A stretch of 64,000 nt of DNA from Eledone cirrhosa (taxonomy: Eukaryota): NCBI GenBank assembly GCA_964016885.1, contig OZ024750.1:186001-250000 (forward strand), written 5' to 3'. Below the pieces are notes generated by a model, which saw nothing but the letters and a program-made list of their open reading frames with translations, was not told the DNA's origin and did not search any database. Shown here one piece after another: positions 1 to 64,000 of this stretch; within the stretch, counting starts at the first letter, position 1, and the number at the start of each line of letters is the position of its first letter. The position numbers and the translations under genes were made by a program.

Positions 1-240
1 AAGGGTCCGTCGAGCTGCCGATTATAGAGTCAGGTAAGATCGATACAGATCAAACCTTGAGCGAATCAGTGGCGAAACGCGCGTCACCTACTAATAAATG
101 TGATGGAGTAACCAATCGTCCTTGTTATCCTTTCAATATATTACACTCTGTATAGCTCTACACCTCAACACAGAAGTGAACCTAAACATCGAGTGCTCAC
201 CTGGGTGAACCTGCAGTAACTCCAAGTTACACTCCCTAGA
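1..240 (+). mobile_element. Penelope-like terminal fragment with a hammerhead-like motif
   Basis: ggt-CCGTCGA-gctgc...gtggc-GAAA-cgcgcg-TC-acc (4-88), AATAAA at 93-98, abuts (TA)n; related copy at 30862-31000. Confidence 0.5.
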
Positions 241-348
241 TATATATATATATATATAAGTTTGGTGTTTCACCACTGGGTAGAATTGGTCATTCTGCAA
301 TGTTAAACAGGATGTAATAGTAGGTAGTGCAGGAATGTCATTTTACTC

Positions 349-402
<54 letters not shown>

Positions 403-706
403 GCGCACACATATATATATATATATATATATACGCAGAGAGAGAGGGAGAGAGAGAGAGAGAGAGAGAGAGAAAGGTCCAAATCTTTTGAAAGCGTTAG
501 TAAATATATAAGTTAGGTAAAGCATTTCCTCTTCATTTTCCAATTCCTACTTTGATAAGAATATATTATAGCAGAAAAGCATTCACCACTTATACTTGCC
601 TAAAATATTTAATATTATAGAATTTATACTGTAAGATATTAACTGTATAATGGTGTATATTGTATCATGTACATATATCTTCTTTTTCTATATGACTATT
701 TTCCAG

Positions 707-813
707 TATTCAATGATATTGAAAAATATGCCCCTGGATTTAAATCAAGTATCATAGGATATGATCTTTTGTCACCACCAGATCTTGAAAGTATTTTTGG
801 ACTTACAGGAGGG
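707..813 (+). CDS. PYROXD2: PYROXD2-like oxidoreductase, antepenultimate coding exon
   Basis: ttccag|TATTC...GGAGGG|gtgagt splice sites; encodes (V)[35 protein letters not shown], typical of the C-terminus of the PYROXD2/phytoene-desaturase-like family. Confidence 0.9.
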
Positions 814-861
814 GTGAGTTACATTTTATTATACTTAGCTTATGCATGCATGCATAGTCCT

Positions 862-1088
862 GTAACTCCTGCGGAAGTTGTAGGGGGCACTGTATTGGAA
901 TACAGTGTTTCTGGAGCATCTTTAAACCTGGTGGCACCCATCTCCTCTCTAGGTCTGAATACAGCAGATTTCTTCCATAGAAGAAATCTGCTGTATTCAG
1001 ACCTGGAGAGGAGATGGGTGCTGCCAGGTTTAAGTTCTTTAGAAATGTCATGTCATTATAGTACCCCTACGACACCCTCAGCTATTAT
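862..1088. repeat. Long inverted repeat (head-to-head copies of a dispersed repeat) in a PYROXD2 intron
   Basis: Arms around the centre ttcttc-cata-gaagaa are near-perfect over about 65 bp; single-arm relatives at about 20840-20960 and 34130-34275. Confidence 0.85.
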
Positions 1089-1149
1089 GGATCCACAATA
1101 CCCATCCCTGAATGTAATATATGACCCTGTACTAATTGTGTAAGTGTCA

Positions 1150-1337
1150 CAACAAAAAGCACCTAGACCACACTGTAAATGTAGTTGGCATTAGGAAGGA
1201 CATCCAGCCATAGAAACCTAGCCAGAAACAGTTCTATATGAGCAAGACACAGTCACCTGATACAACTTGCCTCTAATGGGACAACCCATCTAACCCATGC
1301 TACATGGAAAATGGACCTTAAACGATGATGATGATGA
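1150..1337 (+). mobile_element. LINE 3'UTR-derived repeat with a (GAT)n tail
   Basis: Matches the 3' end of the LINE at 6290-6460 (...aacccatgc...ggacgttaaacgatgatg); further copies at about 3720-3892 (+) and 13655-13900 (-). Confidence 0.7.
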
Positions 1338-1820
1338 AATAACGTCATAATTATTCTACTGATTCAATAATAATTTCTAAAAGTGACACAAAGGCTATGA
1401 ATTATAAGGAAGGGTAACAGTTGATTTAAACAACCCTATTATTTGCTGAATTATTTAACATTACTGGTTACGTCAATAAAACTTTGACATTTTATTATAT
1501 ATGTTATATGTTAAATTTCTAACATAAAGCCAATTATTAAATGAAATATAATATTCCAATGAAAAATGTTTCCCCTTCTGAGATCATTATTCATTTGTAC
1601 AAAGAGAAAAAGCCCACAGTTCAAGGACATTGGTGATGGTTTCCTTTTACAGAGAAAAATATGGTAAATTTTAACAGGTTTCTACGTGAGGAGGAAAGGC
1701 TAGTACTGATATTTATCTCATCTCTTCACACATTTATTTTAGTTTATGACAGTTATCAGAGGCAGTGGAAAGGAATTCCAGCTGGATCTGGTCAAAGAGG
1801 AACAAAAATGACTTCCATAT

Positions 1821-2017
1821 CAGGCATGTCAAACTGAGGGTCCCCCAGGGGCTATATGGGTCACATATGTGTTGTCTCAGGACAACACACAACTAATTGT
1901 TCACAATACAACTAATTTTTTTTATTTTATATTATGAAGATAAAACATGCTTGTGCTGTAAAAACCTATGTGCGGGCTGCAGGTGTGCTTATAAAGGGCC
2001 ACATGTTGACATGCCTG
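1821..2017. mobile_element. hAT-type MITE
   Basis: TIRs caggcatgtcaa / ttgacatgcctg; degenerate 8-bp TSD ttccatat / ctccacac. Confidence 0.7.
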
Positions 2018-2479
2018 CTCCACACCACATGAGAGGCATCATGTTTGTATTTTAACGTATGCTAAGGGAAGTAGCTCTGAGTTTGTTGTGGTTTGTAATG
2101 TTTGCAACAGTACTGTTGACCTCCCACCACTACCTTGTCTACTAACGTTATTTTTCCAATTCAAGAAAAAATTTAAATATAAATTTGAAAGCAGAGGCAA
2201 CGTAAAGTAGTTCCAGCTAGATCCTGTCAACAAAATCTCCATACAGTTTAAATATAGAGCAAGTCTCTGATTTCCAAATGGCTAAATGTCAGCAGAAGGG
2301 AACCCAGGAGTCATGATCTGGATGCAGCCTGGCCCCCTTACAGCATAAGTTAAGGGCTGAAACACTCGCTTGAGGGAGGTTTATTCTCTGAAGACCTTCT
2401 GCTGTCCAGCTCTCCTGACAGTTTCTTACCACTGGAGCAATTACCACACTGTTAAATTATGTTCCCTTACACACTAATA

Positions 2480-2906
2480 CAGTGGTTCTTAACCTTTTTC
2501 TATTGCGGTATTCCATGAGGTTTGGAAATTCCATCCCACACTCTAGGTCAAGCACATATGACAAAAGAACTTGAATTTTCAGGTCAAATTATCAGCTAGT
2601 TAGCTGCTAATATTTATGATTTATAAATACAAATTTTTGAAAATAACAGAAAATATCCAATAAAAACATTTTAATCTTTTTTTATTATTTTTTTTTTATT
2701 ATTACTTGTCTCACTAGCTCTTTTTGATTATTAACTGTAAGGAGTACTTGATATTTCCCCTAGTCTGTCATAGATTACTAGCTCTATACGGACCTTTAAA
2801 TCGATTAAATAAATAATGTGACTTCTGTTCTTGCTTCTTCTCTGCATTCTCAAGAACTGAATCACACATCCCTTGGGGGTACCGACACCGCAGGGTAAGA
2901 AACACT
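2480..2906. mobile_element. hAT/Charlie-like non-autonomous element
   Basis: Imperfect TIRs cagtggttcttaacc / ggtaagaaacact. Confidence 0.5.
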
Positions 2907-3064
2907 CCACTAACATGGAACAGATGTCAGCTAACAAACAACTCCTCATATATTGTTTTGTATTCTTTTCTTTTTCTTTTTTTATTCTTTTACTGGCTTC
3001 AGTTATTAACTTGTTAACTTATAGATGTTGATTTATGCATATTAATTTTCAAAATATTTTCCAG

Positions 3065-3185
3065 AACATTTTCCATGGCTCTATGAATCTTGACCAGCTA
3101 TATTCAGGTAGACCAACAGTTTCTTTGTGTAGTCACAGATCACCTATTTCTGGTCTCTATCTCTGTGGAAGTGGAGCACACCCAG
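3065..3185 (+). CDS. PYROXD2: PYROXD2-like, penultimate coding exon
   Basis: ccag|AAC...CCAG|gtatgt; [40 protein letters not shown]; phase 0 joins the previous exon in frame. Confidence 0.92.
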
Positions 3186-4170
3186 GTATGTTTTTTTTTT
3201 TTTTTATTGAATGATATTCCATTGAATTAGCAGAATGATGAAGGACCTTAGCATCTGACATATCAAAGTTTTTCAACTCATTAAAACAGCCAAATATATT
3301 AACAGCTACTGGCTTTCTTGGATTTACTATTACTGCTGTTGCTGATACAGTCCAAGGGCTGACACCTGGGTATTCAGCACCCCAGCTAAGGATTACAATG
3401 TGCACTCCTTTTTACCAAATAACTAACCATCATATTTGTGACCATATCACTATCCACCACCTGTGACCCATTCTCAAATTAATGTTTAGAACATAACTTA
3501 AAGTTTTTAAAATAAAATTTTGATAGGAGGTTTTTGAATGAAAATAAATAATTTAAAATGTGAGGCTTTGTATCATAGAATCATGAATGATTTCAGATGG
3601 CTTCGTATCAAAAAGGTTAAAGTAAAAAACAATAAGTTACACACATAGCTGACAAAAGTTTAAGCTATATGACATGGTAAACAACACCTAGTCCACACAG
3701 GAAACTAGTCATTTTGGTGCCATGATAAAAGGCACCTAGTTCATGCTGTAAATGTGGTTGCCGTTAGGAAGGGCATCCAGCCGTAGATACCAAGCCAGAA
3801 ATAGTTCTGTATGAGAAAGACAGTCATCTAACCTGACTTGACTCATAACTCATGCTAGCGTGGAAAAATGAGTGTTAAACAGTGATGATGATACTATTAG
3901 TCATTCTTTAATTTAAACAGGGATGGTTGGAGCTAAAGGACAACAGATTTTCATTTGATTTCAGTGGATCTTAGTAAACATAACTGAAATGACATCAGTT
4001 GAGAAGAGGAACTAAGTTAGATTGCAGACTTGATCCATCATCCAGTCTAATAACACCACTTGATCCATACAAGTTTCAAATCCCATCTATTTATTATTTT
4101 GCATATCTTCTTCATCTACCTTTTGTGATTTTTATGTAATTAATTATTTAATATTTCCTCTTTGATGTAG

Positions 4171-4241
4171 GTGGTGGTGTGATGGGTGCATCAGGGAAAC
4201 TTGCAGCTGAAAAACTTTTGAAAGATCTAAAGAAACTTTAG
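4171..4241 (+). CDS. PYROXD2: PYROXD2-like, terminal coding exon
   Basis: tgtag|GTGGT...; phase 1 matches the previous exon; GGGVMGASGKLAAEKLLKDLKKL*, completing the GAHPGGGVMGA motif. Confidence 0.92.
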
Positions 4242-4422
4242 TGAAAATAATGCCAATGCCTTCCTAAATTCATCTCTCTTTCTTGGAGCAGAGACATTTT
4301 TATTATTCCATTCCCATCTAGGATATATTATAGGAATATTAATACCCCAGAGTAACTGACTCATATTTCATTTTATTGGCCCCAGAAAGATAAAAGTCAA
4401 GGCTGAACTCCGGCTGGTTCAA

Positions 4423-4623
4423 TACAAGGGTCAGCTGAAAAGTTCATAGGCTGATCAAGATACTTTCATGAAATGACCAAATGAGGGTTATTTTTCAACA
4501 TAGTTCCTTGAAAAAAACGATTTAGTTATTCATCAAAAGAGTTGAAATTAATATATGCAAGATTTCACAGCCCGAGCATCATTCCTTCATAGTCAGCCTA
4601 TGAGTATTTCAGCCATCCTTGTA
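4423..4623. mobile_element. Mariner-type MITE
   Basis: TA-flanked TIRs tacaagggtcagctgaaaagttcataggctga / tcagcctatgagtatttcagccatccttgta; same family at 42437-42639 and 49684-49903, partial copy at about 5045-5110. Confidence 0.8.
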
Positions 4624-5157
4624 CATTTTATTTGACTCTAGAATGATTCTGACAATGGAAATACAAATAATCAAAACTTACATGAGAAAAAATACAAATT
4701 TGTTTCAAAATTGCTTGTTGATATATTGATTTGTTTGTTTATTGATTGATTTCTTTCAATCTTAACCTCTAAGATCCTGTAGTTTATGGAACGACCCCCC
4801 CCCCCCCTTCGATCACCATTACAACCATCACCACGACCACCACTACTACCACCAGATCCTGTTGTTTTAAAAGTGATGACCAAGGTCTTGTAGTTTCAGA
4901 AATGACAAAATGCAATGTTCTGACATTCCCCACCACTACTACCACTATCATCACCACTACCACCAACATCAATGTCCAGACATTCCCCCTTCCCACCACT
5001 CCTAGCAGAAGTGTGAAGTAAGTATATCTCCCCAATACCACCATCTCATTTGGTCACATTCCATGAGAGTATCTTGGTCAGCCTATGAACTTGTCAGTCA
5101 ACCTTCATATATGAAAATATACTGAGAATTGAAACTGTTTTATCTTACTAGCTTGCC

Positions 5158-5275
5158 AAGAATTTATCATTTTCTTTCATAGAAATTATCATTTTCTTTC
5201 ATAGAAATTATCATTTTTTTTCATAGAAATTATCATTTTTTTTTCATAGAAATTATTTTCTTTAAGAGAAATTAT
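5158..5275. repeat. Minisatellite, about 22-24 bp unit (agaaattatcattttctttcat) x ~5
   Basis: Direct inspection. Confidence 0.85.
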
Positions 5276-5422
5276 AGAATTTTCCCAAATAGGAGTAGGA
5301 TTGGTTATAGTTGATTCCATTGAGTGAAAGGCAAAGTTGGGCTCCCAATGAGATTTTAACCAAAGGGCATAATAGAGACATTTTCATTTTTATTAACTCA
5401 CCAACATTTCATTATTGGTATA

Positions 5423-5465
<43 letters not shown>

Positions 5466-5467
<2 letters not shown>

Positions 5468-6457
5468 CGCAGAGGGTTCTATAGAAATAGTGGACAGCTT
5501 CCGTTACCTGGGTGACAAAATCAGCAGTGGGGGAGGGTGCTCTGAAAATACAGTAGCTAGAGTCAGAACTGGATGGAAAAAGTTCAGAGAGCTTATACCA
5601 CTATTAGCCGCTAAAGGGTTCTCCCTAAAAATGAAAGGCAGGTTGTACGATGCCTGCATACGAACAGCAATGTTGCATGGCAGTGAGACCTGGGCATTGT
5701 GTGCAGAGGATATACGCAGACTAGAGAGAAACGAAGCTTGCATGCTCCGCTGGATGTGTAATAGTAATATACGTGAACGGCAAAGCATAAACGAACTAAG
5801 GAAAAAATTAGACATAAGAGGGATCAGATGTTGTTTACTCGAGAGAAGGCTACGTTGGTATGGTCACGTGATGCGCATGAAGGACGATAGCTGTATAACA
5901 AAGTGCAGGGCAATAAAGATAGACGGTAGCCACGGAATAGGCAGACCCAGAAAAACCTGGGACGAACTGATAAATTCCGACCTCACACACTTACACCTCA
6001 CCAAGACAATGTCACTGGACCGAGACCTTTGGCGGTACTCAGTAATAGAGAAGACCCGCCTTACCTAAATACAAAGTAAAACCTACTGCAGTCAGTAGGC
6101 ATCTCTAACAAAATACACCCCCGTCCCCCCCCACCCCACCCCACCCATCCACACCGCCCCTTTCAATGTAAAGTTATGTTGGTGCCACAACATCCAGGCC
6201 GAAACAAATGAGATCGTGTAGGTGTCACGTCAAAAAAACACACCGTTCACGCTGTAATGTGGCCGTGTAGGCAACACGGTAAAAACCTCCCAGCCCCACA
6301 CTGTAAATGTGGTTGGTGTTAGGAAGGGCATCCAGCTGTAGAAAACCCGCCAGATAGTCCTATGCGAGCAAGATAATCACTCTTGCCTCAAGTGGGAAAA
6401 CCCCCGTCCAAACCCATGCAAGCGTGGAATACGGACGTTAAACGATGATGATGATGA

Positions 6458-6460
<3 letters not shown>
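5466..6460 (+). mobile_element. 5'-truncated RTE-type LINE (post-RT C-terminus plus 3'UTR) within (TA)n
   Basis: IEIVDSFRYLG...MLHGSETW...RRLRWYGHVMRM...GRPRKTW; (GAT)n tail; (TA)n on both sides. Confidence 0.88.
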
Positions 6461-6506
<46 letters not shown>

Positions 6507-7164
6507 CGAAATAAATGATGTACATGAAATTACATAATGGCTAAGTTCACATTTTCCCCAAACAAATCTGCCGGCAATAGAGATAGCTTGAAATATTGTT
6601 TAAAGATTGTGTTTTTATTTAATCAGACAATAAGTATTTAGAATAAAATTACATAAAAACATAAAGAATTTAATATTTAAATGAAGCATTAGGAATACGT
6701 ATTTATCTGCTATCAACATAAACTGCTTGATATTACATAAATATGGAAGAGAAGCAAGAATGAGTTACTCTATTCCTCCTGGTCTCTAATTGTGCCAGCA
6801 TGGAAATGATGATGACAGTGGTGATGAAGATAGTGGTGATGACGACAATGATGATGAATCTCTGATGTGGCATGTCATACTCGAGGTAGTTTGTCTGACG
6901 TCAATGCTGTAATGTTTAAGTTATCTGTGAGTTGAATAGTTTAATTAAACATGGCATTCCACCATGGAACAATAAAGATGCTGAAAGAATTTTTAATAAT
7001 TGGCTTTTCCTGTTTATTTATTTAACGTCCTTATAGAACTAGTACCCATGACAGATTAGGGGTGGTGTATCTAGTGCCGCTTACAGTTAAGAAACAAAAG
7101 CTATATATATTTATAGAGAGAGAGAGTTAAAGAATGAAGATTAACATGGTTGGCTGTACAATAA

Positions 7165-7330
7165 GGGCTTTATTTAAAGTACTGACAATTGTTTCGTTGA
7201 TCAAGTGGGTCTAGAATTTGCTAATCGCTTGAGGTTGCGTTATTCGATCTCCAATACATTATTCACCTATGGTCAACACATCAGAGTATGTAGATATGAA
7301 AATAATTCACTCAAGGCAAGACTTATATAG
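7165..7330 (-). mobile_element. Penelope-like terminus with a hammerhead-like motif
   Basis: Minus strand: tact-CTGATGT-gttga...tcaac-GAAA-caattg-TC-agta (7288 to 7180), followed by AATAAA. Confidence 0.55.
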
Positions 7331-7847
7331 AGAAATAGCTTATAATTAAAACAATAACATCAATAATAATACACGTATGGTAAATAGGTAGAGAAGTTAC
7401 AGATGTAAAAATTAAAAGTAGAATATAAGATAGTGTACATTAAAAAGTAAGAAAATGAGAGAATGGAAAATATAAAAAGATAAATAAATAAGTGATAAAT
7501 AAATAAGTACATAGTAGTAGTTTTTGAGTAAGTGTTCTTATAAGGATTCGTTGGTGGGAAACTAGATTTGAGATGTACATAGATACGTGTAGAGGGTCCG
7601 ATAAAAGAGACAATAAATTAGAGATTAATTGCTGGATGTATGTATGATATTTATGGGCTAGGGATGATGGGACATTTGATAAACGCTTGTTGTAAATAGC
7701 AAAACATTTAACTAGTCTTTTATGCCGGCATCAACACTTAGTTTAAATATATAAAATGAATTCTACATTAAGTCATAGATTAGTTCTCATGAAATAGTAA
7801 TCATATTTTAATTAACTCATTAATATCTCAGTGATAACTTGTCCTTA

Positions 7848-8745
7848 TCAGTTCACACACTCCTTCCATCGATGTTGCAATGCTGGGATCCCATTGCCGA
7901 AGAAACTTTCATCCTGTTGGTCAAAAAAGTCATCGTCAGCAGTATAACGTCCTCATCACTGCGATACTGGTTCCCAAGCCAAGAGTATTTTTCATGTTAG
8001 GGAACAGATGATAGTCAGATAGGGCCAAATCAGAACAACCAATTTAAAGTCACAGTCATGCACAGCAGCCATAGAAACCAAGGACTTGTGTATTGGAGCA
8101 TTGTTCTGATGAAACAAGACCCTTTTAGTCAATTTTCCAGGATGTTTGGTCTTGATAATCTTTCGTAACTGCCTCAGCAAGTTGGCATAGTACCCTCCAT
8201 TGATGGCGTTGCCCTTTTGAAGATAGTCAATAAACACAATACTTTTGCATCCCAAAAATTGAGGCCATCATCTTCCCTGCAGATGAAATGACATTGGCCT
8301 TCTTTAGAGCAGGTGAGGAGGGGTATTTCCACTGCATGGATTGTCTCTTTGGCTCTGGCTAAAAGTGATGAACCCAACATTCATCTTGGGTTAGGAAACG
8401 TTCAAGGAAATCAGCTGAATCGGTCTCAAACAATGTCAGATATTCCCGTGATGAGATCAGCCTGTGCGCTTTTGATCATGTGTCAGAGGATGTGGGATCC
8501 ACTGAGCTGAAACCTTCATCATGCCAAGTTCATTGTGCAGAATATTCTCAACTCTCTCAAGGGATATGCTAATAGCATTGGCTATTTGATTTATCGTTAA
8601 TCCCTTGCCATCCATTACCATGTGGTGAATACGACTAATGTTTTCCTCGGTGGTGTAGTTGCAGGACATCCAGACCTTGGGTCATCTTCAAAACTCTCCC
8701 TTCCTCTCCTAAATAAGCGATCACATCTTTTAACAGTAAGCTACT
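7848..8745 (-). pseudogene. Decayed mariner transposase
   Basis: Frameshifted pieces: HTH (LTINQIANAISISLERVENILHNELGM), WIPHPLT (~WVPHEL), IDYLQKGNAING, FHQNNAPIH, SDYHLFP. Confidence 0.88.
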
Positions 8746-9654
8746 GCGATCAACTTTGCCATTGTATAGAAGATTTAATGGCGGAGAAATTTTACGGAGA
8801 AATTTCAGCCTGGGGCCGATGGGAATGCCGGGAGCTGAGTCCATTGTGAAGATAGACCTGCCATCTTTTTTAGTCAGGAAGAACAGATAGTTTTCATCTG
8901 CCTGGTGACCATAGCGAAAGAGGTTGTGTGGTGGAAGCGATTGAGAGGGTTGAGGACAAGCACGTTCCTCTTCGACGAAACTCTGATACACTTTTTCAGG
9001 TTTCACTTGAAGAGAAAAATCAGGGTGAGAAGGGAAGCGCTGCTTTCCAAGAAGTTTGTTGAAGAGTGAGTGAGAGTGGGTCTGCTCTGAGTAAGCGCCT
9101 GTGGATTGGAGAAGGAACACTGTGTGGGGGGGCACTAGACCTAGGTTTGTGTAACTGTTTGTTTGTTTTGTGAACTTTCTCCACGAGTGTCACTCAGAGA
9201 TTTCCATTCCCTCCATTGGGGAAGTAACCCTCGGAGATCTTGCCTCTAATGGGAAAGCATCGCCTTGTTTAGATTTTTGCATGTTTGTTCTGTTCTCACA
9301 TGTTTTTACACAAAAAACCCACAGTATATTATTCTGCGCAGTCCTGTACTGTCCCGTGGTGTCTTAATTTCAGTTCTGTCTGGATAATAAAGAATTCATT
9401 ATTATCTCAGAAATATTTCAGACTACAGCTAAATTTATATTCTTATACAAAACTAACATTACCGAATCTAGTTTCTAAATCAAGGTTCTAAATTGAAAGA
9501 AACATTTGTAATTTTTATCATATGGAATAAAAAAAATACTATTTATCAGTTAGTTAATGTCCCAGTGAAGAGAGAGAGAGAGAGAGAGAGAATAGTGCGT
9601 TACATGGAAGCGGAGGGTGGGTCTTTATTAAAATAGGAACAGAAACATACATAC

Positions 9655-10258
9655 ATTCATGATGGCTGCCCCCTCGTCATCGAGTATGGCCATTGCATGA
9701 TATAACATTATTAATAATTATTAATTCTATTGTGCAATGCCTGTGTGTGAAGATATTTTTTAAAGTGAGGAAAGACTGTGCACTGAGCCAATCCCACTCT
9801 CTGAGCAACAATAGCTATAACCTGAAAAGAAGAAAAGATCAACATCATCGGTAACTACTGAGCCGCAGGTTTTATATCGGAGTTATCCCAGTTTCTTGAG
9901 TTGCCTTCTCCTAGAAGAATGCCCTGACAAAGTCTAGGGGTCCTTCCCTCCCAGTGATTTAACAGCACGATCGGGTGTCCAGCCCGACTATTTCTATGTC
10001 CCCGCGTATATACATACACATGCACCCATGTATATATACATGTACATATACATATTTACACACTTTCGTATGGCTGTTGACTCTTATGAGTTCTTCCGCC
10101 CTTTGTCAGGTTTTGTTTTTTGTCCTGCAGGGTGTCCAAAATCACCCTCCTCACCAAGTAAACTTGGTGGGGTTGCCGGTTTAGTCGCCGACGACCCGAC
10201 CATGTGACAGGTTGTACTGGGTTATATGTTACTAGTAGCACTCAAGAGTGACCCGACA
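9655..10258 (-). mobile_element. Non-autonomous RTE-related retroelement (divergent relative of the 47818-48425 family)
   Basis: Shares the 3' terminus gatggctgcc..ctcgtcatcgagtatggcc with the RTE LINE, and 5' and body similarity with the 47818 element. Confidence 0.65.
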
Positions 10259-10270
10259 CATACATACATA

Positions 10271-12970
10271 CATGATGGCTGCCTCCTCGTTATCGAGTAT
10301 GGCCATTCCACAAGAAACCCCCCCCCCCCCATTAATAATAACGACAACAACAACAATAATAATATACATATATATACACACACACGCACACACGATAGCA
10401 ATTAACAGCGCTGCGATCGAATGTGGCTTTTTAGTCCAGCCAATGATTTAAAATGTCTTGCACAGAGTTGGCAACCAAAACATTCACTGGGAATAGCCGG
10501 CTGTGGTTGGAGTTAATGTACTTTTGCATGTCACTTGAGCCCTCCTGCTGATTTACATTCTCTACCACATGCTTGGCAAGCATAATGAGTAGCATCTCCA
10601 ACAGCAGCCTGGTAGTCAACCACTGATCTCACTTTATGACTGCGAAGATGACTTTCGAGTCCAGCTTTGCTTAGGCAGAGTCTCGCACAGACACTGCATG
10701 TCAGCGCCATAGGAGGACCTTCGCCGTCTGCAAATGCAACAGTAATGTCCTTCCTCACATCCCGCTTTACTTTCTCGTATGCGATTCGAGATGCCTCAAA
10801 GACAACTTTCCCCTCATAATAAGTATTTCTCCATTTATTACGATCAGCAGCAACATTTTCCCATGTATCAGCAGAGATGTTAGCGTCTTTCAAGGAATCC
10901 TCATGCCTCTTTTTTGGTTTATGTGGAGGTCGTTTTCCTTTAACTAACTCTCCATAAAAGAGTTGTTTTGGTATTCTAGAATCCTTCATCCTGGCAAAGT
11001 GACCACTCCAATGGAGTCTTTGCTTAAGGACAAGAGCTTCTATACTGTCACACATAGAGCTTTCCAAAATCTCGACATCACTGATGTGGTCCCTCCAGTA
11101 AACGCCATGGATCCAGCTGAGACACATCTGATGAAAACGCTCCAATTGCTTAAGGTGGTGTCGATATGTGACCCAGGTCTCGCAGGCATAAAGAAGAGAA
11201 GAGAGCACACATGCCTTGTACACCTTTACCTTTGTCTTCTTGCATATGTCTCGCCGACCCCAGAGTCGCCTTTCTAGCTTTCCGAAAGCATCACTTGCTT
11301 TCCTAATCCTAAGTGGGATTTCATTATCAAGGTTGCTGTATCGATTGACAGTGCTTCCCAGGTAGACAAACTGATCAACCACTCCAAGTCGTTTACCATA
11401 CACATAGATATTTGGTTCACTGTACTGCCTACCAGGGGCAGGTTGGTACATGACAACAGTTTTCTTGAGACTGACAGTCAATCCTAGGGCAGTGCAAGCA
11501 TCAGAAAATGTATTCAAAATGTGCTGCATATCACTCTCTGTGTGCGCTACAAGATCGCAATCATTTGCATACAAGAGGTCTCTTATGATTGATGTAAATA
11601 CTTTTGTTTTTGTAGCAAAGCGCCTGATGTTAAATATGCTGCCTGAGGTTCAATATTGGATGTAAACACCATGCTCGCAGTTCCTGAATGCAATATAGAA
11701 AACCATTGCAAAGTATATGGCAAACAGGGCCGGTGCTGGAATATCCCCATGTTTCACTCCATTTTTTACTGAGATAGGCTCCAACATTAACGCAAGCCTT
11801 CATGTTGTCATGGAAAGACCTAACCAAAGCAAGGAACTTATCAGGGCAACCAAGTTTCTGGAGAACCTTCCATAATGCATTGCTGTTAACAGTATCGAAA
11901 GCTTTTGTCAGATCGATAAAAACCTGATACAGATCCAAACCTTGTTCCATGCATTTCTCCTGGAGCTGTCTAGCTGAGAAGATCATATCAGTAGTGCCAC
12001 GGCCAGCACGAAAACCAGATTGACTTTCAGGAAGAACACAATCTGCAATGTGTGTCAGCAGACGGTTCAGAAGCACCCTACATAAAACTTTCCCTACGAC
12101 AGAAAGCAATGATATACCTCTGTAGTTCCCACAATCATTCCTGTTACCCTTTCCCTTGTACAAGACCACCATTACTGCATCTCTCCAGTCCTCAGATACG
12201 GATTCATTAGCCCATATCCTGCCAAACAAAGAGTGAAGATGTTGCAGAAGTCTCTCACCACCATATTGCAGGAGCTCTGCATATATGCCATCCATACCTG
12301 GAGACCTTCCACTGTTCAGCTTCGAGATAGCTACCGCAACCTCCACAAGCGTCAGAGGTTCTGCGAGAGCTACTTTCACAGGATTTTCTGGAATGAGATT
12401 GAAGAAATCTTCATTGACGACAGACAGATGATTCAAAAGATCATCAAAGTGCTCTCGCCACCTTCGTAGAATTCCTTGTGAGTCACAAAGAAGTTCTTTG
12501 CCATCCTTGCTGCGAAGCGGTGTCACCAGAGAAGAAGACGGTTCATAAACTTCACGCAAGAGACTATACAACAGCTTTGTGTTATTGGAGTCTGACGCAG
12601 CTTGTATCTCATCAGCCTTCTCACTCCACCACTGATCCTTCATCTGAGAAAGACTCCGCCTTACACGTGATTTCACATCCTTGAGTTCCTTATGCAACAT
12701 ATTCTTCTCCTGTGGTTTTGCCGTCAAGTAGCGTGACAGAGCACGCCTCTTATCAGCCAACAAGTCTTCTATATATACATCATTCTCATTAAACCAGTCT
12801 TGATGTTTTCTCTGCACCAATCCCAGAACACGCCTGCCTACATCATAAACCAACTTTTTAAGGGTCGGCCAATCCTCACCAAGATCTGCAACCTGCATCT
12901 CTTCTCACAATGTCCTCTTCACATTTTTATCCCTAAGACGAGCAGTATTCAATCTTCTGGGCGGGGTAAC
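10271..12970 (-). mobile_element. RTE-clade LINE, 5'-truncated and frameshifted (RT plus two C-terminal C2H2 fingers)
   Basis: ORFs 11630-12898 (SPGMDGI, NYRGISLLS, QSGFR, FIDLTKAFD) and 10531-11574 (YAND~YADD, LLYACETW, CSVC..H..H, CQAC); (TATG)n tail. Confidence 0.93.
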
Positions 12971-13374
12971 ATACATACATACATACATCCATGTACCAAA
13001 TTCCACCCACAAGGCATTGGTACCAGAGGCTATACGTACAAGCTAAGTGAACCCCTTAACCACAGTCATTTTAAAGTAAAACAAAGACATGACCTACTTG
13101 GAAATATTCTATAACAAAGTGATTTGTGATATTCAACAGAAGTCAATGTATTCAATATTGACTTACAACAACTGGTAACCTATAATTTGTCTCAGTTATA
13201 TTTTTATAAAAGCCCATCCTCACCTTTTACATTGAACACCTTTCCTTATTTTTCCTCTCTCTTATCCTCCTTCTCAATATTGAGTACATTGACTTCTGTT
13301 GAATATTACAAATCACTTGGTTATACAATATTTCTAAGTAGGTCATGTACAACCGACCTTTGTTCATATAGTTA

Positions 13375-13655
13375 CATATACATTTAGATACATATACATA
13401 TAGATATGCATATAGATATATATACATATAGATATACATATAGGTATATATACATATAGATATATATATAGATATACATATAGATATATATACATATATA
13501 TATAGAGAGAGATATACATATAGATATATATATATATATATATAAATATACATATAGATATACATATATATATATAAATATACATATAGATATACATATA
13601 GATATATAGATATATCGATATACATATACATATATATATATATATATATCGATAT
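13375..13655. repeat. Degenerate (TA)n/(TAGATATACATA) low-complexity tract
   Basis: Direct inspection. Confidence 0.9.
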
Positions 13656-14017
13656 CATCATCATCATCACCGTTTTACGTCCGTTCTTCCATGCTAGCAT
13701 GGGTTAGACGGGTTGTCCTGCTGTGGGCAGTGTTTGGTCGGCTCATGCTGGAACTGATTTTGGCTTGATTTCTACAGCTGGATGCCCTTCCTAACACCAA
13801 CCTCATTTACAGTGAGTGCTGGGTGCTTTTTCCGTGGCGCCTACACGTCCACTTCACAGTGTGGGCTGGGTGCTTTTTTGCCGTGGCACCTCCACGACCA
13901 CCTTGCAGTGGGAGGGTGTGTGGGCATATTGTCTATATGCTTCAGCTTGTACCCATGGGAGGTCGGGTACTATATGTATATCTATATACATATAGATATA
14001 CATATAGATGTATATAC

Positions 14018-14072
<55 letters not shown>

Positions 14073-14741
14073 TATATACTGACGTAAACTAGACATTATA
14101 TGTAGACAACACTACTTCTTCATCACTTATGACTAACACATAGCTAAAGCTATCAGACTACTGAATCTCTGATGACCTTTCATAGCGACCACATATTCTT
14201 CACATTCCAAAACTATAGTCACAAAAGAAGGAGTTTTCTTTTCAGCGCCAAAAGATAATTTAACCTTCAATAGATAGACGCGATACACAAATAGATAATA
14301 CTTTCATCACGTATTTATATTCTTTAGAGATAGCTAAGTTTTCATTCACAGCAGGTCTTTGAATGGTAGAAACAATAGCCGAATCTCCCCCTTAAATCAC
14401 AACGTATTGTCTTTATAAAGTGGTGACAGTTACATTGGATACAGCAGTTCTCTGGTCGAAAACAAAAAGACGAGGTATTCCACATCTGGAAGAACTTTAA
14501 TAATGTCCAATCAGAGTTGACCATAAGCTAAACAGTTAATGTTCCCCCACTGACACCATTTAAACTAGTTGCTACACCGCAATCATCATTTTAATATATA
14601 CTTGACCTTTGCTTGTGTAATTGATCTTTGTTTGTGTAGTTGATCCCTGCTTGTGTAGTTTATCATTAGCACAGATTAAAAGTTTAAGCAAACAATTTCT
14701 GCTTTCACCCTAAAGCGGGATATCTGTATATATATATATAT

Positions 14742-14878
14742 AACGAAGGAAATGTGGTAAGGAACCAGGTGGACCATAACGCACCAAAGTACTCAATACT
14801 TGAGGTAGTAGAGTGGGTAATAGGAACCAGTAAGACCCCGACGGCTGAGCTCAAGCCGTTTCGACGGCTAATTCTAAT
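14742..14878 (-). mobile_element. Penelope-like terminal fragment within (TA)n
   Basis: Reverse-complement homolog of 26490-26623; (TA)n on both flanks. Confidence 0.55.
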
Positions 14879-14900
14879 ATATATATATATATATATATAG

Positions 14901-14947
<47 letters not shown>

Positions 14948-15713
14948 CTACGTTTGTGTCAACATTCATTCATGATATTACTGGGTGTAACTGTTATCCT
15001 GTTATATCAATGTTTCATTACAGATAGTGGGACTCTGAACACTCAATAACTGACTCACCCACTCAATTAACCGATTAGAAATATTTTCCGTTAGAAATAA
15101 AAGAAAAAAAACCTCTTCGTAAATTTCGTTTTATCCCTCCCTTTCCCCTCATTATATCGAATGTTAAGGCTATAGATATGTTGATATACTAATCAAACGA
15201 AGGTTGGACAAAACATTGTGTTATTTAGTTCAAAATATACCAGAGTTGACTTTCATCCTTCCGGAGTCGATAAATAGGTACTAGTAATAATATACTAAGA
15301 TCGATAAAATTAATTATAACCCCCACAACAAAAAATCATTTTAGCCTTGTGCCAATATTAGAAATCAATGCACTAATCAGGCGAGAATAAGAAGTCTGCA
15401 ATTTAGTTTCGATTTCCTGTTGAAGTTATTTAAATTCATTTACGTCGCAAATACAACTAACATGACCAACCACTATTTCGATATATTTCACACAATTGAT
15501 TGCAAAAGACCACAACGAAGATAAATAATTAACGATATGGCTTTTCAGACCAACAACTGACGGACATGTCTTTCCAGAATTACAGCAAATTAACCATTTC
15601 CTTCTGCTTTCTAAGGAGAAGTCATTAAAAAAAAGGATTTCTATGATTGTTCAATTTTGCTATACACGCTATTAATCGAATGTAAGTTTATATAGGAGAA
15701 TAATGGTATTTAA

Positions 15714-18120
15714 CTAATGTAATGGTACGCGATAGAGAATGTAGAAGGCGTTTCCCCGGAGGACGGCAAGGGAGGCGCGCTGGAAAAGCCACTCCAACTC
15801 GCGGGGTTCACACCTACGGCTGGCCAGCTCAGCGCCTATGGTGGTGAGGAAGGAGGTAGCCCTGGGGCCGAGGACACCAGAAGTTTCCACTGCCAGGAGA
15901 ACGACCGCAAACCTGTCGGTGAGCGACCGGTATTTGAGGAGTTTGGCCCCCTCAGCCCGACGTGCAGCCGAACCGGGGTCAGTCGCAGACTGCACCAGGT
16001 TGCGGCTGCAGAAAGTGTCGGTGCAAGTGGCATCCTAGACGAGGGGTTTGCCACCGCGGAACGGGAAGATGGTCATGCCATCTGGCCTTTTGCCGTCCCC
16101 TCGATCCGCCCCCACCAGCTCGAGCTGGGTAGGGAAGCCTGCAGCGTCCAAGCCATGCTTAATGACCTCTTTGGCGTGGAATGCGGCCGGCACTATGGCG
16201 ACAGGAAAGCGGGTGGAGGCCGAAAGAGTCCACGGTGGAACCGCAGCGACATTGGTGTGGCTGGCAGATCCGGAGGCCGAGCCTCAGGGAAACGCCGATT
16301 CGCAGGCTATGGTTGTCTAGCTGCGTGTCAGTGGAGAAGGAAGGCAGAGCATAGAGCCAGGCACCACTGTGGGGTTTGGAGGCCGCATGAAAACAAGCAA
16401 GACGGTGCTGGTCGAGCTGGCGTGTTAGCCTGTCTGAGGCCAGGCTGCACTGGATAGCATCCCAAGTGCGTTGGGGGACTTGACGTCAACAGGGGGAGAA
16501 GAGGAGGGACGTCTACTGGGCTAAGTCCCAGCCGGTCCCACGTCTCACAGGCGGCCTCATGTTCTCTGAACACAGAGGGTTCTGTTGTGTTTTGAAGAAC
16601 CCTGCTGACGACGACGCGGCACGAGGTTACCGACGAAAGATACGCCAGCAAAGCTAGTGAGGTCGGGGACGGGAGGCCTAGGCCGCCATACCTGACCGGT
16701 AAAGTGGCCTGTTGCCACCCTATGTCGTCAAACTTGACGTTGCATATCCCCTCGGCTGTTGCTCGGATACAAGTATCGAGGTCAGCGAGGAGAGATGTCT
16801 GGGTGTAGCATGGAGCGCTGTGGAGTGTATAGAGGAGCTTCGGCATGGCGAAGCAGTTCCTCAGCAGAAAGAGAGCTGGGTGGCCGTCAATCAAACCCAG
16901 TCGGCTCGTGAGAGTCTGGAGCTGTTGAAGCCTGGACCTGATGGTGGAGCGGATGGCCGGCGGGTGGATCGGTGACCCGAGGATGAGAACATCCTCTTTG
17001 GGGGTCACCTGAACCTGGCGGAGAATGGACCGCACGTCCAAGACGGAGGCTGCAAAGCTCACAGCATCGAGGCTGACGTTCACCACCTCCGACTTGGCCG
17101 AGTTGACCTGGAGTCCGATTCCCGCTAGGGCAGGAATCACCGATTGAAGGTCTTGGCAGACCCTCTGCACGGGCCCGCCCAACGTAGCATCATCCAGATA
17201 CCAAACGTTGAGAGGGGCCGTGATACTCCGGGCGATGTGGTCAATACCAAGGGCGAACAGGAGGGGTCCCAAAGGGTCGCCCTGTTGGACCCCGACCCCA
17301 GTAGCCGAGGGTATGACCGTATCAGCAGCTAGGAGCATGCTCGGGGCTGTTGACCGGCCGCCCCGGTCTGCGCCAGTGCTGGGGAGGCCGAGGGCGAGTG
17401 GGGCGAAATAGAACAGACGCTCCCAGTCACTGGCTCGATTGGAGTCCAGGGCGCTCTCAATCGAGGAAGTGAGGGCATCGGCTACCGGCACCCGTGCCGC
17501 TCTCGGGATCCTGAGTGGGATCTTCCGGAGCCGCCTGATCCGAGCGATGTTGACCAGCGAGGCTCGGGCGTCAGGCAAGCTCGCTGTCCCATCTGGTGGT
17601 GTGCCAGACGGCCGTGGATGGGAAGACGTGGGGAAGAGGCAGCTCCTGCACCTCCACGCTGCGAGGGCATTGGAAGCTCGACGAGTCAAGCCAATGCAGG
17701 TGAGGTGGTGGAAGCAGCCGCACCCCAAACAGTTCCGGCCCCTCTTCCGTTTGTTAGTAGTGCCGCAAGTGCTGCAGGTGTCGATTTGGAGTGGTGGGGT
17801 GGGGCCGGGGACTGGGGCACTGAGCAGCATCAGGGGTGGGTGGCTGGTGTGTGTGGTTGGAAGGGAAAGTGCTGGTAAGAGAGCAGCATAGCTCACCTAT
17901 ATATATGGAGGTGCCAGAAAACGAGAGCGAAAAGGGGCTGCATGGAAGGGGAGACACAGGCAGGTAGAATGGCAGTAAATGAATGAGTGAATGGATGGAT
18001 GTACACAAAAAAGGGGTGGGAGTGGGGGAACAAGGGGTTGTTCCCAGCGGAAAGACCCAGAATTCAGCACGCCACGCACACATGCGAGCAACTGAGCAGT
18101 TTGTCAAAGACGATATTCTC
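15714..18120 (-). mobile_element. GC-rich CRE-clade-like non-LTR retrotransposon (PHD-RT-zinc-RLE), internally deleted and frameshifted
   Basis: N-terminal PHD (CSTC..CLGCGCFHHLTC..WRCRSC); GVQQGDPLGP and WYLDD; CRCG..GLHPLSC; RLE motif DGKRPDGMTIFPF..DATC..KLLKY..AVETSG. Confidence 0.88.
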
Positions 18121-20126
18121 AATGGACGCGCTTACAATATTTGAATATAACTGAACCGTCGTGTCATTTAATTTGGAAAGTGGAGCAAAGTAAAAGGAAA
18201 ATAGTGAATTTGGAGTGTCAATAGGATATGCTTTTTGGTCAATTAATCAATGTTGAAACATGGTACTTGCTGTAGCCGGAGGCATTCGAACTTACCTTGC
18301 GTCTTTGGCGAGTCGTTCCACTCTCCACGTGAGTACTTCCAACATCGTCTACCTTCACACAACACGTCTCCTCACGGTGCCAACTGTTAGCACAACTACC
18401 AGCCGCCTAGTTCCTCGTGTCACGTTACGTCTTCCTGCTTCCGGTCAGGCGTCCTACAACTTCCGGCAATCCCCCTCTCACGGCAGCCGCACACCTGCCA
18501 TGTGAAATAAATACGGTTACCAGCTCATTTATAAATGCAGTAAAAACTTTACGTTTGAGGACTCTCAGGTCTCAAATAATGCCCCCAATGGCTACTTATT
18601 AATTTTTCTGATTTTTTCCAACCCACCCGCTCTTATTCCAACCTCCTCCCCGCTTATTAAATGTTACTAAACTATGTCCGGCGAAATTTTATCTTAAGTG
18701 GCAGCACTCTTGCGACAATTAATTTTCTTTAGACATTAAAAAAACGTTATACGTAACAAAAAACAAATATAAAATACATTACTAGAAACCCATACGACAG
18801 ATCACTGCTCCGATATCATGGACATATGGTTAGAATGTCTCAGGAAAGACTTTATGGGCAAAACAAAATGACAATAGACCACGAGCAAGATGGTTGGATA
18901 ATATCATTAAGTTCGGTTGGTTTCGCTTTGGGGATCCAGCTGGATCGATTGGAGACGAATGCTTCTGACAGTACTCGCTGGAAGAAGAAGAAGTTTAACT
19001 CTTTCAACGTCAATAGTTTAACTTTTTCAGCACCAACCTGCCCCAGACCAGCCCATTATTTTATGATATAAAACCCACCAGGGATCAGCTCATGATTCTA
19101 GGATATAAAATTTCTCATTTTACATTGTCTATATTCAGTTTAGTTATATTGCTAAATCCATCAAAATTCTTGGTTATTTTCAAAAGTATTTGAAACACAT
19201 ATTCATGAAGTATACAACTTATGATTTTCAAACAATTTTCAAAATAAGCAAGAATTTGGAAGCATCAAATAATATAACTAATGTTCTCATTAGTAAGCTT
19301 GTTTTTGGAACATAATTTAGGTTCTTACATAAAAGGTTCTTACATAAAATTATGAAGCTTTTTAGATAAATATAAACACTTTAAAATAAACAGATTTGTA
19401 TCATAGAACCAGAGGCCATTTGACATTACTGTTCTATCAAGCGAATGGACAAACTGTTGATCTTATATAGCAGGAACTCCAGCCCTTTGCTTTATTGGAC
19501 AGAAAAGCATATCTTTCGTTTGATAACGCCATTAATCTTCGAAAACACCTCGGAAAGAGCCAATTATTAGACGGTTTGAATTGGTTGTTCGCCCTTGCAA
19601 TAGTTTCCGGCAATCGATTTGTGCGTTAGAAACGCTTTGGGCTTTCACCAGAGAAACTTGTTGCTTCGTCCCGACCCGTGAAGAATTGCTATTGTTTATG
19701 TATCTGGCACAATACATGCTATCTCGAGAACGATTCTTCGAGACACTACTGTGCTGACGATGTGCCTTTCGCGTTTTCTTTTCTTTTATGTCAACGGATC
19801 CAGTAGCTCAACTGGCTCCAACGACTCGCAGCAAAGTAAGTATCTTCGGTCCGTGTTTGAGTAGCTGACTGATGCTCACCGTAGACATGCAACAGCAGGT
19901 GGCTATCGTTTGATCCTTCCATTACTGCGATAGTTAGATATGGCAGAGAAGAGAAGGTAGATGAGTCTGCGCCCTCTCCTCGAGAAAAGAAGCAGCGCCT
20001 CACCTGTCCGTGAGCAAAGCATTTGCTGCTATTGTCATCGTTTATAAATCACAGATCGGAAACCCTTTGTCACTGCGCGACAAGCAATCAAACAGATTGG
20101 CTGCAAATGTCATCATATATTACAAC

Positions 20127-20484
20127 TGTAGCGGTTGTCTCCCTTGTTTTGATTAGGATCTAGACGGGAAGTGGAGCCCTTTCTGCAACTTCCGGTCAGA
20201 GCCCTATAAAACTAACAACTTTAACCACTCTTTCTCTCATTGCCTTTTCGGCACCAGGCCAAGAGCCTCTCATTTGGCCTTCCTGGCGCCTGGCTGGCCT
20301 TAGCCAGGCGTCCTCTGCCAGCCGCGTTTGCCTGGCAATCAAAACGGTAACTACTAACTTTGCTTCATTCTACCATCCTCATCTTTGACATGTCAACTAT
20401 ACTATCTACCATTGTTAATTAAATATTATACAAACAAACAATGTATTCCTTGTTACATTCATACAACCCAGTATCTTCGCTATA
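20127..20484 (+). mobile_element. Solo LTR (probably Gypsy-type)
   Basis: TGTAGCG...CGCTATA (terminal CA mutated to TA), 4-bp TSD caac on both sides, internal TATAAAA at about 20205 and ATTAAA at about 20418. Confidence 0.7.
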
Positions 20485-20652
20485 CAACCTACGTTATTGT
20501 CGTGGCTTTAGATTCTAATCTAACACGTGTGATGCAGGCACTGTAACTGATAAGAGTTGTTATACTCCAGCAAACCTATGATCAAATCTGTTCTAGCTAT
20601 TCCCTTCACACGTACCTCCTCTCTAGTTATAGTGTAGCTAAGAGTTGTATTA

Positions 20653-20802
20653 GGCGGCGAATTGCCAGAGTCGTTAGAACGTCGGATAGAATACTTTGTG
20701 GCATTCGTTTCGGCTCTCTGAGTTCAAATCCCGCTGAGGTCAACTTTGCCTTTCATCCATTCGAGGTTGATAAGAAAGTACCAGTCAAGTACTGGGTCGA
20801 TT
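20653..20802 (+). mobile_element. tRNA-derived SINE
   Basis: A-box-like 5' end, B-box gagttcaaatcc, core aactttgcctttcatcc..gataa..gtaccagt; at least 10 copies in the window. Confidence 0.8.
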
Positions 20803-21702
20803 CTTCCTCTAGATCTCTTTCTCACTCTCTATCTTTCAATGGAAGAAATTTGCTGTATTCAGACTTGGAGAGGATTGGGCTCCACTAGGGTTTTTAAATG
20901 CCCTAGAAACGCCGTATGTTAATACGGCGCCCCTATGACTTCCTCAGGTGTTACGGAACCAGACATGCGTGCAAAGGTATTCTTCTTTCTCCTTCCTTTT
21001 GAGAGGATCGTCCTCAAGCATGCCCTGCAGCAGGTTATCAGAAGCAACCGTTTCCAATTGATCCGGCTGTATCCTCAAGCGATACTAACCGAACTCATGG
21101 ATGTTATCCAACCATTTTGCTCGGGGTCTACCCTTGGGTCTCCCATCTGTAGGTTTTGCCCGAAAATCTGTCCAGCGATTCTTTTCTGAGGCATTCTAAC
21201 CAATGAGGAATGAAATATCATTAGCTTAATGAATAATTCTGTTCAGGTAATGCATGGGGAAATAAACTTAAAGTTATAATTTATTACAATGTTGTGTAGA
21301 AACGAGATCCGCCCAGAAGCTAGATACAAATATATCATTACCAAAACACTGCCATCATACTCACTAATTAACTGTGTGAACTCTACAGGGGCAGTGGAAG
21401 CATTTCTGAATGGGGGAATTTGGTCAATTTAGTCGTAGTGATTAGTTTAGCTGTTATTATCAAACATCAACCAAGATGTAAAAAAAGATTCGATATGCGA
21501 TAAACATAACATGTACATGAATTGTAGCGCATATACAAATAGATGTGTGTTTTGGTAGTTTGGAGAGAAAAATAAAATGATTGGGGGAGGGACATGCACC
21601 CCCCCCCCCGCCCTTCCAGTTCCACCTCATTGAGTAAGTGGTGGGTCATCGCCTGACATTGGGTGACTTTCGTATACTATATATATTTTATTAAAATATA
21701 AA

Positions 21703-21900
21703 GATTTCTGATTTAGGCTCAAGGCCAGCAGTTTGAAGGGAGGGGGAAAGTCAATTAAATCGACCCCAGTGCGTGACTGGTATTTTATTTTATCTGCACC
21801 CTAAGGATGAAAGGAAAGCTAACATCGGCGGCATTTGAATTCAGAACGTAAAGAACCGTAACTATATACTGCAAAACATGTTGTCAGACGCTCTACCGAT
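21703..21900 (-). mobile_element. tRNA-derived SINE (same family)
   Basis: Reverse complement of the SINE core and B-box. Confidence 0.8.
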
Positions 21901-22165
21901 ATAATGTGTTCAATACAGTGGAGAGTGGCTGCAGAATGACAACTGACGTGTTTCAGTCTGAATCACTTCAAACATTCGTTAATGGCTCTACAACACAGTT
22001 TTGTCAACATAACATGTTATGACATATTGCATAACTTTATTATTGACACAGCCAGACACTGCTAGTTACGACAGTAAATTATAAACAGCCACCACTCACA
22101 ATGGAGCATGAATTGGTAGAATGTTTATTATTGACAGAGAGTGGGTGGAATAAGCGGGATTTGGG

Positions 22166-22782
22166 GATGTGCCTCTGATACAGCCAGTTGTTGGGTTGCC
22201 ACTCCAGATGTGCCTCTGGTACAGCCAGTTGTTGGGGTTCCACTCTAGATGTGCCTCTGGTACAGCCAGTTGTTGGATTGCCACTCCAGATGTGCCTCTG
22301 GTACAGTCAGTTGTTAGGGTGCCACTCTAGATGTGCCTCTGGTACAGCCAGTTGTTGGGGTTCCACTCTAGATGTGCCTCTGGTACAGCCAGTTGTTGGG
22401 GTTCCACTCTAGATGTGCCTCTGGTACAGCCAGTTGTTGGGGTGCCACTCTAGATGTGCCACTGGTACAGTCAGTTGTTAGGGTGCCACTCTAGATGTGC
22501 CTCTGGTACAGCCAGTTTTTGGGGTCCCACTCTAAATGTGCCTCTGGTACAGCCAGTTGTTGGGGTGCCACTCTAGATGTGCCTCTGGTACAGCCAGTTG
22601 TTGGGGTGCCACTCTAGATGTGCCACTGGTACAGCCAGTTGTTGGGGTACCACTCTAGATGTGCCACTGGTACAGTCAGTTGTTGGGGTGCCACTCTAGA
22701 TGTTCCTCTGGTACAGTCAGTTGTTGGGATGCCACTCTAGATGTGCCTCTGGTGTATCCAGTTGTTGGGGTGCCAATCTAGA
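22166..22782. repeat. Minisatellite, 41-bp unit x 15
   Basis: Unit gatgtgcctctggtacagccagttgttggggtgccactcta, head-to-tail with no spacers. Confidence 0.95.
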
Positions 22783-23579
22783 CGTTTTACTGTGTGTTCA
22801 TCATGACATTTCAATAGTTTTTTGGCGGTGGCCTTCTCCTCTCTAAGTTTCAAGCCATAGAATTACCCACAAAAGAATTCTACTATAATATTTCTCTTCT
22901 TAGTGACTACTAATATATTACAAAATATTACTATATATTACAAAACCGATGTCAGTGAACTTAGCCTACACCCGTAAATATGTAATACACACAAGCACAA
23001 TTATTTGTATATTTACTTATGAGGATTACAGATGTAATTTGTTTGTGCATATCCGTGTAGCTTTTGCACAGTTTATTATGCTTAGATGATGTATGTTAGA
23101 CATAATACCGACCCCCCACCCCCCACCAACAATTGACCTACAACTGTGCATATCAAGCAAGACATCATTCAGCTACTATTGACATAGACAGAACCTGTCA
23201 CTGTTAAAATATTAGGCCATGACAGGAACTACTGTAACAGTGTTGAGAGTAAAGAACTTGTATATGACGACGGACGGAGGGCGGAGAGGCGAAAGGATGT
23301 GGCGCCCCAACGATCCACCAAGACTACCGGACAGATGAAATGAGAAATTAAACAGTTACTGTACACTCCACCAGGAATATTTACCAAACTCACAGGACTT
23401 TATTGAAATATATAATCTGCTAGAGATAGATATAAAAGACGAAACCTGTTTCATGCCCAGGAATCAAAGCAACAAAAGATACTCCACACCGGTCGCTCGA
23501 CCTGTTAGAAATAACTACCAAATCTCCCTCAAAATACACCCTACCATCTTACAAAAAAGGAATTTCATATTATTTAGTA

Positions 23580-25166
23580 CTAGCAGTAAAGCCCGGCGTT
23601 GCTCGGGGTCGCTCAGTAGCTGTGTTACAATGTTAAGTTACAATGTTAAGTTTCTTTTTTGGCTTAAAAACTGTAGTGTCTACTGTGCAGACTTGCATGT
23701 GGTGTTTTTGATTAATATTCCCTCAACCAACAATATGCCTTATGAAGTTAAGAAAACATAACGATAACCCGAATGTTATAACAAAAGAGGATGCTGGGGA
23801 TAAAAACTGCACTGGTTATTTATTAACAAAGATCGAAAATGTAAACACTGCAACGCAGAGAAAAACATTAGCGTAACCAAATTATCAGTTATGTCTGTCT
23901 GCACGCCTATATCACCTCTCTGCACGACTATCTGTCTGCACGCCTATATCACCTCTCTGCACGACTATCTGTCTGCACGCGTATATCACCTCTCTGCACG
24001 ACTATCTGTCTGTACGCGTATATCACCTCTCTGCACGACTCTGTCTGCACGATTGTCTGTCTGCACGCCTAACGAAATTTACAGATACATATATTTTAAA
24101 TAAACTTATATAATTTTTGCTTTTTTTTACGAAATATTTGCTTGTTTTACGTAGTCTTTAAATAGACTTGTTTTCAAGTAAAAATATTGTTTTAAAAGGC
24201 TTTTAAATGGAAATGAAGCAAAACGTGTATTGTGTATTGTGTTAATGTCATTTTAAACGCTGAGAAAGCCAGCGTAATTTTTTTAATTTTTGCACGCAGA
24301 CGCTCAATGTAAACAGAACAAAGGGAAATAACTGATCACTTACGCTCAAAAATCGATACATTATATTCGATTTCGTCAGATAGGGCGGGTCAATTTGAAA
24401 TATTTTTTTTCCGATGTCTTCGCTAGGGCTCAATGTACAAGTATAGCAATTTCGGTGCAATTCCGTGAGAGATTCTAAGAGGAGATGTGTGCCAAAAATC
24501 GATAGACAGACAGACAACCTCAGTTTTATATATATAGATGTCTGTCTGCACGCCTATATCACCTCTCTGCACGACTGTCTGTCTGCACGCCTATATCACC
24601 TCTCTGCACGACTGTCTGTCTGCACGCCTATATCACCTCTCTGCACGACTGTCTGTCTGCACGCCTATATCACCTCTCTGCACGACTATCTGTCTGCACG
24701 CGTATATCACCTCTCTGCACGACTGTCTGTCTGCACGACTGTCTGGCTGCACGCCTAACGACGAAATATTTGCTTGTTTTACGTAGTCTTTAAATAGACT
24801 TGTTTTCAAGTAAAAATATTGTTTTAAAATGCTTTTAAATGGAAATGAAGCAAAACGGAAGCTTAGTGTTCGAACTGATGAATTTTGCAGGTCAATATTT
24901 TGCTGGCTCGTAATTTTTTACGTAAGACGCTCAATGTAAACAGAACAAAGGGAAATAACTGATAACTTACGCTCAAAAATCGATACATTATATTCGATTT
25001 CGTCACATAGGGTGGGTGAATTTGAAAATTTTTTTTTTCCGATGTCTTCGCTAGGGCTCAATGTACAAGTCTAGCAATTTCGGTGCAATTCCGTGAGAGA
25101 TTCTAAGAGGAGATGTGTGCCAAAAATCGATAGACAGACAGACAACCACAGTTTTATATATATAGA
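23580..25166 (-). mobile_element. Non-autonomous Helitron with a duplicated 5' half and an internal minisatellite
   Basis: Minus strand: 5' TCTATATATATAAAA at both 25166 and 24538; 3' hairpin cccgagcaacgccggg plus CTAG|T at 23580; minisatellite (tctgtctgcacgcctatatcacctctctgcacgac) at 23893-24070 and 24539-24757. Confidence 0.85.
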
Positions 25167-25650
25167 TTGTAGATTTAAAAAACAAAACAAAAAGGGGGTG
25201 GGGGGTAATTATTGCGTGAAAGAAATTTGGCAGATATTTCACGATTCAGGCCAAACTTGGGGCAGTCATTCAACCCAGTCATTCAACCCCACTCCCTGCT
25301 AATCTATATTTTCATGGTTTCCATTCTCTTGCTTTGAAATTATATCTCATTTACGTCATCGTATGCCATTTGCAACACACACACACACACACACAAATGC
25401 ATTGTAACTATACAAACTCTAATTCTAACATTAACGCTCACATACATCTCTCTACACCTCTACCTTCACACGAACAATAAAAGACAACTTTTAAACAAGC
25501 TTTATCTCGTTTATTGTATTCTATTATATTCTAGCTTCTGTTTCTCAGCTTTGCCCAGGTCGGCACCACAATAAATACTAAACTAGACAACCCACTATAC
25601 ATATAAATATATTGCTTGAGATACACCAACGTATTATACACACATATACA

Positions 25651-25715
<65 letters not shown>

Positions 25716-25891
25716 TATATATGTGTGTGTATATGTGTGTATACATATATGTGTGTGTGCGGTGATAAATGATTTACCATGAATGACTTCAGACAAAACA
25801 GGAAATAATAAAATAAATCAAATAAATAAATAAATGTGTGAATGGATAACTTCTTGGTTCTTGGTTGTGAAATGGTAGTCGTTAATTAACG

Positions 25892-26160
25892 TCATCATCA
25901 TCGTCATTACCGACATCATCATCATCATCATCATTACCATCATTACCGACATCATCATCATCATTACCATCATTACCGACATCATCATCATCATCATCAT
26001 CATTACCGACATCATCATCATCATCATCATTACCGACATCATCATCATCATCATCATCATCATTACCGACATCATCATCATCATCGTTATCACCATCATT
26101 ACCATCATTATCGTCTTCAGTCTCTTCACCTTCCTCCTCACACTCATCATCATCATTAAC
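25892..26160. repeat. (CAT)n-based microsatellite with taccga interruptions
   Basis: Direct inspection; explains the poly-M and poly-D ORFs. Confidence 0.9.
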
Positions 26161-26248
26161 AACATTATAGAGGAGACTAACAATGTCAAACAATATTCAT
26201 TATTCACCACATATTGTTCAATGTGTATATGACATGGTTATATATATA

Positions 26249-26409
26249 TACTGTAAAATTCTGTTATAACGAAATTCACGAGATATAAAAAAATTCGTTG
26301 TAACGAAAAATTCTTTATAACGAGATCGACGTAACACATTGAAAAAAATTTCGTTATACTGAAAAATTCGCTATAATGATATTCGTTATAACGGAATGTT
26401 ACCTGAGTA
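26249..26409. mobile_element. pogo/Tigger-like MITE
   Basis: TA-flanked TIRs with internal gttataacga repeats; homolog at 39841-40019. Confidence 0.7.
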
Positions 26410-26429
26410 TATATATATATATATATAGG

Positions 26430-26623
26430 AAACTGTATGAATCCGACGGCAGAGCTCTAGCCGTTTCAACGGCTATTTCTGGACTGTCCAGAAATAGCCG
26501 TCGAAACGGCTTGAGCTCTGCCGTCGGGGTCATACATATTCCTATTACCCACTCTACTACCCTAAGTATTGAGTACTCTGGTGCGTTATGGTCCATCTGG
26601 TTCCTTACTACAACTCCTTCGTT
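26430..26623 (+). mobile_element. Penelope-like terminus with an inverted duplication (about 85-bp palindrome)
   Basis: ccgacggcagagctc..atttctggac-t-gtccagaaat..gagctctgccgtcgg; retains the 3' half of a hammerhead, GAAA-cggc..gccg-TC; within (TA)n. Confidence 0.6.
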
Positions 26624-26738
26624 ATATATATATATAATATTACTTCAAAATATTAATAACTCCAGAAAACCTTTGTAGAGTGCTTCTAATCTATTGTGAA
26701 ACTTTATTCATTGATGAATTCATTAAACCTTGTTAAAC

Positions 26739-26821
<83 letters not shown>

Positions 26822-27551
26822 TTAGAAACACACAGATACATGCGGACACACACATATATACATGAATGCATCCGCACCCAACTGTGAGTTAAGGGTGCCA
26901 ACTTCACCGATGTTGCTCAATGAATGACTGGGACAGACCAATTCAGTTGAACTAGACTGAACCAGTATCAGAGTTAAAAATACATTATGAAGAGAGAAGA
27001 AACATTTAGATATAATTAGTAATAAAATGTATCATACCTAAACTGCTCCTAAATTCCTCGACTACGTAGTTTCGTGGCATAAACAAAAACAATATATCAA
27101 AGATATAGAGTCCTTGCGCGGTCTGCCGACTTATCAAGAGGATACCTCATTTTACTAGTCTCAAGAACGCGTCTACACGACGTGAGAAAGAATCCCAAAA
27201 GGCGGAGGGGGAGATAGTCACGCGATATAACGGTCGAGAAACAGAGCTAAGCCTCTTATAACCACGAAGAAAATACCACGGAGGCGGAGGGGGTATTCAT
27301 ATCGAGGCCGTAGAAGAGGTGGTGAAGAAGGCGAAAAGTATGAGTAATGGAAGCTTTCCAGTTGTCCCCACACTTCAAAGATTGCTCGACCAGAGGGAGT
27401 TATTAACAATATATTTAGAAACACACAGATACATGCGGACACACACATATATACATGAATATATATATATATATATGTGGTGGACGGCTGAGAGAAAGGA
27501 GTACTGAATACCGACCGAAGTAGAGTTTTATTAAGGCTGAATAGTGAATCA

Positions 27552-27595
27552 TGTTACTCTGGAGTTTCGCCGGTTTATCACAGGGTCATCAGACA
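27552..27595 (-). ncRNA. Minimal type I hammerhead ribozyme motif (Penelope-type)
   Basis: tgt-CTGATGA-ccctgtgataaaccggc-GAAA-ctccagag-TA-aca; AATAAA about 20 nt downstream; helix II is partly mismatched. Confidence 0.65.
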
Positions 27596-28592
27596 AAAAC
27601 AGTTTTTACAAATGTTTCCCCGACTTATAGAATATCAAAAATATGCCTAAAAGATTTGAGCAGTTCTAAAATCTCCTTAAACTCTGCCAGGAATGATCAG
27701 AGCTGAATCGCCATATCGACTCTGACTCAATCTTTTTTACCCTTAAAATAGTTATCATGTCTCAGGAAATCCCTGCACAAAAATTATTATATGCCATTAT
27801 TATGCAAAAATGCATTAGCTTATTTATCACTAGTTTTCGTGGAACCCCTAACGACCTCATGCTAAACCCTAGGGTTCCGGGGAACACCGGTGGAGTTGAG
27901 AAGCGCTGTCCTAACCACTAGACCAGGCGCCCTCACTTTGTCTCTTGTTCTAATGAAAAGAGGATTTAACTCATCAGTACAAAGTTAAAAACCGTACGCC
28001 AGTGTCTTCACTTAGTTACTGTCTAACCCTCTCCCACTCTGATCAGATCCTATTCAGTACACCCATCAGCAAAAGGTGTGACGTCCTTTATTTCGATATA
28101 GTAAATTATATTATCTAATTACAAAATAACAACAAACGGTGATTTGTTGAACTGTTGTCTATTGACAAACGAGAGCGATCCACCCCTAAAGTTCAGATTT
28201 TGTTATCCACTTCACCGGAAGTTCCTTCTCTACTCACCAATTCAACAGTTCAATAACAAGTCCTTCGTCAAAATTTCGTCTTTTACAAGCTCGCGAGCAA
28301 TGCTCCACACCCTCCTATTTTAAAACCACGAGGTGTACGTAATTTGAGAATATTGACAGCCGAGTGAATCCGTAAAGTTTCTCTACGTTTTGTCTCTGGC
28401 TATACGTCACATTTGCCTGAAACTTACGAATTATTAAGTACGATAGCAAAAGATGATGACAAACATATCTTAAATAAACAGGAATCGGTGTCAATGTTTC
28501 TAAATCACTATATACTACTACATGTACAAGCTTGTATGCCAGTCGCCATATAAATAGCGTATATATTCTTCACTAATAAACGTATATATCTT

Positions 28593-28654
<62 letters not shown>

Positions 28655-29002
28655 CATATAACTATACACACCCACTCACACCTATATATATAAGGTATGT
28701 AGTATATTATTACACAGCAGGCAGCCAAGTTGGTTAATTAAGTATTTCAAATGATTCATTTTTATTAATATAACCGACGACGTCATTCGCTTCTTCGAAT
28801 TTCATGAGTTAGGAAGTAAACTAATCAATATGATATCACACACACGTGAATATATGCAGGTAGATAGATAAGTGTATGTGTCTGTGTCTGTGTGTTTATA
28901 AGTCTGTTTGAGCGAGTATATAATTGTGTGTATATGCATGCATGTGTATGTATGTTTGTATGTATGTATGCGTGTGTAAATATACATATACAATCATACA
29001 TA

Positions 29003-30521
29003 TATCATCATCATTTTACGTCCACTTTTCCCTGCTTGCAAGGGTGGGACGGCTCTTATTCAGCACAGCATTTCTCCACTTGTCACGGTCCTTCGTCATC
29101 TCCACCGTGAGCTTCAGCGATCTGAGGTCTGCTCTCACCATCTCCGCCCATGTTTTTCGTGATCTACATCTACCACGTCTTCCTTCAACTGGCATTTCCT
29201 GGCACTTCTTCACCCATCGGTCATCCTCCATTCGCATCACATGTCCATACCACCTCAGTCTCCTCTCTCGCAGACTACATTCTATCCCTCTCAGACACAG
29301 TTTCTCTCTCAACACATTCATGCTGGGTCGTTCACGCACATTGACATTGCACATCCAACGGAGCATGCTTACCTCATTTCTCTCTAGCCGTCGCGTACCC
29401 TCTGTAGTTGCTGCCCATGTCTCACTACCATGCAGCATCGCGCTCCTCACACAGGCATCATATAACAGGCCTTTCGTACGCAGGGAGAAACCCTTCTTCG
29501 TCAGCAGAGAAAGCAGCTCCCCAAACTTCTTCCAACCCGTCCTTATTCTAGATACTATGGCCTCAGAATACCCCCCCCCCCCCATCCCATGCTAATCTGA
29601 TCTCCTAGGTACCACCACTTCTATATCACCCACCTGCATTTGAAAAATGTGTCTATCAATGCGACTTCTACTGTTTAATTTCCCTGTACATCTACTGCAT
29701 ACGTATTTCTCCCTACCTGTTAGTTTGCCTGCTATCCCACTACATCTCTTGTGTACCCAGGATCTGCATTGTGTGCATTTTATAGAATTTATGCCAGTTC
29801 CTTTTCTGCATATCGAACATGGCCATTTCCCTGGCAGAATCAGAGTTTTGTCCTCTTTTCTACTCATCAACACTTTTGTCTTAGCTAGGTTCACTCTCAG
29901 TCCTCTTGCTTCCAACTGCTGTTTCCATAGCCAGAATTTATTCTCTAGCTCCACTACTGATTCTGCTATAAGAACCAGATCGTCAGCATAGAGAAGTTCC
30001 CATGGACAGCCAGTCTTAAACTCCTCTGTTATGGCTTGGAGGACTATAATGAACAAGAGCGGGCTGAGGACCGAACCTTGATGTACTCCTACTTGTATCT
30101 GGAATTCCTCACTAAACTCCATTCCTACCCTGACTTTACTGACAGCACCTCTGTACAAAGTTTGCACTGTCTTCACAAGCCATTCCTCAACACCTAGTTT
30201 CCTTAGGGCCCACCAGATGACAGATCGGGGTACCCTATCAAAGGCCTTCTCTAGGTCAACAAAGGCTAAGTATAGTGGCTTATTCTTCTCTAAGAACCTC
30301 TCTTGTAATTGTCTCACCAAGAAGGGCGCATCTATTGTACTTTTCCCAGGCACAAAACCAAACTGCATCTCATCTAATTTGACCCTTTCTCTAATTAGTT
30401 GTGCTAATATCCTTTCTGCCACTTTCATAACCTGATCCATCAGTTTTATACCCCTATAATTGCTCCTCTCCAGAGCATCCCCTTTACCTTTGTAGCAATT
30501 TATGAGAATACTGCTGCACCA

Positions 30522-30522
<1 letters not shown>
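29003..30522 (-). mobile_element. 5'-truncated RTE-type LINE with RT plus an internal PHD finger
   Basis: NYRGIKL, FVDLEKAFD, GVHQGSVLSP, YADD, then CSIC..CTQC..WVHKRC..CSRC; C-terminal ORF 29016-29585 is homologous to 5466-6068; (GAT)n tail. Confidence 0.92.
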
Positions 30523-30594
<72 letters not shown>

Positions 30595-30753
30595 GTTATC
30601 CACAGTAAGTTGTGGGATCTATTCTGTATGAAGAACTCGGTGTAATCCATATGTTGAAAATGTTGTAGGTTAAGATAAATCTCGGAAAACAATAAAACAT
30701 TATCTATGAAGTATATCTCTAATGACTTGATTTTTTATTTCATTGTTTTAACT

Positions 30754-30846
<93 letters not shown>

Positions 30847-30861
30847 TGTCATTACTGCAAC

Positions 30862-31000
30862 AGAGGTCCGACGAGCTTTTGATTCCAGAGTCGGGCCAGA
30901 TTGATATAGATCTATATAGATCGAACCTTGAGCTGATCAATAGCGAAACGCGCATCACCAATCAATAAACGTAATGAAGGCTTAACAAATCGCCCTTGTA
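30862..31000 (+). mobile_element. Penelope-like terminus with a hammerhead-like motif
   Basis: ggt-CCGACGA-gcttttgat...atcaatagc-GAAA-cgcgca-TC-acc, then AATAAA; (TA)n flanks. Confidence 0.55.
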
Positions 31001-31724
31001 TTATTATTATTATATATATATATATATAAAATTAGTCCTTCATCAGTGATCTTCCAACCTACCTTCATTGGTATTTCATCGCTTTAAAAATCATATACCT
31101 CTGGTTGGTGCGAGCAATAACTAAATAAAGTTATTGGAACGAGTAAAATAGGGTGAAGCGAGCGAGACATGTAAACAAACAAAGATGGTATTGCAACGGA
31201 AAGATAGGAAGAGACAAGTACATGATATCTATAAGCCTAAGCTTGGTGAAATCATGGACGAGAGATACAGACCATCCGACCTGGGTGAGATGTGAGCGAG
31301 AAAAGGATTTCACACAGGTCAAACGGGAGGAGGTGAGAGAGGGGAGAAGCAGAGAGTGAGTGAGTGGAAGTGTGAGGAAGAGGCCAGCTGAGAGAGAGTA
31401 TGACTGGCAGATGGGGTAAAAAGAAGGTGAGAGATACAGAGAGAGGGGAAGCAGTTATATATATATATATATATATGGAGAGGGGGGTAGACAGGTAGAT
31501 AGATAGACAGACAGAAAGTCTATTTACTGGTTGTTACTCTGGGTTTTCCCCGACGTGTTGTCGACACACACACATTTTTCTCCTTTGGCTACTGGCATGA
31601 ATGGTATCAACCTTGATGCTCCGAAACCGTAGTGATTTCCCGAGGTTGACTGAAGAGATGGGACTGCCCGTCTTTCCGTAGTTTTTTCCTTTTGCCTTTG
31701 TCCTATGCGCCCTTCTTTGAATAT

Positions 31725-31766
<42 letters not shown>

Positions 31767-32077
31767 TGGTTATATTACCTGTTTATGTTGGGGTCGATAA
31801 CGTTGTTAGAACTTAATGCAGCCTTGAAGAGATAGTTTTAGTGAGATTAGGCGATGAGAACTATAGGTTTTGTAGTAGGCTCTCATCGCATAAGGCTCCC
31901 TCAAAGATTCTAGTGAAGCTCCAGAGTTATATATATCTGTGTATTGAACAATGAAAATAAAATATTGTTTCTGAGGAAGGCGGTATGACGGATCCGGGAT
32001 TTCGTGTAAAAAAATAGGTGATGACATAACCACTACCTGCTAGTCAATATATCGATTTCATTCTTCAAGACACACGC

Positions 32078-32371
<294 letters not shown>

Positions 32372-32467
32372 ACCAATATATCGTCCACGGGGTGTATTCT
32401 TGGATCCCTACAACTTTCCAGAATATGCAGATGTCGTCATGCTATCTTCGTTTATACAAAACGAATA

Positions 32468-32686
32468 ATGATTTCTAATATAGGCACAAGACCAGCAATT
32501 TGGGGGGAAGGGAAAGTCGATTAAATCGACCCCAGTGCATTACTGGTACTTTATTTTATCGACCTCGTAAAAAAGAAAGGCAAAGCTAACCTCGGCGGGA
32601 TTTGAATTCAGAACGTAAAGGGCCATAACTCTATGCTTCAAAGCATAGTGTTTGACGCTCTACCGATACTGCCAATCCACCGCCCT
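32468..32686 (-). mobile_element. tRNA-derived SINE, near full length
   Basis: Same family as 20653; further copies at 33300-33390, 37672-37857, 54272-54500, 59840-59962, 62352-62456 and 63105-63322. Confidence 0.8.
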
Positions 32687-33392
32687 ATTATACAAACGTA
32701 TTATAAAAACTGAACTACCCTAACTTCCTCCAAGTGAAAGACACCCATATACGTATTACCTTATTTGACGGCGTATAAGACATACCTCAACTTCAGCAGG
32801 CATTATTTTTGCACACTTTACTTATCCGAGCTATCATTAATAGAGACAGGAGTATATACGATTTATACGTTGATGATTTCACCATGGAGGGTGTTGTCTT
32901 GTAGCGAAACCTATCCACACATTAACCCCTGGGTGACATTTAACTTACCTGCACGCATACAACCTCTGGTCACACTGTCTCACACAACAGTGACCACACC
33001 ACACAGCAAGCTACACCACAACACAATCAACTACCAACACGACCATCAATCTACACTATAGTATCTCATATTACGGGAAGATGAGCTCAACACATTCCAG
33101 GAAAAGACTTCACTAAATTAACCAGTATTACAATTCTACTGTGGTGATACTTGGTTTGTAAGAAATGGGAAAACGAACATTTTGTTACAATGACTATAGA
33201 AAATATTACAACGAAAGATAAGTACTGCTCAAGTAGTTCACTAGTAATACTATATTACTAAGAAGTGTATAACTAAATATCATATTACTAACTAGGATAT
33301 TTGTTTCTACTTTAGGCACAAGGCCAGCAATTACCCAGTGCATTACTGGTACTTTATTTTATCGACCCCGTAAGGAAAGTTGCCTTTTGAAT

Positions 33393-33463
33393 CGTCATCA
33401 TCGACGTCGTCATCATCATCATCATCATCAATATCGCCGTCGCCATCATCATCATCATCATCA

Positions 33464-33523
<60 letters not shown>

Positions 33524-33612
33524 TCGTCATCATCATCATTATTATCATCGCCGTCATCATCATCATCATCATCATCATCGCCGTCGCCATCATCATTATC
33601 ATCACATCATCA
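33393..33612. repeat. (CAT)n/(CGT)n trinucleotide microsatellite
   Basis: Direct inspection. Confidence 0.95.
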
Positions 33613-34793
33613 ACCGTTTAAACGTCTATTTCCCATGTTGTCATTTTCTAAGACTAGAGTATCATGTGACCATGTCTCGCTCATACATTCCATTCTGACA
33701 TGGTTTCTACAGCTACAGCTGGTTGCCTTTTTATAATGCCAATCACTTCATCGTGTGTACCAAATATGTTTTATCGTGACACCGTCACTACCACACAACA
33801 GGGTTGACTGGCTGCTTTTTATGGCACCAGCACTACCACTATATAGAATGGGTTGGGTATTTTATTGTGGTACCAGCACATATCGACAATAGGTCATTTA
33901 TTGTGTTGTCCTCGACCAGACTGCAATGGCAGGAGTTTGGGCAATACGAGATTGTTAGGGGAGGGCTATGAGAAGGAGGTGGCCTGCAAAGGGATATTTC
34001 CTGTTTTTTCAGATAGATTACTAAAATAGTTTATGGGTAGTTTGAAAGTGAGACTCTATTTCACATCTGGTCTGGCTCTATCACCAGTTTCAGGGTGGGA
34101 CTGTATTTTACATCAGGTCTGGCTCTATTGCCATTTTGAGAATGGGACCCTATGTATGGAATCGTAACTCCTGGTAGAGTCGCAGAGGCACCATAGTGAC
34201 ATATGCCGTTTCTTGGGCATTTTAAACCTGACGGAGCCCATCTCCTCTCCAGATCTGAACACAGTTGATTTCTCCCGGAGCGAGAGAGGGGGTGGGAGTG
34301 TTGGTTGAAGTCGAAGAGTGCAGAGAGCCGGAACGAATACTGCAAAATATTCAATCCGATGTTTTAATGACTTTGTCAATTCGCCGCCTGTTTTCATATA
34401 CGCTGTTGTCAGAGACACTGTATCTGAAAAGATGGGATTGGTTTTAGCAGGAATGCAGTTGATAATAGGCCTGCTCGATCAAGTCTGACCTTGTGTTAAA
34501 CAACAGCAATAACAACAACACAACAACAACAGCATCAGTTGACAATTAAGAACAAAGAAACAATGTGTTATTATTTGTCTCTCAGCACATACTTAGAACC
34601 CGGACGTCTAACGCGGAACTTTACTATTTGCACTCAACTAACTCGTTTAAGCTTCTTATGACGAAATCAGATTTATTATTTATATTGCCTGGAAGGGAAT
34701 ATTATATTCGGAGAATAAACTTAAATAACTTTGGCTAACATGCTGAACAAAGATTACCTTCTAATGTCACATACATACATACATACATACATG

Positions 34794-35670
34794 TGGTGGC
34801 TGCCAACTCGTTTTCGAGTACGGCCACTACTTTATATCCATGTAGGAGAACCCCTACCGATGTGCTGAACAAGTGTGACTTTTTAGTCCAGCCAGCGACT
34901 TGAAGACTCTGGTACAAACACTACACTTGTGACAATTATTGACACATAGTGCTGGGCCCATGGTACCATGTGAGGACAAGTGCAGAGAGATCTCCAGATA
35001 TAAAGCAATGCCTGTGCCGTGAAGCTTTTATAGTGAGCAAAGGCACTGCACAAAGCCAGTCCCACTCTCTTAACCAAGATGATATTTACCAAAAAGAAGA
35101 ACAAGTCAACATCATTGGATACCATCAGGGTTGCAGGTGTTATATCAGAGTTTTCCTTCTCCTAGAATTCTGCCTTGACAAAGGCTAAGGGGTCATCTCT
35201 CCCGGTGATTTTGGATGGCCATTGACTCTTAAGAGCTCCTTTGCCCATACATACATACATACATACATACATACATACATACATACATACATACATACAT
35301 GGTGGCTGCCAACTCGTTTTCGAGTACGGCAACTACTTTATATCCATGTAGGAGAACCCCTACCGATGCGCTGAACGAATGGGACTTTTTAGTCCAGCCA
35401 GTGACTTGAAAACTCTGGTACAAACACTACACTTGTGACAATTATTGACACATAGTGCTGGGCCCATGGTACCATGTGATGACAAGTGCAGAGAGATCTC
35501 CAGATATAAAGCAATGCCTGTGCCGTGAAGCTTTTATAGTGAGAAAAGGCACTGCACAAAGCCAGTCCCACTCTCTTAACCAAGATGATATTTACCAAAA
35601 AGAAGAACAAGTCAACATCATTGGATACCATCAGGGTTGCAGGTGTTATATCAGAGGTTTCCTTCTCCTA
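34794..35670 (-). mobile_element. Two tandem 5'-truncated copies of the non-autonomous RTE-related element
   Basis: 34794-35246 and 35300-35670 are nearly identical to 47818-48270; separated by (CATA)n. Confidence 0.85.
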
Positions 35671-35691
35671 ACATACATACATACATACATA

Positions 35692-37107
35692 CATGATGAT
35701 GGCTGCCCCCTCGTTATCGAGTATGGCCATTGCACGAGGAGAAAAAAAAAAAAAATAAATAAAAATAAAATAAAAATAAAAAAAAGAAATATATATATAT
35801 ATATACACATATACACATACATATATACATACACATATATACACACACACATATACATTAATGACAATAATAATAATAATAATAATAACAACAATAATAA
35901 TAACGACAACAACAATAATAATATACATATACATATATATATACACATACACGCACACACATAAACATATGTATACACACACACACACACGATAGCAACT
36001 AACAGCGCTGCGATCGAATGTGGCTTTTTAGCCCAGCCAATGATCTAAAATGCACAGAGTCGGCAACCTAAACATTCACTGGGAATAGTCGGCTGTGGTT
36101 GGAGTTGGTGTACTTTTGCATGTCGCTTGAGCCCTCCTGCTGATTTACATTCTCTACCACATGTTTGGCAAGCATGATGAGTAGCATCTCCAACAGCAGC
36201 CTGGTAGTCAACCACTGGTCTTACTTTATGACTGCGAAGATGACTTTCGAGTCCAGCTTTGCTTAGGCAGAGTCTCGCACAGACGCTGCATGTCAGCACC
36301 ATAGGAGGCCCCTCGCTGTCTGGAAGTGCAACAGCAATGCCCTTCCTCACATCCCGCTTTACTTTCTCGTATGCGATTCGAGATGCCTCAAAGGCAACTT
36401 TTCCCTCATATACAGTCTTTCTCCATTTATTACGACCAGCAGCAATATTTTCCCATGTATCAGCAGAGATGTTAGCGTCTTTCAGGGAGGCTTTCGAGGA
36501 ATCCTTATACCTCTTTTTTGGTTTATGTGGCGGTCGTTTTCCTTTAACCAACTCTCCATAAAAGAGTTGTTTTGGTATTCTAGAATCCTTCATCCTGGCA
36601 AGGTGACCACTCCAACGGAGTCGTTGCTTAAGCACAAGAGCTTCTATACTGTCACACATAGAGCTTTCCAAAATCTCGACATCACTGATGTGGTCCCTCC
36701 AGTGAACGCCATGGATCCGTCTGAGATACATCTGATGGAAACGCTCCAATTGCTTAAGGTGGTGTCGATATGTGACCCAGGTCTCGCAGGCATAAAGAAG
36801 ACAAGAGAGCACAATGCCCTGTACACCTTTACTTTTGTCCTCCTGCATATGTCTCGCCGACCCCAGAGTCGCCTTTCTAGCTTTCCGAAAGCATCACTTG
36901 CTTTCCTAATCCTAAGTGAGATTTCACTGTCAAGGTTGCCGTATCGATTGACAGTGTTCCCAGGTAGACAAACTGATCAACCACTCCAAGTCGTTTACCA
37001 TACACATAGATGTTTGGTTCAGTGTACTGCTTACCAGGGGCAGGTTGGTACATGACAAAGGTTTTCTTGAGACTGACAGTCAATCCTAGGGCAGTGCAAG
37101 CATCAGG
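35692..37107 (-). mobile_element. Second copy of the RTE LINE 3' part (C2H2 fingers)
   Basis: Closely similar to 10271-11503; ORF 36045-36848. Confidence 0.92.
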
Positions 37108-38174
37108 TGCGAGCCTCGCGGGATGGAGTGGTTGTTCCAGTGCTTCTACCTCGCCATTTTCCTGAGGCAATGTCTTCTCCATTCTGCTACGAGGCAGACA
37201 AACCCTTAAACAGTGGGGTAATAAATACAGATCTCTCTCTCTCTCTCACACACACACAGTTTCTCAATTGTCAGTTATTTAAATTGAGTTACAAGCAAGT
37301 TTTCTGAGGATTATATCATTTAATGCGTCCTTCCTTTTTTAAGAAGGTAGATTATGATTTAAGGGAGATTTAGCTGTTATTTCTAGTAAATCGAACGACC
37401 ACTTAGAGGTTCTTTCATTGGTCTGACTTTGTATGGATTTTATTGAGAGGTTGGAACCTATTAAGAAGTAATTTGTTAAATAACAATCAATTTCGTCATA
37501 GCTGCACGATCTTATCCATTTTAATGCAGGTTTAATAATGGGACATGCAGGTTTAATTATTCTTTTAAAAATTAACAAGTACATACATATAATCAATTAA
37601 TTATTGTTAGAAACCTTATAAATGTTATTTACAAAAAGGTTAAATTTCTTTATTCACAGTTGTATAAATAATTGTTTCTACTATAGACACAAGGCCAGCA
37701 ATTAATCAGTACATTACTGGTACTTTATTTTATCGACCCCGTATCGATGAAAGGCAAAGTTAACCTCAGCGGGATTTATACTCAGAACGTAAAGGGCCAT
37801 GACTCTGTGCTGCAAAGCATGGTGTCTGACGCTCTACCGATACTGCCAATCCACCACACAAAAATATATAATCAAAGCAAAAGAAAGAAAAAAAACACGC
37901 CAAAAAACCATCAATTCACCTAAAATGTGTCACATCGGAATAAAATATAATCAGAGCGAGAAAAACAATGGGAAAAAAATAACCATCAATATTTTCTCTA
38001 TTTTTTATGTTAATATAACTTCTAGTGTCTCTTTTTCCAGTGAAATACGTAAAATACGCGTGTAAGGAAACTTAAAAAGGAATTTTCCATTTCATTTGAT
38101 ATATACATTTGTTTTTATAAGTTATAAATTGATGTGTGACTGTAGTGAGGATTACTGTTACACATCGAAATTGT

Positions 38175-38335
38175 TGACGTCATAAGTTGTCAGTTTGTGT
38201 TGGAGGTGTGGCTTCTTAACAAGACAGACAGGGTGGGCGGGACTTAACCATTTATGGTTAATGTGGGAACTTATATTGAAATACTATCTTGTTATTACTA
38301 TATAAACAAGCAGGTAGTTAGGAGAACTTATTCTG
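38175..38335 (+). promoter_or_regulatory. Pol II promoter: CRE, GC box, CArG, TATA
   Basis: TGACGTCA at 38175-38182; TGGGCGGGAC at 38234-38243; CCATTTATGG at 38248-38257; TATATAAA at 38299-38306; Inr-like TTATTC about 30 bp downstream. Confidence 0.7.
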
Positions 38336-38607
38336 AAACTTTGATACTCGATCACAGTACATGCAAAATTTAACAGCTAACTTGTGATTCATTTAAAGCG
38401 AGGAAAACATTATATACAGATACATTGTTGACTGCTACTATCGCTACCAGTTCTCATTCGACTCAGGAAATCGTAAAAGAATATTTACTTTGAAATTTTG
38501 TAAAAAAGACTTTACTGTAAAAAAAAAACTTCACTAATATTATTAGATTCCGCTGCCCTTTCAGTTTTTTCATCGAAGTAATTGTACCTCCCTCACACCA
38601 AGTCAAC

Positions 38608-39174
38608 ATGCTTGATAACGAAGTATATTTAAATTACGGGCCCTACCGCCGCATTCGTAGGAATGCTTTGGCCAATATACTTGAGGGATTAAAACCAGAG
38701 GCCCTTCACTGGCTTTCGACGGTTGACCAACGATGTGCGAAATATATTGATGAAGAAAATATCATTAATGGAGATGAAGGCGACGATGAGAACGACAATG
38801 ATGATGACGATGAGGATGGCGGGAAATATTCGGGAACAGATGAAAAGGACATCGTATTAAACCAAGATAAAAGAAATGAAGACGATTCTTGTCAGATCGA
38901 TTCCGAATCAGTCAAAGTGGATTGTCTGAGACGGTTAAGTTCAGTTCTGGAATATCAGTTCAAATCATCGTATGCGGCAATCCGAAGGAATGCTTTACAT
39001 GATTTACTGGAAACTTTAACTCCAGCTGAAATCACAACACTTAAACAGTTGTGTCAGTTGGAACATTGTGTGAAAGACTTGTCTTTAGAACACGATCGAT
39101 TCGATCAACTTCTTTTACCTACAAACTACCCGTACATAGAGACATATTTCGACAAATATTTAACACAGGTATGA
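38608..39174 (+). CDS. 188-aa protein with two RRNAL PKA-pseudosubstrate repeats (PKI-like)
   Basis: CAACATG start context; non-repetitive ORF in unique sequence; internal repeat YRRIRRNALANILEGLKPEAL / YAAIRRNALHDLLETLTPAEI; acidic linker; promoter upstream. Confidence 0.8.
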   Translation: MLDNEVYLNYGPYRRIRRNALANILEGLKPEALHWLSTVDQRCAKYIDEENIINGDEGDDENDNDDDDEDGGKYSGTDEKDIVLNQDKRNEDDSCQIDSESVKVDCLRRLSSVLEYQFKSSYAAIRRNALHDLLETLTPAEITTLKQLCQLEHCVKDLSLEHDRFDQLLLPTNYPYIETYFDKYLTQV

Positions 39175-39570
39175 TGAACGATATTTTACTAAGATGGAGA
39201 AAAAAAAAAAGGAATTTTATTTTAAATGTGTTAAAAAATGACGAGGAGGGGAAATATTCTACCCTGCGATAATCCGGTCAAGACACAGCTAAAAGCAAGA
39301 ATGGAAAAGAGTGTGAAGTAAGAAAGAAATTATATGAAGTGAGGGGACCAAAAATAAGGAAAAAATATTGAGAAAAAAATGAGGAAAAAAAGTTATCTGT
39401 AATAGCGAAACAATGAACAAAACCGTGACATTATCAAGGTCTCCTTAAAGGAACAAAATTTTAGTTACTTCATGACTTGAACAATTGGAAGAAACTCCGT
39501 ATCCGTGAGCAACGACTGTATACAATATTTTGAATATATTATGAATTTTATACATAATTAAGCAGCTTTT

Positions 39571-39688
39571 TTTAATTTATTTATTTATTTTCTGTATGTG
39601 AAATATTTGAAAATAAATAATAATTTGTTAAAAGAAAGAGAAAGAGAAAAGAAATGAATGATTAAAAAAATATTGTGATAGAAATAAA
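39571..39688 (+). promoter_or_regulatory. AU-rich element and poly(A) signals of the putative 3'UTR
   Basis: ATTTATTTATTTA at 39575-39587; AATAAA at 39612-39617 and 39683-39688. Confidence 0.45.
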
Positions 39689-39773
39689 AGAGATTGAACA
39701 AAATATGGAAATGAAATCTGAACGAAGAAAACAAGAAAAAAAAAGACAAGACTGTACTATATATATATATGTG

Positions 39774-39810
<37 letters not shown>

Positions 39811-39840
39811 CGTTATCAACTATAGCGAAAGAATTACATA

Positions 39841-40019
39841 TACAGGTAAAATTCCGTTATAACGAATACCATTGTAACGAATTTTTCAGTATAACGAATT
39901 TTTTTCAATCCCCGGCCACATGCTCGATGTATTTCGGTCGATCTCGTTATAAAGAATTTTTCGTTATAACGAATGTTTTTAATACCCCATGAATTTTGTT
40001 ATAAGGGAATTTCACTGTA
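39841..40019. mobile_element. pogo/Tigger-like MITE
   Basis: TA-caggtaaaattccgttataac...gttataagggaatttcactg-TA. Confidence 0.75.
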
Positions 40020-41074
40020 TAGTTCATGTATTTATTTACCTGAAGAGAAAACAAGAACATTCCGAAATAACAAGTATCATTTAGAAGATAAACCTGTCAG
40101 ATGTTAAACAAGTGTATTTATTCCTTTTATCAGGTACATACATGCTCAAACTAATCTGTGTACTGTCTATTACAACTTATACATGCTCAAACTAATAACT
40201 TATACATGCTTCGTCTCTTTACGTTCTGAGTTATTGTTGGCCTCGGTGCCTAAATCAGAAACTATTTTTTACAACTTGAATTTTAGAAAATACTACAGCA
40301 TATAATATATATGCAATAAGTACTTTCATTCCCGTTTGTAAAGTCAATATCTATGTGTGTATGCCCTACCTGCACACACTGTGTGGTATGATGTGTTAGT
40401 CACTTCCTAGTTTGGGGAGCAATCAATCTGACGGATGCAACATCAATAACAGGTTTTTGCTTATGTTTGAGTTTTTTTTTCTTCTAAGAAGTGGCCGAGT
40501 TGGCTTCCACTATGTATATACGTACCTCTGTACATGCACACGCTCATATGTTTATTTTTTTGTATTTATATGTGTGTGTGTTTGTATATGTATGTATATG
40601 TAGATATATAAATGTATATACATAAACATATATATTTGTATGTGTATATATATATATATATACATACACATAAATATATATATATGTATATATACATTGA
40701 TATTAACTAAATGGAAACTATATTTATAAAACCATATTTATTCTAGTATATATATTTCAAGGGTACCAAAATTTTGGTACACTATCATCAGATAAAATAC
40801 AAAATGTTTTATAAATATATGACATCACCAAGGATAATATACCTTAACGGTTCAAATACATATATATATACATATGTGTACAATCAGTGTATATATAAGT
40901 GTTTGTATGTGTATATATTATATATCATACTATCTATGTTAATACAGAGATTATTTACTTCGTCATTTATTGTATATTATTTTTATTTATCAATTTATTT
41001 ATTCATTAACATTTATTTTTTTATCAAAATTCTATCACAACCATTCACCCCACCCCCACTTCACTCCCCACCAC

Positions 41075-41120
<46 letters not shown>

Positions 41121-42436
41121 TATATATATATATGTAATAAATGTATATATGTATATATTCATATATAATACTATATATATATATATAATATAGTATTATA
41201 TATATATATGTGTGTGTGTGTGTGTAATATTATATAGTACACGGAAGAGTCCAGCACTCCACAGATAATCACAACCAGTAGTAATATATTATTGACATTC
41301 CTTATAGTCATATTGACAGCTGATAACACTTCATTAACAAGTTGACTTTTAATTGCTACTGCAGCTTTTTTAACTTTCTGTCTTTCAAATTTCAAATTTT
41401 GTCTTTAATTTCAAAATTTCAAGTTTTCTTCCTTCTAATATATTTTATGTATGTATGTATACATATATGTATATGTATGTATATATATATATATACATAT
41501 GTATGTATACACACATACATATGTGTGTGTGTGTGTGTGTATTTATGTATGCTATTCTAATAGACGATACGTTTGAGTTATGTAACGTAAGATTCATCAT
41601 CATTGAGGATGAATACTGGTCATCTCACATCTTCATAGCAAGGACTGCATCACGAAGACGGGCCTTCCTGTTCGGGGTCAAAAAATACTGCAGCCTCCCA
41701 ATTAAAAACTCTTAACAAAGCTCATGTTCCACCCTCAATGGTGTACTGCTCCCACGTCTCATACCCACAAGTACGTCATGTGATCTGACAGTCCCACACA
41801 TCCTATAACATGGGGGTGATCACAGATGATGATGATGATATGTTTCTCTAAAACAAGGCTGTCTTATCCCCTCCTCCATCATCACATTACCCTGTATTTT
41901 TACACGCCATAACCCCCCCTTTTTTTTACAATGAGGCTGTGCTTAATGTCTTAAAATAATGTCTTTATTAAATCTGAATATTATTTTGTACAACAAACGA
42001 ATAAAATATGATATAAAACCAAACAAAATCTTTTGTCTTGTGGAATTATTGAGTTTTGAAATAAAAAATGGTAAATTTGAAGCCAGCCACTGCGAAAGTT
42101 GGTAATACAAATAAAGGAACTGCCTAGATGCGAAGTATTTGAAATTGATGTTTCATATCTGATACTTAATTTATCTAAATTAACCCGTTTGATACCAGAT
42201 TTCTACTCAAATACAACATCTATGCCATTCAAAATATTTTAAAACTAATTAAGTATTTGGAGGGATTTAGTGATATATCTAAATTTCTCATTAAGCTGGT
42301 AACTGGAACATAACATAACAAAAGTTCTTATAGAAAATTATGAAGGAAGGCTTTTTAGATGAAAATAAAATAAACAGTTTTGTATCGTAAAATCAAGGCG
42401 GTTCCGGGTGTTTTGCTGTCAAAATGGTTAACATAA

Positions 42437-42639
42437 TACGAGGGTCGGCTGAAAAGTTCATATGCAGATTATGAAGGAATGATGCTAGAGCTGTAAAATC
42501 TTGCATGCATTACTTTCAACTCATCTTTTTAATAACTGCATTGTTTCTTTCCATAGACTATGTTAAAAAAATAAACCTCATTTGGTCATTCCATGAGAGT
42601 ATATTGGTCAGCATATACATTTTTCAACCATCTCTCGTA
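42437..42639. mobile_element. Mariner-type MITE
   Basis: TA-cgagggtcggctgaaaagttc...caaccatctctcg-TA; family of 4423-4623. Confidence 0.8.
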
Positions 42640-43718
42640 AAATACTTGTTCGATTTTCGAAAGAAATTAATATGACATTGCCTGAGAATGCATTCTTTTA
42701 AATAATAAAACAGATTAAACTAAAATATTCCAGTTAGGAACTGAGGAAATCGCATGAATATAGGAAAATCGCATGAACTGAGGAAATCGCATGAATATAA
42801 GAAAAGGTCACATTGCAAAAGGTAGTTCTACAAACTCATTAAAAAGATGGAATGATTACAGCTGAAATGTCTTTGATCATGGAGGTAATCCATCAGCACC
42901 GGCATCTAGAAAACTGGTAGTCTTTGTAATGGCCACAACATAGAATGGGACGGACCTCCGTCGGTTTCAACGTTTGGAATTGTTTGATCATTGAAACAGC
43001 CAAATTGGGAAACTAACTTGCATGGCTGAACATTCCACAAACACGTGTACTGTTATGTAGATTCAGTGTGACAAAACTGGCCTCTTTCAATTACATATAC
43101 AGTTCGATTGATGGCTTCCAAATAGTTTCCGTTTACCGAAGTTCATTCGAAAAGCTTAGGTCGATCCAAAACATTTGCCCAAAAGGCCATGCAATGAGAT
43201 CGAACTTAGGGCCATATGGTTGCGAAGTGAACTTCTTAACCAGGCCATGTTGTGTCCTCAACACCCAATAAATTATTCTAAATGAATAAAGAAGAATACA
43301 ATTACAGAAATCTTGGTATTTTCAAGAAAGTTTATTGTGAAAAAATAATTTAGACTTTTTACCAACTGCTTTCTCGAAAAGTCGACGAAATGGCAAAAAC
43401 GTTATTTCAGACTCTTTGCGTTCTAAGTCGAAGACAAAGCTGACATTACCTTTTATCATTCGATAAAATAAAATACCAGTCCAGGGCGATAGATTGGTAG
43501 AATTGTTAAGGTGTTCAGATGCCTTGTAATATTTGTTACAGCTTTTTGCACTCAAATCCCACCATGGCACATTTAGATATAGACTTAATCCGCCACTTAA
43601 TTTAACAACCCGGGCACCAGTGAAATATACTGTATATAGTAAGTTGAAATAGTAAACACGGTTTGGTGAGCTCGTAGTCTCTTGTACATCATCTGCCGTT
43701 AGACAGATCGTTCGATCG

Positions 43719-43752
<34 letters not shown>

Positions 43753-43784
43753 GTGGACAAACACATATATAAAGATAGATATGT

Positions 43785-44757
43785 TTCTTTTATTTGCCAC
43801 CAGGGCATCAAAAGTGGGACAAGTACAATGGGGGGGGGGGGTTTACAAAACAAGGCGTCCTCAATAAGGAGGCGGCAATAACAAAATATAAAAATAAAAT
43901 AAAATATAACAGAATAAAATATATAACAAAATCCTCAATAGAGAGGAGGCGCCTTGGGGGGTCGCACCCCCACCCCCCGAAAAAAGTGTGCAACCCTTTT
44001 CCTCAGGAGCACAGAGAAGGGGCGCTCCCTTGGTCTTTCATCTTCCTCACCTATAGTCTGATGTAGAGTGAAGGCCCATTCACACGGGCCATTCTCGCCA
44101 CTTTCACCCATCTTTCATAAAAACGGCTGGGGTGCAGCACCTCTCTCTCCATCCTGATCCTTCTTCCGAAATGATATCGGAAGAAACGAACCAGTTGTTG
44201 GCCAGAGAGAAAGGTGTCTGACCTCAGTCCTTTCAGACGCGTCCACCATACAACCTCTTTCGCCATGGCTATTACGCACAGAAACACCGCCTCTCCTTCG
44301 TTTTTGAAGAGGGGAGGCGGCTTGATCGTTACAATAGACTCGGTGGTCAACCGGATCGGTCCCACCCTTGACAGCAGTTGTTCGACATAGCCCCACAGAT
44401 CAGCAATGCCCGAGCAGTGTACCAATGCATCGCACACGCATCTGGGACAGATCTTTTTCGAGGGGTCCCTACCCGGGCGCCCGTGTCTGTAGAGCCTTTC
44501 TCGAACGGGCAGAGCCCTTCTGTAGCACTGCCAGGCCAGGGACCTCTGGAAGTTATCCATGGGTCCCGGGCTGAATGTCCTACCGAACAGGTTGGCCAGT
44601 TCGTCTTCCTCCATGCCTAGGGCTTCTCCGAGGGCGTCGTCGCACCTGCTAACCACCAGCCCTCTATAGAATGACGAGGTGGATTCTCCACTGACAGCCG
44701 GGTCCGCCTGCCAGAGAGCCGTGAGCGCCTGGGCACACTCGGTGTGCCAGGCGCCCA
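43785..44757 (-). mobile_element. Tx1/L1-like LINE 3' fragment (ORF2 C-terminus with a zf-RVT-like motif)
   Basis: LAWQCYRRALPVRERL..CPRC..ALVHC..LW; GC-rich; followed by a 3'UTR. Confidence 0.75.
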
Positions 44758-44759
44758 GT

Positions 44760-45642
44760 TAGAGAAGATAGAGAAGATAGATAGATAGATAGGTAGGTAG
44801 GTAGGTGGGTAGGTAGGTGGATAGGTAGATAGGTGGGTAGGTGGGTAGGGTAGATAGGTGGGTGGGTAGGTAGGTAGGTGGGTAGATAGGTGGGTAGGTA
44901 GGTAGGTAGATAGGTGAGTAGGTAGGTGGGTAGAAGTATAGGTGGGTAGATAGGTGGGTAGGTAGGTAGGTAGGTAGGTAGGTAGATAGGTGGGTGGGTA
45001 GGTGGGTAGGTAGATAGATAGATAGGTGGGTGGGTAGGTAGGTAGGTAGATAGGTAGGTAGGTAGATAGGTGGGTAGGTAGATAGGTAGGTAGGTAGGTA
45101 GGTAGGTAGGTAGGTAGGTAGGTGGGTGGGTGGGTAGCTAGATAGGTAGATAGGTGGGTAGGTAGGTAGGTAGATAGGTAGGTAGGTAGATAGGTGGGTA
45201 GATAGGTAGGTAGGTAGGTAGGTAGATAGGTAGGTAGATAGGTAGGTAGGTAGGTAGGTAGATAGGTGGGTAGGTAGATAGGTAGGTAGGTAGGTGGGTA
45301 GGTAGGTGGGTGGGTAGGTGGGTAGGTAGATAGGTGGGTAGGTAGGTGGGTAGGAGGGTGGGTAGGTAGGTAGGTAGATAGGTAGGTGGGTAGGTAGCTG
45401 GGTAGGTAGGTATGTAGGTGGGTAGGTAGGTAGGTAGATAGGTGGGTATGTAGGTGGGTAGGTAGGTGGGTAGATAGGTAGGTGGGTAGGTAGGTAGGTA
45501 GGTAGGTGGGTAGATAGGTGGGTAGGTAGGTAGGTAGGTAGGTGGGTGGGTAGGTAGATAGATAGGTAGATAGGTGGGTGGGTGGGTAGGTAGGTAGGTA
45601 GGTAGGTAGGTGGGTGGGTAGGTAGGTAGGTGGGTAGGTAGA
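44760..45642. repeat. (GGTA/GGTG/GATA)n tetranucleotide satellite, about 880 bp
   Basis: Direct inspection; source of the PTYL ORFs. Confidence 0.95.
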
Positions 45643-45937
45643 CCAATGGTTACAATAGAATATTTAACAGAACTTTGAAATTTCACATATGGGAGAAAAA
45701 TATTTACCCACATACACACAAATATTCACACCCACGTACACACACACACATAAACATACACGTACACACACATTCAGATACACACAAATATACACATCTA
45801 CGTACACACATACCTTTATGGTTATTCCAAATTATTCTTTGGATGCGGTTAACTTTGCTAATTAATTACGGTGACGTTGGTATCCATGGGAACTGGAATT
45901 GTGACGTCAATCTAAACCTAAATTAATCATTAAAGAG

Positions 45938-46547
45938 AATAATTTTTTCTACTTTTGACACAAGGCCAGCAATTACTCAGTGTATTACTGGTACTTTATA
46001 TTATCGACTCCGTAAGGATGAAAGACAAAGTTAACCTCGGCGGGATTTGAACTCAGATTGGAAAGGGCCGTAACTCTATGCGTCAAAGCATGGCGTCCGA
46101 CCCTCTACTGATATTGCCAATAATAATTGTTTCTACGTTAGGCACAAGGCCAGCAATTACCCAGTGCATTACTGGTACTTTATTTTATCGACCCCGTAAG
46201 GATGAAAGACAAAGTCAACCTCGGCATAAATAAATATTATAATAATTGTTTCTACTTTTGGCACAAGGCCAGCAATTAACCAGTGTATTACTGGTACTTT
46301 ATTTTATCGACCCCATAAGGACGAAAGGCAAAGTTAACCTCGGCGGGATTTGAACTCAGAATGACAAGGGCCGTAACTCTATGCGTCAAAGCATGACGTC
46401 CGACCCTCTACCGATACTGCCAATCCACCGCCCTATAAATATAATAATTGTTTCTACTTTTGGCACAAGGCCAGCAATAACTCAGTGTATTACTGGTACT
46501 TTATTTTATCGACCCTGTAAGGATGAAAGGCAAAGTTAACCTCAGCA
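45938..46547 (-). mobile_element. Tandem cluster of four SINE copies (long-short-long-short)
   Basis: Units start at about 45938, 46121, 46240 and 46441, each with ttctact..cacaaggccagcaa. Confidence 0.85.
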
Positions 46548-46659
46548 ATGATCTCTAATAATAATAAGAAGAATGGTGATGGAGATGATGATGATAAGAA
46601 GAATGGTGTTGGAAGAAAGGCCGAGAATAATAGAAACATTCTTTAGTTTTTCTTTGAAT

Positions 46660-46867
46660 TCTAACTACACGGTGACCGGACAGTCTAACATTATAGCTAC
46701 GCGGTGACAACACAGTCTAACTACACGGTGACCGGACAGTCTAACATTATAGCTACACGGTGACTGGACAGTCTAACTACACGGTGACCGGACAGTCTAA
46801 CCTTATAGCTACACGGTGACCAGACAGTTAAATATTATAACTACGCGGTGACCGGACAGTTAAATAT
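46660..46867. repeat. Minisatellite (ctacacggtgaccggacagtctaa with or without cattatag) x 7
   Basis: Direct inspection. Confidence 0.85.
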
Positions 46868-47139
46868 TTATATATTTCCAAATGATATTTACTAAAATTC
46901 TGATCATACCCTGCGAAATTATAAATACATCAAACAATAGTTTTTAAAATATATAATTATGGCTGATCACACTCAAATAGATGGACGGTCAAAAGGTTAT
47001 CTATGAACCTTGCAATAAAAATACATTGACATCCTGGTTACTCACCCTGAAATAATGTCGAGTGTTACTGCAATTTCTCAGTAAAACCATAACCAAGACT
47101 CTTTATTATCTAATTTACTGTCAGCTGTGATTATTTTAA

Positions 47140-47362
47140 CGTGCAGTTGAGCCCTGCTTCTGCAGTGATCCCTGTTTGTGTAATTGATCCTTGTTTGTGT
47201 AGTTGATCCCTGCTTGTGCAGTTATTCTCTGCTTGTACAGTTGACCCCTACATGTGTAATTGACCTCTACTTGTACAGTTGACCGCCGTGTGTGCAGTTA
47301 ACTCCTGCTTGTACAGTTGATCTCTGGTTCTGCAGTTGACTCCTGCTTGTGCAGTTGATCTC
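47140..47362. repeat. Degenerate ~19-bp minisatellite (gcagttgatccctgcttgt)
   Basis: Direct inspection; short related array at about 14600-14662. Confidence 0.8.
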
Positions 47363-47369
47363 TATACAT

Positions 47370-47570
47370 ATATCAAATTTAATATTGAAATGTCTTCTAC
47401 AGGACTAGAACTGTTTCATTCAAAAGAAATCATCAGGGCTTCGCTGGTGATTTCTTTTGAAAGAAAGTTCTAGTTCTGTAAAACCCATTTCTATATTAAA
47501 CTTGATGTTTCCACTCTACTAATATATTGAGTACCTTACTAACTGTGGTTACCTCCGATTGAACCCGGGA
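47370..47570. mobile_element. Penelope-like terminus with a palindrome
   Basis: Homolog of 32078-32265 in the opposite orientation. Confidence 0.6.
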
Positions 47571-47611
47571 CTCTCTCTCTCTCATACACACACACACATC
47601 TATATATGTAT

Positions 47612-47665
<54 letters not shown>

Positions 47666-47711
47666 ACATTTACATATATATACATATATACATACATAGA
47701 TATATACATAT

Positions 47712-47798
<87 letters not shown>

Positions 47799-47817
47799 CA
47801 TACTTATATATATATAC

Positions 47818-48427
47818 ATGGTGGCTGCCAACTCGTTTTCGAGTACGGCCACTACTTTATATCCATGTAGGAGAACCCCTACCGATGCGCTGAACGAGTG
47901 TGACTTTTTAGTCCAGCCAGCGACTTGAAAACTCTGGTACAAACACTACACTTGTGACAATTATTGACACATAGTGCTGGGCCCATGGTACCATGTGACG
48001 ACAAGGGCAAAGAGATCTCCAGATATAAAGCAATGCCTGTGCCGTGAAGCTTTTATAGTGAGCAAAGACACTGCACAAAGCCAGTCCCACTCTCTTAACC
48101 AAGATGATATTTACCAAAAAGAAGAACAAGTCAACATCATTGGATACCATCAGGGTTGCAGGTGTTATATCAGAGTTTTCCTTCTCCTAGAATTCTGCCT
48201 TGACAAAGGCTAAGGGGTCATCTCTCCCGGTGATTTTGGATGGCCATTGACTCTTAAGAGCTCCTTTGCCCTTTGACAGGTTTTGTTTTTAGTCCTGCAG
48301 GATGTCCAAAGTCACCCTCCTCACCAAGAAACCTTGGTGGGGTTGCCAGTTTAGCCGCCAACAACCCGACCATGAGACAGGTTGTACTGGGATACATGTT
48401 ACCAGTAGCACCAACTGGTGACCTGAC
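47818..48427 (-). mobile_element. Full-length (~610 bp) non-autonomous RTE-related retroelement
   Basis: 3' end resembles the RTE LINE tail plus (TATG)n; four other near-identical partial copies, including 58045-58455 (+). Confidence 0.75.
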
Positions 48428-48525
48428 ATATATATATACATACATACATATACATGGTGGCTGCCAACTCGTTTTCGAGTACGGCCACTACTTTATATCC
48501 AACTGGTGACCATATATATACATAC

Positions 48526-48562
<37 letters not shown>

Positions 48563-48591
48563 CATACATATATACATACATATATATACAT

Positions 48592-48637
<46 letters not shown>

Positions 48638-48779
48638 CTGTATGGTGGTCACTACTTCATATGTAGTAATTTTGACCTAAATCTGTATTTATTCCACTAT
48701 TACTACAACAGTAAAAGCTAAACAAAAGAGAAAGCCCAACGAAACATTATATTGTAATTATCACACTATACGTTACACT

Positions 48780-49290
48780 AATCTACCAGGCCGTCGTTCG
48801 CACTATCCTCCTCTGTGGCTGTGAAACATGGCCCATGAGGGTAGTCGATCAACGAGGGCTGGAGGTCTTCGACAATGACTGTCTCCGCCGCATTCTTCGC
48901 TGCCGACGCGTTGATCGGGTACCTACCACCAGTCTTCGTCTTCGCCTGAATCTTCGAACCCTTCCTTCAGTGCTTCTGCAACGGCGCTTGAGATGGTTTG
49001 GTCACGCAGCCCGGCGCCCTGAGGGTGAGCTGATCCGCGATGTTCTCCTCCCACATCCACTCCCTAACTGGCGCAAGCGCGTTGGCGGGCAGCTGAAGAC
49101 CTGGGCAACGACGAACTCTCAGGTCCGCAGATGGTCGGCCTGCGCCGATGGAACCGTGACTGGCTCGCTATCTCCAGTGACCTAGCCCGGAACCGTCGTG
49201 CGTGGGCTACCATGGTTCGGGATGCCGTCAGGACAAGGGAAGAAGCCGGCTCAACCCGTCCAGGGTGAATGTCGACACAAGTACAAGTAA
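48780..49290 (+). mobile_element. RTE LINE 3' fragment (third family)
   Basis: IYQAVVRTILLCGCETW..FDNDCLRRIL..RRLRWFGH; (CAAGTA)2 tail. Confidence 0.85.
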
Positions 49291-49683
49291 ATATGTTACA
49301 CTAGATTACTCGAATATCTGTCTATCTCTTTGAAATATATACATTAATTTAGTGCTAGGCTTTAAAACACAACCATTACATCTGGCTATGTTTTTTCGTT
49401 CGTACAATTTAGCATAGTAGTTTCTTTATTCTTTTGTTTTTGTTCCAATCACACTAATTGTCATGGCACACTTCTTTCCATAGTCTTTTGTTTCAGTCAC
49501 GTGATGTGGCTATTATTTAGTTACCGTCGTAAAAAAAAAGAATGTTGGCTACGTAGAAAAATCATTAAGCCATACATTTGGAGTCCTTCTAGGCACAAGC
49601 ATAACAACCTATTAAAAAAAGTTTTGTTGTTGTTGTTTTTAGATGTTTGTTTTTGTTGTTTATGAAAAATAAAGTTTTGTTTG

Positions 49684-49903
49684 TGCGAGGGTCGACTGAA
49701 AAAGTTCTTATGCTAAAACGTTTATAGGCTGACCAAGATACTCTCATGGAATTATCAAATGTCATCTATTTTTCAACACAATCCTTGGAAATAAACAATG
49801 CAGTTATTAATAAAAAGAATTGAAATTAATGTATGCAAGATTTCACAGCTCTAGCATCAATCCTTCATAGTTAGCCGATGAACTTTGCAGCTCTTCCCTC
49901 GTA
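49684..49903. mobile_element. Mariner-type MITE
   Basis: Family of 4423-4623. Confidence 0.75.
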
Positions 49904-50269
49904 TTAAACAAAATATCAAAGTTGATTTCGGTTTGTGTATGGTGTATAAATGTATGCGTGTGGGTATGTATGTGTATGTATGTATGTACGTATGTATGTT
50001 CTTCTGGTTTTATAATTTCACAAATTTTTCCCAATAGAGAGAGAGTCGGTTTCTAACAGACACAAGACTCTCTCATTGGAATTTACACATCAACTAGGTA
50101 GATATGTATGTATGCATGTGTAGATATGGATGTCATTGTATGTGTGGATGTGGATGTTTTGAGTTGTATGTGTGCATGTGTACATGCTTTGTATCTGTAC
50201 ATGTGTATATGCAGTTATTAGATGCAAAGTTTTTAGAATGTTTTACATATTTTTACTGTTCCATTAATG

Positions 50270-53200
50270 GATTATACTTGTAATTTCCTAACTAGTTGTG
50301 TTCTTTCTGTTCCTGTGAAGCCTAGTTTCTTAAGATTTGTATTGAGGCAGTTACTAACATATCTCAGTGCCCCAATAATCACAGGCATAAATCTGAAGGT
50401 GTAATCAGGGTGGAGTATCTGCAGATTTCTCATCAGTTTTGCATAAATATTCTTCTTTGATATTATATTGGCATCTGCTGGGCAGCTAATTTCCACTACT
50501 GTGCATGTTTTCTTCTCCCTGTCCCATATCATAATATCTGGTCTGTTATGCCTGCATTTTATTGGGGTTTTTACTGGAACATTCTACCAGTACTCTTTCA
50601 TATTATGTACATGGATGTCTTCCACATTGCTGCAACTTTTAATGTGTTTATTATCGGAGCTTTCTTTTTTTACGAACTGCATTGTACAGTGTTTGGGCCA
50701 CTACATCATGCCTCATAGGTAGATAGTACCGCGAGGACATCTTTGGACAGCTGCTGATGACATGGGTGATATCCTCGATGTTAGTTCTGCAGAGTCTGCA
50801 CTTGTTATCACATCTAGGTGTTTTGCCTGCATCCCTATCTCTTTTGTGAATCAGGTATTTCGTGCTAATCTCCTGTTCTTGGATTGCAAAAGCGTATCCT
50901 TCAAAGTAGGAGCCAATATAGCGGTTGTTGGTCCAAGATAGACTACTTTCCTTATCTATATTACTCTCACTCTGGAGCTTCCTGGCAACATATCCATGCA
51001 TGATTTTTTGCTGATAAGCATGCAGTTTTTCATCCATGGATTCACTGCGATACTGCTGAGCGACTTCCCTGGGTGTAAGTTTTTGATTACCACACAGGGA
51101 ATATCTCTCGAGGAGTTCCTTCACAACTCTCATGATCTTATCTGTTTCATGCAGATAGACTTGCTCGAGAGACGGGCTCCTACGCTTCGAGGTTCGTAGA
51201 TGTTGTCGGGGAGATATGATGCGACATTCAAATGCTGTCTGGACTGATGTTAGGCCTCTGCCTCTCTGCTTACGTTTCAAGTAAAGGCGGTCTATGTTAC
51301 TGTTGATGTGGAAGTTTCCGGTGTTATTTAGTAGTTTTCGAGTTCCAACATCAACTGCTCGGATTTCGTTTATCATGCAATAGAGTATTCCAAACGTTGG
51401 TGTTAGGACAGACACAGCAAACACATTGTGAGCCATTGTTTTGTTTTGCGCAGAGAGTTCCGATGACCAGATCTTTCTTAATCGGGTATAGTATTCCCTG
51501 GTTACGCGTTCCTTATTACAGATACCATTATAGGATATGTTCTCATCTTTCCCCAGGTATCTGTAGCAGTCCTCATCAGATATCGGTGAAACAGTTAGGC
51601 CATTGATGACAATGTTGCTAGATTGGGTTGTTGTTTTACCGCGCTTTACAGTCATGAATGAGCATTTATCTTGGCCAAACTCCATTCCTGTATCCTTTGA
51701 GAACGTTGTAACTAGGTCAAGATTTTTCTTCATCCCATCCATGTTCTTGGCATAGAGTTTCAGATCGTCCACAAAGAAATTATGGGTTAGGTTCGTATTT
51801 CTGTCCTCCTGTGAGCCAATGATGTATCCCTCACATTTCTTGAGCAGAAAGGACAAGGGGTTTAATGACAAGATGAATAATATCACAGAGAGACTGTCCC
51901 GCTGAAATATACCCTTGCGATATTTTATTTTATCAGTGAAAATAGAGTCCTCCCTCTCTGTCTTTAACCTTAGGATAGTAGCCCAAGAAGAAGACAACCT
52001 CTCTATGGCTCTGACAATAATGTCTGGGACTTTAGCAAGTTGGAGGGCCTATATCATCCAAGAGTGGGGAACAGAATCGAAAGCTTTCCTGTAGTCCAGC
52101 CAGACTGTAGCCATATTCCTCCTAAGTTGTCGCACCTCCGACATCGCAGTTTTGTTGATTAGGAGTTGTTCAGCACATCCCCAAACCCCTTTCTTTCCAG
52201 CTGCTTGTTCATATGTGATGATGTTATTATTTTCATAGTGATCTTGGGGGAATAGGTTCAGGCAGGGTGTATACATCTTATACATCAGGTTCTGGCATGC
52301 AATGGGTCGGTATTTTTTTTGCCAAGTGGGTGTCTTTGTTCTTGGGGACCAGTAATGTTTGTGTTAATGTCAACCATTCTGGTATAAGTGTATCTCCCTT
52401 AAGAACTTATTGGTCGAGGTCAGTAAGATGTCTCCGATAGAATATCATTTTTTTGTACCAGTAGCCAACAATCATCTCTCTTCCTGGTGTTTTCTTATCT
52501 TGGAGTTTTCCTATCACAGTCTCAAGGGTACCCTCACTTATTTCGTATGTTTTTGTTGTAGTGTAGGAGCGCGGATTTCTCTTAGCCACACTGCATCTTG
52601 GTTGAAATTCTTCTTTTCACCCCATATTTTGCTCCAAAAGGAATCCATGTCTTTCTGGGATGGGGCTTCAGTGACACTTATTATTTTGCCCTTCATATCT
52701 CTATAGACTGATGTTTGGTTTCGTCTGAATCTTTTATTAAGCACTTTTCTCTCATCTACCTTCTTCAGGTATCGGCGTTTTTCGCTAACAGCTCTCAATT
52801 CTTGTGATCAGCTTATATTGAAGAGTTCTGGTTCTACTGTTACCAAACATCGTCTCTATTTTATTGTTCACTCTTTGTTGGTGAGGAGTGAGGTTTTTTT
52901 GTGTTTGTTTGCATGTAAGGAGCATTGTCACATATCCTATGGTTTTTCGTAGGTCAGCAATCTTTTTTTCTATTTTAGTTATATATGATGGTATTTTTGG
53001 TGGTGTTCTGTTCTTGTTAATATCTTTGCTATCACCAAGATAATGCTTCACTGTCGTTGCTAAGGCATATAAACAGGCGTTGATTTGCCAAAATGTTGGG
53101 GTTTTTATCCGTCGTAAATATTCATCCCCTATTTCATCAATAACACGTAATATTTCATTATTTGGTTTTTTATTAAACATTGTCGTTTTAATACGTTCAA

Positions 53201-53950
53201 CAAGAGAGATATTTATACATGAATTAATTTCTCTCTGGAAGATTTCGTTGAGGGAAATTTTCAATTGTTTATACTTTTGATTATTATCATTATCGATAGT
53301 ATTTTCCACAACAGTCGAGGTAGACTCGGATGGTACACGTGGTGTCAAATTTCTTCGATTATTATTATTATCGATCGTATTTTCCCCAGCATTCGAGGTA
53401 GACTTAGATGGTACAGGTGGTGTCAAGTTTCTTACAGGCATAGTTGTTTCAAGGCACTGTTCGACCTGGCTGCTAGGAAGTCTAGTAGCATGGCGACTTG
53501 TAGCACGTGTTGTTGATCCCATGTTTGTTGTGGGGGACTTACAATTAATACTATTTATCCTATTTTTACGTTCAACAAACGTCGCTTGTTGGCGTAATTG
53601 TTTCGCTGTGAAAGAATTTAGCTCTGGATGCATTTCGTCCCAGTGTACCTTCATTCTGTTCATATAGCCAATGGAGGGATTGGTTTTTTGCCATTTTATA
53701 ACAATTAAATAAATCATTATTAAGTTCGCAACTCCAAGAGAAATGCGATTTATAATTTCGCATTCTTCTGTAGCTACAACTGAATAAAGTTTGTTTACCT
53801 TTCTTGTTGTTTGTCTTCGATACTTCCTTAATTTTGTTGTTGATGTTGTGTTCAGCCATGCTGTTTGTAACAAAACCTTGTAAAATGAATTATGTATTTA
53901 GTCGGATATCCCTACGAATTCGAATAAAAGGTGTCTTCAGAAGATATAGT
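50270..53950 (-). mobile_element. R4/Dong-like RLE non-LTR retrotransposon, near full length, decayed
   Basis: YRPIAC, WLDYRKAFDSVPHSW, GIFQRDSLS, FFVDD, CRLC..EDITHVISSC..RHD, NRPDIMIWD..VVEISCP; several frameshifts. Confidence 0.9.
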
Positions 53951-55219
53951 TAGAAGAATAACCAGTTATTCAACATGACTGTAGTTGTGGCATTACTGTC
54001 GGAGATAGTATTCATCTTAAATTTAATAAATAGTTTCCCACGCCAAAATATGCGACTGATCGCGTTGACTATATAGTATGTGTGTATGTTGTATGTATGT
54101 ATGTGTGTGTGTATGTATGTATGTTTGTGTGTTAATATATGTGTATGTATGTATGTATGAAAGGTTGACTTCATCAACTCTGCTCTTCTCCCAAATTTGC
54201 TGTCTCTTTACCTAAATTGGAAATCAATATATATAACGTCCGATTCGCTCCAGTTACAAATATGCTAATATCGATTTCTGATTTAGACACAAGGCCAGCA
54301 GGTTTTGTGTGTGGGGGGGGGGGGGGGGGTAAATTGATTAAATTAACTCTAGTACATTACTGGTACTTGATTTTATCGACCCCGTAAGGATAAAAGACAA
54401 AGTTAACCTCGGCGAGATTTGAACTCAGAACGTAGAAAGTCATAGCTACATACCTACGTTACATGTATTATCCCACATTTTACCGATTCTGCCATTCCAT
54501 GCCCACCCTCCTCCAATTTGCTAATTAATATTAAAATTTATATTTTTTAAATTGATAATTTATTTAACAATATCTCACAACCTTTACATTTTTTATATGA
54601 AACCGATTTTATAAACCATAAAATATCCATTAAAATTAATAAAAAAATCCCATAGACTATTTATTCTAAAATGATATCATCTTTTCTGGCATGTAGGACA
54701 ATTGCTACGAATGGTTCTAGACACTCCTCTCCTTTCTCAGCCTTCAGTTTTGTATTTATTTGAGGAATCGTTATCACACAAAACAAACCTGTTCCTGAAA
54801 CTATGTGTAACCTATGTAGCCAGTTTTAACAGATTTATTATTTTTATAGTATTAAATCTTGGGAACAAGGAAATAGTGGTTTCTGATGAAAGACAGAGTA
54901 GATTCTGCCAATCCACTGCCCTCGTTTGTTCTATATGAGAATATATTGATCAATAGGTCAGAATTTACACGTCAGCATAAAAACTAAACTACGGCCGTCA
55001 TTCAAAATCAAGTATGCTTTGGTAGTGTGCATCATGCTTTCGCTAATGGTGTCTAGATGTCCATGCAGTCTTGACCAGACACAAATGCCCTCTCAACCCC
55101 CTCCCTTCCTTGATTCATCGGCACATCCAAGATGTGACATCTGCAAGGAAAGACGGCAACATGAATGCTGAGCTGGTACTTTGTTTATCAACCCTGATGT
55201 TTGGTACTTTGTTTATCGA

Positions 55220-55730
55220 CCTCCATGATCATGAAACAGCGTCTCCGGTGGTCAGGTCACAGGGTAGGCCTAGAAGATAGCATACTTCCAAAACAAGTAT
55301 TGCATGGAGAACTGTTACAAGGCAAAAGCCTTCAGTGCTTTAAAGACTGCCTGAAAGATATCCTGAATTAGGTCAACATCAACTTTTAAAAAAATAGGAA
55401 AATCTTGCACAGACATAGACTTTTAGTGAAATCTGATTGTTACCGGTGTTAAAGAATTTGAAAAGAAGCAGAGAGCCCATGCTGAGGTGAACTGAGCAGC
55501 TAAATATATGGATGGTGTTTGTCCAGAACGGGATTCAAAAGAGATTCTACCTGTGTGGGATGCAGACGTGCATGTATATCAAAGTCTGGGTTACTAAGCC
55601 AGAGCAGACGTTATACCCATGGACATAACACCTTTCAGTACCCCATACACCTTGATCTTGCATGTAGCATCTGTATCAAAGTGTATCACTCTACAGGTGG
55701 GCTAACATGACACAACAAAGTATGCCACGC
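55220..55730 (+). mobile_element. Highly decayed RTE 3' fragment with C2H2 fingers
   Basis: CVGCRRACISKSGLLS..CSICIKVYHSTGGLT resembles the RTE C-terminus at 10531. Confidence 0.55.
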
Positions 55731-55799
55731 CAATGAAACTCAAGTAGGTGGGACTGTTACAAACTGTGTGGTATATGTAAGTCACTTCCTGCTATTGCT

Positions 55800-57700
55800 G
55801 CCAGACCTTCCCACCAACCACACGACCAATGTTCTACGTTCAAGCGTAACAGTCGACGGCGAGAAGCTGCACGCGGTGTGACGAGCCCCAACAGCCCTTA
55901 CTGGCACCTACGGGCTTTCAAGTATGAACAAAACGTTAATTACTCGATGCGCTCTGACATAAATATAGGCGAGATGCGCTTCAATTGCCAATTCTGCAAT
56001 GCTACAAAGTGGGCTGGGGAGCCACCTGCAATGTGCTGCTTAAACGGTAAGGTCACCTTGCCCCCTCTTACGGAACCGCCAGAGCCTTTGAAGGAACTAC
56101 TGACTGGTTATACCTCAAGGTCAAAAAAAAAAAACCTGAACCCCCACCCCCAATAAAAAACGCTCCTGGGGTACCGGAAAAACTTTTGTAACGAATTTGA
56201 TTCTCGCTAAGATTCGTCAGGAGAAAAAAGTTGCGTTGTCCGTTGCATCGCTGCTACTTTGCTGCTGGGAGGCAGGACAGCACATTCAACCTTTAAACTC
56301 CCTTTGGATTTAATAAAAACTGAGACACCAACATGCAATATCAGCAAGAGTTCACACAAAGCTCTGGTTCTCAAAAGATGTTGCCTCAATGTTTGGGATG
56401 AGTGCACAATGGCACACAAGGGTGCCCTTGAGGCATTGGACAAGGCCTGGAAAGACATTAGGGATTCTACGGCTCCTATGGGTGGCGTAACCCTTCTGCT
56501 ATCAGGGGATTTTCGGAAAACGCTGCCTGTCATCCCCAAATGGACAAGAGCTGATGAAGTGCGTGCCTGTCTTAAGTCGTCCATGTTGTGGCTCCAGGTG
56601 AATAGTTTGTACCTGAGCACAAATATGCGTGCTCATTTGCATGGTGACAACATGTCTGCAGCACAGAACATTTTAACACTTGGTGAGGGCAAGATCCCTG
56701 CGGATGACAAGGGCGGCATAGCAATCGACACCCTGTGCAACATTGTGAGCAGCCCTTCTGACCTTTGGGAAGCAGTTTTTCCTAATGACTCATCGAACTT
56801 TAAAAACCTCGATTGGCTCAGCGAAAGAGCCATCCTTGCTCCGAAAAATACTATGGTTAATTTTATTAACGAGCAGCTGAATGAGAAGATTCCCGGTAAA
56901 GAGCACATCTTCAAATCAGACCCCGACGATATCGTTAATTATCCGGTTGAGTTATTAAATCTCCTTGAGCCCCCAGGGCTCCCACCTCACATTATTAAGT
57001 TTAGGGTTGGCTGTCCCATTATGCTAATAAGGAACTTGCGTCCACCAAAGCTGTGCAACGGTACTCGCATGGTCGTCAAGTCACTGACACCCACTTGATT
57101 GAGGCCACCATTGTAACGGGGTGCGGAAGAGGGGAGAATGTTTTCATTCCAAGGATGAACCTTTTCCCCTCGGCGTCAGATATCCCGTTTGATCCCATGT
57201 TTTGCCATGTCCATTAACAAGTCACAAGGGCAAACATTGTCGGTGGCGGGCATCCATTTGGGGGAGCCATGCTTCTCCCATGGCCAACTTTATGTTGCCT
57301 GTTCCCGCGCAGGGAGCAGGAATGGACTTTTTGCTTACTCTCCTCAAGGGATGACACGCAATATCGTCTACAAAGAGGTGCTATAGATGTTGGTGCAGGT
57401 GTTGGAGCTATGCCGTCTGGAACACTATTTCCTGGTAGGGTCTCCCATGGCGGACAGATCTGACACCCAGCGGCATCAGGGCCACCATCTTGCAACTTTG
57501 GTCTACTAAATTCGCTATTGGAAGATTATTAACCTATCATTGATTGACCAAAATGCTAATTAGTTCGTAACTTTTAATAACCGGTTCAACTGCTTTATGC
57601 ACTTAATTGATAAGCTTATTCGCTTTCAAACCACGTTTACCTGTATGTAACTTTTCATAGCAAATGAACAAACCCGAGCAACGCCGGGCTAAACTGCTAG
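55800..57700 (+). mobile_element. Decayed Helitron (N-terminal Zn motif plus PIF1-type helicase; Rep domain deleted)
   Basis: CQFC..CCLNGKV; APG-TGKT, GGRTAHSTFKLP, WDEC, GDFR, LCNGTR, FAMSINKSQGQT, FSHGQLYVA; 3' hairpin cccgagcaacgccggg plus CTAG|T at 57697-57701. Confidence 0.92.
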
Positions 57701-58044
57701 TGTATGTATATATGTATGTTCTTCTGGTTTTATAATTTCACAAATTTTTACCAATAGAGAGAGAATCGGTTTCTAACATAGACACAAGACTCTCTCATTG
57801 GAATTTACACATCAACTGGGTAGATATGTATGTATGTCTGCATTTGTAGATATGGATGTTATTGTATGTGTGGATGTGTATGTTTTGAGTTGTATGTGTG
57901 CATGTGTATATGCAGTTATTAGATGCAAAATTTTTGGAATATGTATGTACGTATATATGTATGTATGTACGTATATATGTATGTATGTACGTATGTTTGT
58001 GTGTGAGTGTATGTATGTATATACGTATCTATGTATGTATGTCC

Positions 58045-58455
58045 GGGAGAGATGACCCCTTAGCCTTTGTCAAGGCAGAATTCTAGGAGAAGGAAAACTC
58101 TGATATAACACCTACAACCCTGATGGTATCCAATGATGTTGACTTGTTCTTCTTTTTGGTAAATATCACCTTGGTTAAGAGAGTGGGACTGGCTTTGTGC
58201 AGTGCCTTTGCTCACTATAAAAGCTTCACGGCACAGGCATTGCTTTATATCTGGAGATCTCTTTGCCCTTGTTGTCACATGGTAACATGGGCCCAGCACT
58301 ATGTGTCAATAATTGTCACAAGTGTAGTGTTTGTACCAGAGTTTTCAAGTCGCTGGCTGGACAAAAAAGTCACACTCGTTCAGCGCATCGGTGGGGGTTC
58401 TCCTACATGGATATAAAGTAGTGGCCGTACTCGAAAACGAGTTGGCAGCCACCAT
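58045..58455 (+). mobile_element. Non-autonomous RTE-related element, 5'-truncated
   Basis: Reverse complement of 47818-48230, followed by (TATG)n. Confidence 0.85.
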
Positions 58456-58782
58456 GTATGTATGTATGTATGTATGTATGTATGTATGTATGTATGTATG
58501 TATGTATGTATGTATGTACGTACGTACGTATGTACGTACGTACGTACATATGTGTTCATGCATGTCGGTATTTACGTTCTCCCACCTGTATTTTGAAAAC
58601 CTATCACAATAAAGACGAAGCCGGTTACGATAAGTCTCGTTCATTGTTAAGATAATATCCGGAATCTAAAATTTCGACATCATGAACTTGATAGATCTCT
58701 GTGGGGTGGTTGTCGTGCGTAGATAATCAGCACACATTACACACACACACACACACACATACACACACACACACACACATAC

Positions 58783-58870
<88 letters not shown>

Positions 58871-59296
58871 TCTCGTGTATTAACTGATTTTATTGTGACT
58901 TAGCTATGATTTGAAACTCTACTCTCATATTCTTCTTCACCCACGGAAGAAGAAGAAAAAGAAAAAGAAAAAGAAAAAGAAAAAGAAAAAGAAAGAAAAA
59001 GAAAAAGAAAAAGAAGAAGAAGAAGAATTTGTTCTGTTTTACACCGTCTTGGTTTTGTGGGCAACTCACAAAAAGAAGATGGCGTAAAACAACAAAACTG
59101 TTGAAGTCACAGACTGCGTGACGAAAGAGCTTTTACAACAACTAAACAGTCATCCGGTTATTAAACTAACCGATGGGGAAATTATAATAAATTGAAGTGA
59201 AACATGAAATTATATTCACAATTTTATTGTTTACGAGGCGACGATTTTTTACCCGCGACAAAATCTAATATTGGTCACCTCCAATACTTCTTACAT

Positions 59297-59535
59297 GTTA
59301 TTGCTGTTGTTGTTGTTATTGTTGCTGTTGTTATTGTTGCTGCTGTTGTTGTTGTTATTGCTATTGTTGTTATTGTTGTTGCTGCTGTTGTTATTGTTGT
59401 TGCTGGTGTTGTTGTTGTTGCTGTTGTTGTTACATATTGTTCTTATAGTTGTTGCTGTTATTGATGTTGTTGTTCCTGTTATTGTTGTTTATTCTTTGAT
59501 TTGTTATTGTTATTATCTATATTGTTGTTGTTATT
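59297..59535. repeat. (GTT)n-type microsatellite
   Basis: Direct inspection. Confidence 0.9.
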
Positions 59536-61681
59536 TATTCTTTAATTTGTTAATTACAAATAATTGTAAAATTGTTTAATTACAATTTTTATCTCTTTTC
59601 TATCTTGTCTCTTTCTTTGTTATTTCTGCGATCAGTCGTTACTCTTAACACTAATTCCTTCTCGTGAACCCACACACACACATACATACATATATTTCTA
59701 AACATTTTGTCAGTGCTTTCGATCTTTTAACCATCATTTACCATATAAGCACATGTAATATTTAAGATCAAATATAAACTTACAGCGCAAAATTAGATTT
59801 AGAACTACACAAGTATGGCCGAACTACACGTTTAAATAATTGCCTCTACTTTCGGCACAAGGTCCAGAAATTTTGAAGAAGGGAAAATCGATAAATCGAT
59901 CCTACTGAGCCACTGGTGCTTTATTTATCGATCCCGTAAGGATGAAAGGCAAAGTTAACCTTGACTGCTCCCAAACCAAATGCTGCTGGTACACATTGAA
60001 AATATTCTTTATATTACTATGTAACATAACACCACAAGAGTTCTCTTGTTAGTTCAGCTTCTTGTTTGTTACCTTTCAGTAATAGTTTCATTTCTAAATA
60101 CCTATTCGCTAATATATATATTGCAGACCTTATTCTCGCGTGGAGCAACAAGGCCACCTGGGAGACATACACTTCTTTAATGAAAAGATATTATGGTGCA
60201 ATATGGACGTAACTACCTACTTTAATTCAATAGATCCTCAAGGACAGACATTAAGGCTGTGAGAAAACAGCACAATTCATAAACTACACAACTTACGTCT
60301 TACTTGTATAATCACTGATAGCTTTAGCTGTTTTGTTGTAAGTCTTTTTTTTATGGCGATCACACATTCTCCACATGCTTAAGGCAATAAAGACTAGATT
60401 TTATTTCACAGCCAGAAAATACTTAAAACATGAAAAAAGCTATTAATTTTATAATACATAAATATTCTATACACACATCTAGGACAGTGCATTCATCACA
60501 ACTTCGCAATTTCGAACTGTATACAAAAATGTAGCCGTATGACTAATATGGAAATTTCTATTTCGTATGCGCTGAGTCACTGAAGTAGCCTCTACGTAGT
60601 TGTTGAACTTGTTAGAAATAACAGTCAAATCTCCAGAGTAACAAGACTCACCTCTTAGCCATAATAAAGAATATTTAAACCCTATTTCGGTATTAAGAAC
60701 TCATTCTCACGTCTGTCAATCTCTCTCGGATATGTCCGTTTTTCCGTGTCTTCGCCCACCATTTAAAAAAATTAATTCTACAAGATCTTAGCCGCGCGGA
60801 AGATTCTTTCAAATTGATATGTTTTAAACGTTACACCGCAACTACCACCACTACTATCATCACAACCACTACAACCAATACCACCACTATTACCACTGCC
60901 ACAACCAAGCAAGTAGCTTAATTCTTAATCACAAAACTTTTAATAGCGTCACCAATCCGCAATTGACGCAGCGTTGTGAATACGGCTACACCCATGAAGA
61001 CATGACCAAAACAAACAGAAAGCGATGGAGATCAACCAGGGAGGGGTTCCGCCAACAAAAATGAGAAGACCATGGATTACATTGAATTAGATAAGAGCTT
61101 CAGTCATGTATCTATTGATAAGTAAGAAGAATATAGTGCAATACGTGACTTCGTGCTGTTGAAAGAAACTAACTTACCACGTTTTGGGGGGAAATATAAA
61201 ATTTGGGAGGCCTTCGTTTCTGGAAACAGTCTAAGTTTGATATTGAGTGTTTAAACTGTATTAGATGACACTTTTATGTGGAGTGTTAAGGGTGAATTAT
61301 ATGTCATTGGCGTAAGAGAGTGTGTGGTTAAACGTATTGAAATAACAATAGGCTGGCTAATCAATGTACACAAAAGCTGATAAAAACGTAGGAAGGAAAA
61401 GAAAAAAAACCTTCACCCAAGAATATTCCTTTCCTATTTAAGAAATGATAGGAAGGTTGACGCTATAAGCGAGTTAAGACAGATTGGTTATGGGGCGATG
61501 GTTTATCGGGATTTGATTTAATATTTAGGAAGTGAACAACAACAGCAGCAATCTCTTATCATTTTTAATGGAATGATGAGAGGAAATGTGACATCATAGA
61601 AGTGAGTAATGTTTAAACGGACATCTGTATGGCGTTAGATAAGACAGATCAACATCTGATAATGGCTTTAGTCTTTTGAAC

Positions 61682-62046
61682 GGTGGTAGTGGTAGTGGTA
61701 GTAGTGGTGGTGGTGCTGGTAGTAGTGGTAGTAATGGTGGTAGTAGTAATGGTGGTAGTAGTGGTGGTGGTAGTAGTGGTGGCGGTAGTGCTGGGACTGG
61801 TAGTAGTGGTGGTGCTGGTAGTGGTGGTAGTGGTGGTGGTGGTAGTGGCGGCGGTGGTAGTGGTGGTGGTGGTTGTGGTGGTGGTGATGGCGGTGGTGGT
61901 GGTGGCGGTAGTAGTGGTGGTTGTGTGGTAGTGTGGTGGTGGTAGTGGCGGTAGTGGTGGTAGTAGTGGTGGCGGTGGTGGTGGTAGTGGTGTGGTATTG
62001 GTAGTAGTGGTAGTGATGGTAGTGTGGTATTGGTAGTGGTGGTGGT
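61682..62046. repeat. (GGT/AGT)n microsatellite
   Basis: Direct inspection. Confidence 0.9.
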
Positions 62047-62198
62047 ATAAGTTATAGTCCGGCATAATATAAGTTATCGTAAGCAAAAGATTTAGATTGG
62101 TTGGCAATTCTCCAGGGTCACAGTTTATTAGGTCAGTCTCGTGATTCAGGACAGAAACAATACACACATACATACACAGATACATACATACAGTAGCA

Positions 62199-62266
<68 letters not shown>

Positions 62267-64000
62267 TCACACAACAACGCAGATAAGCATGTCACGCATA
62301 TACATACATACAGGTTGTTTTATGAATCATTATGTCGCATATCTGTTGTTGGTTTCTAATTTAGGCACAAGGCCAGCAAATTTTAACTGGTACTTTATTT
62401 TATCGATCCCGGAAGAATGAAAAGTAAAGTTGACTATGGCGTGATTTGAACCCAGATCATAAATAATACATGTTATATTAGATTCCACAAAGTAATTTAT
62501 CTGACGAGTCTGTCACACCCCTCCACCCCACACACCCATTCCATCCCAACAACATACCCTCCACCACCCCTCATGTCACCAATATATAGTGTTATATACC
62601 AAGGCAGCAACTATATTTTACATTGATTGTTGTGTGATATTTAAAAGACAGACGTAATAGAGAGACGTAACAACAGAAATGTTCCACAGCTCTCAAAGAT
62701 AAACAATTCTACACAATGATTCCTATTTTTTAGGTCATATCAAACAATAAATATATTAACAATACTCGAAATACTATTGTACTCTGAGAGTGATGTGAAG
62801 TCGAGCTATCGACACTGCAACCTGCTAATAAGAGAAGCCAAAACTTTCACCATCCGGTCCCGTCGCAGGAGGCACTGGATGGCACTGGGTGGCATTGGAT
62901 GGAACTGGATGACACTGATCCCTATGTCAATACTTTTCAATGGTGCACCCTCAGATTTATGGAAGTATGATTATAACGATCCCAGTATTTTATTGATACT
63001 TTATTCTATCGACACTTGAAGTATGAAAGGCAGCCACAAAGTGTTTTGTTCGACGCTCTAAAGATTCTGCCAATCCCCCGCACCATCGACCAAGATCGCC
63101 TCTAATAATAATTTCTATTTTTGGCACAATGCCAACAATTTGAAGAGAAGGGTGAGTTGATTATATCGACATCAGTACTTAAATGGTACTTTATTTTATC
63201 GACCACGGAAAAAGAAAAAGCAAAGTTGACTTTGGTGGGATTTGAACTCAGAGCGTCGAAATCCGGAACAAATACTGCAAGGCATTGTATCTGACATTGT
63301 AACAACTCTGCCAATTGGCCGTAATATATTATGGCGTGAAAAAGACTAAAACATTCACGTAGCTGTCACAATAGCTGTTGATAAAGATCAGAAAATTAAT
63401 AAGCTCCTGACAGAGAGCCAACAAGTATGTCATGAAACGGAAGTAGGGTATTGTCTTTACTAGGTTACATTCGTCTTTTGAGAAGAGATATATTGTGACG
63501 TCTGGCATACCTCCAGTTGTTATCTGTGACGTCTGGCATATCTCCAGTTTGTTATCTATCACAATTGACTGGGTCACGCTCGTAATATCCGACACATTAA
63601 ACACACTTAGATACATAAGTACATTCACACACACGGAATGCATCTCCGTCGGTTTCAACGATGATTGTTCAATCTATGGATCAGCTTGCTCATGATACTA
63701 ATGAGGATGTGGCTAAGCCCTCCACAGACACGTGCAGTCAAATGTAATTCTCAAGGAGATCAAATGCGGCACAGTGTTTGACAAGGCTGGTCCTTTGAAT
63801 TACAGACAATCTTTTCGATAAATTTCTAAAAACAGTTTCCGTCAACCCAATTTCACCGACAATGGTCGACCTGTGGTTAAGATAAGACGTAGAATGTTCG
63901 CATTAGCTGGACATGTGAACCGTCACAATGAAGCAGAGATCTTTTCTGGAAAGCTGATGTGTGCAGACAAGTTGGGAAACCAACCACAACGCTGAAGGAT

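Follow-up and report, generated by a model that had tools for sequence, protein, structure and literature searches.

A CRE–CArG–TATA Cluster Upstream of a Coleoid-Conserved Gene for a Putative Two-Site PKA Pseudosubstrate Protein in Eledone cirrhosa

The Locus and Its Surroundings

The stretch of DNA analysed here, referred to as the window, comprises 64,000 nucleotides (64 kb) of contig OZ024750.1 from Eledone cirrhosa (assembly GCA_964016885.1, positions 186,001 to 250,000 of the forward strand). Inspection by eye of its open reading frames (ORFs) recognised one conserved host gene, a 188-codon ORF whose product is called P0001; no other host gene was seen in that list. A cluster of promoter-type motifs lies 280–430 bp upstream of this ORF (Table 1).

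On its upstream side, the unique promoter sequence is bounded by a SINE-like repeat. The promoter region itself is single-copy: its depth is 8–18 in three large runs, as compared to millions on the repeat. Similar copies of it were not found elsewhere in the window, where similarity is limited to the acidic-codon patch of the ORF. These depths come from four runs of one study (X1–X4), of unrecorded kind, that were mapped to 37270–39750 and whose contigs show neither transcription start nor expression level.

Mobile-element remnants are scattered through the window. The SINE-like repeat has matches at 21767, 32533, 45938, and 46241, among others, with tandem partial copies at 45938–46546. Another dispersed repeat is present in four near-identical copies carrying the same short ORF (34883–35125, 35389–35631, 47908–48150, and 58123–58416), and fragments resembling LINE-type retroelements and a Helitron-like helicase were recognised by eye at 10531–12898, 16328–17830, 29016–30650, 50651–53717, and 55947–57098.

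Table 1. Features of the promoter region, the predicted transcript, and the encoded protein (window coordinates; positions relative to the predicted start at A38330).
Feature	Position	Strand	Remarks
SINE-like high-copy interspersed repeat	37667-37857	.	depth very high in each of the four runs; 13 further BLAST matches in window
kappaB/NFAT-like element GGAATTTTCC, weak	38079-38088	.	pattern picked post hoc; one other in window
Full palindromic CRE TGACGTCA	38175-38182	.	-155
GC box GGGTGGGCGGGAC	38231-38243	+	-99
7-4-7 extended palindrome enclosing CArG	38244-38261	.	
CArG box CCATTTATGG	38248-38257	.	-82
CSL/Su(H)-type site TGTGGGAA	38262-38269	+	4 bp downstream of CArG
TATA box TATATAAA	38299-38306	+	first T at -31
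Initiator TTATTCT (YYANWYY match)	38328-38334	+	predicted transcription start A38330
Upstream ORF, 8 codons	38361-38387	+	in predicted leader
188-codon ORF (P0001)	38608-39174	+	coleoid-conserved; probably complete, single-exon
Repeat 1, RRNAL	38656-38670	+	P0 = Ala20; Arg P-6, P-5; Tyr P-13, P-10; no Phe P-11
RRLS, possible PKA phosphorylation site	38929-38940	+	Ser111; RRxS in 5/6 octopod sequences
Repeat 2, RRNAL then HDLL	38983-38997	+	P0 = Ala129; Phe P-11; no Arg P-6; PKI-like
NES-like hydrophobic pattern, weak	39058-39087	+	residues 151-160
C-terminal T-x-V + stop, possible class I PDZ-binding end	39163-39174	+	T186, V188 invariant
AU-rich element, three overlapping AUUUA	39575-39587	+	sole plus-strand copy of 13-mer in window
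First AATAAA downstream of ORF	39612-39617	+	further ones at 39661, 39683

Promoter Motifs and Their Clustering

A sequence-only reading of this DNA had described four motifs, namely a CRE, a GC box, a CArG box within a palindrome, and a TATA box. All four are found where that reading had placed them, and the cluster that it put at ‘about 130 bp’ spans 132 bp from CRE to TATA. The GC box combines a perfect Sp-type decamer (38234–38243) with an overlapping EGR-like 9-mer (38231–38239) that has one mismatch, the number originally claimed; of the proposed GC/EGR-like identity, the Sp-type half is thus perfect, while the EGR half exists only in mismatched form. We take the decamer, one of two perfect copies in the 64-kb window, to be an Sp/KLF site from its consensus. 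A sequence scan for Ets cores (MGGAW) found none beside the CArG box, the nearest being at 38148, 100 bp upstream. The site adjoining the CArG box, one of eight YGTGRGAA matches in the window, presumably belongs to the CSL/Su(H) type. The region also contains a 15-nt direct repeat (87% identity, copies 57 bp apart), with one copy after the CArG box (38267–38281) and the other over the initiator (38324–38338).

Taken singly, some of these motifs are common. Full CREs number four (6896, 16481, 38175, and 45902), as compared to 0.4–1.3 expected in a window simulated with Markov models, and a lone CRE therefore says little. The sequence-only reading had listed isolated copies at 6896 and 45902, both of which are present, but had overlooked the one at 16481. 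The latter sits in a GC-rich, retroelement-like ORF region, and the CRE at 45902 directly precedes the tandem SINE-like cluster at 45938–46546. The window also holds four CArG boxes, 15 GGGCGG cores, and as many as 580 plus-strand TATAWAW strings. The sequence-only reading had regarded only the clustering as informative; partner motifs lie within 300 bp of just one of the four CREs and one of the four CArG boxes, and none within that distance of the other three of either kind.

The rarity of the cluster was assessed by simulating 150 windows of 64 kb under each of three Markov orders (1, 2, and 3). A CRE and a CArG box no more than 200 bp apart occurred in 2, 2, and 4 of 150 windows, respectively, and all four motifs together in 0, 0, and 1 (1/450 overall). 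These figures somewhat overstate the significance because the choice of motifs followed inspection of the sequence.

Predicted Start and Transcript Features

Downstream of the four motifs, an initiator, which the sequence-only reading had not used, places the predicted start at A38330, with the TATA box beginning 31 bp upstream (first T at -31), an arrangement shared by 6 of the window's 112 TATAWAWR sites that lie outside microsatellites. This matches the start near 38330 that had been predicted for a promoter serving the ORF, a claim with which the TATA–initiator spacing agrees. From A38330, the ATG would fall at +279, behind a predicted leader of 278 nt; the short upstream ORF in this leader could dampen or stress-gate translation. 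The AU-rich element beyond the ORF is marginally enriched (its nonamer count was equalled in 44 of 1000 shuffles), the transcript ends being predicted only. Because of the TATA–initiator spacing and of the triple AUUUA and AATAAA located 3′ of the ORF, the motif cluster is very likely the proximal promoter of the 188-codon ORF.

Run X4 yielded one 1412-nt contig covering 38376–39563 and 39659–39750, with no joint at 39169, and has no cover at 38017–38348, where X1–X3 are continuous. An unspliced transcript beginning slightly after 38330 would be expected to leave such a pattern; with the kind of run unrecorded, it is not counted here as evidence.

The Encoded Protein and Its Homologues

A homology search with P0001 returned five homologues among 227 candidates, the named ones all uncharacterised: a protein of Octopus bimaculoides (64% identity, in a cluster shared with O. 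vulgaris), one of Argonauta hians, two further records, and a cluster with Sepia pharaonis at 39%. Fifteen aligned sequences share, without variation, the two RRNAL repeats, a helical stretch after each, Thr186, and Val188, while the acidic linker diverges. Conservation extends about 15 residues beyond P+1, further than the PKI(6–22) inhibitor peptide.

The C-terminal T-x-V, which from its consensus may be a class I PDZ-binding end, is followed by a stop codon. A possible splice donor overlaps the end of the ORF in the sequence (CAG/GTATGA, GT at 39169–39170). Nevertheless, the same T-x-V end is present in four named proteins (O. bimaculoides, A0A0L8HRC2; O. vulgaris, CAI9717243.1; A. hians, GAB1602774.1; and S. 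pharaonis, CAE1234015.1), which favours a complete single-exon ORF despite the possible donor. The NES-like pattern at residues 151–160 is kept in the orthologues checked and absent from two paralogues, though patterns of this type are common.

Other approaches were less productive. An AlphaFold2 model built from a six-sequence alignment had a mean pLDDT of 40.5 and was left unused. The ESM Atlas search gave nothing usable for P0001 or for P0025, a relative described below; a PDB search with the full-length profile matched acidic low-complexity sequence only; and a metagenome scan with the protein alignment produced 135 pattern matches and no confirmed relative. A literature search that used no accessions and covered mostly non-subscription papers turned up no study of this gene, its family, molluscan PKIs, or PKI induction through a CRE.

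Between the PKI and TC1 Families

In Smoothened, the PKI motif is recognised by four hallmarks: alanine at P0, arginine at both P-2 and P-3, a hydrophobic residue at P+1, and an aromatic residue upstream (10.1101/2021.07.05.451193). Both repeats of P0001 show the first three, their RRNAL core being invariant in the 15 sequences, and each has an aromatic residue upstream (Tyr in repeat 1, Phe in repeat 2). In the PKI(6–22) peptide, P-11 is Phe and P-6 is Arg (PMC7723848). In P0001, neither repeat combines these two residues, which are split between repeat 2 and repeat 1, respectively.

Profile comparisons place the protein near PKI, below the usual thresholds. P0001 scored 16.8 bits against Pfam PKI (PF02827; E 0.0084), under the gathering score of 25, and 10 of 11 family members matched this profile weakly, always under that score (14.4–20.7 bits), the remaining one having no PKI match. 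When the repeat profile was searched against the PDB, PKI-alpha came first (E 0.021), with unrelated pyrin domains barely behind (E 0.025). P0001 had no match to TC1 (PF15063; gathering score 27) at E up to 10. Scanned singly, 11 repeats divided into four of the second type matching PKI, four of the first type matching TC1, and three matching neither. Repeat 1 of the window belongs to the last group, whereas the second repeat of P0001 matches PKI, under the cut-off. A complex prediction paired repeat 1 (residues 1–45) with ATP, Mg, and a PKA catalytic subunit taken, as a stand-in, from metagenome contig L018; run without controls, it gave a score of 0.02, which weighs neither for nor against binding.

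Further relatives emerged from profile searches. A paralogue, absent from the window, has the same two repeats and a different, conserved C-terminus (P0017–P0022; O. bimaculoides A0A0L8HSK0); in P0017, P0018, and P0020, repeat 1 unites Phe P-11 with Arg P-6, the full PKI signature. Profile and repeat-only searches added short two-repeat proteins (P0026, P0042, and P0043) and proteins of 240–329 aa with about four repeats (P0025 and P0038–P0041). P0027 is also among the proteins with about four RR-x-A/G-L repeats. Three of six scanned relatives passed the TC1 cut-off of 27 (P0039, 29.3 bits; P0040, 27.6 bits; P0041, 27.9 bits), and P0025 fell just under it (25.8 bits). These matches cover about positions 9–48 of the 75-position TC1 profile, not the full domain. 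With P+3 to P+7 as the sole anchor, 20 proteins yielded 43 repeats, every one of them RR-x-A/G-hydrophobic and none with Ser or Thr at P0, and the TC1-scoring repeats are no exception; the 43 are not independent because the proteins are related and were retrieved using the motif. A match to a moth protein, P0024, which lacks the RR-x-A motif, was judged spurious and discarded. Five records (P0006, P0010, P0018, P0019, and P0023) are longer than their sister records and read Trp at the position where those terminate; stop-codon editing was set aside for them, as gene calling with TGA read as Trp probably explains these forms.

The label ‘PKI-like’, originally given to the ORF, therefore holds for its PKA-pseudosubstrate motifs, but not for membership of the PKI family, to which, on sequence grounds, P0001 does not belong: it has 188 residues and two repeats, scores under the Pfam cut-off, and has links to TC1. 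With PKI alpha, beta, and gamma (PF02827), P0001 shares an RRNA-hydrophobic pseudosubstrate; in repeat 2 the likeness extends to Phe P-11 and to the His-Asp after the core. P0001 likewise appears largely unfolded, with a possible leucine-rich export signal downstream. In contrast to PKIs, which are 70–75 aa long with one inhibitory domain (PMC7723848), P0001 has 188 aa and two repeats, and adds an acidic linker, the RRLS site, and the T-x-V end, with the Phe P-11/Arg P-6 pair split as noted above. Pseudosubstrate motifs inside non-PKI proteins have precedents in Smoothened, where the hallmarks are the same (10.1101/2021.07.05.451193), and in ARHGAP36, which embeds a PKI-like motif (PMC5059767). 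However, these are large proteins with other domains, whereas conservation in P0001 is nearly confined to the repeats.

With the TC1 family (TCIM/C8orf4 and, presumably, AVPI1; PF15063), the resemblance lies in first-type repeats and multi-repeat relatives, which match the N-terminal half of its profile; the differences are that P0001 itself has no TC1 match and that the relatives repeat the partial profile two to four times. Judged by its motifs and profile matches, the gene encodes a tandem pseudosubstrate protein between the PKI and TC1 families, and this protein family is more interesting than the promoter.

Comparison with Immediate-Early Promoters

An Ets/TCF site beside the CArG box is part of the vertebrate SRE. 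The architecture of fos and egr1, to which the cluster had been likened, is thus reproduced in its CRE, CArG, and TATA elements, but not in its SRE, as the CArG box here has no adjacent Ets core. Like fos/egr1-type promoters and insect and crustacean egr-B (PMC6140108), the cluster has a CRE and an SRE/CArG element no more than about 160 bp from the predicted start, an initiator, and a GC-rich element, ahead of a short predicted transcription unit with AU-rich sequence toward its 3′ end. Unlike the fos/egr1 type, it has one CRE, one CArG box, no adjacent Ets/TCF site, and a CSL-type site adjoining the CArG box. Moreover, fos/egr1-type promoters drive a transcription factor, whereas the octopus promoter would drive a putative kinase decoy.

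The promoter type is already known. An invertebrate example is cricket egr-B, a proven immediate-early gene, in whose core promoter two CREs and one SRE accompany an initiator (PMC6140108). Training reportedly raises the expression of creb and egr1 in octopus (10.1101/2025.10.16.682951), and the same preprint states that no octopus immediate-early genes had been reported before its creb and egr1 data.

A Proposed Inducible PKA Decoy and Its Rivals

The motifs, their spacing, the ORF, and the conservation of the protein motifs are observed; where transcription starts, which factors bind, and whether the gene is induced, its mRNA unstable, and PKA bound are matters of inference. In the reading we prefer, to which we assign a probability of roughly 0.45 as a whole, the locus would be a CREB/SRF-inducible gene for a two-site decoy of the PKA catalytic subunit (PKA-C). 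The TATA box and initiator would fix the start at about 38330; CREB-family factors would occupy the CRE, SRF the CArG box, and an Sp/KLF or EGR factor the site between them, allowing the promoter to answer cAMP/Ca2+ and SRF-linked signals. The AU-rich element would make the mRNA short-lived. The largely unfolded 188-aa product would bind and block free PKA-C through its two RRNAL sites, possibly tethered via its PDZ-type end, and the net outcome would be delayed negative feedback on PKA. Since the promoter is of the stimulus type and the protein has two putative PKA decoy sites, the gene may act as a fast brake on cAMP signalling. Taken separately, the gene is probably signal-inducible, and it seems similarly probable that its protein acts as a PKA-C decoy; a role in neuronal plasticity in particular, which had been suggested for this feedback, is doubtful.

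Since the Ets site is missing and a CSL site is present, there is room for steady expression linked to SRF/MRTF or Notch. The cluster would then be a real promoter for steady or tissue-restricted expression, with SRF and an MRTF/myocardin-type cofactor (as in muscle or cytoskeletal genes) and basal Sp/KLF and CREB/ATF input; Notch input might come through the CSL site, and the PKA decoy may be constitutive, as vertebrate PKIs are. The perfect Sp-type decamer in the GC box also suits this alternative, and the accessible part of PMC7723848 treats vertebrate PKIs by tissue pattern, with the word ‘feedback’ absent from it. However, a full CRE, a TATA box, a short uninterrupted ORF, and a clustered AU-rich element are well known to suit a rapidly induced, short-lived transcript, and we consider steady expression rather unlikely, though deserving serious weight.

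Somewhat less probable still is an inducible promoter ahead of a protein with a TC1-like function (as TCIM and AVPI1), where the repeat would form a short helix on which something other than PKA-C docks, and its resemblance to PKI would be incidental. Tables of genes induced when treatments raise cAMP include Tcim and Avpi1 (PMC9346484 and PMC12073449), which fits the promoter equally well; the TC1 matches of four of the 11 single repeats, the three relatives above the TC1 cut-off, and the conservation past the reach of PKI(6–22) all point the same way. Against it stand the missing TC1 match of P0001, the PKI match of its second repeat, and the RR-x-A/G-hydrophobic core kept in every anchored repeat, TC1-scoring ones included.

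A chance cluster in AT-rich DNA, with the gene served by another start or the ORF forming one exon of a longer gene whose splice donor is the GT at 39169, could draw on the post hoc choice of motifs, the abundance of TATAWAW strings, the donor-like end of the ORF, and the upstream ATG in the predicted leader, but is very improbable given the simulation statistics, the initiator spacing, and the T-x-V end shared by four named database proteins.

The cAMP–PKA–CREB pathway is central to molluscan memory. A stimulus-induced two-site PKA-C inhibitor, if the decoy reading is true, would constitute a transcription-dependent brake on it. Few cephalopod immediate-early genes are known, and a short gene with such a promoter, if inducible, would provide both an activity marker and a small reporter promoter. 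If merely constitutive, it would represent an ordinary TATA promoter ahead of an uncharacterised gene.

A much wider proposal, which we regard as speculative and unlikely, is that PKI and the TC1 family derive from one RR-x-A/G-hydrophobic pseudosubstrate repeat and are linked by an invertebrate family with two to four repeats, the octopus gene being an immediate-early multivalent PKA inhibitor and the cAMP-induced vertebrate genes TCIM and AVPI1 perhaps encoding unrecognised kinase decoys that serve a similar feedback. Connecting PKI-like with TC1-like repeats yields a specific hypothesis about the biochemistry of TCIM and AVPI1. TC-1 has been described as limited to jawed vertebrates (PMC5349172), although P0039, P0040, and P0041 pass the TC1 cut-off.

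Follow-up and report, generated by a model that had tools for sequence, protein, structure and literature searches.

A single-exon cephalopod gene with two RRNAL boxes: member of a multi-box family of putative PKA pseudosubstrate regulators

The locus described here raises the question of whether a small protein with two copies of an RRNAL motif could inhibit the catalytic subunit of PKA (PKA-C), as was originally predicted, or whether the motif has another meaning. The window (the whole stretch of 64,000 nucleotides of Eledone cirrhosa DNA that was analyzed) contains a single-exon ORF on the forward strand at 38608 to 39174, translated from the window as 188 amino acids and set in AT-rich DNA loaded with repeats (Table 1). 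An in-frame stop is present 29 codons 5′ of the ORF start with no in-frame ATG in between, and the start methionine is shared by the orthologues in four of five aligned relatives; in the Argonauta model, the protein is extended by 20 residues at the N terminus. Two public contigs cover the ORF, one being the same as positions 38100 to 39300 and the other the same as 38376 to 39300, without mismatch, gap or joint, both coming from runs of one study that may be the source of the assembly itself. A contig of 1,412 bp (depth 131) starts at 38376, 77 nt past the start of the TATA candidate, and the contig of the other run extends further upstream; as contig ends cannot reveal an RNA start, this position carries no weight as a start of transcription. 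The run with the 1,412-bp contig comprised 88 million letters, compared to approximately 1,400 in three other runs. No RNA data set containing the ORF was found among the matches of the sequencing-run search.

The two predicted RRNAL copies were found at residues 17 to 21 (38656 to 38670) and 126 to 130 (38983 to 38997). R14 and F118 occupy, as claimed, P-6 of box 1 and P-11 of box 2, respectively (numbered from the phosphoacceptor position, P0), and the linker described as acidic has 24 Asp or Glu among the 57 residues from 48 to 104. The codons of the two cores were also given correctly; 13 of 15 nucleotides are identical, and two synonymous changes are weak evidence of selection by themselves. 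RRNA[LIVM] occurs twice in the six frames of the 64-kb window. At the DNA level, a degenerate pattern built from the same two boxes, too strict to detect the paralogue, had two matches in 2,995,841,428 bases, both inside the 188-aa ORF, and none for a reversed control. The six-frame count and the genome-wide rarity of the DNA pattern indicated that the RRNAL pair is not a product of chance.

Between and beyond the boxes, the protein contains further short motifs. The RRLS site is present in four of the five octopod-group proteins scanned and missing from the Sepia protein and the paralogues. The class-1a NES-like pattern was not found at this position in the paralogues, and a class-1 match was also obtained in 1,695 of 2,000 shuffles. 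Most cephalopod orthologues and paralogues have a Ser-Pro about 16 residues before the box 2 Ala (38938 to 38946; residues 111 to 113), a possible proline-directed phosphosite in which the Pro is replaced by Val in the 188-aa protein. No cAMP-binding domain was detected in a Pfam scan of the protein. The AlphaFold2 model (pTM, 0.20; mean pLDDT, 49) lacks a globular fold and is locally ordered and helical at the boxes, with block means of 75 and 75 for residues 131 to 150. PDB sequence searches gave nothing beyond matches at E values of 8.9 and 1.7, and the ESM Atlas held no usable match for the 188-aa protein or for P0038.

Relatives were detected by a single-sequence search (6 among 227 candidates) and by a profile search (13 among 3,725). 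Full-length orthologues, the search for which had been suggested with the original prediction, were recovered from four named species, Octopus bimaculoides, O. vulgaris, Argonauta hians and Sepia (Acanthosepion) pharaonis. Conservation was also selective: the linker has drifted in the orthologues of Octopus, Argonauta and Sepia and in a paralogue, all of which retain both boxes. The Sepia-cluster orthologue, P0006, is identical to the 188-aa protein at 15 of 21 positions in box 1, 20 of 24 in box 2 and 11 of 67 from residue 38 to 104. Residues 126 to 149 are identical at 16 to 21 of 24 positions across all 11 aligned relatives. Three proteins, P0009, P0010 and P0014, were dropped for divergent C-terminal tails that are possibly assembly errors. 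A search of the species' own genome found one paralogue, an intron-free gene for 231 amino acids with the same two boxes (G000:C1:360470608-360471300, plus strand), identical to the 188-aa protein at 17 of 24 box 2 positions and 7 of 67 linker positions; a four-box relative used as the query in this genome gave no match. Judged from these comparisons, the 188-aa ORF is a real, conserved, single-exon cephalopod gene.

Table 1. Features of the 188-aa gene and its upstream region (positions in the window)
Feature	Position	Strand	Remarks
Full palindromic cAMP-response element (CRE), TGACGTCA	38175..38182	.	433 bp 5′ of ATG, 124 bp 5′ of TATA box
GC box (38235-38240) and CArG/SRF-type box (38248-38257)	38235..38257	.	
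TATA box candidate	38299..38305	+	One of five TATA-like matches in upstream 1 kb
188-aa ORF	38608..39174	+	Single exon; protein predicted mostly disordered
Box 1, residues 13-36	38644..38715	+	RRNA-L pseudosubstrate core and predicted helix; LxxIxE-type pattern also present
Acidic variable linker, residues 48-104	38749..38919	+	Residues 38-104: 11/67 identical in Sepia-cluster orthologue
RRLS, candidate true PKA phosphorylation site S111	38929..38940	+	18 residues N-terminal of box 2 Ala
Box 2, residues 118-148	38959..39051	+	P-11 Phe, RRNA-L core, helix-turn-helix; most conserved part
Class-1a NES-like pattern, residues 151-160	39058..39087	+	In 5/5 octopod-group proteins; weak

Some observations concern the surroundings of the gene. 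An 8-codon upstream ORF at 38361 to 38387 (plus strand) lies in the presumed 5′ leader; past the TATA candidate, no other ATG precedes the start codon. On the 3′ side of the stop, the segment from 39575 to 39688 (plus strand) has AATAAA at 39612 and 39683 and AU-rich elements (three ATTTA and one TATTTAT), such as a short-lived mRNA would be expected to carry. Very high-copy interspersed repeats lie on either side of the gene (37594 to 37875 and 39756 to 40037; summed contig depth of up to 3 million). Fragments resembling the reverse transcriptase of non-LTR retrotransposons, belonging to several elements, were recognized by eye at 5631 to 6068, 10531 to 12898, 16328 to 17830, 29016 to 30650, 36045 to 37182, 44051 to 44614, 48835 to 49185 and 50651 to 53717, as was a PIF1-type Helitron helicase-like fragment at 56409 to 57098 (plus strand). 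The start of an ORF at 667 to 1143 (plus strand) may be an exon of a neighboring gene, presumably one resembling a phytoene-dehydrogenase/PYROXD2-like oxidoreductase.

The upstream region contains a cluster of putative promoter elements (Table 1), the TATA candidate at 38299 having been preferred for its position immediately 3′ of the CRE, GC and CArG sites. There are four CArG matches and four CREs in the 64-kb window. Upstream of the paralogue, neither a GC box nor a CArG box was found; a full CRE is present at −242, with a 3′ flank similar to that of the CRE of the 188-aa gene, together with a reverse CCAAT, a TATA-like element and three further half-CREs in 990 bp. The genome as a whole has 40,261 CREs, or 1 per 74 kb, giving a chance of approximately 0.007 per 500 bp. 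A CRE within 500 bp of the start codon was present in both of the two paralogues and in 33 and 31 of 5,000 Markov resamplings, with a 500-bp limit that was picked after the fact. As the two CREs probably share ancestry and the limit was picked afterwards, the pair is suggestive only. We infer from the site itself that CREB binds the CRE.

A profile of 12 sequences was compared with 1.84 billion representatives and gave 23 matches at an E value of ≤0.001. Of these, 5 belong to the cephalopod groups and 16 are additional box proteins; the other 2 (P0033 and P0042) were dropped because no box was seen in either. The 16 further box proteins are 126 to 477 amino acids long and have two to seven boxes each, spaced by at least 27 residues; the family median is 50 residues, compared with 109 between the boxes of the 188-aa protein. 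Of the ten of these proteins that were looked up, one is named, from the gastropod Babylonia areolata, and the label of a mollusc family thus rests on five named species, the other four being cephalopods. An HMM made from the 75 non-cephalopod boxes only scored the 188-aa protein at 40.3 bits and its boxes separately at 21.6 and 16.0 bits, compared with a best score of 9.3 bits among 2,000 shuffles, 1,256 of which gave a score. This detection made the link between the multi-box proteins and the cephalopod genes reciprocal. No clear orthology of first or last boxes with those of the multi-box proteins emerged from box-to-box similarity, and a metagenome scan for family DNA yielded 175 candidate stretches, of which 0 were confirmed. 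An RxxSxP near one end, which we take to be a 14-3-3-like motif, was observed in 9 of the 16 outside relatives.

The consensus of the 102 boxes is RR-x-[A/G]-L-[A/G]-[D/N]-I-F-x-[G/D]-[L/I/V]-x-x-[E/D]-[E/D]-[I/L/V]-x-x-L. When 28 family proteins were scanned with a regular expression for the downstream half only (P+3 to P+13), 66 boxes were detected, all of which had RR at P-3 and P-2, a count subject to selection bias because the proteins had been gathered with an RRNA-containing profile. In these 66 boxes, P0 was Ala in 59 and Gly in 7 and never Ser or Thr, P-1 was occupied by 13 different residues, and P+1 was Leu, Met or Val in 63. A looser scan of 54 proteins gave two exceptions, representing one non-box site in two near-identical proteins. 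The boxes of the cephalopod groups were uniform, with RRNA-[L/M] in 27 of 27. The published consensus of PKA substrates and inhibitors, as given in the accessible part of PMC5059767, is R-R-X-S/(A/G)-hydrophobic. This is the pattern of the family boxes, and the two boxes of the 188-aa protein match its pseudosubstrate form exactly. A literature search, which included few subscription journals, produced no report of a multi-box family or of tandem PKA pseudosubstrate repeats, and the available text of two octopus studies examined for lists of immediate-early genes (PMC9712504 and bioRxiv 10.1101/2025.10.16.682951) makes no mention of the gene, although a locus number could be held in their supplements. 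The multi-box family is, apparently, undescribed.

The original prediction had presented the protein as a PKI-like inhibitor. PKI itself, with 70 to 75 amino acids, carries a single site, a high-affinity region at the N terminus and, at residues 37 to 46, an NES, according to the part of PMC7234811 that was available. Residues 118 to 137 of the 188-aa protein matched Pfam PKI with an E value of 0.0084 and 16.8 bits, below the 25-bit cut-off; the best relative had 20.7 bits, no member reached 25 bits and the cephalopod members leaned to PKI, all below threshold. Box 1 has the P-6 Arg only and box 2 the P-11 Phe only, neither site having both. These PKI-type residues, which had been used to link the boxes to PKI, are not features of the family, being present in 19 (P-6 Arg) and 12 (P-11 aromatic) of the 102 boxes, and their rarity counts against a PKA inhibitor. 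The conserved segment of the family is helix-forming and lies downstream of RRxA, whereas that of PKI lies upstream.

A true PKI exon is present elsewhere in the genome (G000:C1:304874694-304874828, minus strand; 51.9 to 53.4 bits in Pfam). This exon encodes the high-affinity region and the RRNAL core, is followed by a GT donor and matches PKI-alpha in the PDB with an E value of 5e-5; judged from it, cephalopods possess a true PKI. On the 75-box model this PKI scored 9.4 bits, about as much as the highest-scoring shuffle (9.3 bits), and hence homology of the boxes to PKI was not established; it also gave no TC1 match. Assignment of the 188-aa gene as a PKI member or orthologue was rejected given the score below the cut-off, the restricted occurrence of the P-11 and P-6 residues and the separate PKI in the genome. 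The original prediction is supported in part: what stands of the PKI-like reading is the RR-x-A-hydrophobic motif in both boxes and the sub-threshold Pfam match. We infer that the 188-aa protein works like a PKI without being a member of that family.

On balance, we consider it probable that the 188-aa protein is a cAMP-induced, multivalent feedback inhibitor of PKA-C. The family more generally is likely to represent a new, multivalent type of pseudosubstrate regulator with a testable link to TC1. In the proposed mechanism, cAMP would free PKA-C, CREB would bind the CRE and the single-exon mRNA would quickly be made. The two Arg residues of each box would pair with the acidic cleft of PKA-C, the Ala or Gly would occupy the phosphoacceptor position and the next hydrophobic residue would fill the P+1 pocket, so that the box would act as a nonphosphorylatable decoy plugging the active site of the free catalytic subunit. 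The segment from P+3 to P+16 may fold on binding, either providing a second kinase contact that replaces the upstream high-affinity helix of PKI or recruiting a second partner. With 109 residues between the boxes (the family median being 50), each box could hold its own kinase; one kinase per box would create a multivalent sink, two kinases per molecule for the 188-aa protein, and the outcome would be a delayed feedback brake on PKA.

Several observations bear on this mechanism. PKA-C is encoded in the genome, where four of its C-lobe exons were located (G000:C27, about 3686000-3695000, minus strand), with C-lobe sequence near-identical to animal PKA-C. In favor of a PKA decoy, PKI was the most frequent Pfam match among 34 family members at an E value of ≤1 (20 members, compared to 17 for TC1 and ≤5 for every other family), and the core of the genome's own PKI, RRNAL-x-N-I, is the same as that of box 1. 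Against it, 11 of the 75 non-cephalopod boxes have Lys, Gln, Thr or His at P+1, and the RRNA cores are helical in the AlphaFold2 model; pseudosubstrates bound to a kinase are extended. A prediction of the complex of box 1 (residues 1 to 42) with animal PKA-C, ATP and Mg, made without alignments or folded controls, gave a score of 0.02 and a mark of 0.34 and carries no weight on either side. Few PKA pseudosubstrate inhibitors are known, each of those reviewed having one site. With tandem decoys of two to seven boxes, and a CRE in both paralogues, cAMP signalling would gain a multivalent feedback loop dependent on transcription. This signalling underlies long-term memory in molluscs.

Three other functions of the boxes, and the absence of any function, have to be weighed against this reading. 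The boxes may be docking motifs for a non-kinase partner, either PP2A-B56, through a basic patch followed by LxxIxE, or a TC-1-type partner, e.g., Chibby, through the helix, an explanation that we regard as unlikely but as the main rival. Conservation strongest downstream of RRxA is in accordance with docking. The PP2A-B56 motif, [LMFIV]xx[ILV]xE, is present in 27 of 27 boxes of the cephalopod groups but in only 13 of 75 non-cephalopod boxes, where P+6 takes 14 residues. In the accessible part of PMC7108865, B56 binding is enhanced by basic patches that precede LxxIxE, but these patches are dynamic and variably spaced, which leaves the fixed RR-x-[A/G] register unexplained, and B56 docking could be a function added in cephalopods rather than an alternative. 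For a TC-1-type partner, TC-1 competes for Chibby and has regions of helical propensity (PMC3506533, in part), and 15 of the 16 non-cephalopod relatives have Pfam TC1 matches at an E value of ≤0.1, but the boxes match only about positions 6 to 49 of the 75 in the model. Inhibition of one or several other basophilic kinases (PRKX, PKG, Akt/SGK/RSK or Aurora) by the same pseudosubstrate principle is slightly less probable again. The genome contains an exon at G000:C4:161687857 that is PRKX-like, and presumably PRKX, plus two further matches to the activation-loop pattern, and the downstream helix, for which the solved PKI(5-24) peptide offers no equivalent, may select another kinase. Arg or Lys at P-5, which also suits Akt/RSK-type kinases, is present in 44 of 102 boxes and thus counts against a PKA-only reading; however, fixed Arg at P-3 and P-2 with a variable P-5 is the PKA-type pattern, box 2 of the 188-aa protein lacks a P-5 Arg, and the CRE best fits a cAMP loop.

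Much less probable than either is an incidental RRNA match in boxes that are really half death-effector-domain helices or LxxLL nuclear-receptor boxes. Weak Pfam matches to the death-effector domain were obtained for 2 of 22 proteins (E values of 0.027 and 0.09), and a PYD chain was matched in the PDB at an E value of 1.7, but only 1 of 34 members matched PF01335 at an E value of ≤1, below the cut-off, and AlphaFold2 predicted no six-helix bundle. LxxLL occurs in 14 of 27 cephalopod-group boxes but in 0 of the 75 others. That the locus has no functional gene, the ORF having arisen by chance or representing a pseudogene or one exon of some larger gene, is scarcely credible: the exact 188-aa protein is absent from the protein collection searched and a pyrimidine-rich AG is located approximately 45 nt before the ATG, but the full-length orthologues in four named species, the box-specific conservation, the intact paralogue and the promoter elements contradict this explanation.

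The TC1 matches extend the PKA decoy reading to vertebrate proteins. TC1 was matched by the 15 non-cephalopod relatives noted above, six of them above the 27-bit cut-off, with a best score of 66.5 bits; the high scores are sums over repeats, and a single stretch alone reached an E value of 0.1 in only 1 of 16 proteins. The C-terminal part of the model remained uncovered. The 188-aa protein had no match to Pfam TC1, and the TC1 model gave two noise matches in the species' own genome. AVPI1 and C11orf96 are, we assume, also members of PF15063. In the available portions of the literature, TC-1 is a single-exon gene reported from jawed vertebrates only (PMC5349172) whose disordered product, with regions of helical propensity, competes for Chibby (PMC3506533); TCIM, C11orf96 and AVPI1 were upregulated by GLP-2 receptor agonists (PMC12073449) and Tcim and Avpi1 by cAMP elevation (PMC9346484), and AVPI1 is a candidate CRTC2/CREB target (PMC6656544). 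The term pseudosubstrate was not found with TC1 gene names among the matches listed in the literature search. Common descent of PKI, TC1 and the multi-box family is a hypothesis. In its widest form, which we advance with considerable doubt, PKI, the vertebrate TC1 proteins (TCIM, AVPI1 and C11orf96) and the mollusc family would have in common a single kinase-decoy box of ancient origin; proteins of the TC1 type would be unrecognized CREB-induced PKA feedback inhibitors, multiplied by molluscs into 2- to 7-valent PKA sinks, and in cephalopods PP2A-B56 may be recruited by the box as well, so that dephosphorylation would be coupled to the block of the kinase. TC1 members are cAMP induced in vertebrates, have been described as vertebrate specific and, in the accessible parts of the literature searched, have no kinase-inhibitor role. 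If true, this hypothesis would provide a molecular function and a pre-vertebrate origin for the human cancer-linked TC-1 family and an inducible off-switch for the molluscan cAMP-PKA-CREB memory pathway.

Comparison with known systems places the family among several types of kinase regulator. Like PKI (PKIA/B/G; PF02827), its members are small disordered proteins with an RRNA-hydrophobic core followed by x-[D/N]-I; unlike PKI, they have 126 to 477 amino acids, two to seven boxes, conservation downstream of the core and no family-wide NES, and the 188-aa gene is a single exon. A precedent for a duplicated kinase-inhibitory box is provided by Inka1 (PMC4674680, in part). The PAK4 inhibitors Inka1 and Inka2 resemble the family in that a pair of inhibitory boxes is embedded in sequence that is otherwise unconserved but differ in the kinase, the motif (Pro at P0) and the restriction to two copies. 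PKA-C is also blocked by non-PKI proteins, ARHGAP36 and the type I PKA regulatory subunits, via an RR-x-A/G-hydrophobic or PKI-like motif, according to the available part of PMC5059767, and a PKA pseudosubstrate motif is likewise described for Smoothened in the portion of the literature accessible; in these proteins a single motif is part of a large folded protein, whereas the family boxes are essentially the whole protein. The 188-aa gene shares with TC1 (PF15063; TCIM/C8orf4/TC-1) a single exon and a disordered product with helical segments, features that are shared but not diagnostic, and only the first two-thirds of the TC1 model is matched by the family boxes. The induction of vertebrate TC1 genes by the cAMP pathway is paralleled by the CRE upstream of both cephalopod paralogues.
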